A stretch of 64,000 nucleotides of DNA from Lepidodermella squamata (Eukaryota; Animalia; Gastrotricha): positions 1,426,001 through 1,490,000 of the forward strand of contig JBLDXI010000015.1 in assembly GCA_047495785.1 (NCBI GenBank), read 5' to 3'. The position numbers and the translations under genes are program-made. The first letter of the stretch is position 1; each line of letters begins with the position of its first letter. A model generated the notes under the pieces. It worked only from the letters and a program-made list of their open reading frames with translations, ran no database searches and had not been told where the DNA came from. Below are positions 1 to 64,000 of this stretch, piece after piece.

Positions 1-1023
1 ATAAAAACGTCGTAATTGCGAAATAGTGGAAAAACTTCGAGCTCAAATTTTGCTCTCATTTTATTTCAAAATTTCAACTAGAGAAAAAATCACTGCTGAA
101 ATGTCACTTCTCACTAGTCACTGATGAATTCAAGATAGGTAAATAATTAAATAATCTCATGAACTCTTAATTTTGGGTATGTGCCAAGGATCAGTTTTTG
201 TCAAATGGCCGCAAAAATGAGTGCCTTTCACTAGCCAGCAATAGCAGGCTAATAGCAGTAGTATGATGATGACACTGCCTATCGAAGACAATTACGTAAA
301 TAACATCTCTTGTCGTTATTTGCTAGCCCTATTAAAGCATTTTTATTACAGGGGCAGGTCGCTATTTTTTGCATTCGCCTTGAGCTGTACCCAACTTTCT
401 TAGTTTCTATTTTATTGCACTTGATTTATAACAATTTATTAGTCGCACAAAATACACAGTTGCCATAAAATCTTATTAGACTTTTTATTACCATTAGATT
501 AGTTGCGTTGCGTTTTATAGAACATCATCGCCACCAATCTTCCACCAAAAATAGAAGAGCTTAGGCTATGGAAATTTAAAATTTTGGCACTCAAGTAAAA
601 TTCAACAAACAATTCATTTTTCTAAAAATTCTGATAAATCACGATCCAGGTTTACGAAGTTACAAAACAGTATTTTCTAAAAAAAAACACCAAAAAAACC
701 CCGCCGGGGAATAAAAACTTGGCTGATAACAAATTATTCAATCCCGTTTTTAATAATTGAGCGCATTCGAGGTCGCAAAACTCACCTTAACCTAAAAATT
801 TTCCGCCTTGCCAGATACAAATTTTTTTCCGAAATTCAGCTTTTTCTCAGTATTATTTTATAATCAATTTAAAAAAAATTCGGCAACAGCAAAAAATTAG
901 CAGTGTCAAAAATTACGCCTTTAGCGTTCGATTTTTGATAGCTGAACTTGATAATTCATTGAAATTTTCCTCGATATTTCAAACATTTTTTTCTCAATTT
1001 TTTTAGGAAATAACCGGAGAAAA

Positions 1024-1743
1024 ATGAGCCAGGAAGAATGCCTGGATTTTTCGAAGATGAGCCCGGCAAGCTCTAGCAAGTCACCGCGTTTACAAATTTA
1101 TTCGGGCCATTCATCGTCAAGCGACACCGAATCCGACACCGAACAGTCGAATTCCATCAACAAGGAATCAAAGACGCTTGAAAAATCGAAGCGAACTCGC
1201 GGGCAAAATTGGAATCAAACCGACTTATCAGTGCTCATCGACTGCCTTAAACAGCCGTACGGCGATGATAAATCGACTTTCATGGCTGTGCTGTGCGACA
1301 AATCGCCGTGGTCGACGGCGAATCGCAGCTTAGCGATGGAAAATTTACGCGCAAATTTCAACAGCCGCCTGCCGGAGCGAAAACGCCCGAGAAAACAGCT
1401 GCGCATTAAATTCAATCAGTTGAAACAAAGCGCCAAGGCCGAAATTAGTCACTGGGCGTCGAAAAACGACAAAACGCATGAGAATTTGTCAATTTTTGCA
1501 AAAATGCTGCTGGAAGTTGAGAAACCTGGTGAAACATCGACCGCAATTAAGCAGAATTTTGATGGAAAAGTTGAACCTGGCGAAACTTTGCAGTGTTTGG
1601 ATAAAATGAAGAAATCGGAGGAATTGCTTGACATGAAAATGGAAGTTTTGCGGCGCGAAAAAGCGGCCTGGGAAGCTGTTGAACAAGCGGCTCAAAGTTT
1701 GGTTTTGATGGCTCACAAAATCGGCGCCTCTTTTACCGATTAA
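1024..1743 (+). CDS. Myb/SANT-like (MADF/trihelix-type) DNA-binding protein with C-terminal coiled coil
   Basis: Intronless 239-aa ORF. RGQNWNQTDLSVLIDCL...RPRKQLRIKFNQLKQSAK fits the R-x-x-N-W...QL-x-x-K-W/F-x-x-LK Myb/SANT-like pattern, followed by a heptad-rich tail. Confidence 0.7.
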   Translation: MSQEECLDFSKMSPASSSKSPRLQIYSGHSSSSDTESDTEQSNSINKESKTLEKSKRTRGQNWNQTDLSVLIDCLKQPYGDDKSTFMAVLCDKSPWSTANRSLAMENLRANFNSRLPERKRPRKQLRIKFNQLKQSAKAEISHWASKNDKTHENLSIFAKMLLEVEKPGETSTAIKQNFDGKVEPGETLQCLDKMKKSEELLDMKMEVLRREKAAWEAVEQAAQSLVLMAHKIGASFTD

Positions 1744-2348
1744 AATTTCGTCGACATTGAAACAAAAAAATGACTGAAACTATTGCTCAATTATAAATAC
1801 CTCTTATATAGAAATGTTGAATAAAGCAGATTTATACGCAAAATTTTATCTATTTGTGAAGGTGAAACTGAGTTCGCGTTGAACAGAGCCGAATTTCGAA
1901 CGATTTCTGTTTTCAGAATTCTCAGGGATTTATGCGAATCGAAAAATACAAAAAAAATTGAAAAACTTCATTCTGAATGAATTTTTTTAAGGGTCCTACT
2001 GTTAGTGGAACCAAATTTTAAATAATTTGTTCGCCAAAATATCGCCCGTGAATTATTTTGAATTTAAAATAAATCCAAATATTCAAAAACGGCACTTAAA
2101 ATGAGTTTGCATTTGGCGCTAAATTTTTTGCTGACGTCTCAAATTTAAGGTTGGAAATCATCATTTTAGGTTGATGGATGGCTCGCTCATTTTCAATTTT
2201 ATTCATGCAAAAAATATGCTACAAATTAATGCAAAATTAACCGAAAATGTTTAAAATCGGTAATCTTTTCCAATTTGCGCTATATTTTGAAGCAATTACT
2301 CATTTTTCAATAGATTATTCAAAACATGCGATGAAATAGTGAACAGAC

Positions 2349-5300
2349 CTAGTTTCGATCTATACGGCAGCTGAGTCTGGTCTGTCGCTTGAGCCACGGC
2401 TTGTTCAACATCAGGCATCACGTGGTTGACAAGAAGCCGTACGCCAGTCGTCGCCAGGGTCGTACTCAGCTGGTCGACTTTCATGTTAGCGTTAGGCACG
2501 ATTTCTTGCTGCACCAACACGCGGCCGACGTCGAAGTGCCGCGGCGCCACCTCGACGACGGAAACACCGACGACGAGATCACCGGCGAGGACGCAGCGAG
2601 GCAACGGAGCGGCACCACGCCATCTTGGCAACAGGCTTGGGTGTATATTAATTATTCGGCTAAAAAATTGAAGGAAATTATAATTGAAAATTATAATTAA
2701 AATTCAATTAAAATAAAAAATGTAGGTTCTTCGCTAAATTTTTCCAAAATTTAAGAAATTTCAGGAAGGGTTAGCTAACCGGTACTCAAGCTTTTCAAAG
2801 CGGCGAACACTGACCCTGAGGTTGCAGCTACTTTTCCGTATTTAGACTCAAGAGATATTCATCATTTCCAACTTTAAGCCATATCGTCAAGATTCTTTGT
2901 TTCAAGTCACTGAGTAATATCAACAGTAGCTTTCGAAGTCAGTCCAACAGCGTACACAGAAATTTACGGCGTATCACCGAGCTCAGACTGTATTTGCAGA
3001 AATGAACAACGAGCCAATTTACAATAACTAGGCGTTAATTCTCCCTGAACGTACCGCCCAATGAGATTTGGGAATTTGACTGACGTCCTTATTCACGACT
3101 TTGCTGCACAAATTATTGAACCATTGGGCGCGGAAAATTTCTACGCCGGTCAATCTCTGACATCAGAAACATCAACTTCATGAGAGAGTTCGTGAAACTC
3201 AGCTGTCATTATGGCGCGTTTAACTTCATTTATTTGAAGATCAAGGTGTCAAACCGCCTGGAGACCTCGTCATCAAATTGATTAGCCCCAATTTCCTCAA
3301 CCCGGCTACGGCAAAAACCAACATCTATGTCAAGAGCAAGGCTAAATGGCAAGCTTCTCAGCCGCCGCTTTAACCAGTGCTCGTCGATCGGAACCAATGC
3401 AGATTATGTTTCAGAAAAACCAGTGAGCCGGGTGCTCGAAAGAGTGTATCAAAATCCACCTTAACACATCCAGATTCAATTCAACTGAAACTTTACGAAG
3501 ATGGTATTTATTCGTAAGGACCTCCAAATCAACACGAAAGGTCCTTGTGCTGACTTCTCGATGAAAATGGCTACATCAAGCTCGTTGTCAAACTGACCAT
3601 ATTACACGCTCAACTGTGCAAAGCCATCAACGAAGTAGAAAATTGCAATTTGACAACTAATTATTTCTCGTTAAACTTGCGGAACACATGCCTCATATCT
3701 CACTTTTAAAGGTATTAATCATAAATTTGAATAATGGGAAAATGCGAGTTCTGTTCTTATCTTCTGTAAAAGACACAGATAGCTTCATAGCTGATTACTT
3801 TTATTCATCCCCAACCTACTACAAGGTGCTTCATCAATCGAAAAAGCTGCGGAAATCTCCAAATGCCGTCAGCTGTGACAACGAAAACGAAGTGCTCCAA
3901 TGTTGTAAATGAACCCGAACGCATCTCTGCCTGACATGCCGCAATTTTCTTATCGAGAGGACATCGATTCACGAAATTTCATTTCATCGGTGAATTATTT
4001 TCATCCTTACAAAATAGTCTTTACCCAGACTGGAGGTCGAAGATATCAACTGTTTTTCCTGGCTTTGTAACACAGCTTGCAATGGAACAGAGATTTTCAA
4101 AGCTGCATGATTCAATCATCAACGAGGAGCCCTTTATTATATTGACGGAATTACATGACCAAATGTTCAGTGCCATCGAGAACGTCGGAGAGCGTAACAT
4201 TGCCTCAAATTATTTATTGTTAAACTTGCGGAACTAAGGCATTCGTCAAAAAGGTTCAATTGCGGAATAATGCCAACTGAATGGAGCGCAATTTAATTGG
4301 AAATATGGACGAGGTCCCATGTTGGTTAGACATGCCGTCGAAGAGAACCTATACGATTTCTGTGGCGTTAAAACTGTGCGCGCCATGACCACTAGCTCAC
4401 GAAACTATCGCAGAAAGAGTCGCCGAAGCCTGGGCCACATGGAACCCGAAATGGTTTGGTTTGCTTTCAATCAATGTGGCATGTTTCTCTATGAATAAAT
4501 AATCGAGATAATTCAATCAATAAGTCAACTGGATCTGAATTATCTTGAGGCGTAATTAAACTTAAAATTAAAATAAATTATTTTGCATTTTCTCGTGGCA
4601 ATATTTCATCGATGGAATGCCACTGCTTTTGTCCTGCATCTGCTGAAAAGTCAGTTGAAAAGTCGGACCACGATCGTAAATGCATGCGTACACGACGAGG
4701 AAATGTTGGTGCTTTATGCTTATCGCTGTGTTCTTTGCGAGGCAAAAATACAGACAAGTAAAGGAGCTTGAGACAAATTCCTAGGGACTTCTAAATTGAT
4801 AAGAAAATTTATCATTTCTCTTATATAAAAACTCACACAATAAGGGTAATTGTGTTTTATTTTGCAACCCAACCTATTTGAGATTTGCAAAATATTTCTT
4901 AGCTTAAAGAGATTTAAAGATAACAAAATAATTTTGAAAAATACTATAATTGTAGCTTTTTGCTTTTAGAATTATTTAACAAGAATGGGTGGAATTAAAT
5001 GCTACAAATGCGGAGCCGGGGTTTCCACGCAGGCTGCTGTAACCCGATTGGCGGCTGATGGTATCAAATGGGTTAAAGACACCGTCAAGGATTTGATGCC
5101 TCGCGCGCACGAAGCTTATAGTGCTACCTTGGAAACTGATAAGCCACCACAGAGCGGATCGCTGGCCGAACTGTACAACAGCCAAGGATACCAGTGTATC
5201 AATGGGCATTCGGGCAGCTGGGTTGATGCGGATGATGCGGAGAACGGCAGCTGGTGTGTCATTTTATAAATCTTCATTGCAGCTATTATGACTATGAATA

Positions 5301-5917
5301 GATTAGGCAATTGCCATGCTACTGATGATTTTTCCCCATCTCAATAACTTTAGTTAAGCTAACTATCTTGGTTTGCCGAAATAAGTTATTAAAAGAAGAA
5401 GTAAGAACAACCAGACTTACTTTGGCATTAATGAAATGAAAGATTCTGGAATGAGCTTGCCAAACGAAGCGACCAGGGCGAATTTGTGCCGCTCCTCGAC
5501 GCTAATTTCAGGCAGATTAGGCCATACGTGAACTTTGACTTCCGGGTGATAGGTTTTCAGAAATTTAGCGAAAATCACACTTGAACTGACTACGCATGCT
5601 TCGATTGTGGATAATTGCGGCCGGTATTGAATGAGCAGCTCGCGGAAAACGGCGATCGAAAACGAATCTGAGCCGAAAAATATCAAATGCCGTTGATTCG
5701 GTTTAGAATCAACGGGGATCGATCTCTCGTTTTTCGGCTCGAAATTTCTCAGCGATTCAGAGCAAAGATGTCGATAATTTGTTACGGGAGAGAATTTACG
5801 TCGAAATTGAGGTTTTGAAAGACGGGGTGATATAGCACCGAGAAAGGCGAATTCGGCTGAATTAAGCAGGATGCCATTAGACCGGCATGCCAGTCGCCTT
5901 GCTGAATTAATTATCAT
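2349..5917 (-). CDS. MTFMT: Mitochondrial methionyl-tRNA formyltransferase, first two exons (5917-5421 and 2659-2349); remaining exons probably lie left of the window
   Basis: Arg/Ser-rich transit-like N-terminus, LIFFGSDSFS and VASFGKLIP. The splice AA|gtaagt...ttttttag|C gives MPNRIINIHPSLLPRWRGAAP (formyltransferase signature), then HFDVG. Confidence 0.9.
3560..4237 (+). pseudogene. Two decayed paralogous coding relics inside MTFMT intron 1
   Basis: LHAQLCKAINEVENCNLTTNYFSLNLRN (~3602-3685) aligns with LHDQMFSAIENVGERNIASNYLLLNLRN* (~4151-4237). In-frame stops lie upstream of both. Confidence 0.45.
4270..4490 (+). mobile_element. pogo/Tigger (DDE_1) transposase relic, internally deleted
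   Basis: IGNMDEVPCWLDMP (from ~4296) matches the pogo first-Asp motif. ETIAERVAEAW...EMVWFAFNQCG resembles the pogo C-terminal motif. Frameshifted. Confidence 0.7.
4985..5269 (+). CDS. Small 94-aa protein with N-terminal Gly, CxxC...CxxxH and C-terminal CaaX (CVIL), nested in MTFMT intron 1
   Basis: Clean ORF with coding-like composition between AT-rich flanks. TATA-like ttatataaaa near 4821 and a ttttag acceptor about 15 nt before the ATG. Confidence 0.65.
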   Translation: MGGIKCYKCGAGVSTQAAVTRLAADGIKWVKDTVKDLMPRAHEAYSATLETDKPPQSGSLAELYNSQGYQCINGHSGSWVDADDAENGSWCVIL

Positions 5918-5996
5918 CGATAGCTAAAAAAATGACAAAAATGTAACGAAAATGTAGACAATTTTTGAAGAAAATTTAACTAATTTTTTTACAAAA

Positions 5997-6278
5997 TATC
6001 TTTTAGCGGAACCAAATTTGACTATAGCGGAACCAAGAGCTGTTCTAATTTTAGATAAGGAAAAGGTCGCTTGTCGAATAGTTCCACGAAATTAAGGCAA
6101 TTTATGAATTCTATAGTCAAGAATGCGTCTTATTCTAAATTTCACGCTGAATTCAAAGATAATTTATTATAATTTATTTTAAATTATGCCGATCAATCAC
6201 GACATCCTCAAAAGCTTCGAAAATGGGGTTTAGGCCCGTTGAAAATTCCAAAATTTGGTTCCGCTAAAAGTAAGACCC
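5997..6278. mobile_element. MITE family A copy (inverted ends built on AGCGGAACCAAAT)
   Basis: Ends are ttttagcggaaccaaatttg...tttggttccgctaaaagtaagaccc. Its reverse complement aligns with the copies at 17613-18018 and 39927-40131; an end fragment is at 1991-2020. Confidence 0.75.
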
Positions 6279-7726
6279 ATTTTTTGTTTAATTAAATACA
6301 TACCGCGATAATATTCATTATTTGTGATTCTACTGAAGAAATGCTAAGTTTACCGGAGAAAACCCGATACCCAATGGCCAATGGTAACTGGTTGGGTAAT
6401 TTTCGAATTTTTTGCTCGGCTGGACCCAATTTCTCCGAATATCATAATCTCATTTACATGACACTTTTATCATGGCGTTTTAGATGTCGTAAGATTTTGT
6501 TAGCCATGAGACATGACTTATGATCTCGCCTCTCAATTTAGAGTTTCTGTTCCTTTCTCAGTGTTTTTATTTTTTCGTGTTACTTATGAGACACTCTGTA
6601 AATATTCCAAGAAAATACAATTCAAAAGCATTTCTATGTAAATTTTCAAGCAACAAATTACCATCCCTCTGGTTTAATTTCTTAAGGAAAGAGAGCGATT
6701 TAACCCTGCATGTTGCAATTCCCATCTTCGCCCCACAATTTGGAGTATAATTCCAAATTGTAGAGTTCCACCTAAACAAATTCTGCCAACAGATGTTCAT
6801 GAAATCAGGGATTCATCAAAATAGAGTGGATTTGAGAGTCAAAAATAAACAGCATACTTTGATTCACCGGGTGAAATCATTTGGTAACCTCTGCTTGCCA
6901 GCCAATTTTCCGTCAACTGCGACCGCTCAAAAGTGTCAGTTTCAGTTTTCACTCAATAAACCCAAATCTCTATCATGTGCGAAAGAAATGTTTAAAATAG
7001 ACAACAACAAGACTGTTAGAAACAACGCTTTTATTCGGTTATTTTTCATCATCGCAAGTCGATTGTTTTTTATCAGTTTCAGTTTGGCCGAAAGCATCGG
7101 CGGTTTTACTAGCAAAAAACAGAGCAAAAATGGCTAATATTGATGATACTACAAGAACAAAATGCTTCAGATGCATCTTGAAATCACTCAAAAATCGAAA
7201 TTAAACGCAGAGACAGAGACGATGGAAATTATATATACAGCCTCGAATATTACTAATGTAAACAAAAGCAAAATCAGCCGATATTTACACAAATTGTTAT
7301 TGCGACAACAAAAAACCAGAAGGAGCGGCTAAATTACAAGCGAGACCATAACATATCAATAACATAATTGTTGTTGTGATATCAAGCTGATGGATTATAA
7401 AACAAACACAAGTCGAGCAATAAGTACTTGGTTCAAGACATTTTCCCGACTGAGAAAAACAGGCCGGAAAAAAATATTTTTTTTCAGGTCGACCTTAAAG
7501 GAGGGAAGTAGGACGGGCACTTTTTCAAGGTGTAAAAATGGAGGAACAGAGGTCGAAGACATTCAATTTTGCCACAGGCAGATTTTTCAAGAAACATACA
7601 AAAATTAGTAGGGAAAATGGAGAAATTTTCCGGTTTCTATTAATTTTACGAAAATTTTAAAATATTTCCGAAATTTAAAAAAGGCCGGAATTTCTCAATT
7701 TTCTCACTGCGTAAATTCGGCAATAA

Positions 7727-10700
7727 TTATTCGACAATTTCTTCCTCCGCCTCGACAACCTCCGTCTGCTGCGTGTCGGAGATGACGTGGCCATGCACCT
7801 GGCTCGGGTCCATGACCATTTGTTGCTGGTCGTCGTCGACAACGCCCTCCTGGCCGTCGCCAGTCGCGAATTCGATCTTATACATTTGCCCGTCGATTTC
7901 GATGTAGTCGCCGCTCGACAACGCCGCCAGTTGTTCCGGCGTCAGTTGGATCTGCGATGGCACAACACCGCCGTCGACGCCGCCCACTTCCATCTGAACA
8001 ATCGCCTCCTCCTCGACGCCATGCTCCATTTGCTGTTGTTGTTGCTGGAGTTGTTGGTCTTGCAGTTGTTGCTGCTGTTGTTGCGTGATGAGACCGCCCG
8101 AGCGGGTCGACGCCGATTCGAGGTGGTGCTCGACGACTTCCGACTGGGAGTCGGCGACGTGGTGGTGGTGCGCGGCGGCTTCGAGTTCGTGGACAGACGT
8201 CGTCGGCATGACTTGAACCTCGCCGGGGCCTTCCGAACCCGCGATGATAACGACTTCTTGCTGAGCAGCGGCTTCCGCGGCCTGAAAAAATCGAAAAATA
8301 TTGATTAAACATCAGATTCAAATAATAACGAAGAGAATTTCGGATCAAATTAAAACGGTGAATTGAAAAAATGTCAAATAATTTTCTATCAACGCATTAA
8401 AATAGGAAGAATCATTAAAAAATCGAAAAATCCAGTAATATTAAGGAGGATGTTTTGATTTTTTTCGAAAAATTATAAAAATGAAAGGTATCATGCGATC
8501 ACATGGAATTATAGCAATTTATGAAAATTTGGTTAAAGACGGGAAAAATTGATCAAAAATCTCAAAAACATCCTCCCATGTGAACCATTTGCCAAGAAAT
8601 TTCGACAAAATAAAATCGAATAAAAATTTCAACTTTTCCAATTCAAATTTTTGAACATCATTGCGATTGCGTTTTTTCAATAACGATTTTCGAATACTTG
8701 ATAGGCCATTCGAAATTATGAGCTCGAGTAAATTTTGAAAAATACAAGAAATTAAGAAAAATCGAAAACATACCCGCTGTTCCTTCTCCTTCTGCTGAGC
8801 AGCCTGAGCCGCCGGCGGGAGACGACCAGGCGGCGGTGGCGGGAGAGGCGGCAAATCGGCAGCGGACGCTTCCTGGAAGTAGCCGGTCGTGCCGTCCTGC
8901 TTCAACATGACCGAGATCTTGTGCTTCTTCCGCAGATGGTCGTAGAAGGTGAGTCGGAGTGAGCATGAAAACGGGCACAGCATGCACGAGAAGACATCAG
9001 CGCCCGACACGAGAAGGCCGCTTTCGACGGAATGCTTGCGCATGTGCGACAGCAACAGCTTCTTATTCTCGCAGATCGTGTCGCAAACAGGGCAAGCCTC
9101 CTGGTTCGGCAAATTCGCAGTCGCGGGCGGCGCGGCCTCGGGGTGTTGCAGCTTTACGTGCTTCCAGAGGGTGATGATTTTCTGGAAACGCGTCTGGCAA
9201 TGCCGGCAGGTAAATGTCCTCGCCTCAGGCGGGCCTCGACTCGCCTGCGCCAGCTCCTCCTCGAAAATCGTCTGCATGCGCTGCTGTTGCAGCTTCTTCT
9301 GCCGCTCCAACTCAACCTGCATCGGATTGTGGCGAGTTTTGATGTGGCGAATGATCATCTCCTTCTGACCAGCCCGGTAGTCGCACTGCGAGCACTGGAA
9401 CGGCCGCTCATTCGCGTGCGTCAACTCGTGGCGCCTCAGCCGCGACTCCGTATCAGTGACGAAAGAACACTGCTGGCAGAATAGCTTAACCTCAGGCCGG
9501 CCGCGTCGGTGAAACTTCTGATGCTGCTTCGCATCTCGCTTCGTGAACGTCTCCGCGCCGCAAACGTTACACTGCGCGTAGTCACCGCCGATTTTCCTCA
9601 ACTCGCACGCCAACGCGTCATCGCCGTGAGCCTGCCGCATGTGGATGAAGATATCCGGGTTGCGAACCGCGCAGATAAACCCGCAAACATCGCAAGGCAC
9701 GTTGTACTCGGGGTGGCGGTACAACTTGTGCCGGTTAAGATGGACGCGTTGCCGGAACACCATGCCGCACTCGTCGCAGTAGTGCCGCCGCAAATCATCG
9801 TGATTCTCCAAATGCTTCTGATAATCAGTCCACGCATCGGTTGTGTAGTTGCAATCAGCGCATGTGTAGTTCGAAACAATACCGCAATGTTGCTTCAAAT
9901 GAGAGTTGAACTCGTTTTTGATGTTAGTCACAAACTCGCACTGCTCGCATTCGAACATGATCGGCTCGTGCTCATCACGCTTGTGCTTCTTCAAATCTGA
10001 CTTGTTGTAAGTAACATAGTCACACTCATCGCACCTTCTCATCATCTTCGGCTCGTGCAACTCTTTGTGCTTCCTCAACTCTTGACGGAAAGGCGTTGAG
10101 AACGAACATTTTGTACATCTCAACCTGAAATCTGAGTTGTGAAGAGCGATGTGACGGCGAAGCGAGGCGGTAGAAACTGTTTGAAACTCGCACTGATCGC
10201 ATTGCAACAATTCTCGATTCGTGTGAACCTGGTGATGCTTCTTAAAGCCGTTCTTCGAATGGGTCTGGAAGTCGCATTTGTCGCACCGATATTTCGGTCC
10301 AAACATGTCGTGAGTGCGTAGATGGCGGATGAATTCCTTTTTGATCAACGATTGGAAGTTGCACATGTCGCAGTGGAAGATGGGCGCTTCTTCTTCTTCG
10401 TCCCAATAGTCGGCCGCAGTTCGACCACGTCGAGGGAACACGTCTTCTTGCTCGAGCTGCGGTGTCCACTCGTAGTCGTCAGGATCGAAAAACGGATGAC
10501 GCTTCTTCACAGGCGGTTTCTTTTTTTTAGCCGGGGCTGGTTTCTTGAAACTAGACTGCTGTTGCTGAGCTTCTTCCTCTTCTTCTTCACTCTCAGACAG
10601 CGGGATTTGAAACTCGCTAGGCACATGCGTCTTGAAGCCACCACCGATCAAGAAAGTCGGTAATTGATCGGGATCGTCAGTTGCCAGGATCGGAAAATCA

Positions 10701-11721
10701 CCCAGGTCTAACTTCTCCATACCAATGATAGGAATGCCAGAACCCATGTCGAAGGTGCCGTCAACGGACGAATAATTCATTGGTAGGTCAGTGCCGGGCA
10801 TGGTCACAACTTCAGCCGAGTAATCCGGTTCGGGCTCTGGTTCACTTTCGTGTTCTTCTTCCTCCTCGTCATCATCTTCATTACCTTCACCTTCCTCCTC
10901 AGGCTCAGGTTCGACGTTGCGAGTTCGCGGCCTGCCTCGTTGAGATGTGCTAGGCGCGGCTGGAGGCTGTGGAGGTAACGGTTCAGGTTCAGCAGCTGTG
11001 ACGACGATCTCTTCTGGTTCATCTTCATCACCCTCAACGACCATGACTAGACCGGACGGGTCAACAAGTGGCACGTGGGGTTCATCTTTCCGCTTTTTCT
11101 CCCGTTTACGAGCAGCAGCAGCTGCCCGTTTCTCCTTTTCAGCGAGTGTTTTCGCCTCCTTGAAAGCGCGCAGCGCTTGGATTTCAGGATCTTCGAAATC
11201 AGCTTCGAGCAGTTTCTTCGAAATGGTCCGCTTTCTTGGCTGGCGACCCTGAGTAACTGTTTCGTAAAAGTAGCCATGTCTACGGCCACTGCTAGGTCCT
11301 CCACCATGGATGAAGTCAACCGGTCCTCCTTCGTCAGTCTCAACAGTACTGACAAAGTACTCCTAGAAAATATGAAAAGTCAATATTATTTCAACTTGAG
11401 ATTCGTCTGCCAAAACTAAATCAAATGAATGGGAGTTGTCGAGTCATGGACCAAGGACAAGGTGCCCAGAACCCGGCTGATCTACCGGCAAGCAGCTGGG
11501 TAACCCAGGATTTTAATTTTGATCATATGACTAAAATCCTGATCACAAGAATTTTTTCCCAATTAAAATTTACAAGAAGACACATAAAACTACACTCTAA
11601 AAATTATTGGATGCATATTTTCAGACGGACAAGCCAGAAATGAGCCGCCGAATTCAAACTGGGTTGACCCATCACCCCGGGTGTTTGGCTGGTAGTTGTA
11701 GCAAGTGCTTACCTCGTCCAT
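7727..11721 (-). CDS. C2H2 zinc-finger transcription factor (15 fingers) with acidic N-terminus and Gln/Glu-rich C-terminus; exons 11721-11713, 11362-8774, 8281-7727
   Basis: Fifteen CxxC...HxxxH repeats counted in the 851-aa ORF. ATG GAC GAG|gtaagc microexon; ttttctag and tttttcag acceptors keep the frame. Confidence 0.9.
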
Positions 11722-12899
11722 TCGAGATTGAACAGCAGAGTAAAGTCGAGAGTCGATTGAAGAGGCGTTTACAGTGACGATATGATCAAGATTCAATTAA
11801 AAATGCGTCCAAAGTCTATGAATAATCGCTAAACTGATGAAAAAACGACGAGAGAACTTAGCGATAACAGCGAAGACGAGCCAAGTAACCGGGGAATAGC
11901 GGCCAGTGACCTTGAACACAAAGCTCTGGCTTCAGCTCGACAGAGATCGCGGTAAAAAATTTCTACGCGATATAAAGCTAACAAATCCGGCTAAATAGCA
12001 AGTTTGAAGTACAACAAAGTTCACTATGCGATATAAAACGTTGTGTGTCCTGATCGATAACAATAGAAATCAATCGAATCTTTTTTAGAGCGGGAGATTC
12101 GTTGCACGATCATTTTTATTTTTGACCGCAAATATGCAAGCAAATAAAAATAATAAAAGCAATAATATAAATTGAATAATCTAAATTTTACGATTTCATA
12201 AATTCAAATTTTCAAATTTTAGCGCGCGCAGCTTTTTGATTCCCCGACCGCCTTCTCGCTAGTGATTTCGCAGCATCCACGCATTATTGGCCTGAGAGCT
12301 GACTGTTCAATATATTTTACAGGTTTTGCGGAAGTTTATGAAAATCTTATCGAAAATATCCTTTGCCAAGGCCTTATAATAGACACCCAAACTAGGTCCA
12401 CTTTTGCCAATTTTCTTCCATGTCACCTTACACCTTCCACCTCGACTTCATTACAGTGGAACCCCGATTTCCCGTCACCTGCGGTATGTAAATATGTAAG
12501 AGCGACTTGGACCCACAGAGGGCAATTACATGCAAAACTACCGGGATTTCCCGTTATTCGGGAGTGCCTCCACGATCCATGATGAGTTTTCAATGCCTCA
12601 GACTCTAAAATAGTCGATAATATTATTGAATTAATGAGTTCAGATGTTTAAGGTGCAACGTCTTACAAAAATGTTTCACAGTCATCTCACATCTCACCAC
12701 ACTAGTTTCACAATGTGATTGTTCACATTTGGGTCATTTGGATAAATCTATTCAATAGGGTATGCTTTTTAGCTTAACTTCGACGTTTTTGTTGAAAAAT
12801 CAGAATCGAGCCATTCTGTTGGGTCAGCGATAACGGGCTGCGAATTTTGTTTGTGTCTTAGGTTTTTGCAATAAGCATATTTACTGCAAAATCATTTCC

Positions 12900-13592
12900 A
12901 TGATCATTCGTGTCGAAGGAAATGCGGACTTTCGTCGAGTCGAAGAGATTACCCGAGATGCATTTTGGAATTTGTATCGCCCTGGAGCAGATGAGCATTA
13001 TTTGGTTCATATACTGCGCAGCAGGCCTGAGTTTATACCCGAGCTCAGCCTTGTGGCAGTTGACGATGATGGTCAGATAATTGGCAGTATTCTCTACACC
13101 AGGACTGCTGTCAAGAGTGCAGATGGTAACTGCCACGAGACCATTACGTTCGGTCCTGTTTCAGTCTCACCGTCACATCAAAAGCACGGAGTTGGTTCCA
13201 AGCTTATCAAGGAGTCTTTGACCAAGGCCACCGCGATGGGTTTTAAAGCTGTTGTAATTATGGGCTACCCTGGTTATTACGAGCGCTTTGGTTTTGAAAA
13301 CGGTGAGAAGTTCGGTATCGCGTATTCTGATGGCAGTCATCCAATAGCTTTACAAGTATTGGAGCTGCAAAAGGGAGCTCTTACAGGCATTAACGGAAAT
13401 TATTATGAGAGCGAAGTTTTCAACACTGATGCGGAACAAGTGGCTGAGTTTGACAAGAATTTTCCGGAAAAGCGCAAATATGTTACCTACAGCCAAAAGG
13501 CATTTGATATAACAAGCTCACTGCAGAACGGCGACCCTGTGCCGCCAGAGCTGGCAAAATGGGCACACTGCTTAGACGAAGTAAACAAGTGA
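12900..13592 (+). CDS. GNAT N-acetyltransferase of bacterial YhbS-like type, intronless
   Basis: ITRDAFWNLYRPGADEHYLVHILR, FIPELSLVA, TFGPVSVSPSHQKHGVGSKLI (acetyl-CoA motif A) and GYPGYYERFGF. Confidence 0.9.
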   Translation: MIIRVEGNADFRRVEEITRDAFWNLYRPGADEHYLVHILRSRPEFIPELSLVAVDDDGQIIGSILYTRTAVKSADGNCHETITFGPVSVSPSHQKHGVGSKLIKESLTKATAMGFKAVVIMGYPGYYERFGFENGEKFGIAYSDGSHPIALQVLELQKGALTGINGNYYESEVFNTDAEQVAEFDKNFPEKRKYVTYSQKAFDITSSLQNGDPVPPELAKWAHCLDEVNK

Positions 13593-13842
13593 ATAAGCCA
13601 CAATCGTACTTTCTGAGCCCAAGGTTCGTTTTTTCGCAATGTCGACTTTAATTTAGTTAATCCAATGGTATATTTCATCTAGGTTCATGTTAATTGTTAC
13701 GCCGCTGTGATTTGTGATCGAAGAATTTCGAAGCGGATTCGGATGTTTTAAACGGTTATTGTGATATCATATTCTTTCAATGGACACCAATATATTCCTG
13801 TTATTCAGGAGTCACATTTTATTTTAAAGAAACTGTTTTGAT

Positions 13843-15389
13843 TCAGAAGAAAAAATGTTGAACAATATTTGGCGTACCGGGCTGATAACAATTGCCCAAT
13901 TTGTTTCTCAGATCATTTCTTTCGGAATAAAACGTTGATGTTGACGATCCTATCGTTTCTTTCCGTTCCCACAATTTCTCACACAGGTTTTGCAGACCGA
14001 TTTTGTGATTGCCGCCATCAGTTATCTTGTAACTTCGCTGCCAGGCGTAGTAAGGCGAGACAAGCTCAGACTGGCCAGTGTTGCTCGATAGAGTTTGGAG
14101 TAATTCTACGACAGAATCCGTGTTAGACAAAGAACTAGCGTCAATATAAGCACCGGGTGGAAGATAGTCGTTTAAATTTGAACTAGCACCATTGAACAGC
14201 ACCGGAATAACTCCGTAATTGAAATTCATCTAAATATAAGGAAAATAGACGGCTGCATAGAAACTAGAAGGACACCACTCACCGACATAGCTTTGAACGC
14301 TTCCTGTAGGTAATCATCGCAGTACGCATCCTCGAAGGCCATGTAGAACCGATAATCAGCAAGTTTCTCGAGCGCGATTGGCGTTTTATCTGTGGCGCCT
14401 TCACACGGGCCAAAAATATCAATTTCGACGCCCTTTTTGCGCAGCTTGTTGATCAAATTCTCCCGGCCACTTGGTGTTCTATTGCAAAAAATGGGAAAAT
14501 GATTAATTTTTTTTTACAAATATGCTTACAATTATTCCAATTTTTTTCTCTCAAAATTAATTGAGAAAAGAATGGTTAAAAATTTGATTTTTTTCATGAA
14601 TTGGGGATAGCCGATATTTTCAGGATTATTAAAACAAAAATCAACATGCTGGCTTGAATAAAAATTTTAAACTGAAACTTACACGCAATTCTCACCCGTG
14701 AACCACACACCCTTATTCGGCCGGCGGAAAAACGTGCTGATGAAAAATTCGATTTTCCTATTCATTTCCAAAATTTGATCACCCTGCTGTTGCGCGACGT
14801 TGCCGATCGGGTAGGCAACATCAGCCTTTGACGAATAGCCCATCGTTAAATTGAAATTCAACACATTCAACATTTCCCATCGATGCGCGTCCATGCCGCT
14901 GTGAACCGGCGAATCGAGGCTGAAATAGACCCATTGCTGCCAGTGGCACCGCTGGCCAGGCGTTTCTTCAAAATCGACGTCTCGCCCGTGAAAAATCAGC
15001 GCATCAGCACTGGCGTACGGCGCTCGGCTGACGGAGAAAATGCAATTTTTACCGCTGGCTGATTTTAAAATAGGCGACTTCAGGCCGTGAAAAATCGCCG
15101 ACCAATCAGCGTCGCCGTTGTAGGGTGTCCACATGACGACGAGAAGCGGGCGCGTACTATCTTGGCCATTGATGGGCGGCTGTAATTTTTCGCACGTTGT
15201 TATCGGCGCGGTGTAACGCGGCGCGGATTTGCGGCGAATCGACACGAACAGACCGAGGCAAATGCATGATACGAAAGTCCATGTGAATAGAGTGGCGAGA
15301 GTGTTTCGCCGGCGTTTGATACTGATTATCATGGTGAGGTTGTTGCTTATAGCTGCGAGATATTTCTGTCGAGTGTTGTGGTGTCGCAT
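13843..15389 (-). CDS. Alpha-1,3-fucosyltransferase-like (GT10) type II membrane protein; exons 15389-14683, 14478-14283, 14229-13843
   Basis: N-terminal TM segment, ADALIFHGRD, QQWVYFSLDSP, FNLTMGYSSKADV, YRFYMAFEDAYCDDY, VIPV, LPPGAYID and YYAWQ. GT-AG joins keep the frame. Confidence 0.85.
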
Positions 15390-16026
15390 AGCGATACCAA
15401 TGTGTTAGCGCGGGATTTCGAGGGCGATTACGCGTCTGCGTTGCGCGTTTTTAAGCTGCTGGGTAAATAGCATGGGGTCACCTGTTGGGTCATTGAAGTG
15501 GATGTTACTCCTGAGGTTATTCAAACTCTTGAAACCCCTATTACTCAAACCAAAATGAAAATCAAGATTTGAAAATAAAAAAGTTGTCGAGGGTGTAGAT
15601 CTTGTGAGGAATACAACCAAAGAAGGACTAACTTGCGCGAGCCAGGCGACCATGCGTAGTTTTCTTGAGGTAACTTTTTTGCCTTGATGAATTTGAGGAC
15701 AATTTGTAGATATTCGGAAAGCTCGCTTCAAACTGCAGTCGCCTATTTTGTGTATTTCGAATTTTAGAAAAAGGGATGGGAACGTTCAAATGCTTTAAAA
15801 AACAAGCAACAATGACCCTTTTTCCGGAGCTGAATGAAAAATTAATATGAGTATATTTTGAAAATAAATACACGGGCGATACGATCTTGAGGCGAACTTT
15901 CCAAATCTGTAAACAGTTTCCGAAAATTCCCCAAAATTCCCACAAAAAAGTTACCGCCGGATTAAAACACCCCGCTTTTTGAGGTGACAAAATAACACGC
16001 GCGCTGGTTGCACAATGGGTCCTCGT

Positions 16027-17012
16027 CATAGAGCTAGTTTTAAGATAAAGGTCCTACTCCTGACTAAGGCTGCAAACGCCATGGGCACCAGATGTTGTGA
16101 TGAATCAGCATCGAGTGGTTGGAAAAGTAAACAAATCAGGTGATTTTTCCATTGCCGATATTTCATTCATGAAAATTTCCTTGATAAAAAACTTGGTGGT
16201 GCCAGATAGTGCCTTAAATGGTGAACATTGCCATTATTTTTTCGAAATTTTCAGAGAAATACAAAGGAGTAAAATCGCGAAAAAACAATTTTGCGATTTC
16301 AGATAAATCGACACTGCCTAATAATTAAATCGAAATTGAAGCATATTGCGAATAGGGTGGGTGATTCTGATCAAGCTCTACATTTTGATGCTTGGAGCGA
16401 GCTTGGAAGATTTTTTCATGATTTTCTATGATTTTATGAATTATTCCACTTGGTTTTTTACATTACAAAATGGAGATAGCCGGTTGGATTCTATCCAGAA
16501 TCTTTGTTGACAGCACGTGCGCCATGTGCACATGGTGTGGCTGGATTGAGCCCGGAGCTGGATCAGAGTCAAAATGTAGTGAAAAACCATTCATTCAATG
16601 AATAAAAAATTCTAGAAAATCTGAAAAAAATCTTCCAAGCTCGCTCCAAGCATCAAAATGTAGAGCGTGATCAGAATTACCTGGTCCATTAAAAAACCCT
16701 TCAATTTCACCTTCTTATTGGCAGTTGTCATATTTTATTAATTGATCGATTTCATTTTTTGCGATTTTCCCCCATTTCAAAAATAGTTAAAATTTCGAAA
16801 AAATAATCAATGTGTTCATCGTTTCAAGAGCTACCTGGATCTGCCGGGAATTGTTTACTATGACTAATCGTTCAAGAATAATGAGCGATCGAAAATCACC
16901 CGATTTGTTTACTTTTCCAACCACTCGATGCTGATTCATCACAACATCTGGTGCCCATGGCGTTTACAGCCTTAGTCAGGAGTAGGACCTCTATCTTAAA
17001 ACTAGCTCTATG
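16027..17012. mobile_element. 986-bp non-autonomous foldback DNA transposon (CATAGAG termini, 8-bp TSD; P-superfamily-like, hAT not excluded)
   Basis: About 120-bp near-perfect terminal inverted repeats and further inverted blocks inside. GTCCTCGT is duplicated at 16019-16026 and 17013-17020. Confidence 0.9.
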
Positions 17013-17612
17013 GTCCTCGTCCTCCTGTTAGCATGAGACGTAGCTAGGACGCCGCAGCTGGGCTTTTTACGAGAAAAAAGTGAAATGAGAGATAATGAGG
17101 TCGAAGGTCGCGTTTTGAAAATATTGGAAAATATTTGAAAATTTGGCGCCAGATGTTGTGATGAAACTGCTGATTTCGAGAAAAAAGAGTCTTTCATACG
17201 CCGTAAGTGCTACTTTGCAAGTGAAAAGATGAAACCATAGATCAATTTTAGAAAATCATGATTTTTATTGCTTCGGTAAATATTTTCACTATCACAAGGG
17301 TAAAGCTGAGCAAATCGGACAAAAATCGTCAAAAATAAAACAGAAAATAATTAGTCTTTTTGAATTGCTTTAGACTTGATAAGGAGGATGCGGCAAATTT
17401 TTCGCGATAAAATCTCACGGTTCTTCATTCTTGAATCTTCTTCAGTTCCAACTTCGATAAATTTCCTTATAAATTGAAAATAGGACCAGGTAAAATTGAA
17501 AAATCCGGCAGAAGCTCCCGCCAACAGAACATTTTCCATCACAAATTTTCAAGTAAATAAATTGATAACAAATCTAAATAAATCGAATTTTAACGTGACC
17601 AGGGCCAAGTTC

Positions 17613-18018
17613 AGGTCCCTACGTCTCATGCCTGTTAGCGGAACCAAATGTACATGAGCGGAACCAAATATGCCGTAGCGGAACCAAATTTGCAGCTAGC
17701 GGAACCAAATTTTGGAATTTTATAGTAGCCTGAAATTGCTTTTTGGATATTTCTTGCAGGTCAAGATTGGCCACAATAATTCTAGAAAATTCACCAGTGA
17801 GTTAAGCGCAAAATTCTCTATAATACGAAGTGTTCATTTCAAAATTCATGCTCAGCCTAATTTTCGTAGAAATATTCAAAAAATGCATTTTTGCATATTT
17901 CGACTTTGGTTCCGCAAAAAGCAAATTTGGTTCCGCTACAGCATATTTAGTTCCGCAACAGCAAATTAGGTTCCGCTCACCGTAAATTTGGTTCCGCTAA
18001 AAGATAAAAGATAGGCCC
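17613..18018. mobile_element. MITE family A, fullest copy, with 21-bp-period subterminal repeats
   Basis: Four direct AGCGGAACCAAAT units at 17637-17712 and five inverted TT(T/A)GGTTCCGC-like units at 17905-18000. Confidence 0.8.
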
Positions 18019-18135
18019 ATACTGTTACGCACAAGCGCACGCAAGTTTGTCCTCCTTAAGTATTCCTACAAGGTGCAGATGCCGCTTTTCAAAAAATTTA
18101 ATAACAAATTTGATCAAGTATAAATCTAGTCAAAC

Positions 18136-18260
18136 GACACATGCACTCGTCTCCCATTTCAGCGCACGGGTACAGGCATGCTCCGCTGACTAAGTATATC
18201 CAAGAAAAGTCATTGTTGTTGTGCATTAGGAGGTTTACTTTTATTAGGGCCAACTAAGGT
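18136..18260 (-). pseudogene. Relic copy of exon 2 (and preceding intron) of the Cys-rich precursor at 19873-20341
   Basis: ag|TCAGCGGAGCATGCCTGTACCCGTGCGCTGAAATGGGAGACGAGTGCATGTGTC|gt encodes SGACLYPCAEMGDECMC and is nearly identical to 20117-20064. Confidence 0.7.
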
Positions 18261-18329
18261 CATTTTCAATTTTTGCCCAACGACCAAAAGCAATCGGCAC
18301 CTTATCGGCCATGTAAAAACTAGAACTGC

Positions 18330-18540
18330 CTGCCAGTACCGCATCTGGCTTGCCAGCCTTACGGGGTCTATGCGAGCGACGTGCCCGTACCAGCGAAGTT
18401 GACGCACAGCAATTGTGAATCTAAATTGTTCCGAGCCACACATATTTCTAACGGGCTCAGTACGAATTTTACTCGCTTAGACAGCCTTGCCTCAGCCCAG
18501 GTAAGGGGCTATTCGATCGGCCATGAGCTATATGAATCTA
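18330..18540 (-). mobile_element. RTE-type non-LTR retrotransposon fragment (region C-terminal to RT)
   Basis: KIRTEPVRNMCG...IAVRQLRWYGHVARIDPVRLASQMRYW matches the R-x-LRW-x-GHV-x-R motif. Stops occur upstream. Confidence 0.7.
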
Positions 18541-19086
18541 GAGTTACCTATGTATCCATTTCAGATGTTACTGATGTGTATTGTTTTTAGCGACCGATTG
18601 ACATCGAATGAGGTGCTCAGAAGTTGGGAAGCGAGTTGAAGCAAGGGCTCGAATCCACGCCATGAAACAATTATTTTTCATGTGGGAATACAGAAGTCGA
18701 ATTTACTCGAGCCTTATTCTCTTATTATTAACCTGGATGCAGCGTCATTTTACTAGTATGTAGGTTTACGGGCATTTTGCGTCTTACTTCGCGGGAGAAA
18801 TTTTCTATAATATACTACACTTATAATAATAATAATAAAATGACGGAACGACCTTAGTTTTTTCATGCATCATCGAGGCATCCAGGTATTTGCAGCTGAA
18901 ATAATGGGAGGCAGACATAACACACAGAAATTCGACATCAATCATTGGCAGATGTTTGAATCATAAGACGGAGAGATCAAAGAAATTGCTTGTCATCTAG
19001 CCGTTAAATATCACTATCGCAGTCGTGCTACTTCATTGTTTCGTTTCAATTAAACATTTTTAATTAAATTAATTTCACTCAATTCA

Positions 19087-19365
19087 ATGGCAACCACTGG
19101 CAATATCGCGATTTTCTTGGTTTTCGCCGTTATGCTGGCTAGTGCAGCCGCTTATATTCCGAAAGGTTACGAACTTGTACCGGGCGGCTGTGACGGAATT
19201 ATTGGCACGTACTCAGCCCAGACCGCGGACGATTGTAACAAGCTTTGCGTTCAAAAAGGCTGCAGTGGTTTCCTGTTCTATCCCGGGTCCTGTTCGCCCT
19301 ACAAGAAGTGCAGTACCAGCTATGGGAAAAAGCCAGGCCTTCTTTTCTACAGAAAAAGCGGCTAA
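19087..19365 (+). CDS. Small secreted single PAN/apple-domain protein
   Basis: Signal peptide (IAIFLVFAVMLASAAA), then GGC...TADDCNKLCVQKGCSGFLFYPGSCSPYKKC...LFYRK, which is PAN-type Cys spacing. Confidence 0.75.
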   Translation: MATTGNIAIFLVFAVMLASAAAYIPKGYELVPGGCDGIIGTYSAQTADDCNKLCVQKGCSGFLFYPGSCSPYKKCSTSYGKKPGLLFYRKSG

Positions 19366-19872
19366 ATTGGAATATGTGGGTGCCACGGCGATGCGCAGCT
19401 GAGAGTTCCACATCAGTGGGAAGTTGAGAATTAGAGATGATTGTGGAAATTGGATTTGTGCTAAATAAATCAGTCGCAATTGAGGCCAGCTATTGTTGCA
19501 TTTGCCCCGCCTCGAATTCTCGAGTTCTGGTTTCGTATAAAAATGTGTATTGACAATTCAAGGTTTTGACTTGCCCCCCTCACCCCCTGATTCTCACCCC
19601 CTGATTCGGCCAAATACTGAGGGCAAGTTTGATTCATGTGCATTCAATAAATTTCAAAGTCGATTAGAACTTCCGTGAGAAAATCAACGAAGAAGGTGAT
19701 TTATTAATATCATTTATTATTTTATAATAAATTTGATTAAGCATAAACAACGAGCGCTGGTATTGTGCTCAAGGATCTATTCGGATGATTTTTGGAGCTG
19801 CGAGAAGACCGTGTAATCGCCGTTATTAACATTTAATTAATTAATTAATTTAATTAATCAACATTTAACTGA

Positions 19873-20341
19873 TTAAGGCCAGTTAGGAGATGGCATGCAC
19901 TGACTGCCATGGCAGTATTCAAAGGGCTCGCGACATCCATAGGGGCAGCCCCACGAATATCTTCCCTTCTCCCTAGTGGGAATCCTCCGTTTTCGACGAT
20001 TTGGCGTATACGCTGTAACAATTATCCTTAGCACCTGAATGAAAGCGAATCGGAGTAACTCACGGCACAGGCATTCGTCTCCCATTTCAGCGCAAGGGTA
20101 CAAGCATGCTCCGCTGACTGTAACCAATAAAATTCGTTGTTTTAGCGCTGTAGGAGCTCGTTCGAGCTCGTTTACCTTTAGTTGGGCAGAAGCAGAGAGA
20201 TCCAGATGGGCTGCAGTGCTCCGGACAACTAATCGATCCCACAGTTTGTCCCGAGATCGCTGCGAATGATGCGAGATGAAACAGAAATAGCAGTAGCAAC
20301 ATCTTGGAAATGCTCAAATACCGTATTCCCGGACCATTCAT
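19873..20341 (-). CDS. Secreted Cys-rich peptide precursor 1; exons 20341(or 20302)-20176, 20117-20064, 20012-19873
   Basis: Spliced product: MLLLLFLFHLASFAAISGQTVGSISCPEHCSPSGSLCFCPTKVSGACLYPCAEMGDECLCPYTPNRRKRRIPTREKGRYSWGCPYGCREPFEYCHGSQCMPSPNWP. Two phase-1 GT-AG introns. Confidence 0.75.
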
Positions 20342-20567
20342 ACGAAGTTCAGAGCTAATTCGAATTCAGCCCACGGCTGCTCAACAATCTGGTCTAGACT
20401 TGAAGTCATCAACGATCAGCTTTACAATGAATCATGCAATGCTAAGTTCGTTGAGGGAATTCTACTTGGCTTCCAGGGTCAAACTATGCACGATCAATCA
20501 GTGAACACAAAAACGAAAACAATATTTCTCCGCATTGGATCATAATTTATTTGAATCTCTGAAACAA

Positions 20568-21141
20568 TTATCGCGGGTTGGTGGCATCATCGTCACCTTT
20601 ATTCTTGCGGCTAATAACACTCGCAACACATTTGCCACGCTTGCAATACGTGTTTTTTCCGCACATGTTGTTACAGGCATCTTTGATGGCAATCCTGAGA
20701 GAACGGCCTCGGTTATTCTTTGCTTCACATTCGCCTTTCACGCAGCGCTCTTCAGTTTTGCACCCCTTTCGGCATCCTGCAGCAATATCTTCACGGCGCT
20801 TCTCCGTCTCCTCTTCAGCTTTCAAAACAAAATTTGGAGTTTTGTTGGATTCTTTAGGGTTAAGCTTAACTTACAACACCAGCATATGTCCCGGTAGTTG
20901 ATGCAAGGATCTAGACAGGATCCCTTTTTAGCTTGAGGAAAGTGACATCGTAATGACTCGTAAAATCTTGAATGCAAAACTTACGGATTGCAGAGGGGCA
21001 CAAACAATTATCAGGTTTGAACAAGTTGGAACAAGGTGCTTTGCATGCTGACGGCTCATCATGGTCTCTTGCTTCACCGACACAAGCATGTCCTATAATC
21101 GCTGCAGCGATAAGGAGGTAACCTTGCTTGAAAGATTCCAT
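20568..21141 (-). CDS. Secreted Cys-rich peptide precursor 2; exons 21141-20985, 20910-20875, 20818-20568
   Basis: Signal peptide, CKAPCSNLFKPDNCLCP, HPCINYRDICWC, EKRR, then two C-x3-C-x5-C-x4-C modules. Two phase-1 GT-AG introns. Confidence 0.75.
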
Positions 21142-21287
21142 TTTCCGATCTCACCGAGACGTGATTCCTTCTAAAAGAACACTGCTTTGATTTTTCATTT
21201 ATTATTCACGGCACGGATAAAGTCTAGACTGAATGTCGTTAAAATTTATTTAGTCAATCACTGGCGTGTTTGAAAAAAACTTTGGCC

Positions 21288-24200
21288 TCAACTCAAGTTA
21301 TAAATGCGTTTCGTGTAATACACTTCGCCATATGGCATCCTATAGGATTGAGCTTGTTGTTCCTGGTCCTGATTCCGCCGGTAAACAACAGGCGGAAGTT
21401 CTTCACACGGTATCCTCATAAGTTGGCAAACTCGCGTAAACACGTTATGAGTGAACCCGGAGCAGGGTGTCTGCACCTCGAGGAGGCACTTGTTACGGCA
21501 GGCGTAGAAGTTATGATCGGTGTAAGTTGTGCCGTAATTATTCGGTGTGCATCGAGCAGGGACTGATTGAAATATCGAAACAATGTTAACATTCGCACCA
21601 GCCGCCCATAGCTCCTTCTCATTTATTGTTTTCATAGTCGAAACTTGTCGCTTTGTCGTGCCAGTTTGCATCGCAACTTCTTTCCGTACAATCTCGCCCC
21701 AAGATTCATCGTCCAGGGCTGGTGGTGGAGTGCGGGGAAGCGTATCTTTCGGCTGTTCGCATGACGACCGGCAAGACGCTAGTGTTTTGAAATTGTTAGC
21801 AGTTCCGCCACAGCCGCGGTACATAAACATTTGGCAGACTTTCAGATAAGGATCGTAGTAAAACCGCCACTCGTTGGAGCCCTCGCAAAAATAGCCCGGG
21901 TCTCTGCCTTCTCCGCATCGTGGCTCTACAACGAAGTACAAGTCAGCTTGGGACCTTCAGCAATCGAAAATATTACCTTGAGAAGACTTCTTTGGAGGAA
22001 AGAAAGTGTAGTGAACGTTTGACGGATTTTCCTCAATATTGTCCTGCATCATGCTACCAGGTCTGCTGAAAATCGGAAATCTCGTAGAGGGATTACCCCA
22101 ACTTGGCAGCGGATCGGTTTCTTGTTTCTACGTAGACAAATTTCAACAGTCTTCAGGAGTTCCAATACCTATTATAAATCTTCTTACCACCGGGATAAAG
22201 GCATTGGCGTTTTCGCCAGAAATCTTGTTGTTGCCTTTAACTTGCTCTTCAGTTGTCAGGGCCGTCGTTGCCGGTGGACGGGTAGAAGTTGGGGGATTGA
22301 ACTGAGTTTAACGGATTAAAAAAAGTTTAATTAAAAGGAAAAAAAACTGACTGTGGTAATCGCTGGCAGCGTAGTAGTAGTAGTACTCCTCCGCTGAGGG
22401 GTAACCCGACTAGTTGTGGTAGTCGGAGTAGTCGTGGAAGTTGTAGGAACAGTAGTAGTTGTCGTAGTTCTCCTTCTTGTCGAGGGCTATTTGCAGAGAG
22501 CTTAATTTAACCCAATTTATTATAAAGTTATAATTAAAGACCCGCGTTGTCGAGGTCTGGGTTGTTGTAGTTGGTTCCGTCGTGGTACTTGCAGTGGTTG
22601 TCGTGCTAGTCGTGCTATCAGACGTTGTAGTTGTAGGGGTTGCCGTTGCCGTTGTCGTTGTCGTCGTAGTGGTGGTTCTCTAGTGGTGAAATCGTCTTAG
22701 AAAAGGCAGAATCAAACCACTTCAAGAATCGCTTACTCGTGGACGCAAGCTTCCTTGCGAAATAGTGATGATCTGTAGCCCATCGGTCCTGGGCACTTCT
22801 GGTGTAGTCGCGGTAGTTTGTAACCGCTCTGGTGTAGTAGTTGTGGTTGTAGTAGTAGTTGTGGTAGTTGCAGCGGGTGTAGTTGTCGAAGTTGATGTCC
22901 TCGTATTGACCTTTAGAGAATATGAAGCGTATTAAATGCGGCTTCGGTTTTATAGTCCTACCCGTCTGGAGGAGGTCAAAATAAGAAAAGTAGAATCAGG
23001 TATTGACGGCATTGATTCCGTTTCGATTTTGGTTTCAAGCGTAGTCGTAGCATCTGTTACTGCCGTCGTGTTTGGCCGAAGCTGAGTAGACCTCTGAGTC
23101 GTAATCTTTTGGAATATAATTCATAGTATTCAGCTGTTAACGATTTTCAAGAGCTTACCCTCACTCTTCTAGCTGTAGTCGGCGGAACCGATGAAGCCGG
23201 GACCGTAGTTGTGGGTGTAGTTGCGGCAGCCGTGGTTGATCGAGTGATAAGCTGGTTAAAATGGAATTTCATAAAATTTCCTCCGAAATAGTTTTTACGA
23301 AATACTAACCCGCCTGGTCCGAACATTCGTAGGAACAATGGTTACAGGAGCTTCAACATCAGCGACAACGGATTGCATCTAATTTTTGAAGCACTAAATT
23401 AGATTCAGTTGATTACAATCCGAACGATAAATTACGCTGCTCAAGGTGGTTTGCGGGGTCGTGCTTGGCTTTGAGGCGACGTAGGCCATGAGCCTCGAAA
23501 AGAGAGCAGCTAGTTCTGCAGGGCTGATTGTTGATCGAGATTGATCCTAATCCAAATTGCTCAAGACTATTTGGTTCTAAGTAAATATTTTCTATACATT
23601 GTCAGGCGGGCTAAATTTCAGGATCTCTGGGGTGACTATCGGTTCAGCTGTTGTTGCGGGGAGGGCTGTCGTTGTTGTTGGCGTTGTTGCCGTAGTCACC
23701 TATTGAAATTGTAAAAAAATTTAAAACGATTGGTAAAATGAATTCTCACCCTTCTTGTCCTTGTTCTAGCAGAGGGTGTTATAACTGTCGTTGGAGCTTC
23801 TGTTGTCGGGGCAGCTGTTGTTGGCTGTGTTAAGGGTGCTGTAGTTGTTCGGTATCTAGCAGTTGTAGTCCTCTGAAACATACTTTTAATAACAAAGAGG
23901 CAAATAATTAATTTCAGTTCTACCATTCTAATAATTCTCTTGGTTGTTGGTTCTTCTGTGGCTGATGGCGCTGCAGTTGTTGTCTTTATTGGAATGATTT
24001 CTCGCTAGTTTGTGATAAAAAAATAACGGCTTAAATTGACACCAAAGAACGGACTACCTGCTCAATAGTCGGCTCTGTCGTGGTTGTTCTCGTAACTAGC
24101 TTTGCTCGAGAACAAGCTCGGTTACACTCAATAGGGCTCATGAATCGGTTTTCATTTCCACCAGAACCGGACCAAAAGAACAGCTGACAGTTTCGAGTGG

Positions 24201-25113
24201 TAGCATTGAAGAAAAATCTCGGAATGCTTGGATCAGGCTCCGTCCCTGGATCAGCTGGCTGGAAGCATGGATCTGAAAGAGGAATCACGCTTTTCCTGCA
24301 TTACTAATTTCAACCCCAATTAAACCTGAGGAAAGCGTGGCGGGGACGGCAGTGGCCGGTGCAGTCGTGCTCTAAATTGAAAACATGTAATAAAACGTAA
24401 AAGGGTGACAAAAATTAGTTTATAAAAACCTTCGAGACGCGACCTCGGGTCGAAGCTGCTATCGACCATATAATTCCTGGCGACCTAGTGACGGAGTCGA
24501 AATCTGGTATTTCGATTATATCATTCTATCGGAACAAGTTTCGCGAAATTTCATTAAAAATGCTGAAAGTTCTAGCATTACATCGCTGTGATCGTTGTCA
24601 TAGTCACTGTCTGGATCGTCCGGCATAACACGACGCGTAGTAGGTTTCGGTGGTATGTACTGAAAATTAAACGACCCGTCCAGATTTTTCTAGGTCGATT
24701 GAGCAAAACTCACTGCGTAAGTTACGGCAGCCTTAGTCGAGGGTAAATTTCCATCTGGGAAGCACATCTTTTCGCATTCCTCTCTGGTTTCAAATCTGTT
24801 CGTATTCCCTCCAGATCCAGTCCATGTGAATGCTTGGCAGGCTGATGTGCGGATGTTAAAAAAATACCGGATGTCGAGATCGGCGTAACTTCCGTTGCCT
24901 TGATCTCTCGGAAACATGCAGATATTCGCTAAGATAAAAAGGAGCCATTTTCGAATTTTTTTCGTGGGATAGGATTTTCATACCAATGTTCGGTGGGTAT
25001 GTTGGCACCTGCGATACTTCAAAAACTATGTCACATGACGCTCCCTGAAAATTGGCAACGGACACAACGAGGAGCGTGACAAAAGCGTGCGGATAACTAA
25101 AAGCTGGTGTCAT
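21288..25113 (-). CDS. Secreted multi-exon protein: Kunitz-Kunitz-Thr-rich mucin-Kunitz-PAN
   Basis: Signal peptide at 25113. Kunitz motifs RYFFN...CQAFTWTGSGGNTNRF, RFFFN...SGSGGNENRF and RFYYD...YRGCGGTANNF. Many TTT/PTT exons at 22000-24000. C-terminal CRNKC...CSGFTH...C PAN motif. Confidence 0.85.
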
Positions 25114-26942
25114 TTGCGGTCATCAGCAGTTAAACTAGCACGAATAATTCATGATGTGCTTACGTAGAATGCTATAATTGTTTTTAAATTGCAAGACCCT
25201 CCCGAGAGCGTAATTTTTTACGACGGCATGTTTTACTACCTGCTTCTCATGTTGTTGTGCACTCGGCAGCTAAAAAGATGACCATGCGCCGAGGATAGAT
25301 AACGTTGAGCCATTTGTAAATATGTCATTGCCGCACGTGGGTTAAGCAGTTTTATGTGTGGCGTGTGTATGTGTATGTGGTGGAAGTCATTTTTCAAATA
25401 ATAAATAACTGACACGGCTATTAGGATTTCTTTTGGAAGAAACAAAAAAAAAAGCAATAACAACATTGAAATTTTAATCTCTCCGTTTTTTGTAACGCAC
25501 ACGTAGCTTTGCGAAAGACGAAACCGCAAAGCGGCAGATGACAGGTGTCAGCACGAAGAAACCGCAGGTAATTGGTATAATTATACACGATCAAAGAGAC
25601 TGACATGCTGGCACAAGTCTAAAAGTATCTCAAAGGTTCCACAAAGCACAAAGGCTTCAAGTGCCGGTCATATTTGAGTATATTGCAAACATTATACATT
25701 CTGCCACTTCTATATAAGATGATCACCTCTCTTCAATCCATCAAAATTCACCCTCTTCAATCGTGGTAGCATCGGCAGAGTATTTGCCAACCAGTGAGTG
25801 ACAAGGCCTTCATTTATAGGTTAAAATGTTATTAGGCCGATGCCGAGTGTCAGTTGGGGTTTGCTTAAAACTTTCTCCGCGTGCAAAAAGTAGCAAAGCT
25901 ATTTATAACTGCTTATTACTTCATTACGTACTGTAAAACCTGTTATCTCGAAGGCTCACGGTGCCATTCGACATTCGACCCGTTCTTCCAGAGAGATTCG
26001 AGATAGAGACAGACATAAATAACAGGAAATCACCCCTGGGTCTATTTTAAAGCGTTTATTTCATCACCCCAATACATTTTATTGAACATTAGCGCAAGAC
26101 GTGAAATATTCGTCATACCAGTAATTACCCAAGTCGCGAGCCACGTTGTCGGCCTTAAATGCGCTAGGATAAGCCGCGTGACCTGAAATAAAGTATTCAA
26201 GTAGGATTACGCAACGTGGGAGTTGTCGATTACGAGCGGCTTCAGCTTCTCGCTGAGAGCGCTACAGGGAGGTAAACAACACGATTAGCCACGATTCTCC
26301 TCTGTAAGTCACATCTCGGCTGGTGAAGACCATATTGAAGCAACACTGGAGAAGAGAAATTTACGTCAGCGGGCTATCCGAAATTGCCCCATCCTTGCTA
26401 AAACCTTATTTTACACCATCGTCTACCAATGAAGCCAAAAAACTTCTTAATTTTCTTCTTCATGATTTATTTTTGCAATACCGTTAGATCTCTCAGCAAT
26501 TGTTGTAGTTAACCCAAAACGAAAAAAGGATAAACGAAATTGATCCGAAAAGAAAACAAAATAATTAAAGCAAGTTGTGCAGCAACGTGTATAAAGAAGC
26601 TTCACCACAGAAAATGGCATGTTGATAAAATGATAGTAAAATAAAATGATTGGCAAACATCACACCAAATAGACTCAGATGCACTCATAATTTCAAAAAT
26701 AACTTTCAGACCGTGATAAAAAATATACATTTCAAACCATCAAAGCACGTCGAACAGCAGAGGCTAGAAAGAGTTTGTGAAGGGGGAAAACTGGCACATA
26801 GATTTAGTAAAGTAGTCACGAAACTAGAAGGGAAGCACAACAGTAATATCTAATCTCGGAAGTTTGCGCTAGAATGCTGTACAACGGCACCACAATACAG
26901 GAATTATCAGAAGAAATAATCAAAACAAATCAGCGGAATGCT

Positions 26943-29900
26943 TCATTCCCCAACCACCGCCTCGGGTTTCACGGTCAGGTTACGCTGTTCTGCCAGCATT
27001 TCTAGAGCGTCCAGAAACCCGTTCGGCATATGATCGGCTAGCATACGAGGGGACACAATGACATGGTCGTAGATGGACCGACAAGTTCGCACAATTTTCA
27101 GCTCGACATAGCCCTTTTCCTTCGAATTAGACGGCGCGTGCCACTGCCTAACAATGTGATAGATCGATCCGGGCAGTTGCAACGGCTGGTGGTGCACGCG
27201 GATCCCTAAACGGTGAGCTTTTTCGTGAGCACTAGTTTCTCTACTCAGCATTTCAGTTTCAGAATTCGCGCCAGCTTCTACCGTAATCCCGGCATCTAAC
27301 GGCTGATGCTCCTCGGCATCTGGCGACGCAGAATCCGGCGTTATCGAGTCGTCGAAGTTAATACACACAGAATTACGCATAGTTTTAATTGTTGAGAAGT
27401 CTATTTTGTTACTGGTATCACTTGAGTTATTTTTCACGGTAGACGCCGAACAACATGAAGCTGCGTTACCTATAACTGCCCATTTTGTTTGGTTGCATGA
27501 TCTCAGTACGTTAACAATATCAGTGCGTAGAGCTTCGATTTGGCGTAGGCCAATGCGCGGCACTACGTCTTTGCCTAGAATTACGCTGGTCACAAAGTTT
27601 TGCGTGTATCTCGCCGCCGAAACGCCTAAAAGGCCGCCTGGTGGCGAAAATGCGTAGACAAGTAAATCAGGGTGACTAGGTTTTAGTAGAATTCCGAGTA
27701 AACTGGCAACCCCTGCGCCGAGGGAGTGCCCTACAAAAACTAGGCCGAATTTCGAGGAAGTTCCGTACAACTCCTCAGCACGATCGAAGGCTCTCTCGAG
27801 TATTTTTTCATTCAGCAAACGATCACGTAACGCGATCGAAGCTGCCAGCATGCCTTTGTGAGCTACCCAAGAGTCGGAGGGCTCGTCAAACGCCTGTAAT
27901 ATCGGAATCTGAGCACTGTCTGCGTTCAAATCCGTTACAACGTCTGACAACGATAGAGTACCCCTTACTGAAACGACTACAGCTTTCAGCTTAGCATCGA
28001 GAAGTACTATGAAAGCAGTTTCGCCGATTCCGGACTCAAAATCTGCATATACTAGATCGGTTTCGGCAATCTCGGTCTGGCGAAAAACTGCCTGGGTGTT
28101 GAGTTTACACGGGTTATCATGCAAAATCTCGGCGTTCAACGTGGATTCAGACCTACGGCAACACCTGCACGACGACAACGGGCCTGTGATGGCGAAACCA
28201 GGGTGTTTCAACACGTAAAACGGCCAACCAGTTGCGGAATGGGCGAATTTGAAAACTCTCAATAATCTCAACACCAATTCAGAATCGGCTAGATTTCTCT
28301 CTGGGTGTAACATTGTTAAGGCGGGTAGGCGGTGATGCTCCTCCTCCGTATCTTCTTGGCTCTCCAGGGCAACAGGAATGCCGGAAAGCACTTTGATGCG
28401 ATGAGTCACGCTTTGTCGAATCACCCGTTTCTGCGCCCGTCTCAGCAAAATGAGACCAACTATTATGTCTGACATGACTAGATCAGCATCACCAAATAGT
28501 TCCCCGAAAATTTTGGCAACCTCAAGGAAAGTCGCTTGCTGTGTCCGGCGTTCAGAGCCAAGACAGCAGAATAATAGGTTAAATTGTTTGTACCACGTTT
28601 TTGTGTAGTCCTCTTTTGCCTGGCGCGCTTTAAGCAGGCGCCGTTTTGTATGTGAGATTTTTATGCGTTCCTGGTGTTGTTGGTCCGTTCCTGCTGATTG
28701 TTGTTGTTGCAATGGGGACATGTTCACAGTGGCAGCTGAGGCTGCTCCAACGGCTTTTTGAAGCCGATACCACTGACCACCTTGGTTCAATTATGATTTT
28801 GGATCTTCTGATGATAAGTTTAGTAATTTTACCTGAAAAGTCGTATGAACAGACAGCGATTAACGGTAAAAGAACAACCACGACATTTTCACAGATTGCG
28901 ATAGCTGAAATTCAAAGGATCGAGTTAAAACTGAGATAGGATTTGAAAGTAAAGACTCACCTAATAAAATTGTTGAAGTGGTCGAGTTTCGTACACATGG
29001 ACAACCGTACCACCAAACGTACGTGAAAGCAACATAGCAGATTTCAGCCGAAATGAAAACTGGAAGAAAAATTGCGAATTAAAATAGAGCATGCAAATTA
29101 GAGCATACTTCGATATTTAGAATAAGCTATCGAAAAACTCGGTTGAGAATAACTGAATTGCGAATTTTACTATAATTACGTTTTGAAAACATCGAAAGAC
29201 CAACCAATGATATACTTCTAGCTCAACACAACCGGATCCATTGCTATGACTTGAAAATGATAATAAGAGCCTTTTCACTACACTTTCCGACATTTAAAGA
29301 GCTCAGATCCGGTACAATGGTTCGACCCGATCTGCAAAGACTGGTACGATCGGTACAACTTCGCCCGCATGCTGAGCAATGACGAGAATAAGTCGATCGC
29401 ATAACTGATCGAATGCAACGCAGCGCCCAGATCGATCGCGGCGCACATGAGACGCGAAACTGGCAAGAAGGCGAGGCCGAAAACGGTTAGTAACATGCGA
29501 CAAGCTGTGAACAGAACACCCGACGAAGTGACTGTGACCCTCAAGCAGGTGCGCGACGATGTTGGCGTGGTTCCTCTTGACGCGCCGGATGGCAAAATCA
29601 ACTCGCTACTCGTTCCATGATTGATGACGTCAAGCGCTTCAAGCCTACCCCGATTTTACTCGACACCACATTCAAAACTAACGTCGAAAACTATAAGGTG
29701 AGTCTAATTTATATCAAAATTGGTTATTATTCGGCTTTTTGATTAAAGGTCATCAAAGTCGTTTATCGGTGCCCATAAACAGCCAGCAATCCCGTTGCTG
29801 CTTGCGGACGAACGGAAAGCGAATCTTCCAGTTGTGCTGGAAGAACTTAAGAAGATCTACCAGCCGGATTTCTTCTTTGTCGACAAGGATTTCGATCAGC

Positions 29901-31041
29901 TCGAACTTCTATTCCATTTAAATTCTCTTTAAATTATCAAAATTCGCCGACTTGAAATGCACTTCACGTGCTCTCAGAGATTACTTGATGCTCTATCCTG
30001 GTTTCCAGGAAACGATGGACCGTAACGAAACGGCTGATGCTAGCAAGGCCCGTTCCGTGATTAAACCAGTGGAAAGTGTTGTGGAGTCGATGGGCTCGAT
30101 CGTGAGAAAGCCACAGTGTCAAACTACGTTCAATCTTTACGATCTAGCAGCTTAAGCTTAAGCTAGGAAGCTAGAAACCATTCGATGGAATGGTACAGGA
30201 AGCCAATGCCTTGATATGAAACGTTAAATCTATCATTGCATTGCTACAAACACTGACGAAACATCGAAAATCAAGCTAACATCGAAAGTCATTACTCGTA
30301 TTTCCGTAGCTAACGTATTGGATAGCTTGGAAAATCTGGATTTCATTCTAAATTGAACTCAAATTTAGGCTTGTAAGAAAAATGTCCGAAAACTATCTAC
30401 CATTTCTGTCAATTTTGATTGTTTCCTGAACCAAAATATTCTACGTCATATCTGCAAGTTTTCCAGCTCTGAAGGACTTCAGGGAGAAAATAGCGTAATT
30501 CGATCATTTTGTGTGTTTTCCATAATAGGAGCGCAATTATGGTAAAAAATTATGAAAATTTACCATATCTTGTGCCAAGGAAAGGAACAACGCGCATCCG
30601 CGGAACAGCATTCATAATGGTACCCTGGTTGCTGTAGAAGGCAATCGCGAGCTCGAGGAGGAACGCGCCCGTGAGAACAAGGGCGCACAGCGAGATCAAC
30701 ACCGGAAACGTATAGACGGGGCATATCGCATCAGCCGAGGAGGTATTAGAGTTGAAACTCGTCAGGTCGAAAACGGAAGACAACGTTGATTGTTTTGTCG
30801 CATTACTTGAGCTTCTGACGTCAGGCAAACAGCTCTGCCTCGAGCTAACCAGGTAAAGACCAGTCGCGATTGAAAAACTGAACAAACTGAAAATTTGTGA
30901 AAATATAGCATTTTTTGGGAAAATAATTGGAAATTTTTTAGCTTACCATGCTGCGTGGACTATGACGAAAAAGCAAGCCGGAATGAGCAAGTCATCGCTT
31001 CCGAACGACCAACGGCGATGACACAGCTTCAAAGACGGCAT
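26943..31041 (-). CDS. DAGL: Diacylglycerol lipase (DAGL family) paralog 1; exons 31041-30947, 30886-30564, 29059-28961, 28904-~28833, ~28780-26943
   Basis: MPSLKLCHRRWSFGSDD N-terminus, four TM segments, SVRGTLS, HKGM, GHSLGAG (Ser), AFSPPGG, KDVVPR (Asp) and DHMP (His). Confidence 0.9.
29290..30000 (+). mobile_element. MULE/Mutator transposase relic in DAGL-1 intron 2
   Basis: ILLDTTFKTNVENYK (~29653-29697), FFFVDKDFDQL (~29868-29900) and a frameshifted C-x-x-H-like segment near 29955. Stops and frameshifts present. Confidence 0.7.
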
Positions 31042-31568
31042 GCACCACACAGAACCACTGACTAGAAAATTCTTAAAAAAGATCCTAAAAAATTGCACAA
31101 ATAATTAAAATAGGATTTTAATAATTCAGCATAAAATAATATAGGCACAGCGCTTGAATCAGCTGGGATGCATAAATTTCGATGGAATATTCAAATGTTA
31201 GTGAAACAGCACACCGGAAACTGGTTTTTGGTCTTAATAGTAATACAAAAACACTCTCAGCAGGCAGTTTTTAAAAGAGGTTATCATGTATTAAAGCGCA
31301 ACACAATATTTTGTCATGTACCGACCGATTTCAAGCACAACCAATGCGTCAGTGCTTAAAAAATAGCTGCGATAAGCGGTATAAAATAGGAAGCAGATTC
31401 TTTTCACCTCGAAAAATATGCGTAAATTTCTACAACAAACAGGCAAGATCTCTCTCCCACTCAGCAGTTTCAACAAAAAAATAAGATTTTTTTCTAGTTA
31501 ATATATCACTCGAAGCTGCATAAAATAATATTGAATGAGGTTAAAAAATTCGAGAATAATTTTGTAAT

Positions 31569-34500
31569 TCAAGCTTCAACGCTTTCTTTGTTCATAAAAC
31601 TGTCAAGGCACTTTAGAATTTCCGAGGTGAAGTGGTCCGATAACATGTAGGACGATACGATAACGTCGTCGTAGTCGAACCGCGACAGCCCAGAGCCGAT
31701 AACTTTCATCTCGCTGCCGCTCTGGCGACTCTCTCGAACGATGTGGCCCAGTTTGCCTGGCAGGTACAGCTGTTTGATGACTGGCTTGTACGGCCGGGCG
31801 TCGAGTGGATGGCGCGTTTCTCGCGGTTGGTTCCTCAGCCGGCGCAATTCGCCGTAGTCGACTTGTTCGATGAATTTGTTCAGATACGTGTCCCATACGT
31901 CGGAGGTTGAGCAGAAAATGTGCGAACAAGTTACAGCAGACACAAAGGGCCACTTTAAAAAATAAAATAAAATGAAAAATTTGAATTATAGGAAAAACAA
32001 ATTTCAGTCGTTCGGATTTCTCAAAAATTTAATAATTTCTCGATAGGATCATCCCATAGAATATTTAGTTATATTTTCACATGATGCCAGTATCCGAAAA
32101 AACCCCATTAAATAGCCCAAAATCCTCATTTTTCAATTTTTTTGCAAAAATTATAGCTTCAATATGTGTAAAAAATCGAGGTACGGAACATCCCCATGAA
32201 AGAGGGTAGGAAAATAAAAATTGCTATTGCCTTGCTAGCAACGATTCTCTGAGCCGGCGTGCTTTGAAATTTCAAATTTATACTGGAAAATGTCCGAAGA
32301 GAGGGAGCTAACCCACCTTAATTTTATTTAGCTCTACGTAAAGAAAATGTTTCACGATTACCTGAGCTCTTGGGCTGGAATGGCCCAGCTTATCAATAAT
32401 TTATCGCGCAGCCAGTGGCCACTACAATTTCCACGTAAAAATTGATATTTATTGACGTAGGCGATAATGATGATTTCACAAACATTAAACTCGCGAAAAA
32501 CAATCAATAACAATTTTGAAAGTGTGGGACGGATGAAAGCTGATTTTCGCACTCTCAGTCCAAACACAAATAAAAAGCATCCTAATACACAAAATGCTGG
32601 GCCAAAGCAAGGAAGAAAACATTTTATAGGGTATGCTTTTAAGAAAAATTGGCTGAGACGCGTCTCGCGCATACTTTTCGACACTTTTTGCTAATAAAGA
32701 CTTGCCCATTGGGGTTATATTGGTGCATGAAATATAGCACAAATTTTGTGCTTCTAAGATTTCAGATTTATTTTCCTTAGGCCGACGTTAAAACTCGAAA
32801 ATTTCAATTTTTAGCTATAAATTCATGGTAAAAATTTCATAAAGAAAATGCATACAGAAAATGGCTTACCTTTGTTTTTTGATAGAGATCAAGCACATTC
32901 AGCATGTCTTGTCGTAAATTCTCCAATTGCCGTTTACCCATTCTATCGAATAGCAAAAGTACACATATTAACGGCGAAAAAGAAATTAGCAATTTACAAA
33001 TATTTCCCTGATTGAAAAACGCCAACTCTCGCAGAAATATATACACATAAACTCATAATGCGAAGATAGCGCGTGCGGAAAATGCAAATGATCGGTTCTA
33101 GTTTATATTACATTCGCACTATCAATAGCAAGATATATAATATGTAAAATGGTGTGTACTCATTCCGACCCGTTTTTCTAGAGTATAGACGCCCGTTTCT
33201 AGAAGAAATGACGCGGGTGGATCAATATTATTACTACTAGTACCACGGATGATGATGATGATTCAAATTGGTTTTGCAAAAAGGGCTCAAGAATTCGCAT
33301 GTCTCAAGGGAGTCTTTTGTCTTCACACATCGATATGCATTATCCCTGACAAAATAATGATTTTTCACGGACAAAACAATTACCTAGGAATGACATCTTT
33401 CCCCAGAATAAATGTCCGAGTGAACGAGTCGGTATATTCGGCAGCTGGTAGACTGAAAAAAATCAGAAAAAAATTATCAGAAAAATCAGATTTGGAAAAA
33501 ACTAACGATAGAAGGCCACCAGGCGGCGAAAAGCAAACAACTTCGAGCGAGGGATATTCCTCCTTAAGAAAAATTCCCAGCATAGCAGCTGTACCGGCTC
33601 CGAGTGAGTGGCCGGTCAGTAATAAGCCGAATTCTTCCACCTCCGGATAGTGATCCTTATCGGGGGATAAAATAATATTTTTGTTATCAAAATTAGCTGC
33701 GGGAATTTTCTCACCTGCGCAACGTGGAAGGCCCGTTCCAACAGTTTGCCCTTAACCAGGTGGGTTTTCACATAAACTGCAGCTTGTACAATGCCCTAGA
33801 AAAGGACAAATTCAGGCTTTTCCTCTCGAGTTGAATCGAAAAATTACTCGATGGCCTTTCCATTCAGGATCGCGATTTCCGCCGGGTAGAGGTAGCTCGG
33901 TAGTTTCAACGTTCAGATCGGTAAACACATCCTAAAAATACCAATTATAAATTAAAAAAAAATAAAATATATTTCTTTTAACATCAAATTGACTTATTCT
34001 ATCATCAAACTCTTTTTTCGACAGCAAACTTCAGAAATTATTATTTGATAGGGATTATTATTTGATAATAAAGTTGTGGATTTTAAGTGCTTGTGACTTC
34101 ATATCAACATCATCTCATATAAAAAATTCTCTTTATCTGTCGTTTGTAAATCACCAATAATGAAGAAGTTGCTAATGAAAACTCGTTTCAACTCTTCTTA
34201 ATCGGAATCGGGTACAGCAAGTATACCCAAAAGCTCGCGGAATTCTCAAGTAAGGAAGCGGCTAAAGAATGGGTAAAGAAAAACACGCCGAACAACCTCG
34301 CAAGCGGTGACGAATCGAGGTTTACCGTCGACGAATAATGCGAACCAGTCGGGCAATCGGGACATCAAACGAACTTTGATCGGGACAGCGCAGCAACAGC
34401 TGAAACTGATCAACCTCTTCGAACAATTTCTGTTCAAAGCTTTTCCGTTTTGGTCGTACAGACGAGACAAGAACAACGTCACACATTTTTCAACACAATC

Positions 34501-37500
34501 TGAGCCTGGACTTGGATCTTTGGCGAGGTACTATCGGGTTAACAAAAATTTTTAACTCGCCACATGCTGCCCAACATTGGAGAAAGCATGTACGAAGAAT
34601 TAAAACACGACATAAAGCGCTACTTTGAACGATGAATTGATGATCCGAATAATTAGTGAACTCGTTGAATGGAAAATGGAAGTGAAAAACCGATCAAGCA
34701 CATTTGATACACGATTTCGCTACATGTGACAATGCGTCTGAAACTTATTCTCAGCTTTCTCGACTTTCGACAGGGAAACGTTCGAAAAGGCCAAAAAATG
34801 GCACAGCGAGGCTACTCGTCCGACCAAATTACCTAAAATTTGCTGGCTGAAGGCAGCCCCTATTTAGCCTATTTAGCTGATGAACCGCAAGAAGGAAACG
34901 AAAAGTCGCCTGTAGCTCTCTGCTTAAATCTGGCGATTTCAAGAAACTGAGTTTGAAAATGATGATGAAATGAGAAAATGAGTGTGATACTGATACTGTT
35001 ATTGTTACAAGCGCGGCAAGGGAAAGCCTTGCGGATGTTATGCTATCAGCGCTAAGTGTTCTTACAAGTTGAGGTTTGTTGGGTGCACTAATAGGTAAAT
35101 AAAAGGGCGACGACTGAGTAACACGGGCGCCTTTATTTACCTGCGCAATTATTTTATTTAGGGGCGACGCATTGAGTGCAGTGATCGAAGCTATTTTATA
35201 GCCAAAAAATTGTCTCCACTGAGTCATGCTTAGCGAAAAATTTAATTTGATTTCATCTGACTTCACAGGCGTGTCTGGCAGGGTCCAATTCACAACACAT
35301 TTTGTTTTTCCGACAATTTATGAAAAAAACGACGAGATGAATCATCGGGATGAATCTATGTTCGAACAATTGGGATTGAAAGTTTCAGTGAAATCAGAAA
35401 TTCATCGGAAATATGCGCATCAATTCCCAGCATAGCGTGCAGGTACCGCTTTTCGAACTGGAAAATTCTGTAAATTTCGAAAATTCTCTGGAAAAAATCA
35501 GCCATGAAAGATTCAAGGAATTGCTAAACGAATAAATTGTAAACTGCGACCTAAAATATTTTCAAAAAGAAAATTGATTTCAAGATCGAAAACAGCTTCC
35601 ATCAGTACACCCATTATTTATCCGATTTTAACATAAATAAAATAATTGCAAATTCCCGAAATTCTAAAGTTATCAAAATTCATGTCAATTAAATAGCAAA
35701 GCAAATTCAGCGATTTATTTGTATGAATAATTAATTGAAATTAATTGCGAAATTTGTTACTTGACATTTATCCTACAAGGGTGCTAATTTCGTCACGAAA
35801 TTTATGTTATTTTAGAATAATCTATTTAAGAAATTTTCCCAACGCTTGAAATGCTATAGAAATTGGTTTACCTCAAGTGACATAGTTCCGCGTATTGAAA
35901 TGACAACTTTGCGAAGAGCAGGGCTGACAACAACGATGAAGGCCGTTTGGAAGACGGCGCTGCGAAAATTGCAGTAGATGATATCGTGCGGCCGCAGGCC
36001 AGTCATTTGCACAACTGAGGCGTAGTTGCGATACCGCCCGTCGTCATTGCGCACTATTTGCTGGTTGCAAATGTGCGACTCGTCACAGCTGAGATCGTCG
36101 GCTGGATGAATCAATTCGCACGTCGCACAGCTGTCAGCGGATGACAAATTAAATTTACTTGAAAGAACTTGAAGTATTGACTGAACATTTTATGCTATTA
36201 ATAATTCAGCTAATAACAAATAGCGCAATTCATGTTGTTCAGAATTTTCTAATTATAAATAGGATTTTTGTCAGTAAAATCGTAAACAAATTCAACTAAA
36301 TTATAGGATTCCAATTGCCAAAAAATTAAGATTTTTTATTGAATTATAGGCTTACTTGTACTGATTCCACGCAAATCCAACGTCGTAACAGGAATCTTCA
36401 TAGGCATAAGTTTTCCAGCCGCCCGAGGCCATCGCTAGCCTGAGCACGGTTCGAATATATGTCAGCTCAATAGCGTCATTTTGCGGGTCCAAACATCGAA
36501 GTTTGTCAGTCATAGGAATACCAGATAAATGCTTCGTAGGTTGGCTGAGGAAATACTTTCTTTGGGCCTGGCCTAGAAGCGCCAGAGCAGTAACGTAATC
36601 GGTTGACGTCAGGTCCAAATACGCAAATTGTTCACACAATACTTCGCCAACAGCTCCAAAAATTGAATTGCTCTAAAATCGAAAAAAATGAAAATGAAAT
36701 TTCAATTTCATTTGGAATTTAAAATCAATCTTTTTTAATTAATTGAATTAATTTTTACTCACGTCTTTAGGTTTTCGAGCGCAAAAGCAGCAAAAGCACT
36801 TGTTGAAAGATCTCAACCAGGTTGAAGAATAGTGTTGCTCAGCAAGTTGAAGCGGGGTGTGTTTCCTATGCCGAGGCTTATGTCCGCCGCCGTACTCTGA
36901 AGCGGTCGAATTTCGCCGGCTTAACGCTTGAACTTCATGGGCTGATTCCGGCGCGAGGGCTTCGTTTTCCTGATCCTGTAAGGCGGTGGCTTCTAGATGC
37001 AATTTCAGCCATAGATGGCCGGTTCGATCGTGAGCCAGCAGGAGGAGAACGAGTAAGGATACACAACAGCCGCCCTCGCTAATGAGATTTACTGTGAAAA
37101 AATCAATCAATTTTGTAAATATTGGCCAATAATTTGAAATTGCATATTTGCATAATGAAAAAAGATCTACTTTAATTATTGATTAAACTCACTGATTATT
37201 ACAGCTCGATATATATCACTTTTGCAGTGTTCGAAGCAAAAGCGAGCCCAAATTATAGCGAGAATGACCCAGAACAACTCGAGGACACCAATACCATACC
37301 GCGCGATGATCAAATTATTGATCGGGTCGCGCGGGCTCGAATTGACAATTGTGCCTTTCGAGCTGATAATAATGAGGGCCAACTCGAAGGCGGAACACAG
37401 CACCAAAATGCCAAGTTGCACGAGAATCAACGGCGTCAGGCACAGCGCTGATATGTCGATGAGGGCAAATGCCGACCCGGCGGCTTCGTTCGGTATTCGA

Positions 37501-37691
37501 TCGTCGAAAATTTGCAGAATTAAAATCGCAACAACAGAAATCAAACTGCAAGAATAAATCGAGTTTTTTCAGAGCATTTTTTTCGTCTCAAATTACCAAG
37601 CAACATGTGTGATGAGGAAAAATGACGCAGGAATCACGACATCATCGCTCGACAACAACCACCGCCGTCCGCATAATTTCAGAAAAGGCAT
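31569..37691 (-). CDS. DAGL: Diacylglycerol lipase (DAGL family) paralog 2, about 11 exons, short C-terminal tail
   Basis: MPFLKLCGRRWLLSSDD, SSKGTI, ISIRGTMS, KGHR|GIVQAA, TGHSLGAG, FSPPGG, KDVIPR, LYLPG and SDHF across spliced exons. Confidence 0.88.
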
Positions 37692-38173
37692 TCAGATGTT
37701 AAATTTAAACAGCCTTTTCTAGGTAAATTAAAACAAAAAGGTTGTTAGTTTTCTCTGATTTCATCCATTTTTTATTCTCAGTCATCAATAATTTTACACG
37801 ATTCGTTATAACATAAATTCAGCATTTTAATAATTTCGATTTTCATACAGAATTTTTCGACTAAAATCATGCTTTATTCTCAGAATTGGAAGATACATGT
37901 TTCAAGGACGAAAAAGCCGAAATTACAACAGGTATTGCAAGTTTATTCTCACTTTTTTGGTTCCTCAATGAACAACACGTATAAAAAGTTTTCGTAATTC
38001 AGTCACCGTTGTTTCGCAACATAACTGACACTGGGACAGTATACAAAAATTGAACATGTTATATTTTTACAAAAAAAATGAAATCAAGTTTTTAGACAAA
38101 AATCCACCTTATTTTTATACACAGCGCGCATAAATATATTATTTTAGAAGACTTGACATGTTTTTTTTTTGGA

Positions 38174-41100
38174 CTAATTTTTCCAATACTGGACAAAGGT
38201 GTGCATAGCCTCAACAACACCGGCTACAATGCCACTCAAACTGTCATCGATCAAATTCTGCAGATACCGAACCGCCTCCTCGTCGTTCAATTCCGGCCGC
38301 AACTTCGCCGCAACTTTTCGCACAGCCTTATCCGGCTCAAGCGCAATATCCGGAATGTTCGCATCAATCATGAGGGCCAATAAATTCGACAACAAATTCG
38401 TCGATCGTCGCAGGGTTAGAAATACGGTGTAGCATAACTGCTTAAATTTGGCGAAATGCTCAGAATTCGTCCCGCCCATCGCGTCAACCATTTCACGGCT
38501 CAGCTTCATCGGCGGCGGCAGCGGTTTCGGGTCTCGGCCTAGTAAATACCCGAAATCGATGTGAAACAGCTTCCCGGTGTGGGTTAGCAGCAAATTATCG
38601 AAATGGCGATCCCCCACGCCTAGAATATACGTGATAATGCAGTAGCCAGCGCACGATCTGATGTAGTTATCCATAACCTCAGGCGCTATACCGTACGGGC
38701 CGTGTTCGTTCGGGTTGTGTTTTTTCATAAAATTCAACAACGACCCTTCCGCGGCTAAAATTTCGCGAACAGCTATCGAAGGCACGTATTGAACAAAACC
38801 CTGTTTCGGCTTTGTCGCCAGCACTTTATAAGGCGTTAGACGTAAGTCAAGATTTTCGCGTCGCAGCAAACGGTCCATTAGTTGAATAATCTGCAGTACC
38901 AACTGATCTTGCCTCAAATCGTCGCCATCTTTAAAAATCACGACGTATCGATCTTGAGGCGGAAGCGCTGTGGTGACAAAAGTGAGTTTCGACGGCATCA
39001 GTTTGCTTTTATACAACGAAGCCGAGGCTGGTTCGATGCCGCAAACGCGCACGGTTGGGTCGAGGGGTAGGCTTATCTCCCCTGTGCTGAAGCTAACAAA
39101 ATGCGGGGCGGTGAGTCGCTGTTGTAGCAGTTCAATCTTCTTCTCGCGATACGAAGTTTCCGCGTGAACCTCACGCACGACCCCGGAAATCATGTCAACC
39201 AAATGCCGTTGAGCTGACAACTGCTGGCGGATCGCTGTTCGTGATTTGTCAGCCTTCAGCGCTAGGCTCAGCCGTTCTAGGACAATCGTGAAAACATCGT
39301 CGTTTTTCGAGTTGATTTCTAGCAAATTTTTCTGCTGGTTCGACCCGCCTTGTTGCTGGTTCAACGGTGGCGATGTGACTCGATTTGCGGCTGAGGTCGG
39401 TTGCAGGCGTTGTTGTTCGACGTCTTGCTGTTCAACGGCTAGATACCAGTACAGATACGTTGCGACTACGATGTTCGAGCAAGCGCGTTGGATGAGACAT
39501 GACGCGAGATCGAGGCCTTGCTGGGCGCTGGTTGGTGAAGAGAGTTGGCTGCCGTTTTGACCCATGCCGCTCGATACTGATAGGCTGTGCGGTTTTTGAT
39601 TCTTCATCGAAATGACCGTTGCGGCTGCTTTTTCAGACACTGGTAGAAACCTGCGATTCCCGAAAGAAATCATAGTTATCTTATAATTAGATTAGTACGG
39701 GGTGGAACTAATGTTAAAATGCGAAGAAAAAATAAAGGCGAAGCGGGTAAAATATAAAACATATTAAACAATTTTAGAAAAAGCCACAGAAAAAAGCGAC
39801 CCAACACCAGCAATCGCCTCTTTCCCCAAAAATTCAGTTTCAGTAAAATTTCAAATTACACGGAGTAAAAAATGCAGTGTTAAAAAATTACACAACGAAA
39901 AAATCGGGAGATGAAATAAAAACCAAGGGTCCTCCTATTACCGGAACCCAATTTTGGAATTTTCAAGTGGCCTAAAATCACTTTTCGGATATTTCTTACG
40001 GGTCAAGATGACCTCAATAATTCAAAAAAATAAGACCGAGTATTCAATTCAGAATTCATGCTCCGCCTACAAAATCTTAGGATTATTAAAAAAATGACTC
40101 TCATCTTTCGACTTTGGTTCCGCTAAAAGATGTTCAGTAAGAATCATGCTATGGACTCGCCAAAATGACAATTTCATTTCCCACTCTAGGGCAACAATTT
40201 AATGAAGGGTTTCGTGGAATTTTTTTTCTAAAAAATGGGCCTCTAATTTGGCTGGACGAAATATTTGGATAATTAGATTTGGGCGAAATTCAAGCATTCT
40301 TTTTCATTTTTTCAATTTTGAATTTTTCAAACAAGCTTGGTAAAAATAACAAATTGTAGGTAATGCGAGAAAAAATTAAATCTCAATCGATGAGATATCT
40401 TTGTCAGCCTCCGAATCTATGCAAATCATGCCGATTTAAAATTGTTAAAATCACCACCTCTTTTTGCATAGGTTCTATCCTCATCTTTTATGATCGAGCC
40501 AATAATGCAACAACTAATTTTCTTCTCGAAATCAGTGAGTTAGAAAAATTACGCGTTAAATGAAAAATAAATGAAAACTTCATTCAACATGATTAAATTT
40601 ACTCACCTTGGCGGTTCGTCGTCTTCATCCGGAGCCGGGCTGGTTTCCTCGGCAATAACCGACTCGCTGACCGATGGAAAGCCATTTGATTGACTAGCCG
40701 AGCGACCAGGCAGCGACCCGCCACTGCTCGATCCCCCGCTCAAACTCGGCCCACTAGCATTTTTCAAATCGTTAACATCCTCGTAACGCAGGGCTTGAAC
40801 CAACGGAAGCAAATACATGAGCAGGTCTTCGTCAGACAACTCAGACAGCCGGGCGACGGCATATCGCCTGACTACAGGGTGCGTAAAAGCGGGCGATAGC
40901 AACTCTAACGAATCTTCAACATCAACCGGCGCCCATCGGCCTAGCATTTCCAAGGCCTGGCCCGATTCAGTCCGACTCTGCCAGTTAACGGAAGACAAAA
41001 ATTTCGTCAACGCTTTCTTCTGCTTCGATAAATAGAAACGATATTGCCAAATCAAATCTTTGTCGTTCGAGCTCAATTTCGTCCCGGGCGGGTAGGCGAT

Positions 41101-43149
41101 TATTCGATACAACGCGTCCCTAGTCTCCGAGGTCGGTTTCAATTCAGCATCCATTGAGGAGGCTCGATAAGATCGGACTAATCGGCGGTGTTTCAGCTCG
41201 ATCAAGTTGTCCTGCATCAAATCTGGGTCTAATGCGACTGATTTTGCGAGCTCAACCGCTGGGCTGGCGGAGTAATTCGCGATAACAGAGCTCGCCCCTA
41301 GCCCGGAAACGCCCATTCCAGTCGCGGTTGAATCTGAGGCCTGGAGGGTTTTCACGCTCGAGCCACTTGATGCCACCAAATTTCCAGACGCTACGGTTGA
41401 TACGACCATGGAGTGTTGGTTAACTGGGCTGAGAACAGCGGCGTCGTAGACGATGTCGTAGAAGGTTTCGCCGTTTCGGAAGCGCGGGAATTCGACGCTG
41501 AGTATGCAGCATTGCGTCATTTCTTTAGCTTTTTTCGTTCGATGTGGCAGTGCGGCGAGTGATAATCGATCCAGCCATTCGACTGTCGGCAGTCGCCCTC
41601 CTTCGTATTCATTTTTCAACTATTAAAAATAGATAGGTATTTTGATAAAAACTTTAATAATATTATTATTCGTACCATTTACGAATTATACTGTATTAAA
41701 TTTGAGACGGATGGATATGATCCAAGTTCCAGGCCCATTTAAGTCAAAAATAATTAAATTGCGCTATTCATATACGCCAGGGAGAGCGACATATAGAATC
41801 AGAGCAGCACGATTTATCAATATTTTTTTTTCGATAATTGAAATAGAAATTCCAGGGTACGTCAACGGAAAGATAGAACAGCATAGGAAAAATTTCCAGC
41901 GGTGCCTTTCGAGTGTGATTGTCTCGCCAGCAATCAAAAACACCGGAAAATTGAAAACTAGGTCGAATCAACTATAAATTACCGAATTTTTCCCTAAAAT
42001 ATTAATAAGTATTATCAAGTGTGAAAGTTTCTATTTATATAAGACCAAAGGCGTGTAATTCTTCACGTCCAGTACATGGTGCAATAGCAATTGCCCCATT
42101 CATTTCCTCAATAACCTAATTTTATATTCTTTCATCAGCCCGCATTGAAAAACCCACGTAACTAAAAAAATAAAAGGGTCATCTGTACTCGCGCTATTGG
42201 AGCACAGTTTAAGCGATTTTAAAGAGCTCACAATTTCGAAATTTAGCAATAATCTTGCAGATTGACGGAACAGAGTGAGGTCTATGGCCTATGTGGCGGC
42301 CATCATTGAATGTATGCCATCGAAAATTCGATTCACCATAGGGGGTACTATTAAGAGGATCGTTAGGTTCGTTAGGACTGTTCAGATTTTATTCAAGAGC
42401 AAATCAGTAGGAATAACCTTGATGTAACTGACCTTGTTTAATCTGACGAGGACTTCTTCTTCGGTTTCATTCTCAGGAGACTTGTTGTCGACATTATTGA
42501 GCGATTTGTTATTTTCTGATTTTGGAAGCAAAATTTTTCCAGAGGTTTTCGTATTCGCGTTCCCGTCAGCCTCAAGCCCTTCCCATAGCCTCAAATCGAA
42601 TTGGCCGGCTCGAAGACGGCTAAAATCGAACAGTTTGAGACAGTTCTTTTCAAGAATCTTGATCGAGCTTACCCATTTTTACTGAAAAGGGAAACTGTGG
42701 TCGCGGCTAGTGGAACTGGTCGAACGATTCGAGGATCGAAACCATATAACGTAACAGCTAATTGAGCTTCTCTAGGAACTTCACCGTAACGAATAGGAAG
42801 AACAAGCCACTCGTTCCATCTAAAACTCGTACATAAATAATTTCAAATCACAATTTTAACTTGGATTACTCTAATTTCCCGTCAAAAACACGGTATTTGG
42901 TCCAGATTGGAACTGTGAGGGGTTTGCCGTATACAAAAACTTGGCAAGAAATGAAAGGATCAGCTTTTAAATCGTCGAGAAATGATGCTTTGCCCTGAAT
43001 ATTTGACGGGCTTTCGATAGCGCATCTGAAAAAAGAAAAAATCAAATATCGAGGTAACTATTTTAAATAAGCTCTTACATTTTGAGAGGAACTTCGCAAT
43101 CTATGTCAGAACTGAGCACATAGTTGATTGTGAGATGACTGTCAGACAT
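38174..43149 (-). CDS. PIK3C3: Class III PI3-kinase Vps34; six exons
   Basis: C2 domain (WNEWLVLPIRY), VEWLDRL, helical domain (ALTKFL...LELLSP...VRRYAV...LVQALRYE) and kinase domain (IFKDGDDLRQDQL, GVGDRHFDNLL, HIDFG, PKPLPPPMK, HTFVQYWKN). Confidence 0.97.
39927..40131. mobile_element. MITE family A copy in a Vps34 intron
   Basis: gggtcctcctattaccggaacccaattttggaattttcaagtggcctaaa...actttggttccgctaaaagat aligns with 17700-17915 and with the reverse complement of 6200-6278. Confidence 0.75.
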
Positions 43150-43375
43150 TAGGTTAAAATTTCTAGATAGCCAATAAATGCAAATATCAATTAATTTAGC
43201 GATCACAAAAAAATAATCGAATTTGTGACAAGTGTAGAGAAAAATATATACCCGAGATTTTACATGCACATTACATACATAAGTTACAGTATTCTTAATA
43301 ATATTTCGATTAGAAAAAACAGCTGCGCGAAAGATCACCAGGTTCAGTCATGGTTTAGTCAATTTTTAGTTCATC

Positions 43376-43929
43376 TCAATTGCTGTGAGCCAAAAATCCG
43401 TTCTGACCCGCGTACGAACGAGCACGTTTGAATAGAAAACCGAGTTTGATCGAAACAAACCACAACCCGACGAGAATCGAAGCGATGAAAAACCCTGCGA
43501 TTGTCGACGTTATCAGACCGAGAAACAAGGCACCGAATGCAAATGTTGTAAACAAAACTGAAAATTCGAGAATTATTCAAGAAATAATCGAAATAATCTC
43601 ATCAATTTACCAAGCGAGACCGAAAAAAGTAGGGCATGTCCGACAAACAGTGTAGTTAGAAACAGAAGGAAGCCTCCGATCGGAAACAGGCAAACAGCGA
43701 GAATCACTCCAAAGAACACGCCGGCAATAGGGTTCAACTTGAAAAGTTCGTACAAAGCCAAAACTCGCGGATGAATCCCGTAACGAGCATCAAGCGACCA
43801 GTAGAAAATTGCAACTTTTTGCAGGTAGTGCTCGATGGAAGCCTGAGAGCAGGAAGTTGCGTGATTGAATCCATTTTTCACGCCATTTCCATTCATTTTC
43901 GTGGTGGTAGAATCTGCTTCGGCAGTCAT
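43376..43929 (-). CDS. LDAF1: Promethin/LDAF1 (TMEM159)-like lipid droplet assembly factor; 2 exons
   Basis: HPRV...NPIAGVFFGVILAVCLFPIGGFLLF, then a long uninterrupted hydrophobic stretch across a ~52-bp intron (G|gtaaat...ttttcag|TT), ending AHSN*. Confidence 0.65.
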
Positions 43930-44006
43930 TTTTGATTCATGTGGTAAGAATATTAAAAAATCTAGCCAGACACGAATTCATTTACATAAAAATATTATCA
44001 TTTTTT

Positions 44007-45146
44007 TTAGTTTGTTTTCCTCCGCTTTATAGACTGAGTCGATGATTCGTTACTACTAATGCAACGGCCCGCCAAATGGCAAATCGAGCAATTGCTGCAA
44101 TGATCATACGATTCTTTAACGCAGCGCTTGCATGCCGCGCAGTGTTTATACGGCCGGCCGTCTTTCGATGGGCAGGTTGCGCATTTCGAGCAATGAGCGT
44201 TGTTTTTACGTCGAAATTGATTGCAATCGACACAAAAGCGATACGCATTGCCAGGTGGCATCGGCAGCACGCTCATATTAGCTACATTTGTGAAAAAACG
44301 AACTGGTGAACCGTGTTTTGAGCGAGGCGAATTCTCCGCATAAGCTTTATGATTGGAATAGGTAACCTAATAAAACAAGCTTAATGATTTCGGACCGAAA
44401 ATCTGAGTTCTCACCTGATAGTCACACATCTTCATGGATAAATCGCAAGCTAATATTTTCTTCTCCATAAAATACGGATAAAACAAGAACAACGAAATTG
44501 AGGAGGACCAATCATTGCCGAATAGTTGTTTGAGGCAATCAAACAATGGTTCAACAAGACCACCGAATGGAGGGTCCATGAAAACGCCAATTTTACCAGG
44601 CCGCGATCGAAAATTGTCGAAAACAGATTTTCCATCAGACTGCAAAAACGTTGAAGTAAACATATTGAACAAAGCGAAGGTTTCCGGCGGGTAAAGTTTG
44701 GCGAATCGTGAATCAATGTCCAATAGGAGGGAAAATGTGTCGCCGCGATCTGCTCTAAGCTTTTCAAATAACCGAGGGCAGCCAATGCACACGACTTGGT
44801 CAAATTTCATAGCAGTAACAATCTCCTTCAAATAAGCTAGCGTCGCTTCGGAGAAATAATATTGCGCTTGCGTCTTATTATCAGTAATAGCTACAACAGC
44901 ATCGGTAGCTAGTACAGATTCGTTAGAATGCCGTTCTTTTTCCGGCGAGTGAACGGTGAGTCGATCACGACTTGCGTGACGTTTTATCCACTTTGCCGCA
45001 TCTTCTTCAAGAACATATAATGGGCACTGTTTGCGATCACGAACAGCAGAACAGCCGTAAAACCGTTTCGACCCCCGAGCTGTCTCACGTGTGAAGAGCT
45101 TGCCCGGACCATGGGTGCAAAATGGGACCAAACATTTTTCGTCCAT
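44007..45146 (-). CDS. ZCCHC4: 28S rRNA N6-adenosine methyltransferase; exons 45146-44415, 44366-44007
   Basis: CTHGP...FYGCSAVRDRKQC, QAQYYF, CIGCPRL, LLDID, FNMF, DPPFGG, SPVRFFTN and the Cys-rich tail CPSKDGRPYKHC. Confidence 0.92.
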
Positions 45147-46112
45147 ATGACTGTGCAACAACAACTTTTAATACGAAGTTTTAATCAGCCTAAAACGAAG
45201 CTCAAGTTTAAAATAACATGTTTCCAGAAGAGAGAAGATAACGCCTCAGACTCTCGATAGCAATAAGATTTAAATTCTCGGCAAATCGAGAGCTCGAAAC
45301 CGCGAATTCAGAACTGTATTTCTATGTCGAGCAAACATTCTAAATTGGAAGTGTGCTCAACTTCATTCAGGCAAAGCCCCACAGAAGTAATACAGACAGT
45401 CTTATTAATTCATAACTACAAGATCAACAGCAATCAAGTATATTCGAAAGGTATATTCGAACTTAAGTATATTCGAAGTTTTGTTCCGATGAATTCTAAA
45501 GAATGGAAGCCTAAGTCAAAGCCGAGAGAGAAATTGCAAATCTTTCTTCAATCTGAAAACTTGAAAAATCAGAGAATTTAATAGCACAGAACTTGAAGGA
45601 CACTGAGATCTGGGAGCAACACTCGATGGGTTCGATTTCATGAGACATGAGACCAGAGACCAACATTGATGGGCTCCAGCCAAAACAACTGGGGAGAACT
45701 AGGATCAAGGGATCACCGATTGGGGGAGAAACCTGAAACCAAAAACCATCTCTTTTACAAATTTCACGCTATTAAAATTTATAATTCAACCAAAATTGTT
45801 AAAATTAATATTTATTTTCTACTTATTGATATTTACTTGATCAGAAATTTGTCGGTGCCGCATGTTTTTTTAGATATAAAGATTAAAATAAAGAAAATAT
45901 TGTCTTACGCGCACTTGCTTCGCAGTGCGACGTAATGGGCAGGTCCCAATTATTTTTCTTCCTGGTATCTGGGATCCTGAACTGACACTGAACACTGAAC
46001 TCATTTGAACCTATTATTTCGTCCGAACCAGGACCAAGCGCATCGATTTTACGTTTCGAAATCAGTAATCTTCCTAAGCAGTCTTCCTAAGCAGTGTCGT
46101 AAGGCTTGGGAC

Positions 46113-47875
46113 TCAGGGTCTCTGGGAACGACTTAGATAGGATATTACTCTTAACACTTTGGTGGTAAATGGTTCGATGTTAGGATAGGAATAACAGATA
46201 ATGTCTAAATGTGACAACGTTTCGGAAGTGCATGGTAGAATTGAGGCGGAGAAATGTTTCATCATTGAGATGCATTGGACAACTTCACTTGCACGCTTTC
46301 GCTTGCATGTGTCTCGGAATGGTGCATATACAGAACTGTCAAAAACCAATGTTCCAACAATGTTACTATTTCATTGATCGATTTTCTGCCGGCTAGCATT
46401 CAAATTCTGCAGTTGGAAAGGCATGCTTTATAAGCTAACAATTTGTTCTATAGCGATGTGTAAGGTATAATAATTGCGGAGTAATTATTGTTTACCCAAT
46501 GTTAGGATCATCGGCAGCGAAGAAAAGCGTCGATGGCAGATTACCTTTTTAAAAATTTAACAGTGATGCGATAATCTTGGTCCGCCTTAAAATGATATCT
46601 CGTGTTCAAATTTTTTATGATTTTCATGCTATTTTCAGGTGATTCTGTGAGAAAGTCAAGCAAACTTTCCCTGCTCAGAAGGCACAATCACTATTTTATG
46701 GGGGATTCTCTGCAAGACCAACATTTTACTCAAACAATTTTTCAAACATTCAACTTGAAGCTACTCAACACTCAATCTGCTGAATGGAGGGTTGTTTGTC
46801 AATATCAAACAATCGATATCTATACTAATATAACGCTTAGATTAAGGCTAGTTTGCGTGGTATTTTGTTAATTTCATTCATGCAAAGTCGTTCAAACGAT
46901 TCGGTATGAAGCATAGCAATCTGTACATGGGATTTACATTGGTGTCTGAGGGCAAGAGCCATAGACAATTTCCTTAAATTATGTCTATTGGAATAGCGGA
47001 GCTATTCGTGCGCGGTGCCAGGGTGGCAGAAAGTTTTTAAAACTCCGAGCTTTATCCTAGATGAACGAGAAAAATTTCGTACAGTTTTATGTAATGTTGG
47101 GGTTGATATGTGATAGTAGTGTTCATTTGGCAGGAAAACTGAAGGAGTATGACGCTTATAAACGTGTGTTCAATGCTAAAAGTTATCTAAAACGTAAAAA
47201 CGTTGCTCTACCCCGCCGACATTTATCCTAGATAATTTAGTAATCTAGGAACTTTCTGCCAACCTGCGCGGTCGTGCCCTCAAATCAATTGCTGCCCTTG
47301 TAAACGTTTGTATAACGACGCGCATTTTTTTGTACAACAACAATATAGAACGAAAATAGGATAGGCATGATAGGGTCGTCGTTTATATCTATGAATTTTG
47401 GCGTTATTCTGAGTGATGTCGACTCGGCTGTGCCTCAATACGATTTTCTTCATTACGAAACTTCCATTTATCTTTTTTTTCAGGAAAACAGGGGATATAA
47501 AAGATGGAAACGATGATACGATAAACGCTATACGACTATGACGACAATAGGCGACACTTTTAATGCAAGTGGAGACAGAAGAAAGTGGATGGTAAAAAAT
47601 GACAGAAAATAAGGCTGATAAATGTTGCATCATGGAGAAGCTTTAGGACTGTTCACATTGTATTCTTATAACAGGAATATAATCCATCAAAAACCAATGC
47701 TTCAACCAATGTACTAATGTTGATCGATTTTCTGCTAACTTTATACTCTTCAGTTAGAAGGCAAGAGTTGACACATTTTTGTAAGCGAGGTGTTAGGCTT
47801 GTGGTTGCGGAATAATTCTGTTCACCCAATGTTGCGGTTATTGGCAGCGAAGCCTGACTAAAATTTTCAATCAAT
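46113..47875 (-). pseudogene. Pair of decayed paralogous coding relics (~46113-46530 and ~47450-47875)
   Basis: Shared DNA ttgcggartaatt...cccaatgtt...ggcagcgaag. Peptides align as SLPMILTLGKQ/SLPITATLGEQ, RKSIN/RKSIN, LVFD/LVFD and SMMKHFSA/SMMQHLSA, with stops and frameshifts. Confidence 0.55.
47019..47266. mobile_element. hAT-like MITE, 248 bp
   Basis: TIR cagggtggcagaaagtt / aactttctgccaacctg. The flanking 8-mers cgcggtgc and cgcggtcg match at 6 of 8 positions (degraded TSD). Confidence 0.7.
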
Positions 47876-48333
47876 CAATCATACTCACTTCTTACTTACG
47901 CACTTCTATTTGCCACATGATCATTAGGTACGGCCATTCTGCGCGTGCGTCTAATGGTTTGTTAATTATCGTGCAAGTGCGCGCGCTATACTCCGATACC
48001 GATATTTTGGCGCACTTCCGAAATTAGGCAGATATTTGTACTCGGCCGGGTTGCTCCGCAAAGCAAAATAGTATCAACTTAATAATGTAACTGTTCCATC
48101 CCTGAATGCAAAAGCTTGATATTTTTTCGATACTCACTAATCCTGAATCATTAACTGAATCCTGACAAATTTTCGCGCATTAATTCGACAGGTCGTTATC
48201 GCGTGACGAGAAACCCGAAGTCACGCGCCAAAAAATTGAAAATAAAATTTTCAAGGTCATTTTAAATTTTTATTTAATTTTTATATTATTCAACTAACGT
48301 TTAACAAATTTTGAAAAATGTAAATGAAACGAA

Positions 48334-48677
48334 CGGCATTTGCCGCGGGCGTCAAGGACAAACGGAGAAAAACGGGGAGGGGGTCTGCCGACTAACAGCA
48401 GTCCCCGGTAACCCGGGACCTGCCCAAAGACGGCGTTTGTAGGCTTCGCTGAGTGAGTGGAAAAGCCACCTGGGCACTAATGCCTGGGCCCTGGAGAAAC
48501 AGTCAGCAATAACTGGAGTACCAGGGGTAGGGATTTCAATTATGTAGTTATTAAACCAGTTCAAACTTTCCTAGAGCGTAAGCTCGCGATTTTCTCACAA
48601 GCTCCGCCTTATGGTGAAAGCTTGAGTCCGTCAGGGCGAGGAGAAATCGTAAATCCTGATCCTGATCCTGATCCTGA
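48334..48677 (+). other. GC-rich multi-hairpin element ending in (TCCTGA)4; candidate SINE/retroelement end or structured ncRNA
   Basis: Several stems (see findings), then four exact TCCTGA units at 48654-48677. No convincing ORF. Confidence 0.4.
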
Positions 48678-49970
48678 AAAGTCAAAAGCCGATACCTGCA
48701 AGTCGAAATGATTATTTTGTTCAGCGAATCTGTGTTAGAATTATATAAAAACTTACAAATTGCTCGCTGATTTAGTACACTATATGAATATGTAAACATT
48801 TTGCGGTGTGATCATTGCGAATTTTGTAAACTGGCTTGCGATTCATGGGCTAAGGGTCGGACTTTTTTGCGCAGTGCATGCAAGGTGCAGTCTTGCAGGT
48901 TGCAGGATGCAGACTTTTGTCTTGCTCACGCCTCTAGCCTCTAGTTCATTGGTGAAATTTCACAAATCTGCGAACTTTCGCGCTCGACGCAGTTACGCCA
49001 GTTCACACGATAATCGTGCATGTGTTCACTTGTCACTTTTCGACAATGTCGCGTGTTGATGATGCCCCTGATCACTGACTACTAGATCGGGAATCATTCC
49101 GGAAGCGACCGATTTAGAGCGCAACTGAACAAAGGAAATCGTTGCACACATCTGTTATACACGGCAGGTCTGTTATGCCGTGTTGCAGTCCCCGTTTTAG
49201 CGAGGACATTTCAAGTGCGCGACGCGACATTCGAGTTGACACGATCAAATAATGGCTAGTATGCGTCTCTTCCGTTAGATGTCACGAGTTGTGTGTGGTG
49301 TTAGCAGACCTATCTTTAGTTGCTAAGACGCACATCTAAAATCTGAAGGTCGACAGACGAAGAACGGCCCAGTTCAAGTCTAAATTTGTCAAAATGCGGG
49401 CAAAAATGCGTTCGAACTGCCGTTCATCGAAGAGAAGGCACCGTCAACAGGCAACATGAAGGATTGCAAAAATGGATGGCAGATTTATGATTTATTAAAT
49501 ATTAAAAATAAAACCCAGTTTAAAATAGCTACCATGGACTTTCACCCCAATGAATAGTTCATAAGTTGCAGGCAATAACTTTCGCATGACGTGATGGTTT
49601 GGTTTCAGCTATGCTTGGCTCAAGAAACGATCAATTATTTTCTTTTATGGAAACACCGCGGAATTCCTCTGCATGTGAACCCGAAAGGCGTAGAAATTAG
49701 TTATAAGGTTCAACTCCATAAGGTATCATTTGATATCGATCAGTCCTGATAGTATTTCCTTGAATATCTTAAAGCGTCATTAAAAATTCATTTGACTTTG
49801 CCTGTAAAGACTACAAGCGATTAGCTGGTATTACTATAAGCCAGTAAGAAATTACAATCAATGGCCGATTGCGAATTAAGCCGCGTCTGAATGGCTCAGG
49901 TTTTATTGCACCAAATTTCACGCTGCTCGAGACTAAACTTTTTTCATCTTTTCCTGCGTTTGACCGAGAA

Positions 49971-50734
49971 ATGTTAAAGCTCGCCATTCTGTCCTTCGTG
50001 ATAGCAAACTCGCAGCAAGAGAGCCCAAGCCCCGTTGTTAACTTTGTTAAAATGGACAAATCCCGCATTGAATACAACCGACAGATGATGCAATGCTCAC
50101 GTCAAAAAACAGTGTCAGAGCTTTCATGCAAGGTGGTAACGAACAACTTCTTCTCTCTCAAAAAGGCTAGATGCGATTGGCTCGACGCTCCCGGCTTCAC
50201 TCGAGACAGCAATAATAAAACAAACCATAGAGATTACTTTGTCAACGTTCGCTATAAGGAGTGCTTCCATGTGGAGGACAATAACACCAACGCAAAGCAA
50301 TCGAAGCCAATTAGGCTCTACAACTCATGCAACCTAGTGTATGCCATTTCAGTCATTACTAGTCATCGTTACATCGAATTCGACGCGAAAAGAACAATTT
50401 ATAGGGTAAGGTCTATATTGCTCTGACGGCTGAATGCTAACTTACATTGTTATAGATTGAAGTCAGGCCCATACCCCGGGAACGCAACTCGAGCAGTTTT
50501 TTATTTGATCGCAAGCTGCTCAACGAAACTGATAAGAACGAAGATCACGATCACTCAAGAATAGCATGCATCGATTCGATAAGCACAACTCTTGATGCGA
50601 TGAGTTTAATCGAGGGCAGTGAAGCTGCCGAAGTAGTTTGGTACATCCCTTTCATCGTAGCATTCCTCTTATTGTGTTTGATAGTAGCCCTTATTAAACT
50701 TGTAACTTGTGTCGATCTACTATGTCATAGGTAA
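49971..50734 (+). CDS. Type I membrane protein with a divergent SARAF/TMEM66-like lumenal domain; exons 49971-50405 and 50456-50734 (may splice further)
   Basis: Signal peptide MLKLAILSFVIANS. RQKTVSELSC and SCNLVYAI echo the SARAF motifs R-x-x-P-V-P-QL-x-C and SCGLEY. TM segment VVWYIPFIVAFLLLCLIVALI. AGG|gtaagg...ttatag|ATT is in frame. Confidence 0.55.
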
Positions 50735-51075
50735 GATACGATTCTACATCGCATAAATAAATTTTTGTTAAAACTCAACACACTCAACTCATGGTAAGCT
50801 TGAATTGAGGATAAGGCGAAAGTCATTTACAGGCATAAAGATAGATTTCAAATAGCAGTTTTACTTATTGCCTTCGCTTTCCTCACAACCCGACAGGGTT
50901 CATACGCTAGTTTATACGGCGGAGTTGCGTAAGAGAAATAATGAAAAAACTTTGAAGAGAAATTAATATATATTTAATAGTCAGCAAAGATAATAGTAGA
51001 TGATGATAGTGGATAGCTGGAGCGGGTTTCATTAATTCATCGACTCGTCATTTGAATAGCAGACGATCGAATCAT

Positions 51076-51737
51076 TCAAAATAGCTTTTTGTAGAGCCGA
51101 CTCGATTTTGCTGGGCAACCGGAAAGAATTCCACCAAAATCTTTGTAGGTCATCTCTGCTGATACGGAAAACCCCAGCTTGTTTATGTAAATATGCCGCG
51201 TAGCGGCTGAGTCAGCTGAAACCGTGACATACTCGAATCCTTTGCTTTTCAAATTGTCCAAAGCGATGATACGTAAATTTGTGGCTATTCCGGTTCCAAC
51301 ATAACCGCTCAACGTCGCACCCAAGGCGAGCTCTGCAACGGGTCCACCATCAATCACAGACAAAATTTCTGTTGGTAATGTCGTTCTCAGTCGATTCTTC
51401 ATTTCTGTGTTGCGACAGTGGAATATACTGGAATATCATTTTCAAACCATGACGGCATTCTTATGGACTTGCGGAAGAGGTTGCAAGTGATTACGGCGAC
51501 CATTTTTCCGGAGCTGGAATCCTCGGCGTAGTAGCTCAAGCCGAGCTCAATGTCTGTCAAAACGATCGTATGAAGAATGAAGGTAGTCAGTTTCTCAACG
51601 CTAAAATCTCGCTGGGTTCGCCGGACATAAGAAAACACAACGCCGTGTTTGTAGAATTCCTCTGCAAGAAGGCAAGCTGCTTCTTTGGCATGGTTCGTGT
51701 TAAGCACGTGGAATGTGATCAAGGGCTTGCTAGGCAT
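51076..51737 (-). pseudogene. Arylalkylamine N-acetyltransferase (insect AANAT/Dat)-like GNAT split by a frameshift
   Basis: ORF1 (LLAEEFYK...GLSYYAEDSSSGKMVAV) and ORF2 (YVGTGIATNL...KGFEYV...KLGFSVSAEMTYKDF) together make one GNAT fold. They overlap at ATGA, 51402-51399. Confidence 0.7.
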
Positions 51738-52714
51738 TCTATGGTTGTTAAATTACCTTCGAGGTTTCTATATTGAAGTAAACAGTAAATGGGATTCATC
51801 AGCTCGGCCGGCTTCGTTGAACAAAAGATAAGCAGAATATGACTTATAAATTATACAAATTTGGGTCTTCTTGTTACATATAACGCAAGTTTCGTTGGCG
51901 CGCAACATTTTCGGCGGTCCCAAATACACAGAAACAGTGGTAAAAAGCATCGCCATAGCGCAAATATCGCTAGGTAACACGAAACTTTTTCTTGTCTCCG
52001 CTGATTTTGCGTTATAGCGGGAGCTGACCATTGCATGACTGGCGACAATTTTTCCTGAATTTAGAGACGCTTCGGAACCCAAGAAACTCCCTGATATGAC
52101 GCATCATTTTGTCGTTCGTGGTGGCGTTCGGATAGCCCCAAAAGCGAAGATTGGGGGCTACCTGGTAAACATTTCGAAAGAATTTGAATATTCTAATGAA
52201 CTTCATCGCTGATGAGTTCTTCGCAATCGAATCAGACTTTGCATTTAAGATTACAAACTTAAGCTTAATTGAAAGGCTATAGTAAAGGTCTCATGCAGAA
52301 TTTAAAATTCGTTAATTTACTACTGATATACAAAAAATACTATCTAATTAAAAAACCACTGATATGCATTGCATAAGACTGCATAATTGACTGCATAAAT
52401 GCACACCATAGCAGCATTGGTGACAAATCCAGTGCAAGCATCGCTCATAATTCAGCTAGTACCGCTATGTCCCCTAAGCCAGTTTATTGTACAGTAGTAA
52501 AATCCGTATTGACTCACGTGAGCTCAAGTGAGCTTCGCCATTGTCATCATCGTCATCACATGAGCTCAGCTGAACCAACCGAACTCAGTTTAATTAAGCC
52601 GCAAGGTTCACTCATGCCAAATTTTATTTCTTTCGCATTTCATTTTTACCTCCATCTTTGAGTATTTTTCCCGAAAATAATTGGAAAGACTAGGGTTGAC
52701 CATTCACTTTAAAA

Positions 52715-53686
52715 TTAATTACAACCAGGAGCCACTTTATCATGAAACTGGATATTCACATCACAAAACTGATGGGTATTTTCTGTCATATTGAACAATA
52801 ATTGCAAAGCTGCAGATCTGAGGAAACTTTCGGGCCATATTCCGATTTCGCTACGAGATTTCCCCACTTCTTCGACGAAAGAATGAAGATTCGAATTAAC
52901 ATTGCGGAAAGTTGGAACGTGCAACACTTCAAATAGAGCATTGTTTATGTATACTGGAGCGTGAGAAGTTTCATTCCGGAGGGAAGTTATGAATGGCTCA
53001 TTAGCTGGAACATCAATGTTGTATTTCACGATGAATCTGAACATAAACTGGTAGAATTTCCCGGCCAAAGGCACTGGTTGTAGTTCAGCAGGGAAACGGA
53101 AGCCGTATATCGCTTTTCTGTCATCCATTTCTCTGAAAATATCTTGGTTAACTGGATCGGTTAGAGTAGTTCCTGGAGCCATACGCCACAAGTATTTTAC
53201 GTCACTGAGACCAGGATGGTTAAAAATATCCGCGAACCAGAATTGATCGACAAGCTGGCCGACTTCGGCGTGCTCTGAAGTTGAGGCGTAGTCGAATCTT
53301 AGAGGAATTGCATTGACGTAGGCCAAATCAATGGAGTGAAATGAATGGCTCAAATCAGTCCATACGTCGTACGATGGCTCATGAAATATTAATATTTTGT
53401 ATCGGCGATGAAACGGATTATAGTAATGAAACAAATGCTCCAGTGATTTAAATAGACCGGGCGAATCGATTGCAGTAGCGAGGAAGACTGCAACGTTTTC
53501 TGAATGCGGATCAATTCGGCTTACGCGAGAATAATCCGAGTAGACAATGACATGCTGGCGTGGTGTGGTGTGAAAGTACTTGTCGACGTAGATAGGCCAA
53601 GAAATTGCGAATAAACAAAACAAAGCAGTTGCGAACAAAAGATTGATGTAAAGCTGCGGAATTGTGAAACTTTCAGACTTCGGCAT
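52715..53686 (-). CDS. Glycosyltransferase family 15 (Kre2/Mnt1 alpha-1,2-mannosyltransferase)-like type II membrane protein, intronless
   Basis: N-terminal TM segment. KSLEHLFHYYN...YKILIFHE, FWFADIFNHPGLSDVKYLWRM...DIFREMDDRKAIYGF and NALFEVLHVPTFR follow the GT15 motif order. Confidence 0.75.
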   Translation of the reverse strand: MPKSESFTIPQLYINLLFATALFCLFAISWPIYVDKYFHTTPRQHVIVYSDYSRVSRIDPHSENVAVFLATAIDSPGLFKSLEHLFHYYNPFHRRYKILIFHEPSYDVWTDLSHSFHSIDLAYVNAIPLRFDYASTSEHAEVGQLVDQFWFADIFNHPGLSDVKYLWRMAPGTTLTDPVNQDIFREMDDRKAIYGFRFPAELQPVPLAGKFYQFMFRFIVKYNIDVPANEPFITSLRNETSHAPVYINNALFEVLHVPTFRNVNSNLHSFVEEVGKSRSEIGIWPESFLRSAALQLLFNMTENTHQFCDVNIQFHDKVAPGCN

Positions 53687-54648
53687 GGTTATGCATTACT
53701 TCATTCTACTACTCGTTATGCAGTGCAAAACGTCGTATAGGTGTAGGTACCAATCCCAAATTATTAAAACGTGTAGAGCCAATTTTCACTAGAGCATGTA
53801 GACACGCAAAACGATGCACCCAAGGCTCGCGCTAGTTCAATATAATGAATGCGGCTTTGCTCGCGCTGCGGTGTTTACATTGCGCGCGGACTTCCGACCG
53901 CTAGAATGAGAATAACTGATGCTAAATAATAGTAGACATTTCCGATGTATAAAAAACTGGTTACCCTCATCATCTCTCGCGCAATAAGTGGCGAATTTTT
54001 TGCCAGCTCAGCGTTCCGGCCTAGAATCCGGCGAGAGGTGAGGTGGCAATGGGGCTGTGAGCGTGGTGCTTCGTAACTACCTGGAGGGTAAAAAAGCTGC
54101 GATCGTAAGGAAAAAACTTGGCACATGGTGTGGAAAGCGGATGTGTGTAAGAAAATAAACGGCGGCGTTGGTTATAGCAAGTGTGCAGAAGGCAAAACTG
54201 CTTAATGTTTACCGTATTATGCCAGGCGCAGCTGGGTCTATATTTTGGCATAATTGTATAATCCATCGACTTTGATGCTATGCATATCACTTATGATTAT
54301 GATAATATCCATGAATTGTAAACTATCATCTTGTTTTTACTATAGCGGAAAGTTTTTGATACCATTGAAGTACCAAATCGCATTTGGAGTAAATAAAAAT
54401 AGCGGATACGATTTTGCGTTCACTTGCAACTAATGTATTTCTCAGTTTATGTGGGAGCAGTTGATCTCGCACGCTTTAGCAAAAAGTGACTCACGTGCCG
54501 GGAACATTTTTATTTGCATTTCAGTTAAATCTTTTCCCTTTGCTAGTGCAATTTTGCGTGATAACAGGCCATCAAGAACTATTTCATACTAATAGGCTTC
54601 AGCAGAGCAACACTGTTTCATCGTTATCCTTTTGTTCTTTCAAACTAG

Positions 54649-56200
54649 ATGCGAATCAATTTTACGGTTATTATTGCGTTATTATGTGAATGCTGGAACG
54701 TTTTAGCCGAGGACTCAGTGAGGAATCGACTGTTCACATGGATGACGCCATACGATACCTCACGCGCCACGGATTGGGATTCGCTTCTCCGTGACATTCC
54801 AAATACGTGCTCCTTTCAGAGATTAAGTGTCGTTTCCCGGCATGGAACTCGTTCTCCATCGGAGGATCAAATTGAAGCTGCTCGGAAGGTCATTAAAAAA
54901 CTGCGGGATTCGAATTTGACCCTAATTAAAAAGAGCAAACTTCTGGAGCAGCTGATCGGCTGGACAACCGGGCAACAAAGTGGCCAAATGCTGATGCCTC
55001 GTGGCGTTACTGAGCACGAATTTCTTGCCCAGGAATATTTCAATCTATTGTTTCGCAAATACAGAAAAACTGGTCAAGTGAGATTTACCTCAACTGATAC
55101 CACGAGAGCCATAAATAGCTCCTACGCCTTCCGCAATAAATTACTGAGTCTTATCGCAACTGCTGGCGCGAACGGTGACTTCACGATCGGGGAAAATGCT
55201 GTCGATGTCAAAAAACTTCACTTTTTCACATCATGCAATCGCTATGTTAAGCAGATTCGCGAAAATGCTACATCTCGGCCTGAATTTTTCGCCATGAGCA
55301 ACTCACCCCTAGTAACTGATGCTGTTCAGCAATTGAACGTTCGTCTTTACCCGGACACTGCGCAAAGTCCGATGTCAGACCAAGATCCTAGATACATTTC
55401 ATGGGGTAAGATTTTGATAAATTTTTGGAATTTCAGGTGTTTTGTTTTATTTTGCTAGATAATGCCTCCGCGTTGTATTTCATGGCTGGGTATGAAACAG
55501 CGATAAATGGATCGTCTATTTTAGCTGACGCGTTTTTAATTGACGACCTAACCCTGCTCGACTTTGCCGACGATCTGGAGACCTACTGGAAATCCGGGTA
55601 TGGGTATCCACTGAATTACTACAGCGCTTGTGGCCTGATGAACGATCTATTAGCACCTAAAACTGGCGCCAGTGGATCTCCGATTGCCTCGTTTTATTTC
55701 ACTCATTCCGAAGCCATTGTGCCTATTTTTGCCACGCTGGGACTTTTTAACGATTCGAACAGCACATTCACAGCAAATGCAACTATGAGCATGATCCGAC
55801 AGAGAAAATTTCGCGGAGCCAATCAGACCCCATTTGCAGCTAACATCGGGTTGCTCTTTGTAAGCTTCTGATTTTTCATTAGCAGTTGTTGCATGTTGCA
55901 TTAAATTTCTAAATCTCCCTACAGTATGATTGTTTGGACAATTCGAGATCAAGGCAGAAAGAGACTTACCTGGCAGCGGTTGTGAATGGGAAAATGGCTA
56001 TGGGTCTAACGAACCTCGAAAATTTACAATCGCGGCATCCATGGGCGTTTGAATGCGATCAAGAGGCGGTGTGCGACAACATAAGCTGCGAAGGCCGCTT
56101 TGAGCCTACAAAATTAACTTGTGGAGGATTGCGCCCGTTTTCGACAATTCATTTTATACACTTGATTATGTCGTCTATCATTAGTGGCCAAATTTTGTAA
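54649..56200 (+). CDS. MINPP1/phytase-like histidine phosphatase, copy 1 (3 exons, hydrophobic C-terminus)
   Basis: Signal peptide, TPY, RHGTRSP, TRAINSS, DDLETYWKSGYG, FTHSEAI, LGLFND and TPFAANI. Confidence 0.88.
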
Positions 56201-56569
56201 TTATTTCAAGATCTGCTTCATTCGTGACGTTCACTGTAAAATCCTTGTAGCAGCCTTTATAAATTTTTTATGGAGCGAAATAAAATTCGACGATGCTTTT
56301 TTCTTTTCTTACGTGGCCGAGTGAAACAAAGATAGTTGATTATTGTTCAGCTGCCACGGCAAAAAATTCGTACTGCACACTACCACAGATCACTCCATTC
56401 TCTACAGTAGTGCGCACCACTTGCCGGCCGGCGTACCCTTCCAATTTGATCCAGGGGTCGACAGTAGGGTTTCGTTATTTCGGCCAATTAACCTGGGGTA
56501 ATAACGAAACTATATAAGCTAGTCGATTAAGGGCTATTTCACTTCACTCGAGCTACAAGAAGGGTAAGC

Positions 56570-59500
56570 ATGAAATTCGCCGCTCTTTTTCTTACAAGCT
56601 GCTGGCTGGGGTTGGCTCAGTCTCAATCGTTCTACACATGGATGACTCCATACAACACATCCCAGCCAATGGATTGGGATCGAATCCTGCAGAACGTTCC
56701 TGCGCAGTGCACCCTGAAAAATGTCCACTACATCAGCCGTCATGGCACCAGAACGCCCTCGAATGGACAGATTACGGCAGCGTTGACGATCGCGCAAAAG
56801 CTGAAAACGTATCTGGCCACGCTGAGCAACTCTAGCGCAGTTTACAAGCGAATCGAGCCACTTTTCAAGTGGAACACTACGCTGAAGGGCGGCGAAATGC
56901 TTTTGGATCGTGGTGTCAATGAAATGAAATTCCTGGCAAGGAGCTACACTGCCTTGTTCAAGAAATATGGACTAACAGGTGAGCATTCTTGATAAATTTT
57001 AGGCGTAAGACAGGTTGCTGCCTGCTTTAAATTGCGTCGATCGATATTCAGGAACAAATATGTATTTTAAGTCGTCACGACTAGCGATTTATACACCCAT
57101 TATAAAATCATTGTGAAACTAGTAGCCATTCTCGGAGAATGTAGTAGCGGGCAATTTCTCGTTAGCCATTTCACATCGTTATCTGGGGTGTCACAGATCT
57201 CATTCAGAGCTATTGTCAGCGAACGCATCTTTTATTTCCCTTTCAAACAAATCCCTAATTTCACAAAAAACTCGAAAATGACATGAAACAACTGCTACTT
57301 GCGGCATAGAATGCGGAGAACGGAGTTCTCTATGACTTGCGAAATACTCTCTATTGTACAAATTCCGCGCCATCCAAAATGACGCTACAGAAACATTGCC
57401 GCGCCATACTCAGCTTAATTTTGTTAATTTCGTGAAACAGGAAATCTCACCTTCCAATCAACTTCAACCGAACGTGCCCTAAGCAGCTCAGCAGTTTTCA
57501 GACAGCAATGGTACGATCTCCTCCAGAAGTCTCAGCCATACAACAATACCGCATCGTTGACGGACGATGCAAGAAAATTCAACCTGCTCGTCAACAAGCC
57601 TGACGATTTGACACTGTCCTACTTCACCAAATGCGATCGATATGTTGAGGAGATCAAGAACAATGCCAGCACGAGACCCGAATTCACTGGAATGAGCGCG
57701 ACACAGCGAGCACTGAACGTCGTCAGGAATTTCAATCAACGCCTGTTTGATGCCAGCGATGATATCTTGAACTTTGGTATGTCTTCTTGCGACGCTTCCT
57801 TTCTCATCCTAATTAATAAAATTTGCAGACGAAATCTTCTCTCTTTACTACATGGCCGGCTACGAGCTCGCATTCAAAGGGTCGTCGATTTTGGCTGATC
57901 TATTCACTACAGTTGATCTTGAATTTTTTGATTATGCCGACGATGTGGAGGTACAGCCCATTTAGAAGTAAATTAAAGCTTCACACATCTTATTTTATCA
58001 TAGACATGGTGGAAATCTGCATTCCCCTACCAACTCAATTATGACGCTTCTTGTCCACTCACGCACTCAATTTTTGACAACGCCGGAGCTGAACGTTCGC
58101 AGGGAATTTTCCAGTTCACCCATTCCGAATCGATCGTTCCGCTATTCGCAAGATTCGGCCTGTTCAAAGACGACGTTCCTCTACGTGGCAACGCGAGTTG
58201 GGACTTTATTCGACGACGCCTTTTCAAATGTTCCGAGTTGACGCCGTTTGCTGCTAACGTTGCTTTTCTCTTCGTAAGCTACTAACGAAATTTCATAACG
58301 AATTGAATAATGGCCAGTTCAATTTAGTTCAACTGTCCCGGAAGATCAGCAGCTGGTGGCGAAAATGTCGCCGTTCTAGTGAATGGGAAACTGCAACGAC
58401 TCCCGAAAGCGTGTCCGAATTCTGACGCTTGCCCTGTTTCGGATGTTTTCAACGCTTATCCTGAACTCAAGACCTGCGATCCCGCAGCTACCTGCCAGTA
58501 CCGAGATAAGCCAAGCCCTTACGGCACACCCTCTCAAACCACAACCATGGCAGCACCTGTTTCTGCTGCTGCCCCTTCAGCGGCGCAATCAGCGGAAAAA
58601 TCGTTTTACACATGGATGACTCCCTACAACACATCACAGGCCATGAACTGGGACAATATCCTCCAAAGCGTCCCCGGCCAATGCAAATTGAAAAACCTCC
58701 ACTACATCAGCCGCCATGGTACTAGAACGCCTTCAAATGGTCAAATCACCGCCGCATTGGCAGTTGCCAGCAAGCTGAAAAACTATCTCAGCACCGCTGG
58801 TTTGAGCAGCTCGAGTGAATCATACCAGCGCATTGATCGCTTTTCGAAGTGGAATACAACTCTTAAGGGAGGGGAAACACTGCTGGAGCGAGGCATTAAT
58901 GAAATGCGCTATCTTTCCCGCAACTATTACGCCTTGTTTGGGAAATATAATTTAGCAGGTAAATAGCGAAATAGCTTAAAACATTGTAATTATACAGTCC
59001 ACTTTCAGGCAACTTAACCTTCCAATCGACCTCAACTGAGCGCGCCCTCAGTAGCTCAGCGGTTTTCAGGGAGCAGTGGTACAATATGCTGGAAAAAAGT
59101 CAGCCGTACAACAACAACATCACTCTGGAGGACAATTCAAAGAAATTTTCCATTCGATCGAATCAGCCAGATGACAATACGTTGGCCTACTTTAACAAAT
59201 GCGATCGATACGTAGAGGAGATTAAGAACAACGCCACCACCAGGCCGGAATTCACCGGCATGAGCGCGACGCAGCGAGGAATCAACATTGTCAGAAATTT
59301 CAATCAACGCCTCTTTAACTCAACTCAAGACATTTTGAGCTTTGGTAGGTTCCCAGCTCACAAGCCAATACGGTTTATATTTACGTATTTCAACAGATGA
59401 CATTTTCGCCATCTATTATATGACGGGCTATGAGCTTGCGTCTAAAGGTTCTTCCATTTTCACTGAGCTGTTCACTACTACTGATTTAGAATTCTTTGAT

Positions 59501-60107
59501 TACGCTGACGACGTTGAGGTTCGAATAGTACAGTGAAAAGCTTCTGCTATTAATATAAATCTTATTTTTCAGACTTGGTGGAAATCTGCTTTCCCGTATC
59601 AGCTCAACTATGATGCGTCATGCCCATTGACACACTCGATTTTCGACAATGCTGGAAAATCAAGATCGCAAGGAATTTTCCAGTTCACTCATTCCGAATC
59701 GATTGTCCCACTTTTTGCTCGTTTTGGATTCTTTAAGGATGATGTCCCGCTTCGAGGTAATGCTCCTTGGGATTTCATCCGCCAACGTCTTTTCCGCTGC
59801 TCAGAACTGACCCCGTTCGCCGCCAATATCGCCTTTTTATTCGTAAGTCTGAATGGGATTTTATATTTAAAAGATTTCAAAATGTCTTCCTACGCAGTTT
59901 GACTGCCCTGACAGGTCTGCTAATGGAGGTGAAAACGTGGTTGTTCTTGTTAACGGAAAACTCCAACGCTTGCCTAAAGCCTGCCCTAACTTCGACGCGT
60001 GCTCAGTTTCCTCTGTCTTGGCGGCCTATCCCGAGCTGAAAACATGCGATTCAGCCTCGATTTGTCAATACCGAGACCGGCCTAATGTGTACAAAAGCAG
60101 CACTTAG
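56570..60107 (+). CDS. MINPP1/phytase-like copy 2, two complete catalytic domains in one gene (9 exons)
   Basis: One signal peptide. RHGTRTP and FTHSESI each occur twice. Exon ~58328-58958 reads without a stop from the end of domain A through a Ser/Thr/Ala/Pro linker into SFYTWMTPY of domain B. Ends VYKSST*. Confidence 0.88.
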
Positions 60108-60660
60108 ACGATGGCAATCGTCTCTAATCGGCAATCACGTGGAGAATAACTTGAATAGTTACCTAAGAAATTTAACAAAACTGACATTAGCCCTTATTAG
60201 GAATGATGAAAAGAAATGAGAGGAAAATATTCTGCCTTAAGGCGATCAAACTTTCGGTGAATCTTATATCTTAATGGCTACCTGAATATCTGCCCAATTC
60301 ATTATTAACCTGAGAAAATAAAAGTGATGGAGGAAGTCATCGATACGCGTGCCTGGAAGAAATCGCACCAGCTTATATGCGGACGGCCAAAATTTCTTAC
60401 CTTACCTTTACCTTATCAGACGCTCATCTTCCTCAGCACCATTCAAGGTAGAGCATTCGGAGGACACCGTCAATTCTTGCTGCTCTCACTAAAAATTTTC
60501 CCGGTGCCGATGACGTGTAGGTAGAAGCTATTAGATGTAAAACAGCTGTTTCAATAAGCAGCGTGAACTTCGAATAACCAACAGCTAATCGAAGTAAATT
60601 TATTATACATACATTCATTAGCTTTTTAATGTTTAATAAATTCAATTCGTAATATCCCTA

Positions 60661-62209
60661 ATGATATTTCAGTGTTTCATATTGCTGTTAGCTAGCCTAT
60701 TGGAAGCAAAAAGCTCACGACATTTATTTTCTGCATCAATAACTCCTTATGACACGAACCAAACCATGGAATGGGATGAGATACTTCAAAATATACCGCA
60801 GCAATGCTCGCTGAAAAATGTTCACGTGGTTATTCGCCACGGGACTCGAACCCCATATGACAATCAAATATCAGATGCAGTCGCAGCAATAGATAAGTTG
60901 AAGGAGTATGTTCGAAAATCGAGCATCAATTTGAAGCAACTTCAAAGATTATCGGAATGGAAGCTACAGATGCCTGGTGGTTGTTTAATCTTACCTCGTG
61001 GCATCGAAGAAATCAGATTCTTGGCAAGGAACTATTTTCGGCTGATGGAGAGATATAACTTGAGTGGTAAGCTCAATTTTTGATACTGTTAATTCTTGAA
61101 AGATTTTATTCCAATTCAGGGAACCTGCAATTCTCCTCGACAAATACTCAGCGTACACTAAAAAGCTCCTCAACGTTCAGGAAGACATTTTATGAACTGC
61201 TAAATAGTTCCCCGCCGTATTCTGACAAGGCAACTCTAGAGACAAAGAGCTTTACCATATTTCCAAACAAAATTGATGTCACTGTTCTGGAATTTTTTAA
61301 AACGTGTGAGAGATATTATAAGGCAATCGGCAAAAATAAGACGGCAATACCCGAGTTTGCCAATCTAGGTTCAGCAGAAAATGCTGGCAAGCTAGTTCAT
61401 GCTTTGAACAAGAGGCTTTTTGATGGAAATTTCGTGTTGAATTACGGTACGTTGTGCAGTATAAATGTAAACACTTCTCACTTATTACTTGAATTCAGAT
61501 GACATATACGCCCTTTATTTCATGTTGGGTTACGAGCTGGCCGATGACGGGTCATCCGTACTAGCAGATATCTTCACTAATTCCGATCTCGAGTTCCTGG
61601 ATTATGCGGATGACCTCGGAGTAAGTCGTCCTTAAGTTCCAAGCAAATTATAGTAGTTATTTTGACAATCTCGCTAGTCATGGTGGCAATCTTCATACGG
61701 CTATCGTTTGAATTACGACGCTACGTGCCCGTTAACTCACTCGATATTCGACAATGTTGGGAAGCGGCGTGATGTTGGCATTTTTCAGTTCTCGCATTTG
61801 GAAGCCATTTTACCCCTGTTGACTCGGCTAGATTTGTTTGAAGATAACGAGCCTCTTCTAGGAAACTCCAGTTGGAGCTTCATCAAAAACCGTAACTTCC
61901 GCGTGTCGGCGATAACTCCTTTCGCAGCAAATGTTGCGTTCCTATTCGTAAATTGTTTATCCTATAATATAGATTTACATTTCAGATTCTGCTTCTCGTT
62001 TTTAGTTTGATTGCCCGCCAAGCGGTGCTGAAGAACATCTAGCTGTGGTGTTGAATGGGAAAATAGAGCGCTTGCCAAAAGCTTGTCCGGATTCCGACAT
62101 TTGCCCTCTGACGAAAGTCTTTCAAGGATACCCTGAACTTCAAAAATGCGACTCTGCGGCAATTTGTCAATATAGAGATCATCCTAATCCCTATAGATCA
62201 AGGAATTGA
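60661..62209 (+). CDS. MINPP1/phytase-like copy 3 (5 exons)
   Basis: Signal peptide, RHGTRTP, FSHLEAI and TPFAANV. Ends PYRSRN*. Intron positions match those of the copy 2 domains. Confidence 0.88.
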
Positions 62210-62694
62210 AATCCTTAGGTCGAGTAGCATGATTCATATTATGGAGATCTCTTTTGATCCAACACATATCGTAGGTGCAGTTGAAAAGGTCGGATTTAGG
62301 GGACAAGTATAAATCAGCATAGTTTTACGTAAACGCGAGGGAAAACTTGTTACCTTTTATTTCACATCGTGCAGACGTGAATAAACCTAAATTCGACTTT
62401 TTCAACAGCGCTAAGATGTGATTCGTGCTGCTTATGTTTAAGTCCCATAGAAGATAACTGTACCGGTGCCAGAATTTAAAATAAATGTCTTAATTGAAAG
62501 GAAAAGCGATTTTTATTTGGAAAAGCGATTGAGTATGTACTCATTTCACCTTCTAGCTGTTTTAAACTTCATATTAGTATAAGGTTATTAGGCTGCTGCT
62601 TTTGTTTTCGACTCCTCATAATCAAGTATTTCCTTGTGTACTGCACTGTTAAAGATAAAAACTCGAGCTATTTTAACAATGCTTCATTCATTGT

Positions 62695-64000
62695 ATGAGC
62701 TCTTCATTAAAAATGCTGCTTCGCCTGTTCCTTTTAGAGATATTCATCAACAGCTTAAATTGTCGTTCCTTTTATTCATGGATGACCCCTTACAACACAT
62801 CCCAGCCGATGGATTGGGATAACATTCTTCAAAATGTGCCTAAGCAGTGTTCTCTCAAGAACGTTCATTTTGTCGGACGCCATGGAACTAGGAGTCCATC
62901 GCTTGGTCAAATCACTGCGGCCCTAAAAGTGGCTGAAAAGCTGAAGAACTATTTGAAAAACACTACCTTAGATAGCTCAAGGCCTGAGTATCAGCGAATT
63001 GATCGTTACTCAAGATGGAATGCCACTTTAAATGGAGGAGAAGTGATTCTAGAGAGGGGAGTGAATGAAATGCGCTATCTGGCTAAAAGTTACCATGCTT
63101 TATTCCAAAAGTATGGTTTGACAGGTATAAAACTTATTATTTGAGCAATCTGGTGATAATTTTTCGGATATAGGAGTCCTATCCTTTCAATCCACCTCAA
63201 CAGATAGAGCACTCAGTAGTTCTTCAGCCTTTCGCGAGCAATGGTATGATTTGCAACAAAAATCTGGCCCGTATGACGAAAATAAAACGCTTGAAGACTC
63301 ATCGAAAAAGTTCACAATACTTCAAAATGTTGCATATGACAATGTTTTATCTTACTTCACTAACTGCGAGCGTTACGTCAGAGAGATCAAGGATAATGCT
63401 ACAAGCAGGCCAGAATTTACAGGAATTTCATCTACGCCACGAGCCTTGGATATTGTGAAGTCTTTCAACAAGCGTTTTCTCGGCCAGGGTGATGAACCTT
63501 TGCTCAATTTCAGTATGTTCAACCTTATCACATCTTCCAGTTTGATAATTTCTCAATTCTAGATGAAATTTTCTCATTGTATTACATGGCGGGATATGAG
63601 CTAGCCTCAAAAGGCTCTTCAATCTTAGCCGACTTATTTCTGGAGTCCGATCTCGAATTTTTTGATTACGCTGATGATCTTGAGGTTAGGAATTATCATA
63701 CATAGGTGTTTAATCGCACCATTTCTCCAATATAGACCTGGTGGAAGTCGGCCTATGGCTATCAGCTGAACTACGACGCTTCATGTGCCCTTACCACCTC
63801 AATTTTTGAAATTTCGAGTTTGACTCGAACGATGCCGCGGGAATTTATTGGCCGTTTCCCCGGCATATTTCAGTTTACTCACTCAGAGGCTATTGTCCCT
63901 CTAATAGCCCGCCTAGGATTATTCAAAGACGAAATTCCACTCAAAGGCGATGCTTCATGGGATTTCATTCGGAACCGGCTGTTCCGATGCTCAGAATTGA
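62695..64000 (+). CDS. MINPP1/phytase-like copy 4, truncated by the window end
   Basis: Signal peptide, RHGTRSP, DRALSSS, WWKSAYGY and FTHSEAI. Same intron positions as copies 2 and 3. Confidence 0.88.

What the first reader, a model, noticed from the sequence alone, without database searches (positions are those of the whole stretch)
12900..13592. Bacterial-type GNAT acetyltransferase embedded among spliced animal genes (HGT candidate)
Seen: an intronless ORF between an intron-containing zinc-finger gene and a fucosyltransferase, so it is not simply a contaminant contig. Established: the AFWNxYxPGxDEHYLVH...FIPEL...TFGP(I/V)SV...YYxRFGF...EFDKxFPxK signature is that of YhbS-like GNATs that I know from bacteria such as Firmicutes, not from animals. 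Inference: a horizontally acquired, intact enzyme, possibly for detoxification by acetylation.
Basis: partly seen in the sequence, partly recalled or inferred. Interest (0 to 1): 0.75.

Follow-up and report, generated by a model that had tools for sequence, protein, structure and literature searches.

The report
Foreign acetyltransferase gene in an animal
A small invertebrate genome (probably the gastrotrich Lepidodermella squamata) carries one intact, intronless acetyltransferase gene of ultimately bacterial type whose nearest relatives are mostly in single-celled eukaryotes, a fairly ordinary case of gene transfer into an animal.

Summary
Window 12900-13592 (+) is an uninterrupted 230-codon ORF for a YhbS-like GNAT N-acetyltransferase. 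It is single copy, on a contig longer than 1.4 Mb. A host dispersed repeat lies 340 bp upstream, and a fucosyltransferase gene with two GT-AG introns ends 250 bp downstream.

No animal-named homologue appeared, and the wider family is bacterial. But the gene carries a conserved C-terminal tail of about 25 residues (L-x3-D-P-x-P ... C) that the 212-residue bacterial forms lack.

This tail defines a clade found mostly in microbial eukaryotes:
- three dinoflagellates;
- Aplanochytrium;
- the amoeba Flabellula;
- several metagenomic contigs with eukaryote-type neighbours;
- one member on a clearly bacterial contig.

The best identity to anything is only 54-57%. Position inside the clade is unresolved. 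Core sequence alone does not reject a Bacillota placement (AU p = 0.20). The donor could therefore be a protist or a tail-bearing bacterium.

All family-invariant residues and the acetyl-CoA loop are kept, so the enzyme is probably active. Its substrate is unknown, and "detoxification" is a guess. Expression and read-level support could not be tested.

Earlier notes of this scan report other transfer candidates in this same genome, but not this gene on other DNA.

The parts
12900..13592 (+). Complete intronless coding sequence (230 codons plus TGA) of a YhbS-like GNAT N-acetyltransferase
   Evidence: ORF list; Pfam PF13527, PF00583 and PF13508 above gathering scores; colinear with homologues from residue 1; AlphaFold2 mean pLDDT 94.4; Foldseek best match 4rs2 (E. 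coli YhbS), TM 0.85 normalised to the target.
13179..13196 (+). Codons 94-99 (Q-K-H-G-V-G): the acetyl-CoA pyrophosphate-binding loop, Q/R-x-x-G-x-G/A
   Evidence: G97 and G99 are invariant or nearly invariant in alignments A1 and A2. The meaning of the motif rests on established GNAT knowledge, not on a test here.
13506..13589 (+). Codons 203-230: C-terminal tail with the pattern L208-x3-D212-P-x-P ... C, which marks the tail-bearing clade
   Evidence: Aligned in A2. A profile built from the 17 other tails scores this tail 19.5 bits; shuffles reach at most 8.3 (0 of 2000). The tail is modelled with pLDDT 84-91. It is absent from the 212-aa bacterial forms.
12342..12561 (.). Two adjacent pieces of a short dispersed host repeat (about 90-115 bp), 340 bp upstream of the start codon
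   Evidence: More than 40 matches of 71-94% identity on many other contigs of the same assembly. The rest of 11100-13900 is unique.
13843..15389 (-). Neighbouring GT10 fucosyltransferase gene, convergent with the GNAT. Exons are about 15389-14683, 14478-14283 and 14229-13843; the introns are 204 and 53 nt
   Evidence: Pfam Glyco_tran_10_N and Glyco_transf_10 hits on three ORF pieces that are contiguous in the profile. GT-AG boundaries were read from the sequence.
8519..11074 (-). Neighbouring C2H2 zinc-finger gene (main ORF), divergent from the GNAT
   Evidence: Pfam zf-H2C2_5 and zf-C2H2 hits.

Best explanation
The gene is a genuine, integrated, horizontally acquired acetyl-CoA-dependent N-acetyltransferase of the YhbS-like GNAT type. 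It belongs to a subfamily that arose from bacterial 212-residue forms, gained a C-terminal tail of about 25 residues, and now occurs mostly in microbial eukaryotes. The ancestor of this animal took it up either from a protist or from a tail-bearing bacterium. The gene has been kept as an intact single-copy gene. Shown here: the ORF, the fold, the conserved residues, the physical linkage to host genes and a host repeat, the shared tail, and the absence of named animal homologues among the listed hits. Inferred: that the gene is transcribed and the enzyme active, when the transfer happened, and who the donor was. The substrate is unknown. The best Pfam match is the Eis-type GNAT domain (Acetyltransf_9), which would suit small amines or protein lysines, but this is speculation.
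For: The ORF is intact and colinear with homologues. All 27 invariant columns of A1, and the invariant and near-invariant columns of A2, are kept. The model is confident and closest to YhbS 4rs2 and to 4zbg. The window sits at 1.43-1.49 Mb of contig C15, the gene is single copy, and its flanks are unique apart from a host dispersed repeat 340 bp upstream. The spliced fucosyltransferase ends 250 bp downstream. The host is a protostome animal: its DAGL ORF hits arthropod, mollusc, brachiopod and nemertean DAGL-alpha at 29-36% identity. The tail is homologous to those of the clade. The clade including the window is recovered in three trees: SH-aLRT 98 without the tail columns (128 rows); UFboot 69 / SH-aLRT 98 (68 rows); SH-aLRT 70 on core columns only. 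Clade members named as eukaryotes are Flabellula baltica, Aplanochytrium minuta, Pyrodinium bahamense, Gymnodinium smaydae and Biecheleria cincta. Members on contigs with eukaryote-type content are L027 (CNOT10, Notchless, split WD40, kinases), L034 (Roc-COR, RCC1) and L032 (a 909 kb contig with very sparse calls). The clade is nearest to a bacterial clade containing Enterococcus, Oscillospiraceae and Synergistales.
Against: On core columns alone, the AU test does not reject placing the window with the Bacillota/Synergistota clade (delta lnL 12.4, p 0.20). The window's position inside the tail-bearing clade is a polytomy, and forcing it just outside the other 28 members is equally good. Codon usage has no power here: the GNAT lies at the 38th percentile of host slices, but random recoding scores almost the same. 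No transcript evidence was obtainable. This absence is uninformative, because a neighbouring host gene's own protein is not in the database either. The assembly comes from MDA-amplified DNA of a non-axenic culture (PMC11660948).
Confidence: 0.7

Rival explanations
1. Direct, fairly recent transfer from a Firmicutes-like bacterium carrying the ordinary 212-residue form. The tail would then be an independent read-through extension.
For: The best 212-aa metagenomic forms are as similar as the best tail-bearing forms: P0003 and P0004 at 54%, P0274 at 53%. The AU test on core columns does not reject a Bacillota/Synergistota placement (p 0.20).
Against: The tail is homologous to the clade's tails and not a chance extension (19.5 bits, 0 of 2000 shuffles). 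All three trees put the window in the tail-bearing clade. The named Bacillota relatives are only 42-46% identical. No bacterial ribosome-binding site or promoter is retained upstream, and terminator-like hairpins are not above chance.
Confidence: 0.1
2. Vertical inheritance: the tail-bearing GNAT is an old eukaryotic gene that was lost in nearly all animals and many other lineages.
For: The clade spans Alveolata, Stramenopiles, Amoebozoa and this animal. Aplanochytrium is sister to the dinoflagellates, as organismal phylogeny would predict.
Against: No named animal, fungal or plant homologue appears among the listed hits of two searches of a 5.8-billion-protein collection that includes nr, UniRef and EukProt. 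A bacterial-context member (P0002) nests inside the clade next to Flabellula. Vertical descent would require a very large number of losses.
Confidence: 0.1
3. Assembly artefact: DNA of a contaminating protist or bacterium was joined into a host contig by MDA chimerism.
For: The published L. squamata assembly matches this genome in size and contig number: 122 Mbp in 157 contigs, against 121.2 Mb in 151 contigs here. It was made from MDA-amplified DNA, and 370 non-metazoan contigs were removed from it (PMC11660948).
Against: This would need two precise junctions within 340 bp upstream and 250 bp downstream of a 693-bp gene, supported consistently at about 83x HiFi coverage. The authors detected no chimeric contigs in this assembly. 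The gene's GC (46%) sits within the host exon range of 42-53%. A host repeat and a host gene flank it closely.
Confidence: 0.05

Closest known systems
E. coli YhbS / HqbA (PDB 4rs2), COG3153-type GNAT
   Same: Same GNAT fold over about 175 residues (Foldseek E 6e-14, TM 0.85 on the target, 30% identity). Sequence E-value 1.4e-14. The acetyl-CoA loop and the YY-x-RFGF segment are shared.
   Different: Only 30% identical. The window protein has about 55 further C-terminal residues with no solved counterpart: a 30-residue part shared with the 212-aa forms, plus the 25-residue tail. E. coli YhbS/HqbA modulates RNA binding by Hfq independently of its acetyltransferase activity (PMC10710024, abstract seen). 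That role has no meaning in an animal, so the function cannot be transferred.
Uncharacterised 212-residue GNAT family N-acetyltransferases of Bacillota, Synergistota, Cloacimonadota and Spirochaetota (for example Enterococcus and Paraclostridium)
   Same: 42-54% identical over residues 1-205, with the same invariant residues including the D185-x-x-F188 and S-Q199 motifs.
   Different: They lack the C-terminal tail, and they fall outside the tail-bearing clade in all three trees.
Tail-bearing relatives in microbial eukaryotes (dinoflagellates, Aplanochytrium, Flabellula, environmental picoeukaryote contigs)
   Same: Same length class (226-242 aa), the same tail pattern, the same clade, and intronless wherever genomic DNA was seen.
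   Different: 35-54% identical. None is from an animal, and no synteny with the window was found. As far as my searches went, none is characterised.
Foreign genes in other microscopic animals (bdelloid rotifers, tardigrades, nematodes), known from the literature
   Same: An intronless foreign-type enzyme gene embedded among spliced host genes.
   Different: The host phylum differs. Neither the 25 papers holding both 'gastrotrich' and 'horizontal gene transfer' (15 of them listed by title) nor the L. squamata genome paper (0 uses of 'horizontal') treats gene transfer in gastrotrichs. The comparison with rotifers and the others rests on my own knowledge.

Membership tests
GNAT superfamily (Pfam clan Acetyltrans) | A profile match above the curated threshold | tested here: met
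   PF13527 41.6 bits (cut-off 25), PF00583 36.8 (20.7), PF13508 34.9 (27).
GNAT superfamily (Pfam clan Acetyltrans) | The GNAT alpha/beta fold | tested here: met
   AlphaFold2 pLDDT 94.4. All listed Foldseek matches are GNAT enzymes; the best is 4rs2.
GNAT superfamily (Pfam clan Acetyltrans) | Acetyl-CoA pyrophosphate-binding loop Q/R-x-x-G-x-G/A | tested here: met
   Q94-K-H-G97-V-G99; G97 and G99 are invariant or nearly invariant.
GNAT superfamily (Pfam clan Acetyltrans) | Acetyl transfer activity | not testable with these tools
   This needs an enzyme assay.
E. coli YhbS/HqbA orthologue group | Orthology with E. coli YhbS (similar length, close sequence, Hfq-related role) | tested here: not met
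   30% identity; the crystallised YhbS chain has about 180 residues against 230 here, which adds a C-terminal region. The animal host has no Hfq system (my own knowledge). The gene is YhbS-like in fold only.
Tail-bearing YhbS-like clade (defined in this report) | A homologous C-terminal tail, L-x3-D-P-x-P ... C | tested here: met
   19.5 bits against a profile of the 17 other tails; 0 of 2000 shuffles reach that score.
Tail-bearing YhbS-like clade (defined in this report) | Phylogenetic placement on core columns | tested here: inconclusive
   The clade is recovered with SH-aLRT 98, 69/98 and 70. The alternative placement with Bacillota is not rejected (p-AU 0.20).
Horizontally acquired gene in an animal | Physical linkage to bona fide host genes and host repeats | tested here: met
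Horizontally acquired gene in an animal | Nested among non-animal sequences, with no animal homologues | tested here: inconclusive
   No named hit is an animal. Most hits are unnamed, however, and several are short transcript-like contigs of unknown origin.
Horizontally acquired gene in an animal | Read-level support for the junctions | not testable with these tools
   No reads are available. The assembly paper reports no chimeric contigs.
Horizontally acquired gene in an animal | Transcription in the host | not testable with these tools
   The exact look-up found nothing. Host proteins of this genome are not in the collection anyway, as the control with DAGL showed.

The most novel reading that the evidence does not exclude
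The tail-bearing YhbS-like GNATs are an undescribed, eukaryote-adapted enzyme subfamily. It derives once from bacteria and has since moved between distant eukaryotes (alveolates, stramenopiles, amoebozoans). The gastrotrich copy would then be a protist-to-animal transfer, and one of the first transfers documented in the phylum Gastrotricha.
Probability: 0.35. Interest if true: 0.5.

Novelty: new member of a known kind. Interest (0 to 1): 0.35.

Why it matters
Foreign genes in microscopic animals are a known phenomenon, so one more acetyltransferase is of modest weight. Two points add some value. First, I could find no published treatment of gene transfer in gastrotrichs, and earlier notes of this scan list other candidates in the same genome, so a systematic survey may be worthwhile. 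Second, the nearest relatives form a tail-bearing clade that sits mainly in protists. This is a caution against calling a gene "bacterial" from family-level resemblance alone, and it points to an uncharacterised eukaryotic GNAT subfamily whose substrate could be found by ordinary biochemistry.

Tried and rejected
- **Codon usage and GC3 against nine host ORFs.** The test has no discriminating power, because this genome's codon bias is weak.
- **Exact look-up of the protein in public assemblies, as evidence of transcription.** Nothing was found. A control with the host DAGL ORF showed that this genome's own proteins are absent from the collection, so the blank means nothing.
- **Synteny between the window and the 14 contigs that carry clade members.** No tblastx match was found. 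Neighbours of P0124 and P0269 have no match in the host genome. None of those contigs therefore looks like a related animal.
- **Giant-virus vector.** One IMG/VR scan with the clade profile found no relative. This is a weak negative, because only one pattern was used.
- **Transposon carrier.** The gene and its immediate flanks are unique in the genome. Only a short dispersed repeat lies upstream.
- **Relics of bacterial promoters or terminators.** Counts were at chance level.
- **Run and sample accession numbers in the literature.** There were no hits, so the organisms behind P0001, P0010, P0019 and P0124 remain unknown.
- **ESM Atlas.** It returned only bacterial and archaeal GNAT clusters and added nothing.
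- **Forcing the window outside the other 28 clade members.** This was not rejected, and the constrained tree was in fact slightly better. The window is therefore near the base of the clade or unresolved within it.

Full report
**Observation**

Window 12900-13592 (+) is an uninterrupted ORF of 230 codons. It passes the Pfam gathering scores for three GNAT families: Acetyltransf_9 at 41.6 bits, Acetyltransf_1 at 36.8 and Acetyltransf_7 at 34.9. No NCBIfam equivalog reaches its cut-off. The nearest solved proteins by sequence are the Brucella GNAT 4zbg (E 1e-15) and E. coli YhbS 4rs2 (E 1.4e-14).

An AlphaFold2 model built on an 18-sequence alignment is confident, with mean pLDDT 94.4. Its best structural matches are 4rs2 (TM 0.85 on the target, 30% identity) and 4zbg. 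After those come Eis-type and N-terminal acetyltransferases. The last 55 or so residues have no solved counterpart.

The acetyl-CoA loop Q94-x-x-G97-x-G99 is present. So are all 27 invariant columns of alignment A1, and the invariant and near-invariant columns of A2. The start codon matches the N-termini of the homologues. The open frame runs 22 codons further upstream, but without any start codon.

**Genomic setting**

The window is G000:C15:1426001-1490000 in an assembly of 121.2 Mb and 151 contigs. The gene is single copy.

Upstream and divergent lies a C2H2 zinc-finger ORF at 8519-11074 (-). Downstream and convergent lies a GT10 fucosyltransferase. Reading the sequence shows two canonical introns in that gene: GTAAGT...AG at 14682-14479, and GTGAGT...AG at 14282-14230. 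Its stop codon lies 250 bp from the GNAT stop.

Searching 11100-13900 against the whole assembly shows that the GNAT and almost all of its flanks are unique. The exception is window 12342-12561, which holds two pieces of a short dispersed repeat. That repeat has more than 40 copies on many other contigs. The gene is therefore bracketed within a few hundred bases by host-specific sequence.

Further genes in the window are a Kunitz-domain gene, two lipase-3/DAGL-type ORFs, Vps34 and a GT15 mannosyltransferase.

**Host identity**

The DAGL ORF hits arthropod, mollusc, brachiopod and nemertean DAGL-alpha at 29-36% identity. One unnamed relative is 51% identical. The host is therefore a protostome animal.

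Earlier notes of this scan call it probably Lepidodermella squamata. I did not test that directly. The published L. squamata assembly (122 Mbp, 157 contigs, HiFi reads from MDA-amplified DNA, 370 non-metazoan contigs removed, no chimeric contigs detected) fits this genome in size and contig number (PMC11660948).

**Relatives**

A search of 5.8 billion proteins gave 428 hits. The best is 54% identical, and none of the named hits is an animal. Named hits are Clostridia, Spirochaetia, Fibrobacterota, Parcubacteria, a Methanosarcinaceae archaeon and one amoebozoan transcript.

Species-representative bacterial genomes gave relatives of 42-46% identity in Enterococcus, Cloacimonadota, Synergistales, Treponemataceae, Oscillospiraceae and Lachnospiraceae. 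An exhaustive HMMER pass over 1.84 billion cluster representatives found 272 proteins at E <= 1e-30.

**The C-terminal tail**

The key observation came from the alignments. Typical bacterial proteins of this family end at about residue 205-212. The window protein and a minority of hits continue for about 25 more residues, with a shared pattern: L208-x3-D212-P-x-P, then a Cys about 12 residues later.

A profile built from the 17 other tails scores the window's tail at 19.5 bits. The best of 2000 shuffles scores 8.3. The tail is therefore homologous and not a chance read-through.

**Who carries the tail**

Source names identify these members:
- Flabellula baltica (Amoebozoa);
- Aplanochytrium minuta (Labyrinthulomycetes);
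- the dinoflagellates Pyrodinium bahamense, Gymnodinium smaydae and Biecheleria cincta;
- further MMETSP transcripts.

Genomic context identifies more eukaryotic members:
- P0272 lies on a 28-kb marine contig with CNOT10, Notchless, intron-split WD40 genes, a PH-domain gene and kinases.
- P0279 lies next to Roc-COR and RCC1 genes.
- P0280 lies on a 909-kb contig with almost no prokaryote-style gene calls.
- P0269 and P0126 lie on AT-rich, gene-sparse contigs where the gene is richer in G+C than its flanks.

None of the members has a Shine-Dalgarno sequence at the usual spacing.

One member, P0002, lies on a 39-kb contig that looks bacterial. That contig carries a 566-residue multihaem cytochrome c, lipobox lipoproteins, an IS3 orfA/orfB transposase, a phage integrase and an HI1420-type gene.

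Several close relatives sit on contigs of about 1 kb that look like mRNAs of unknown organisms. These are P0001, P0010 and P0019.

**Phylogeny**

Three trees were built:
- A 128-row tree, in which the tail columns were dropped automatically, recovers a 19-row clade of the window plus tail-bearing sequences at SH-aLRT 98. This clade is sister (91) to a clade of Enterococcus, Oscillospiraceae and Synergistales.
- A careful 68-row tree recovers a 29-row clade at UFboot 69 / SH-aLRT 98. Inside it, a well-supported protist subclade (97/95) holds the dinoflagellates, Aplanochytrium and the Roc-COR-type contigs. The window lies outside that subclade in a basal polytomy with P0001/P0183, P0123/P0270, P0124, P0010/P0274, P0272/P0126 and (Flabellula,(P0002,P0136)).
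- On core columns only, the clade is recovered at SH-aLRT 70.

Two constrained tests were run. Forcing the window just outside the other 28 members is not worse. Forcing it into the Bacillota/Synergistota clade costs 12.4 log-likelihood units but is not rejected (p-AU 0.20).

The core sequence therefore prefers the tail-bearing clade without proving it. The tail supplies the independent character that settles membership. The immediate donor remains unresolved.

**Interpretation**

The family is ultimately bacterial. The window gene belongs to a derived, tail-bearing branch that lives mostly in microbial eukaryotes.

The most economical reading is horizontal acquisition by the animal lineage. 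The source would be a protist (food or associate) or a bacterium carrying the tail-bearing form. Acquisition was followed by retention: the terminal branch is long (0.46-0.64 changes per site), yet there is no stop or frameshift and no invariant residue has been lost.

Three alternatives are less likely:
- A direct Firmicutes origin with an independently evolved tail is contradicted by the tail's homology.
- Vertical descent from an ancient eukaryote needs very many losses, and it has a bacterial sequence nested inside the clade.
- An MDA chimera would need two exact junctions within 340 and 250 bp, supported consistently at high coverage.

**Function**

What can be said is that this is an acetyl-CoA-dependent N-acetyltransferase with a YhbS-like core. 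E. coli YhbS (HqbA) acts on the Hfq RNA-binding repertoire independently of its acetyltransferase activity (PMC10710024, abstract). That role cannot be carried over to an animal.

The best Pfam profile is the Eis-type GNAT domain. This fits small amines or lysines as acceptors, but it is a lead only.

**What could not be done**

- Transcription could not be tested. The exact look-up was blank, but the collection does not hold this genome's proteins.
- Read-level junction support could not be examined.
- dN/dS was not possible, because no orthologue in a related animal was found.
- The identities of the unnamed closest relatives are unknown.
- Codon usage is uninformative.

Noticed in passing
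window 12342-12436 and 12447-12561: A short dispersed repeat of about 90-115 bp with more than 40 copies of 71-94% identity across many contigs. In other copies an adjacent 34-40-bp piece matches in inverted orientation, which suggests a MITE-like element with terminal inverted repeats. The 106-aa ORF at 12262-12582 is probably just this repeat.
   Followed up: partly
window 13843-15389 (-): The GT10 fucosyltransferase has very short canonical introns (204 and 53 nt). An AATAAA lies about 20 nt after its stop codon. Its 3' end is only 250 bp from the GNAT stop, in convergent orientation.
   Followed up: partly
window 13614-13628 (+): A six-pair hairpin followed by a T-run lies 22 nt after the GNAT stop and resembles a bacterial intrinsic terminator. 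The region's count of such sites (2) is within the shuffle expectation (1.0 +/- 1.1), so it is not evidence of a relic.
   Followed up: yes
L002 7061-8761 (-) and 9005-11836 (+): The one bacterial-context contig that carries a tail-bearing GNAT also encodes a 566-residue protein packed with CxxCH haem-binding motifs. Beside the GNAT it encodes lipobox lipoproteins with eukaryote-like CAP and calcium-binding EGF domains.
   Followed up: no
L029 11367-13633 (+): On the contig that carries P0136, a DEAD-box helicase is split into adjacent calls. Two of them (12296-12664 and 12668-13633) are in the same frame and separated only by a stop codon and one further codon. This hints at a reassigned stop codon or an error in that unknown organism.
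   Followed up: no
proteins P0273 and P0133: P0273 (397 aa) is a tandem fusion of two YhbS-like GNAT domains. P0133 (265 aa) extends the tail with a hydrophobic, membrane-anchor-like C-terminus.
   Followed up: no
protein P0335: The host's DAGL ORF (window 26946-28790, -) has an unnamed relative of 51% identity on a 19-kb ENA contig, far closer than any named animal (29-36%). This may be the second, distantly related species that other notes of this scan mention. I could not fetch its contig.
   Followed up: no
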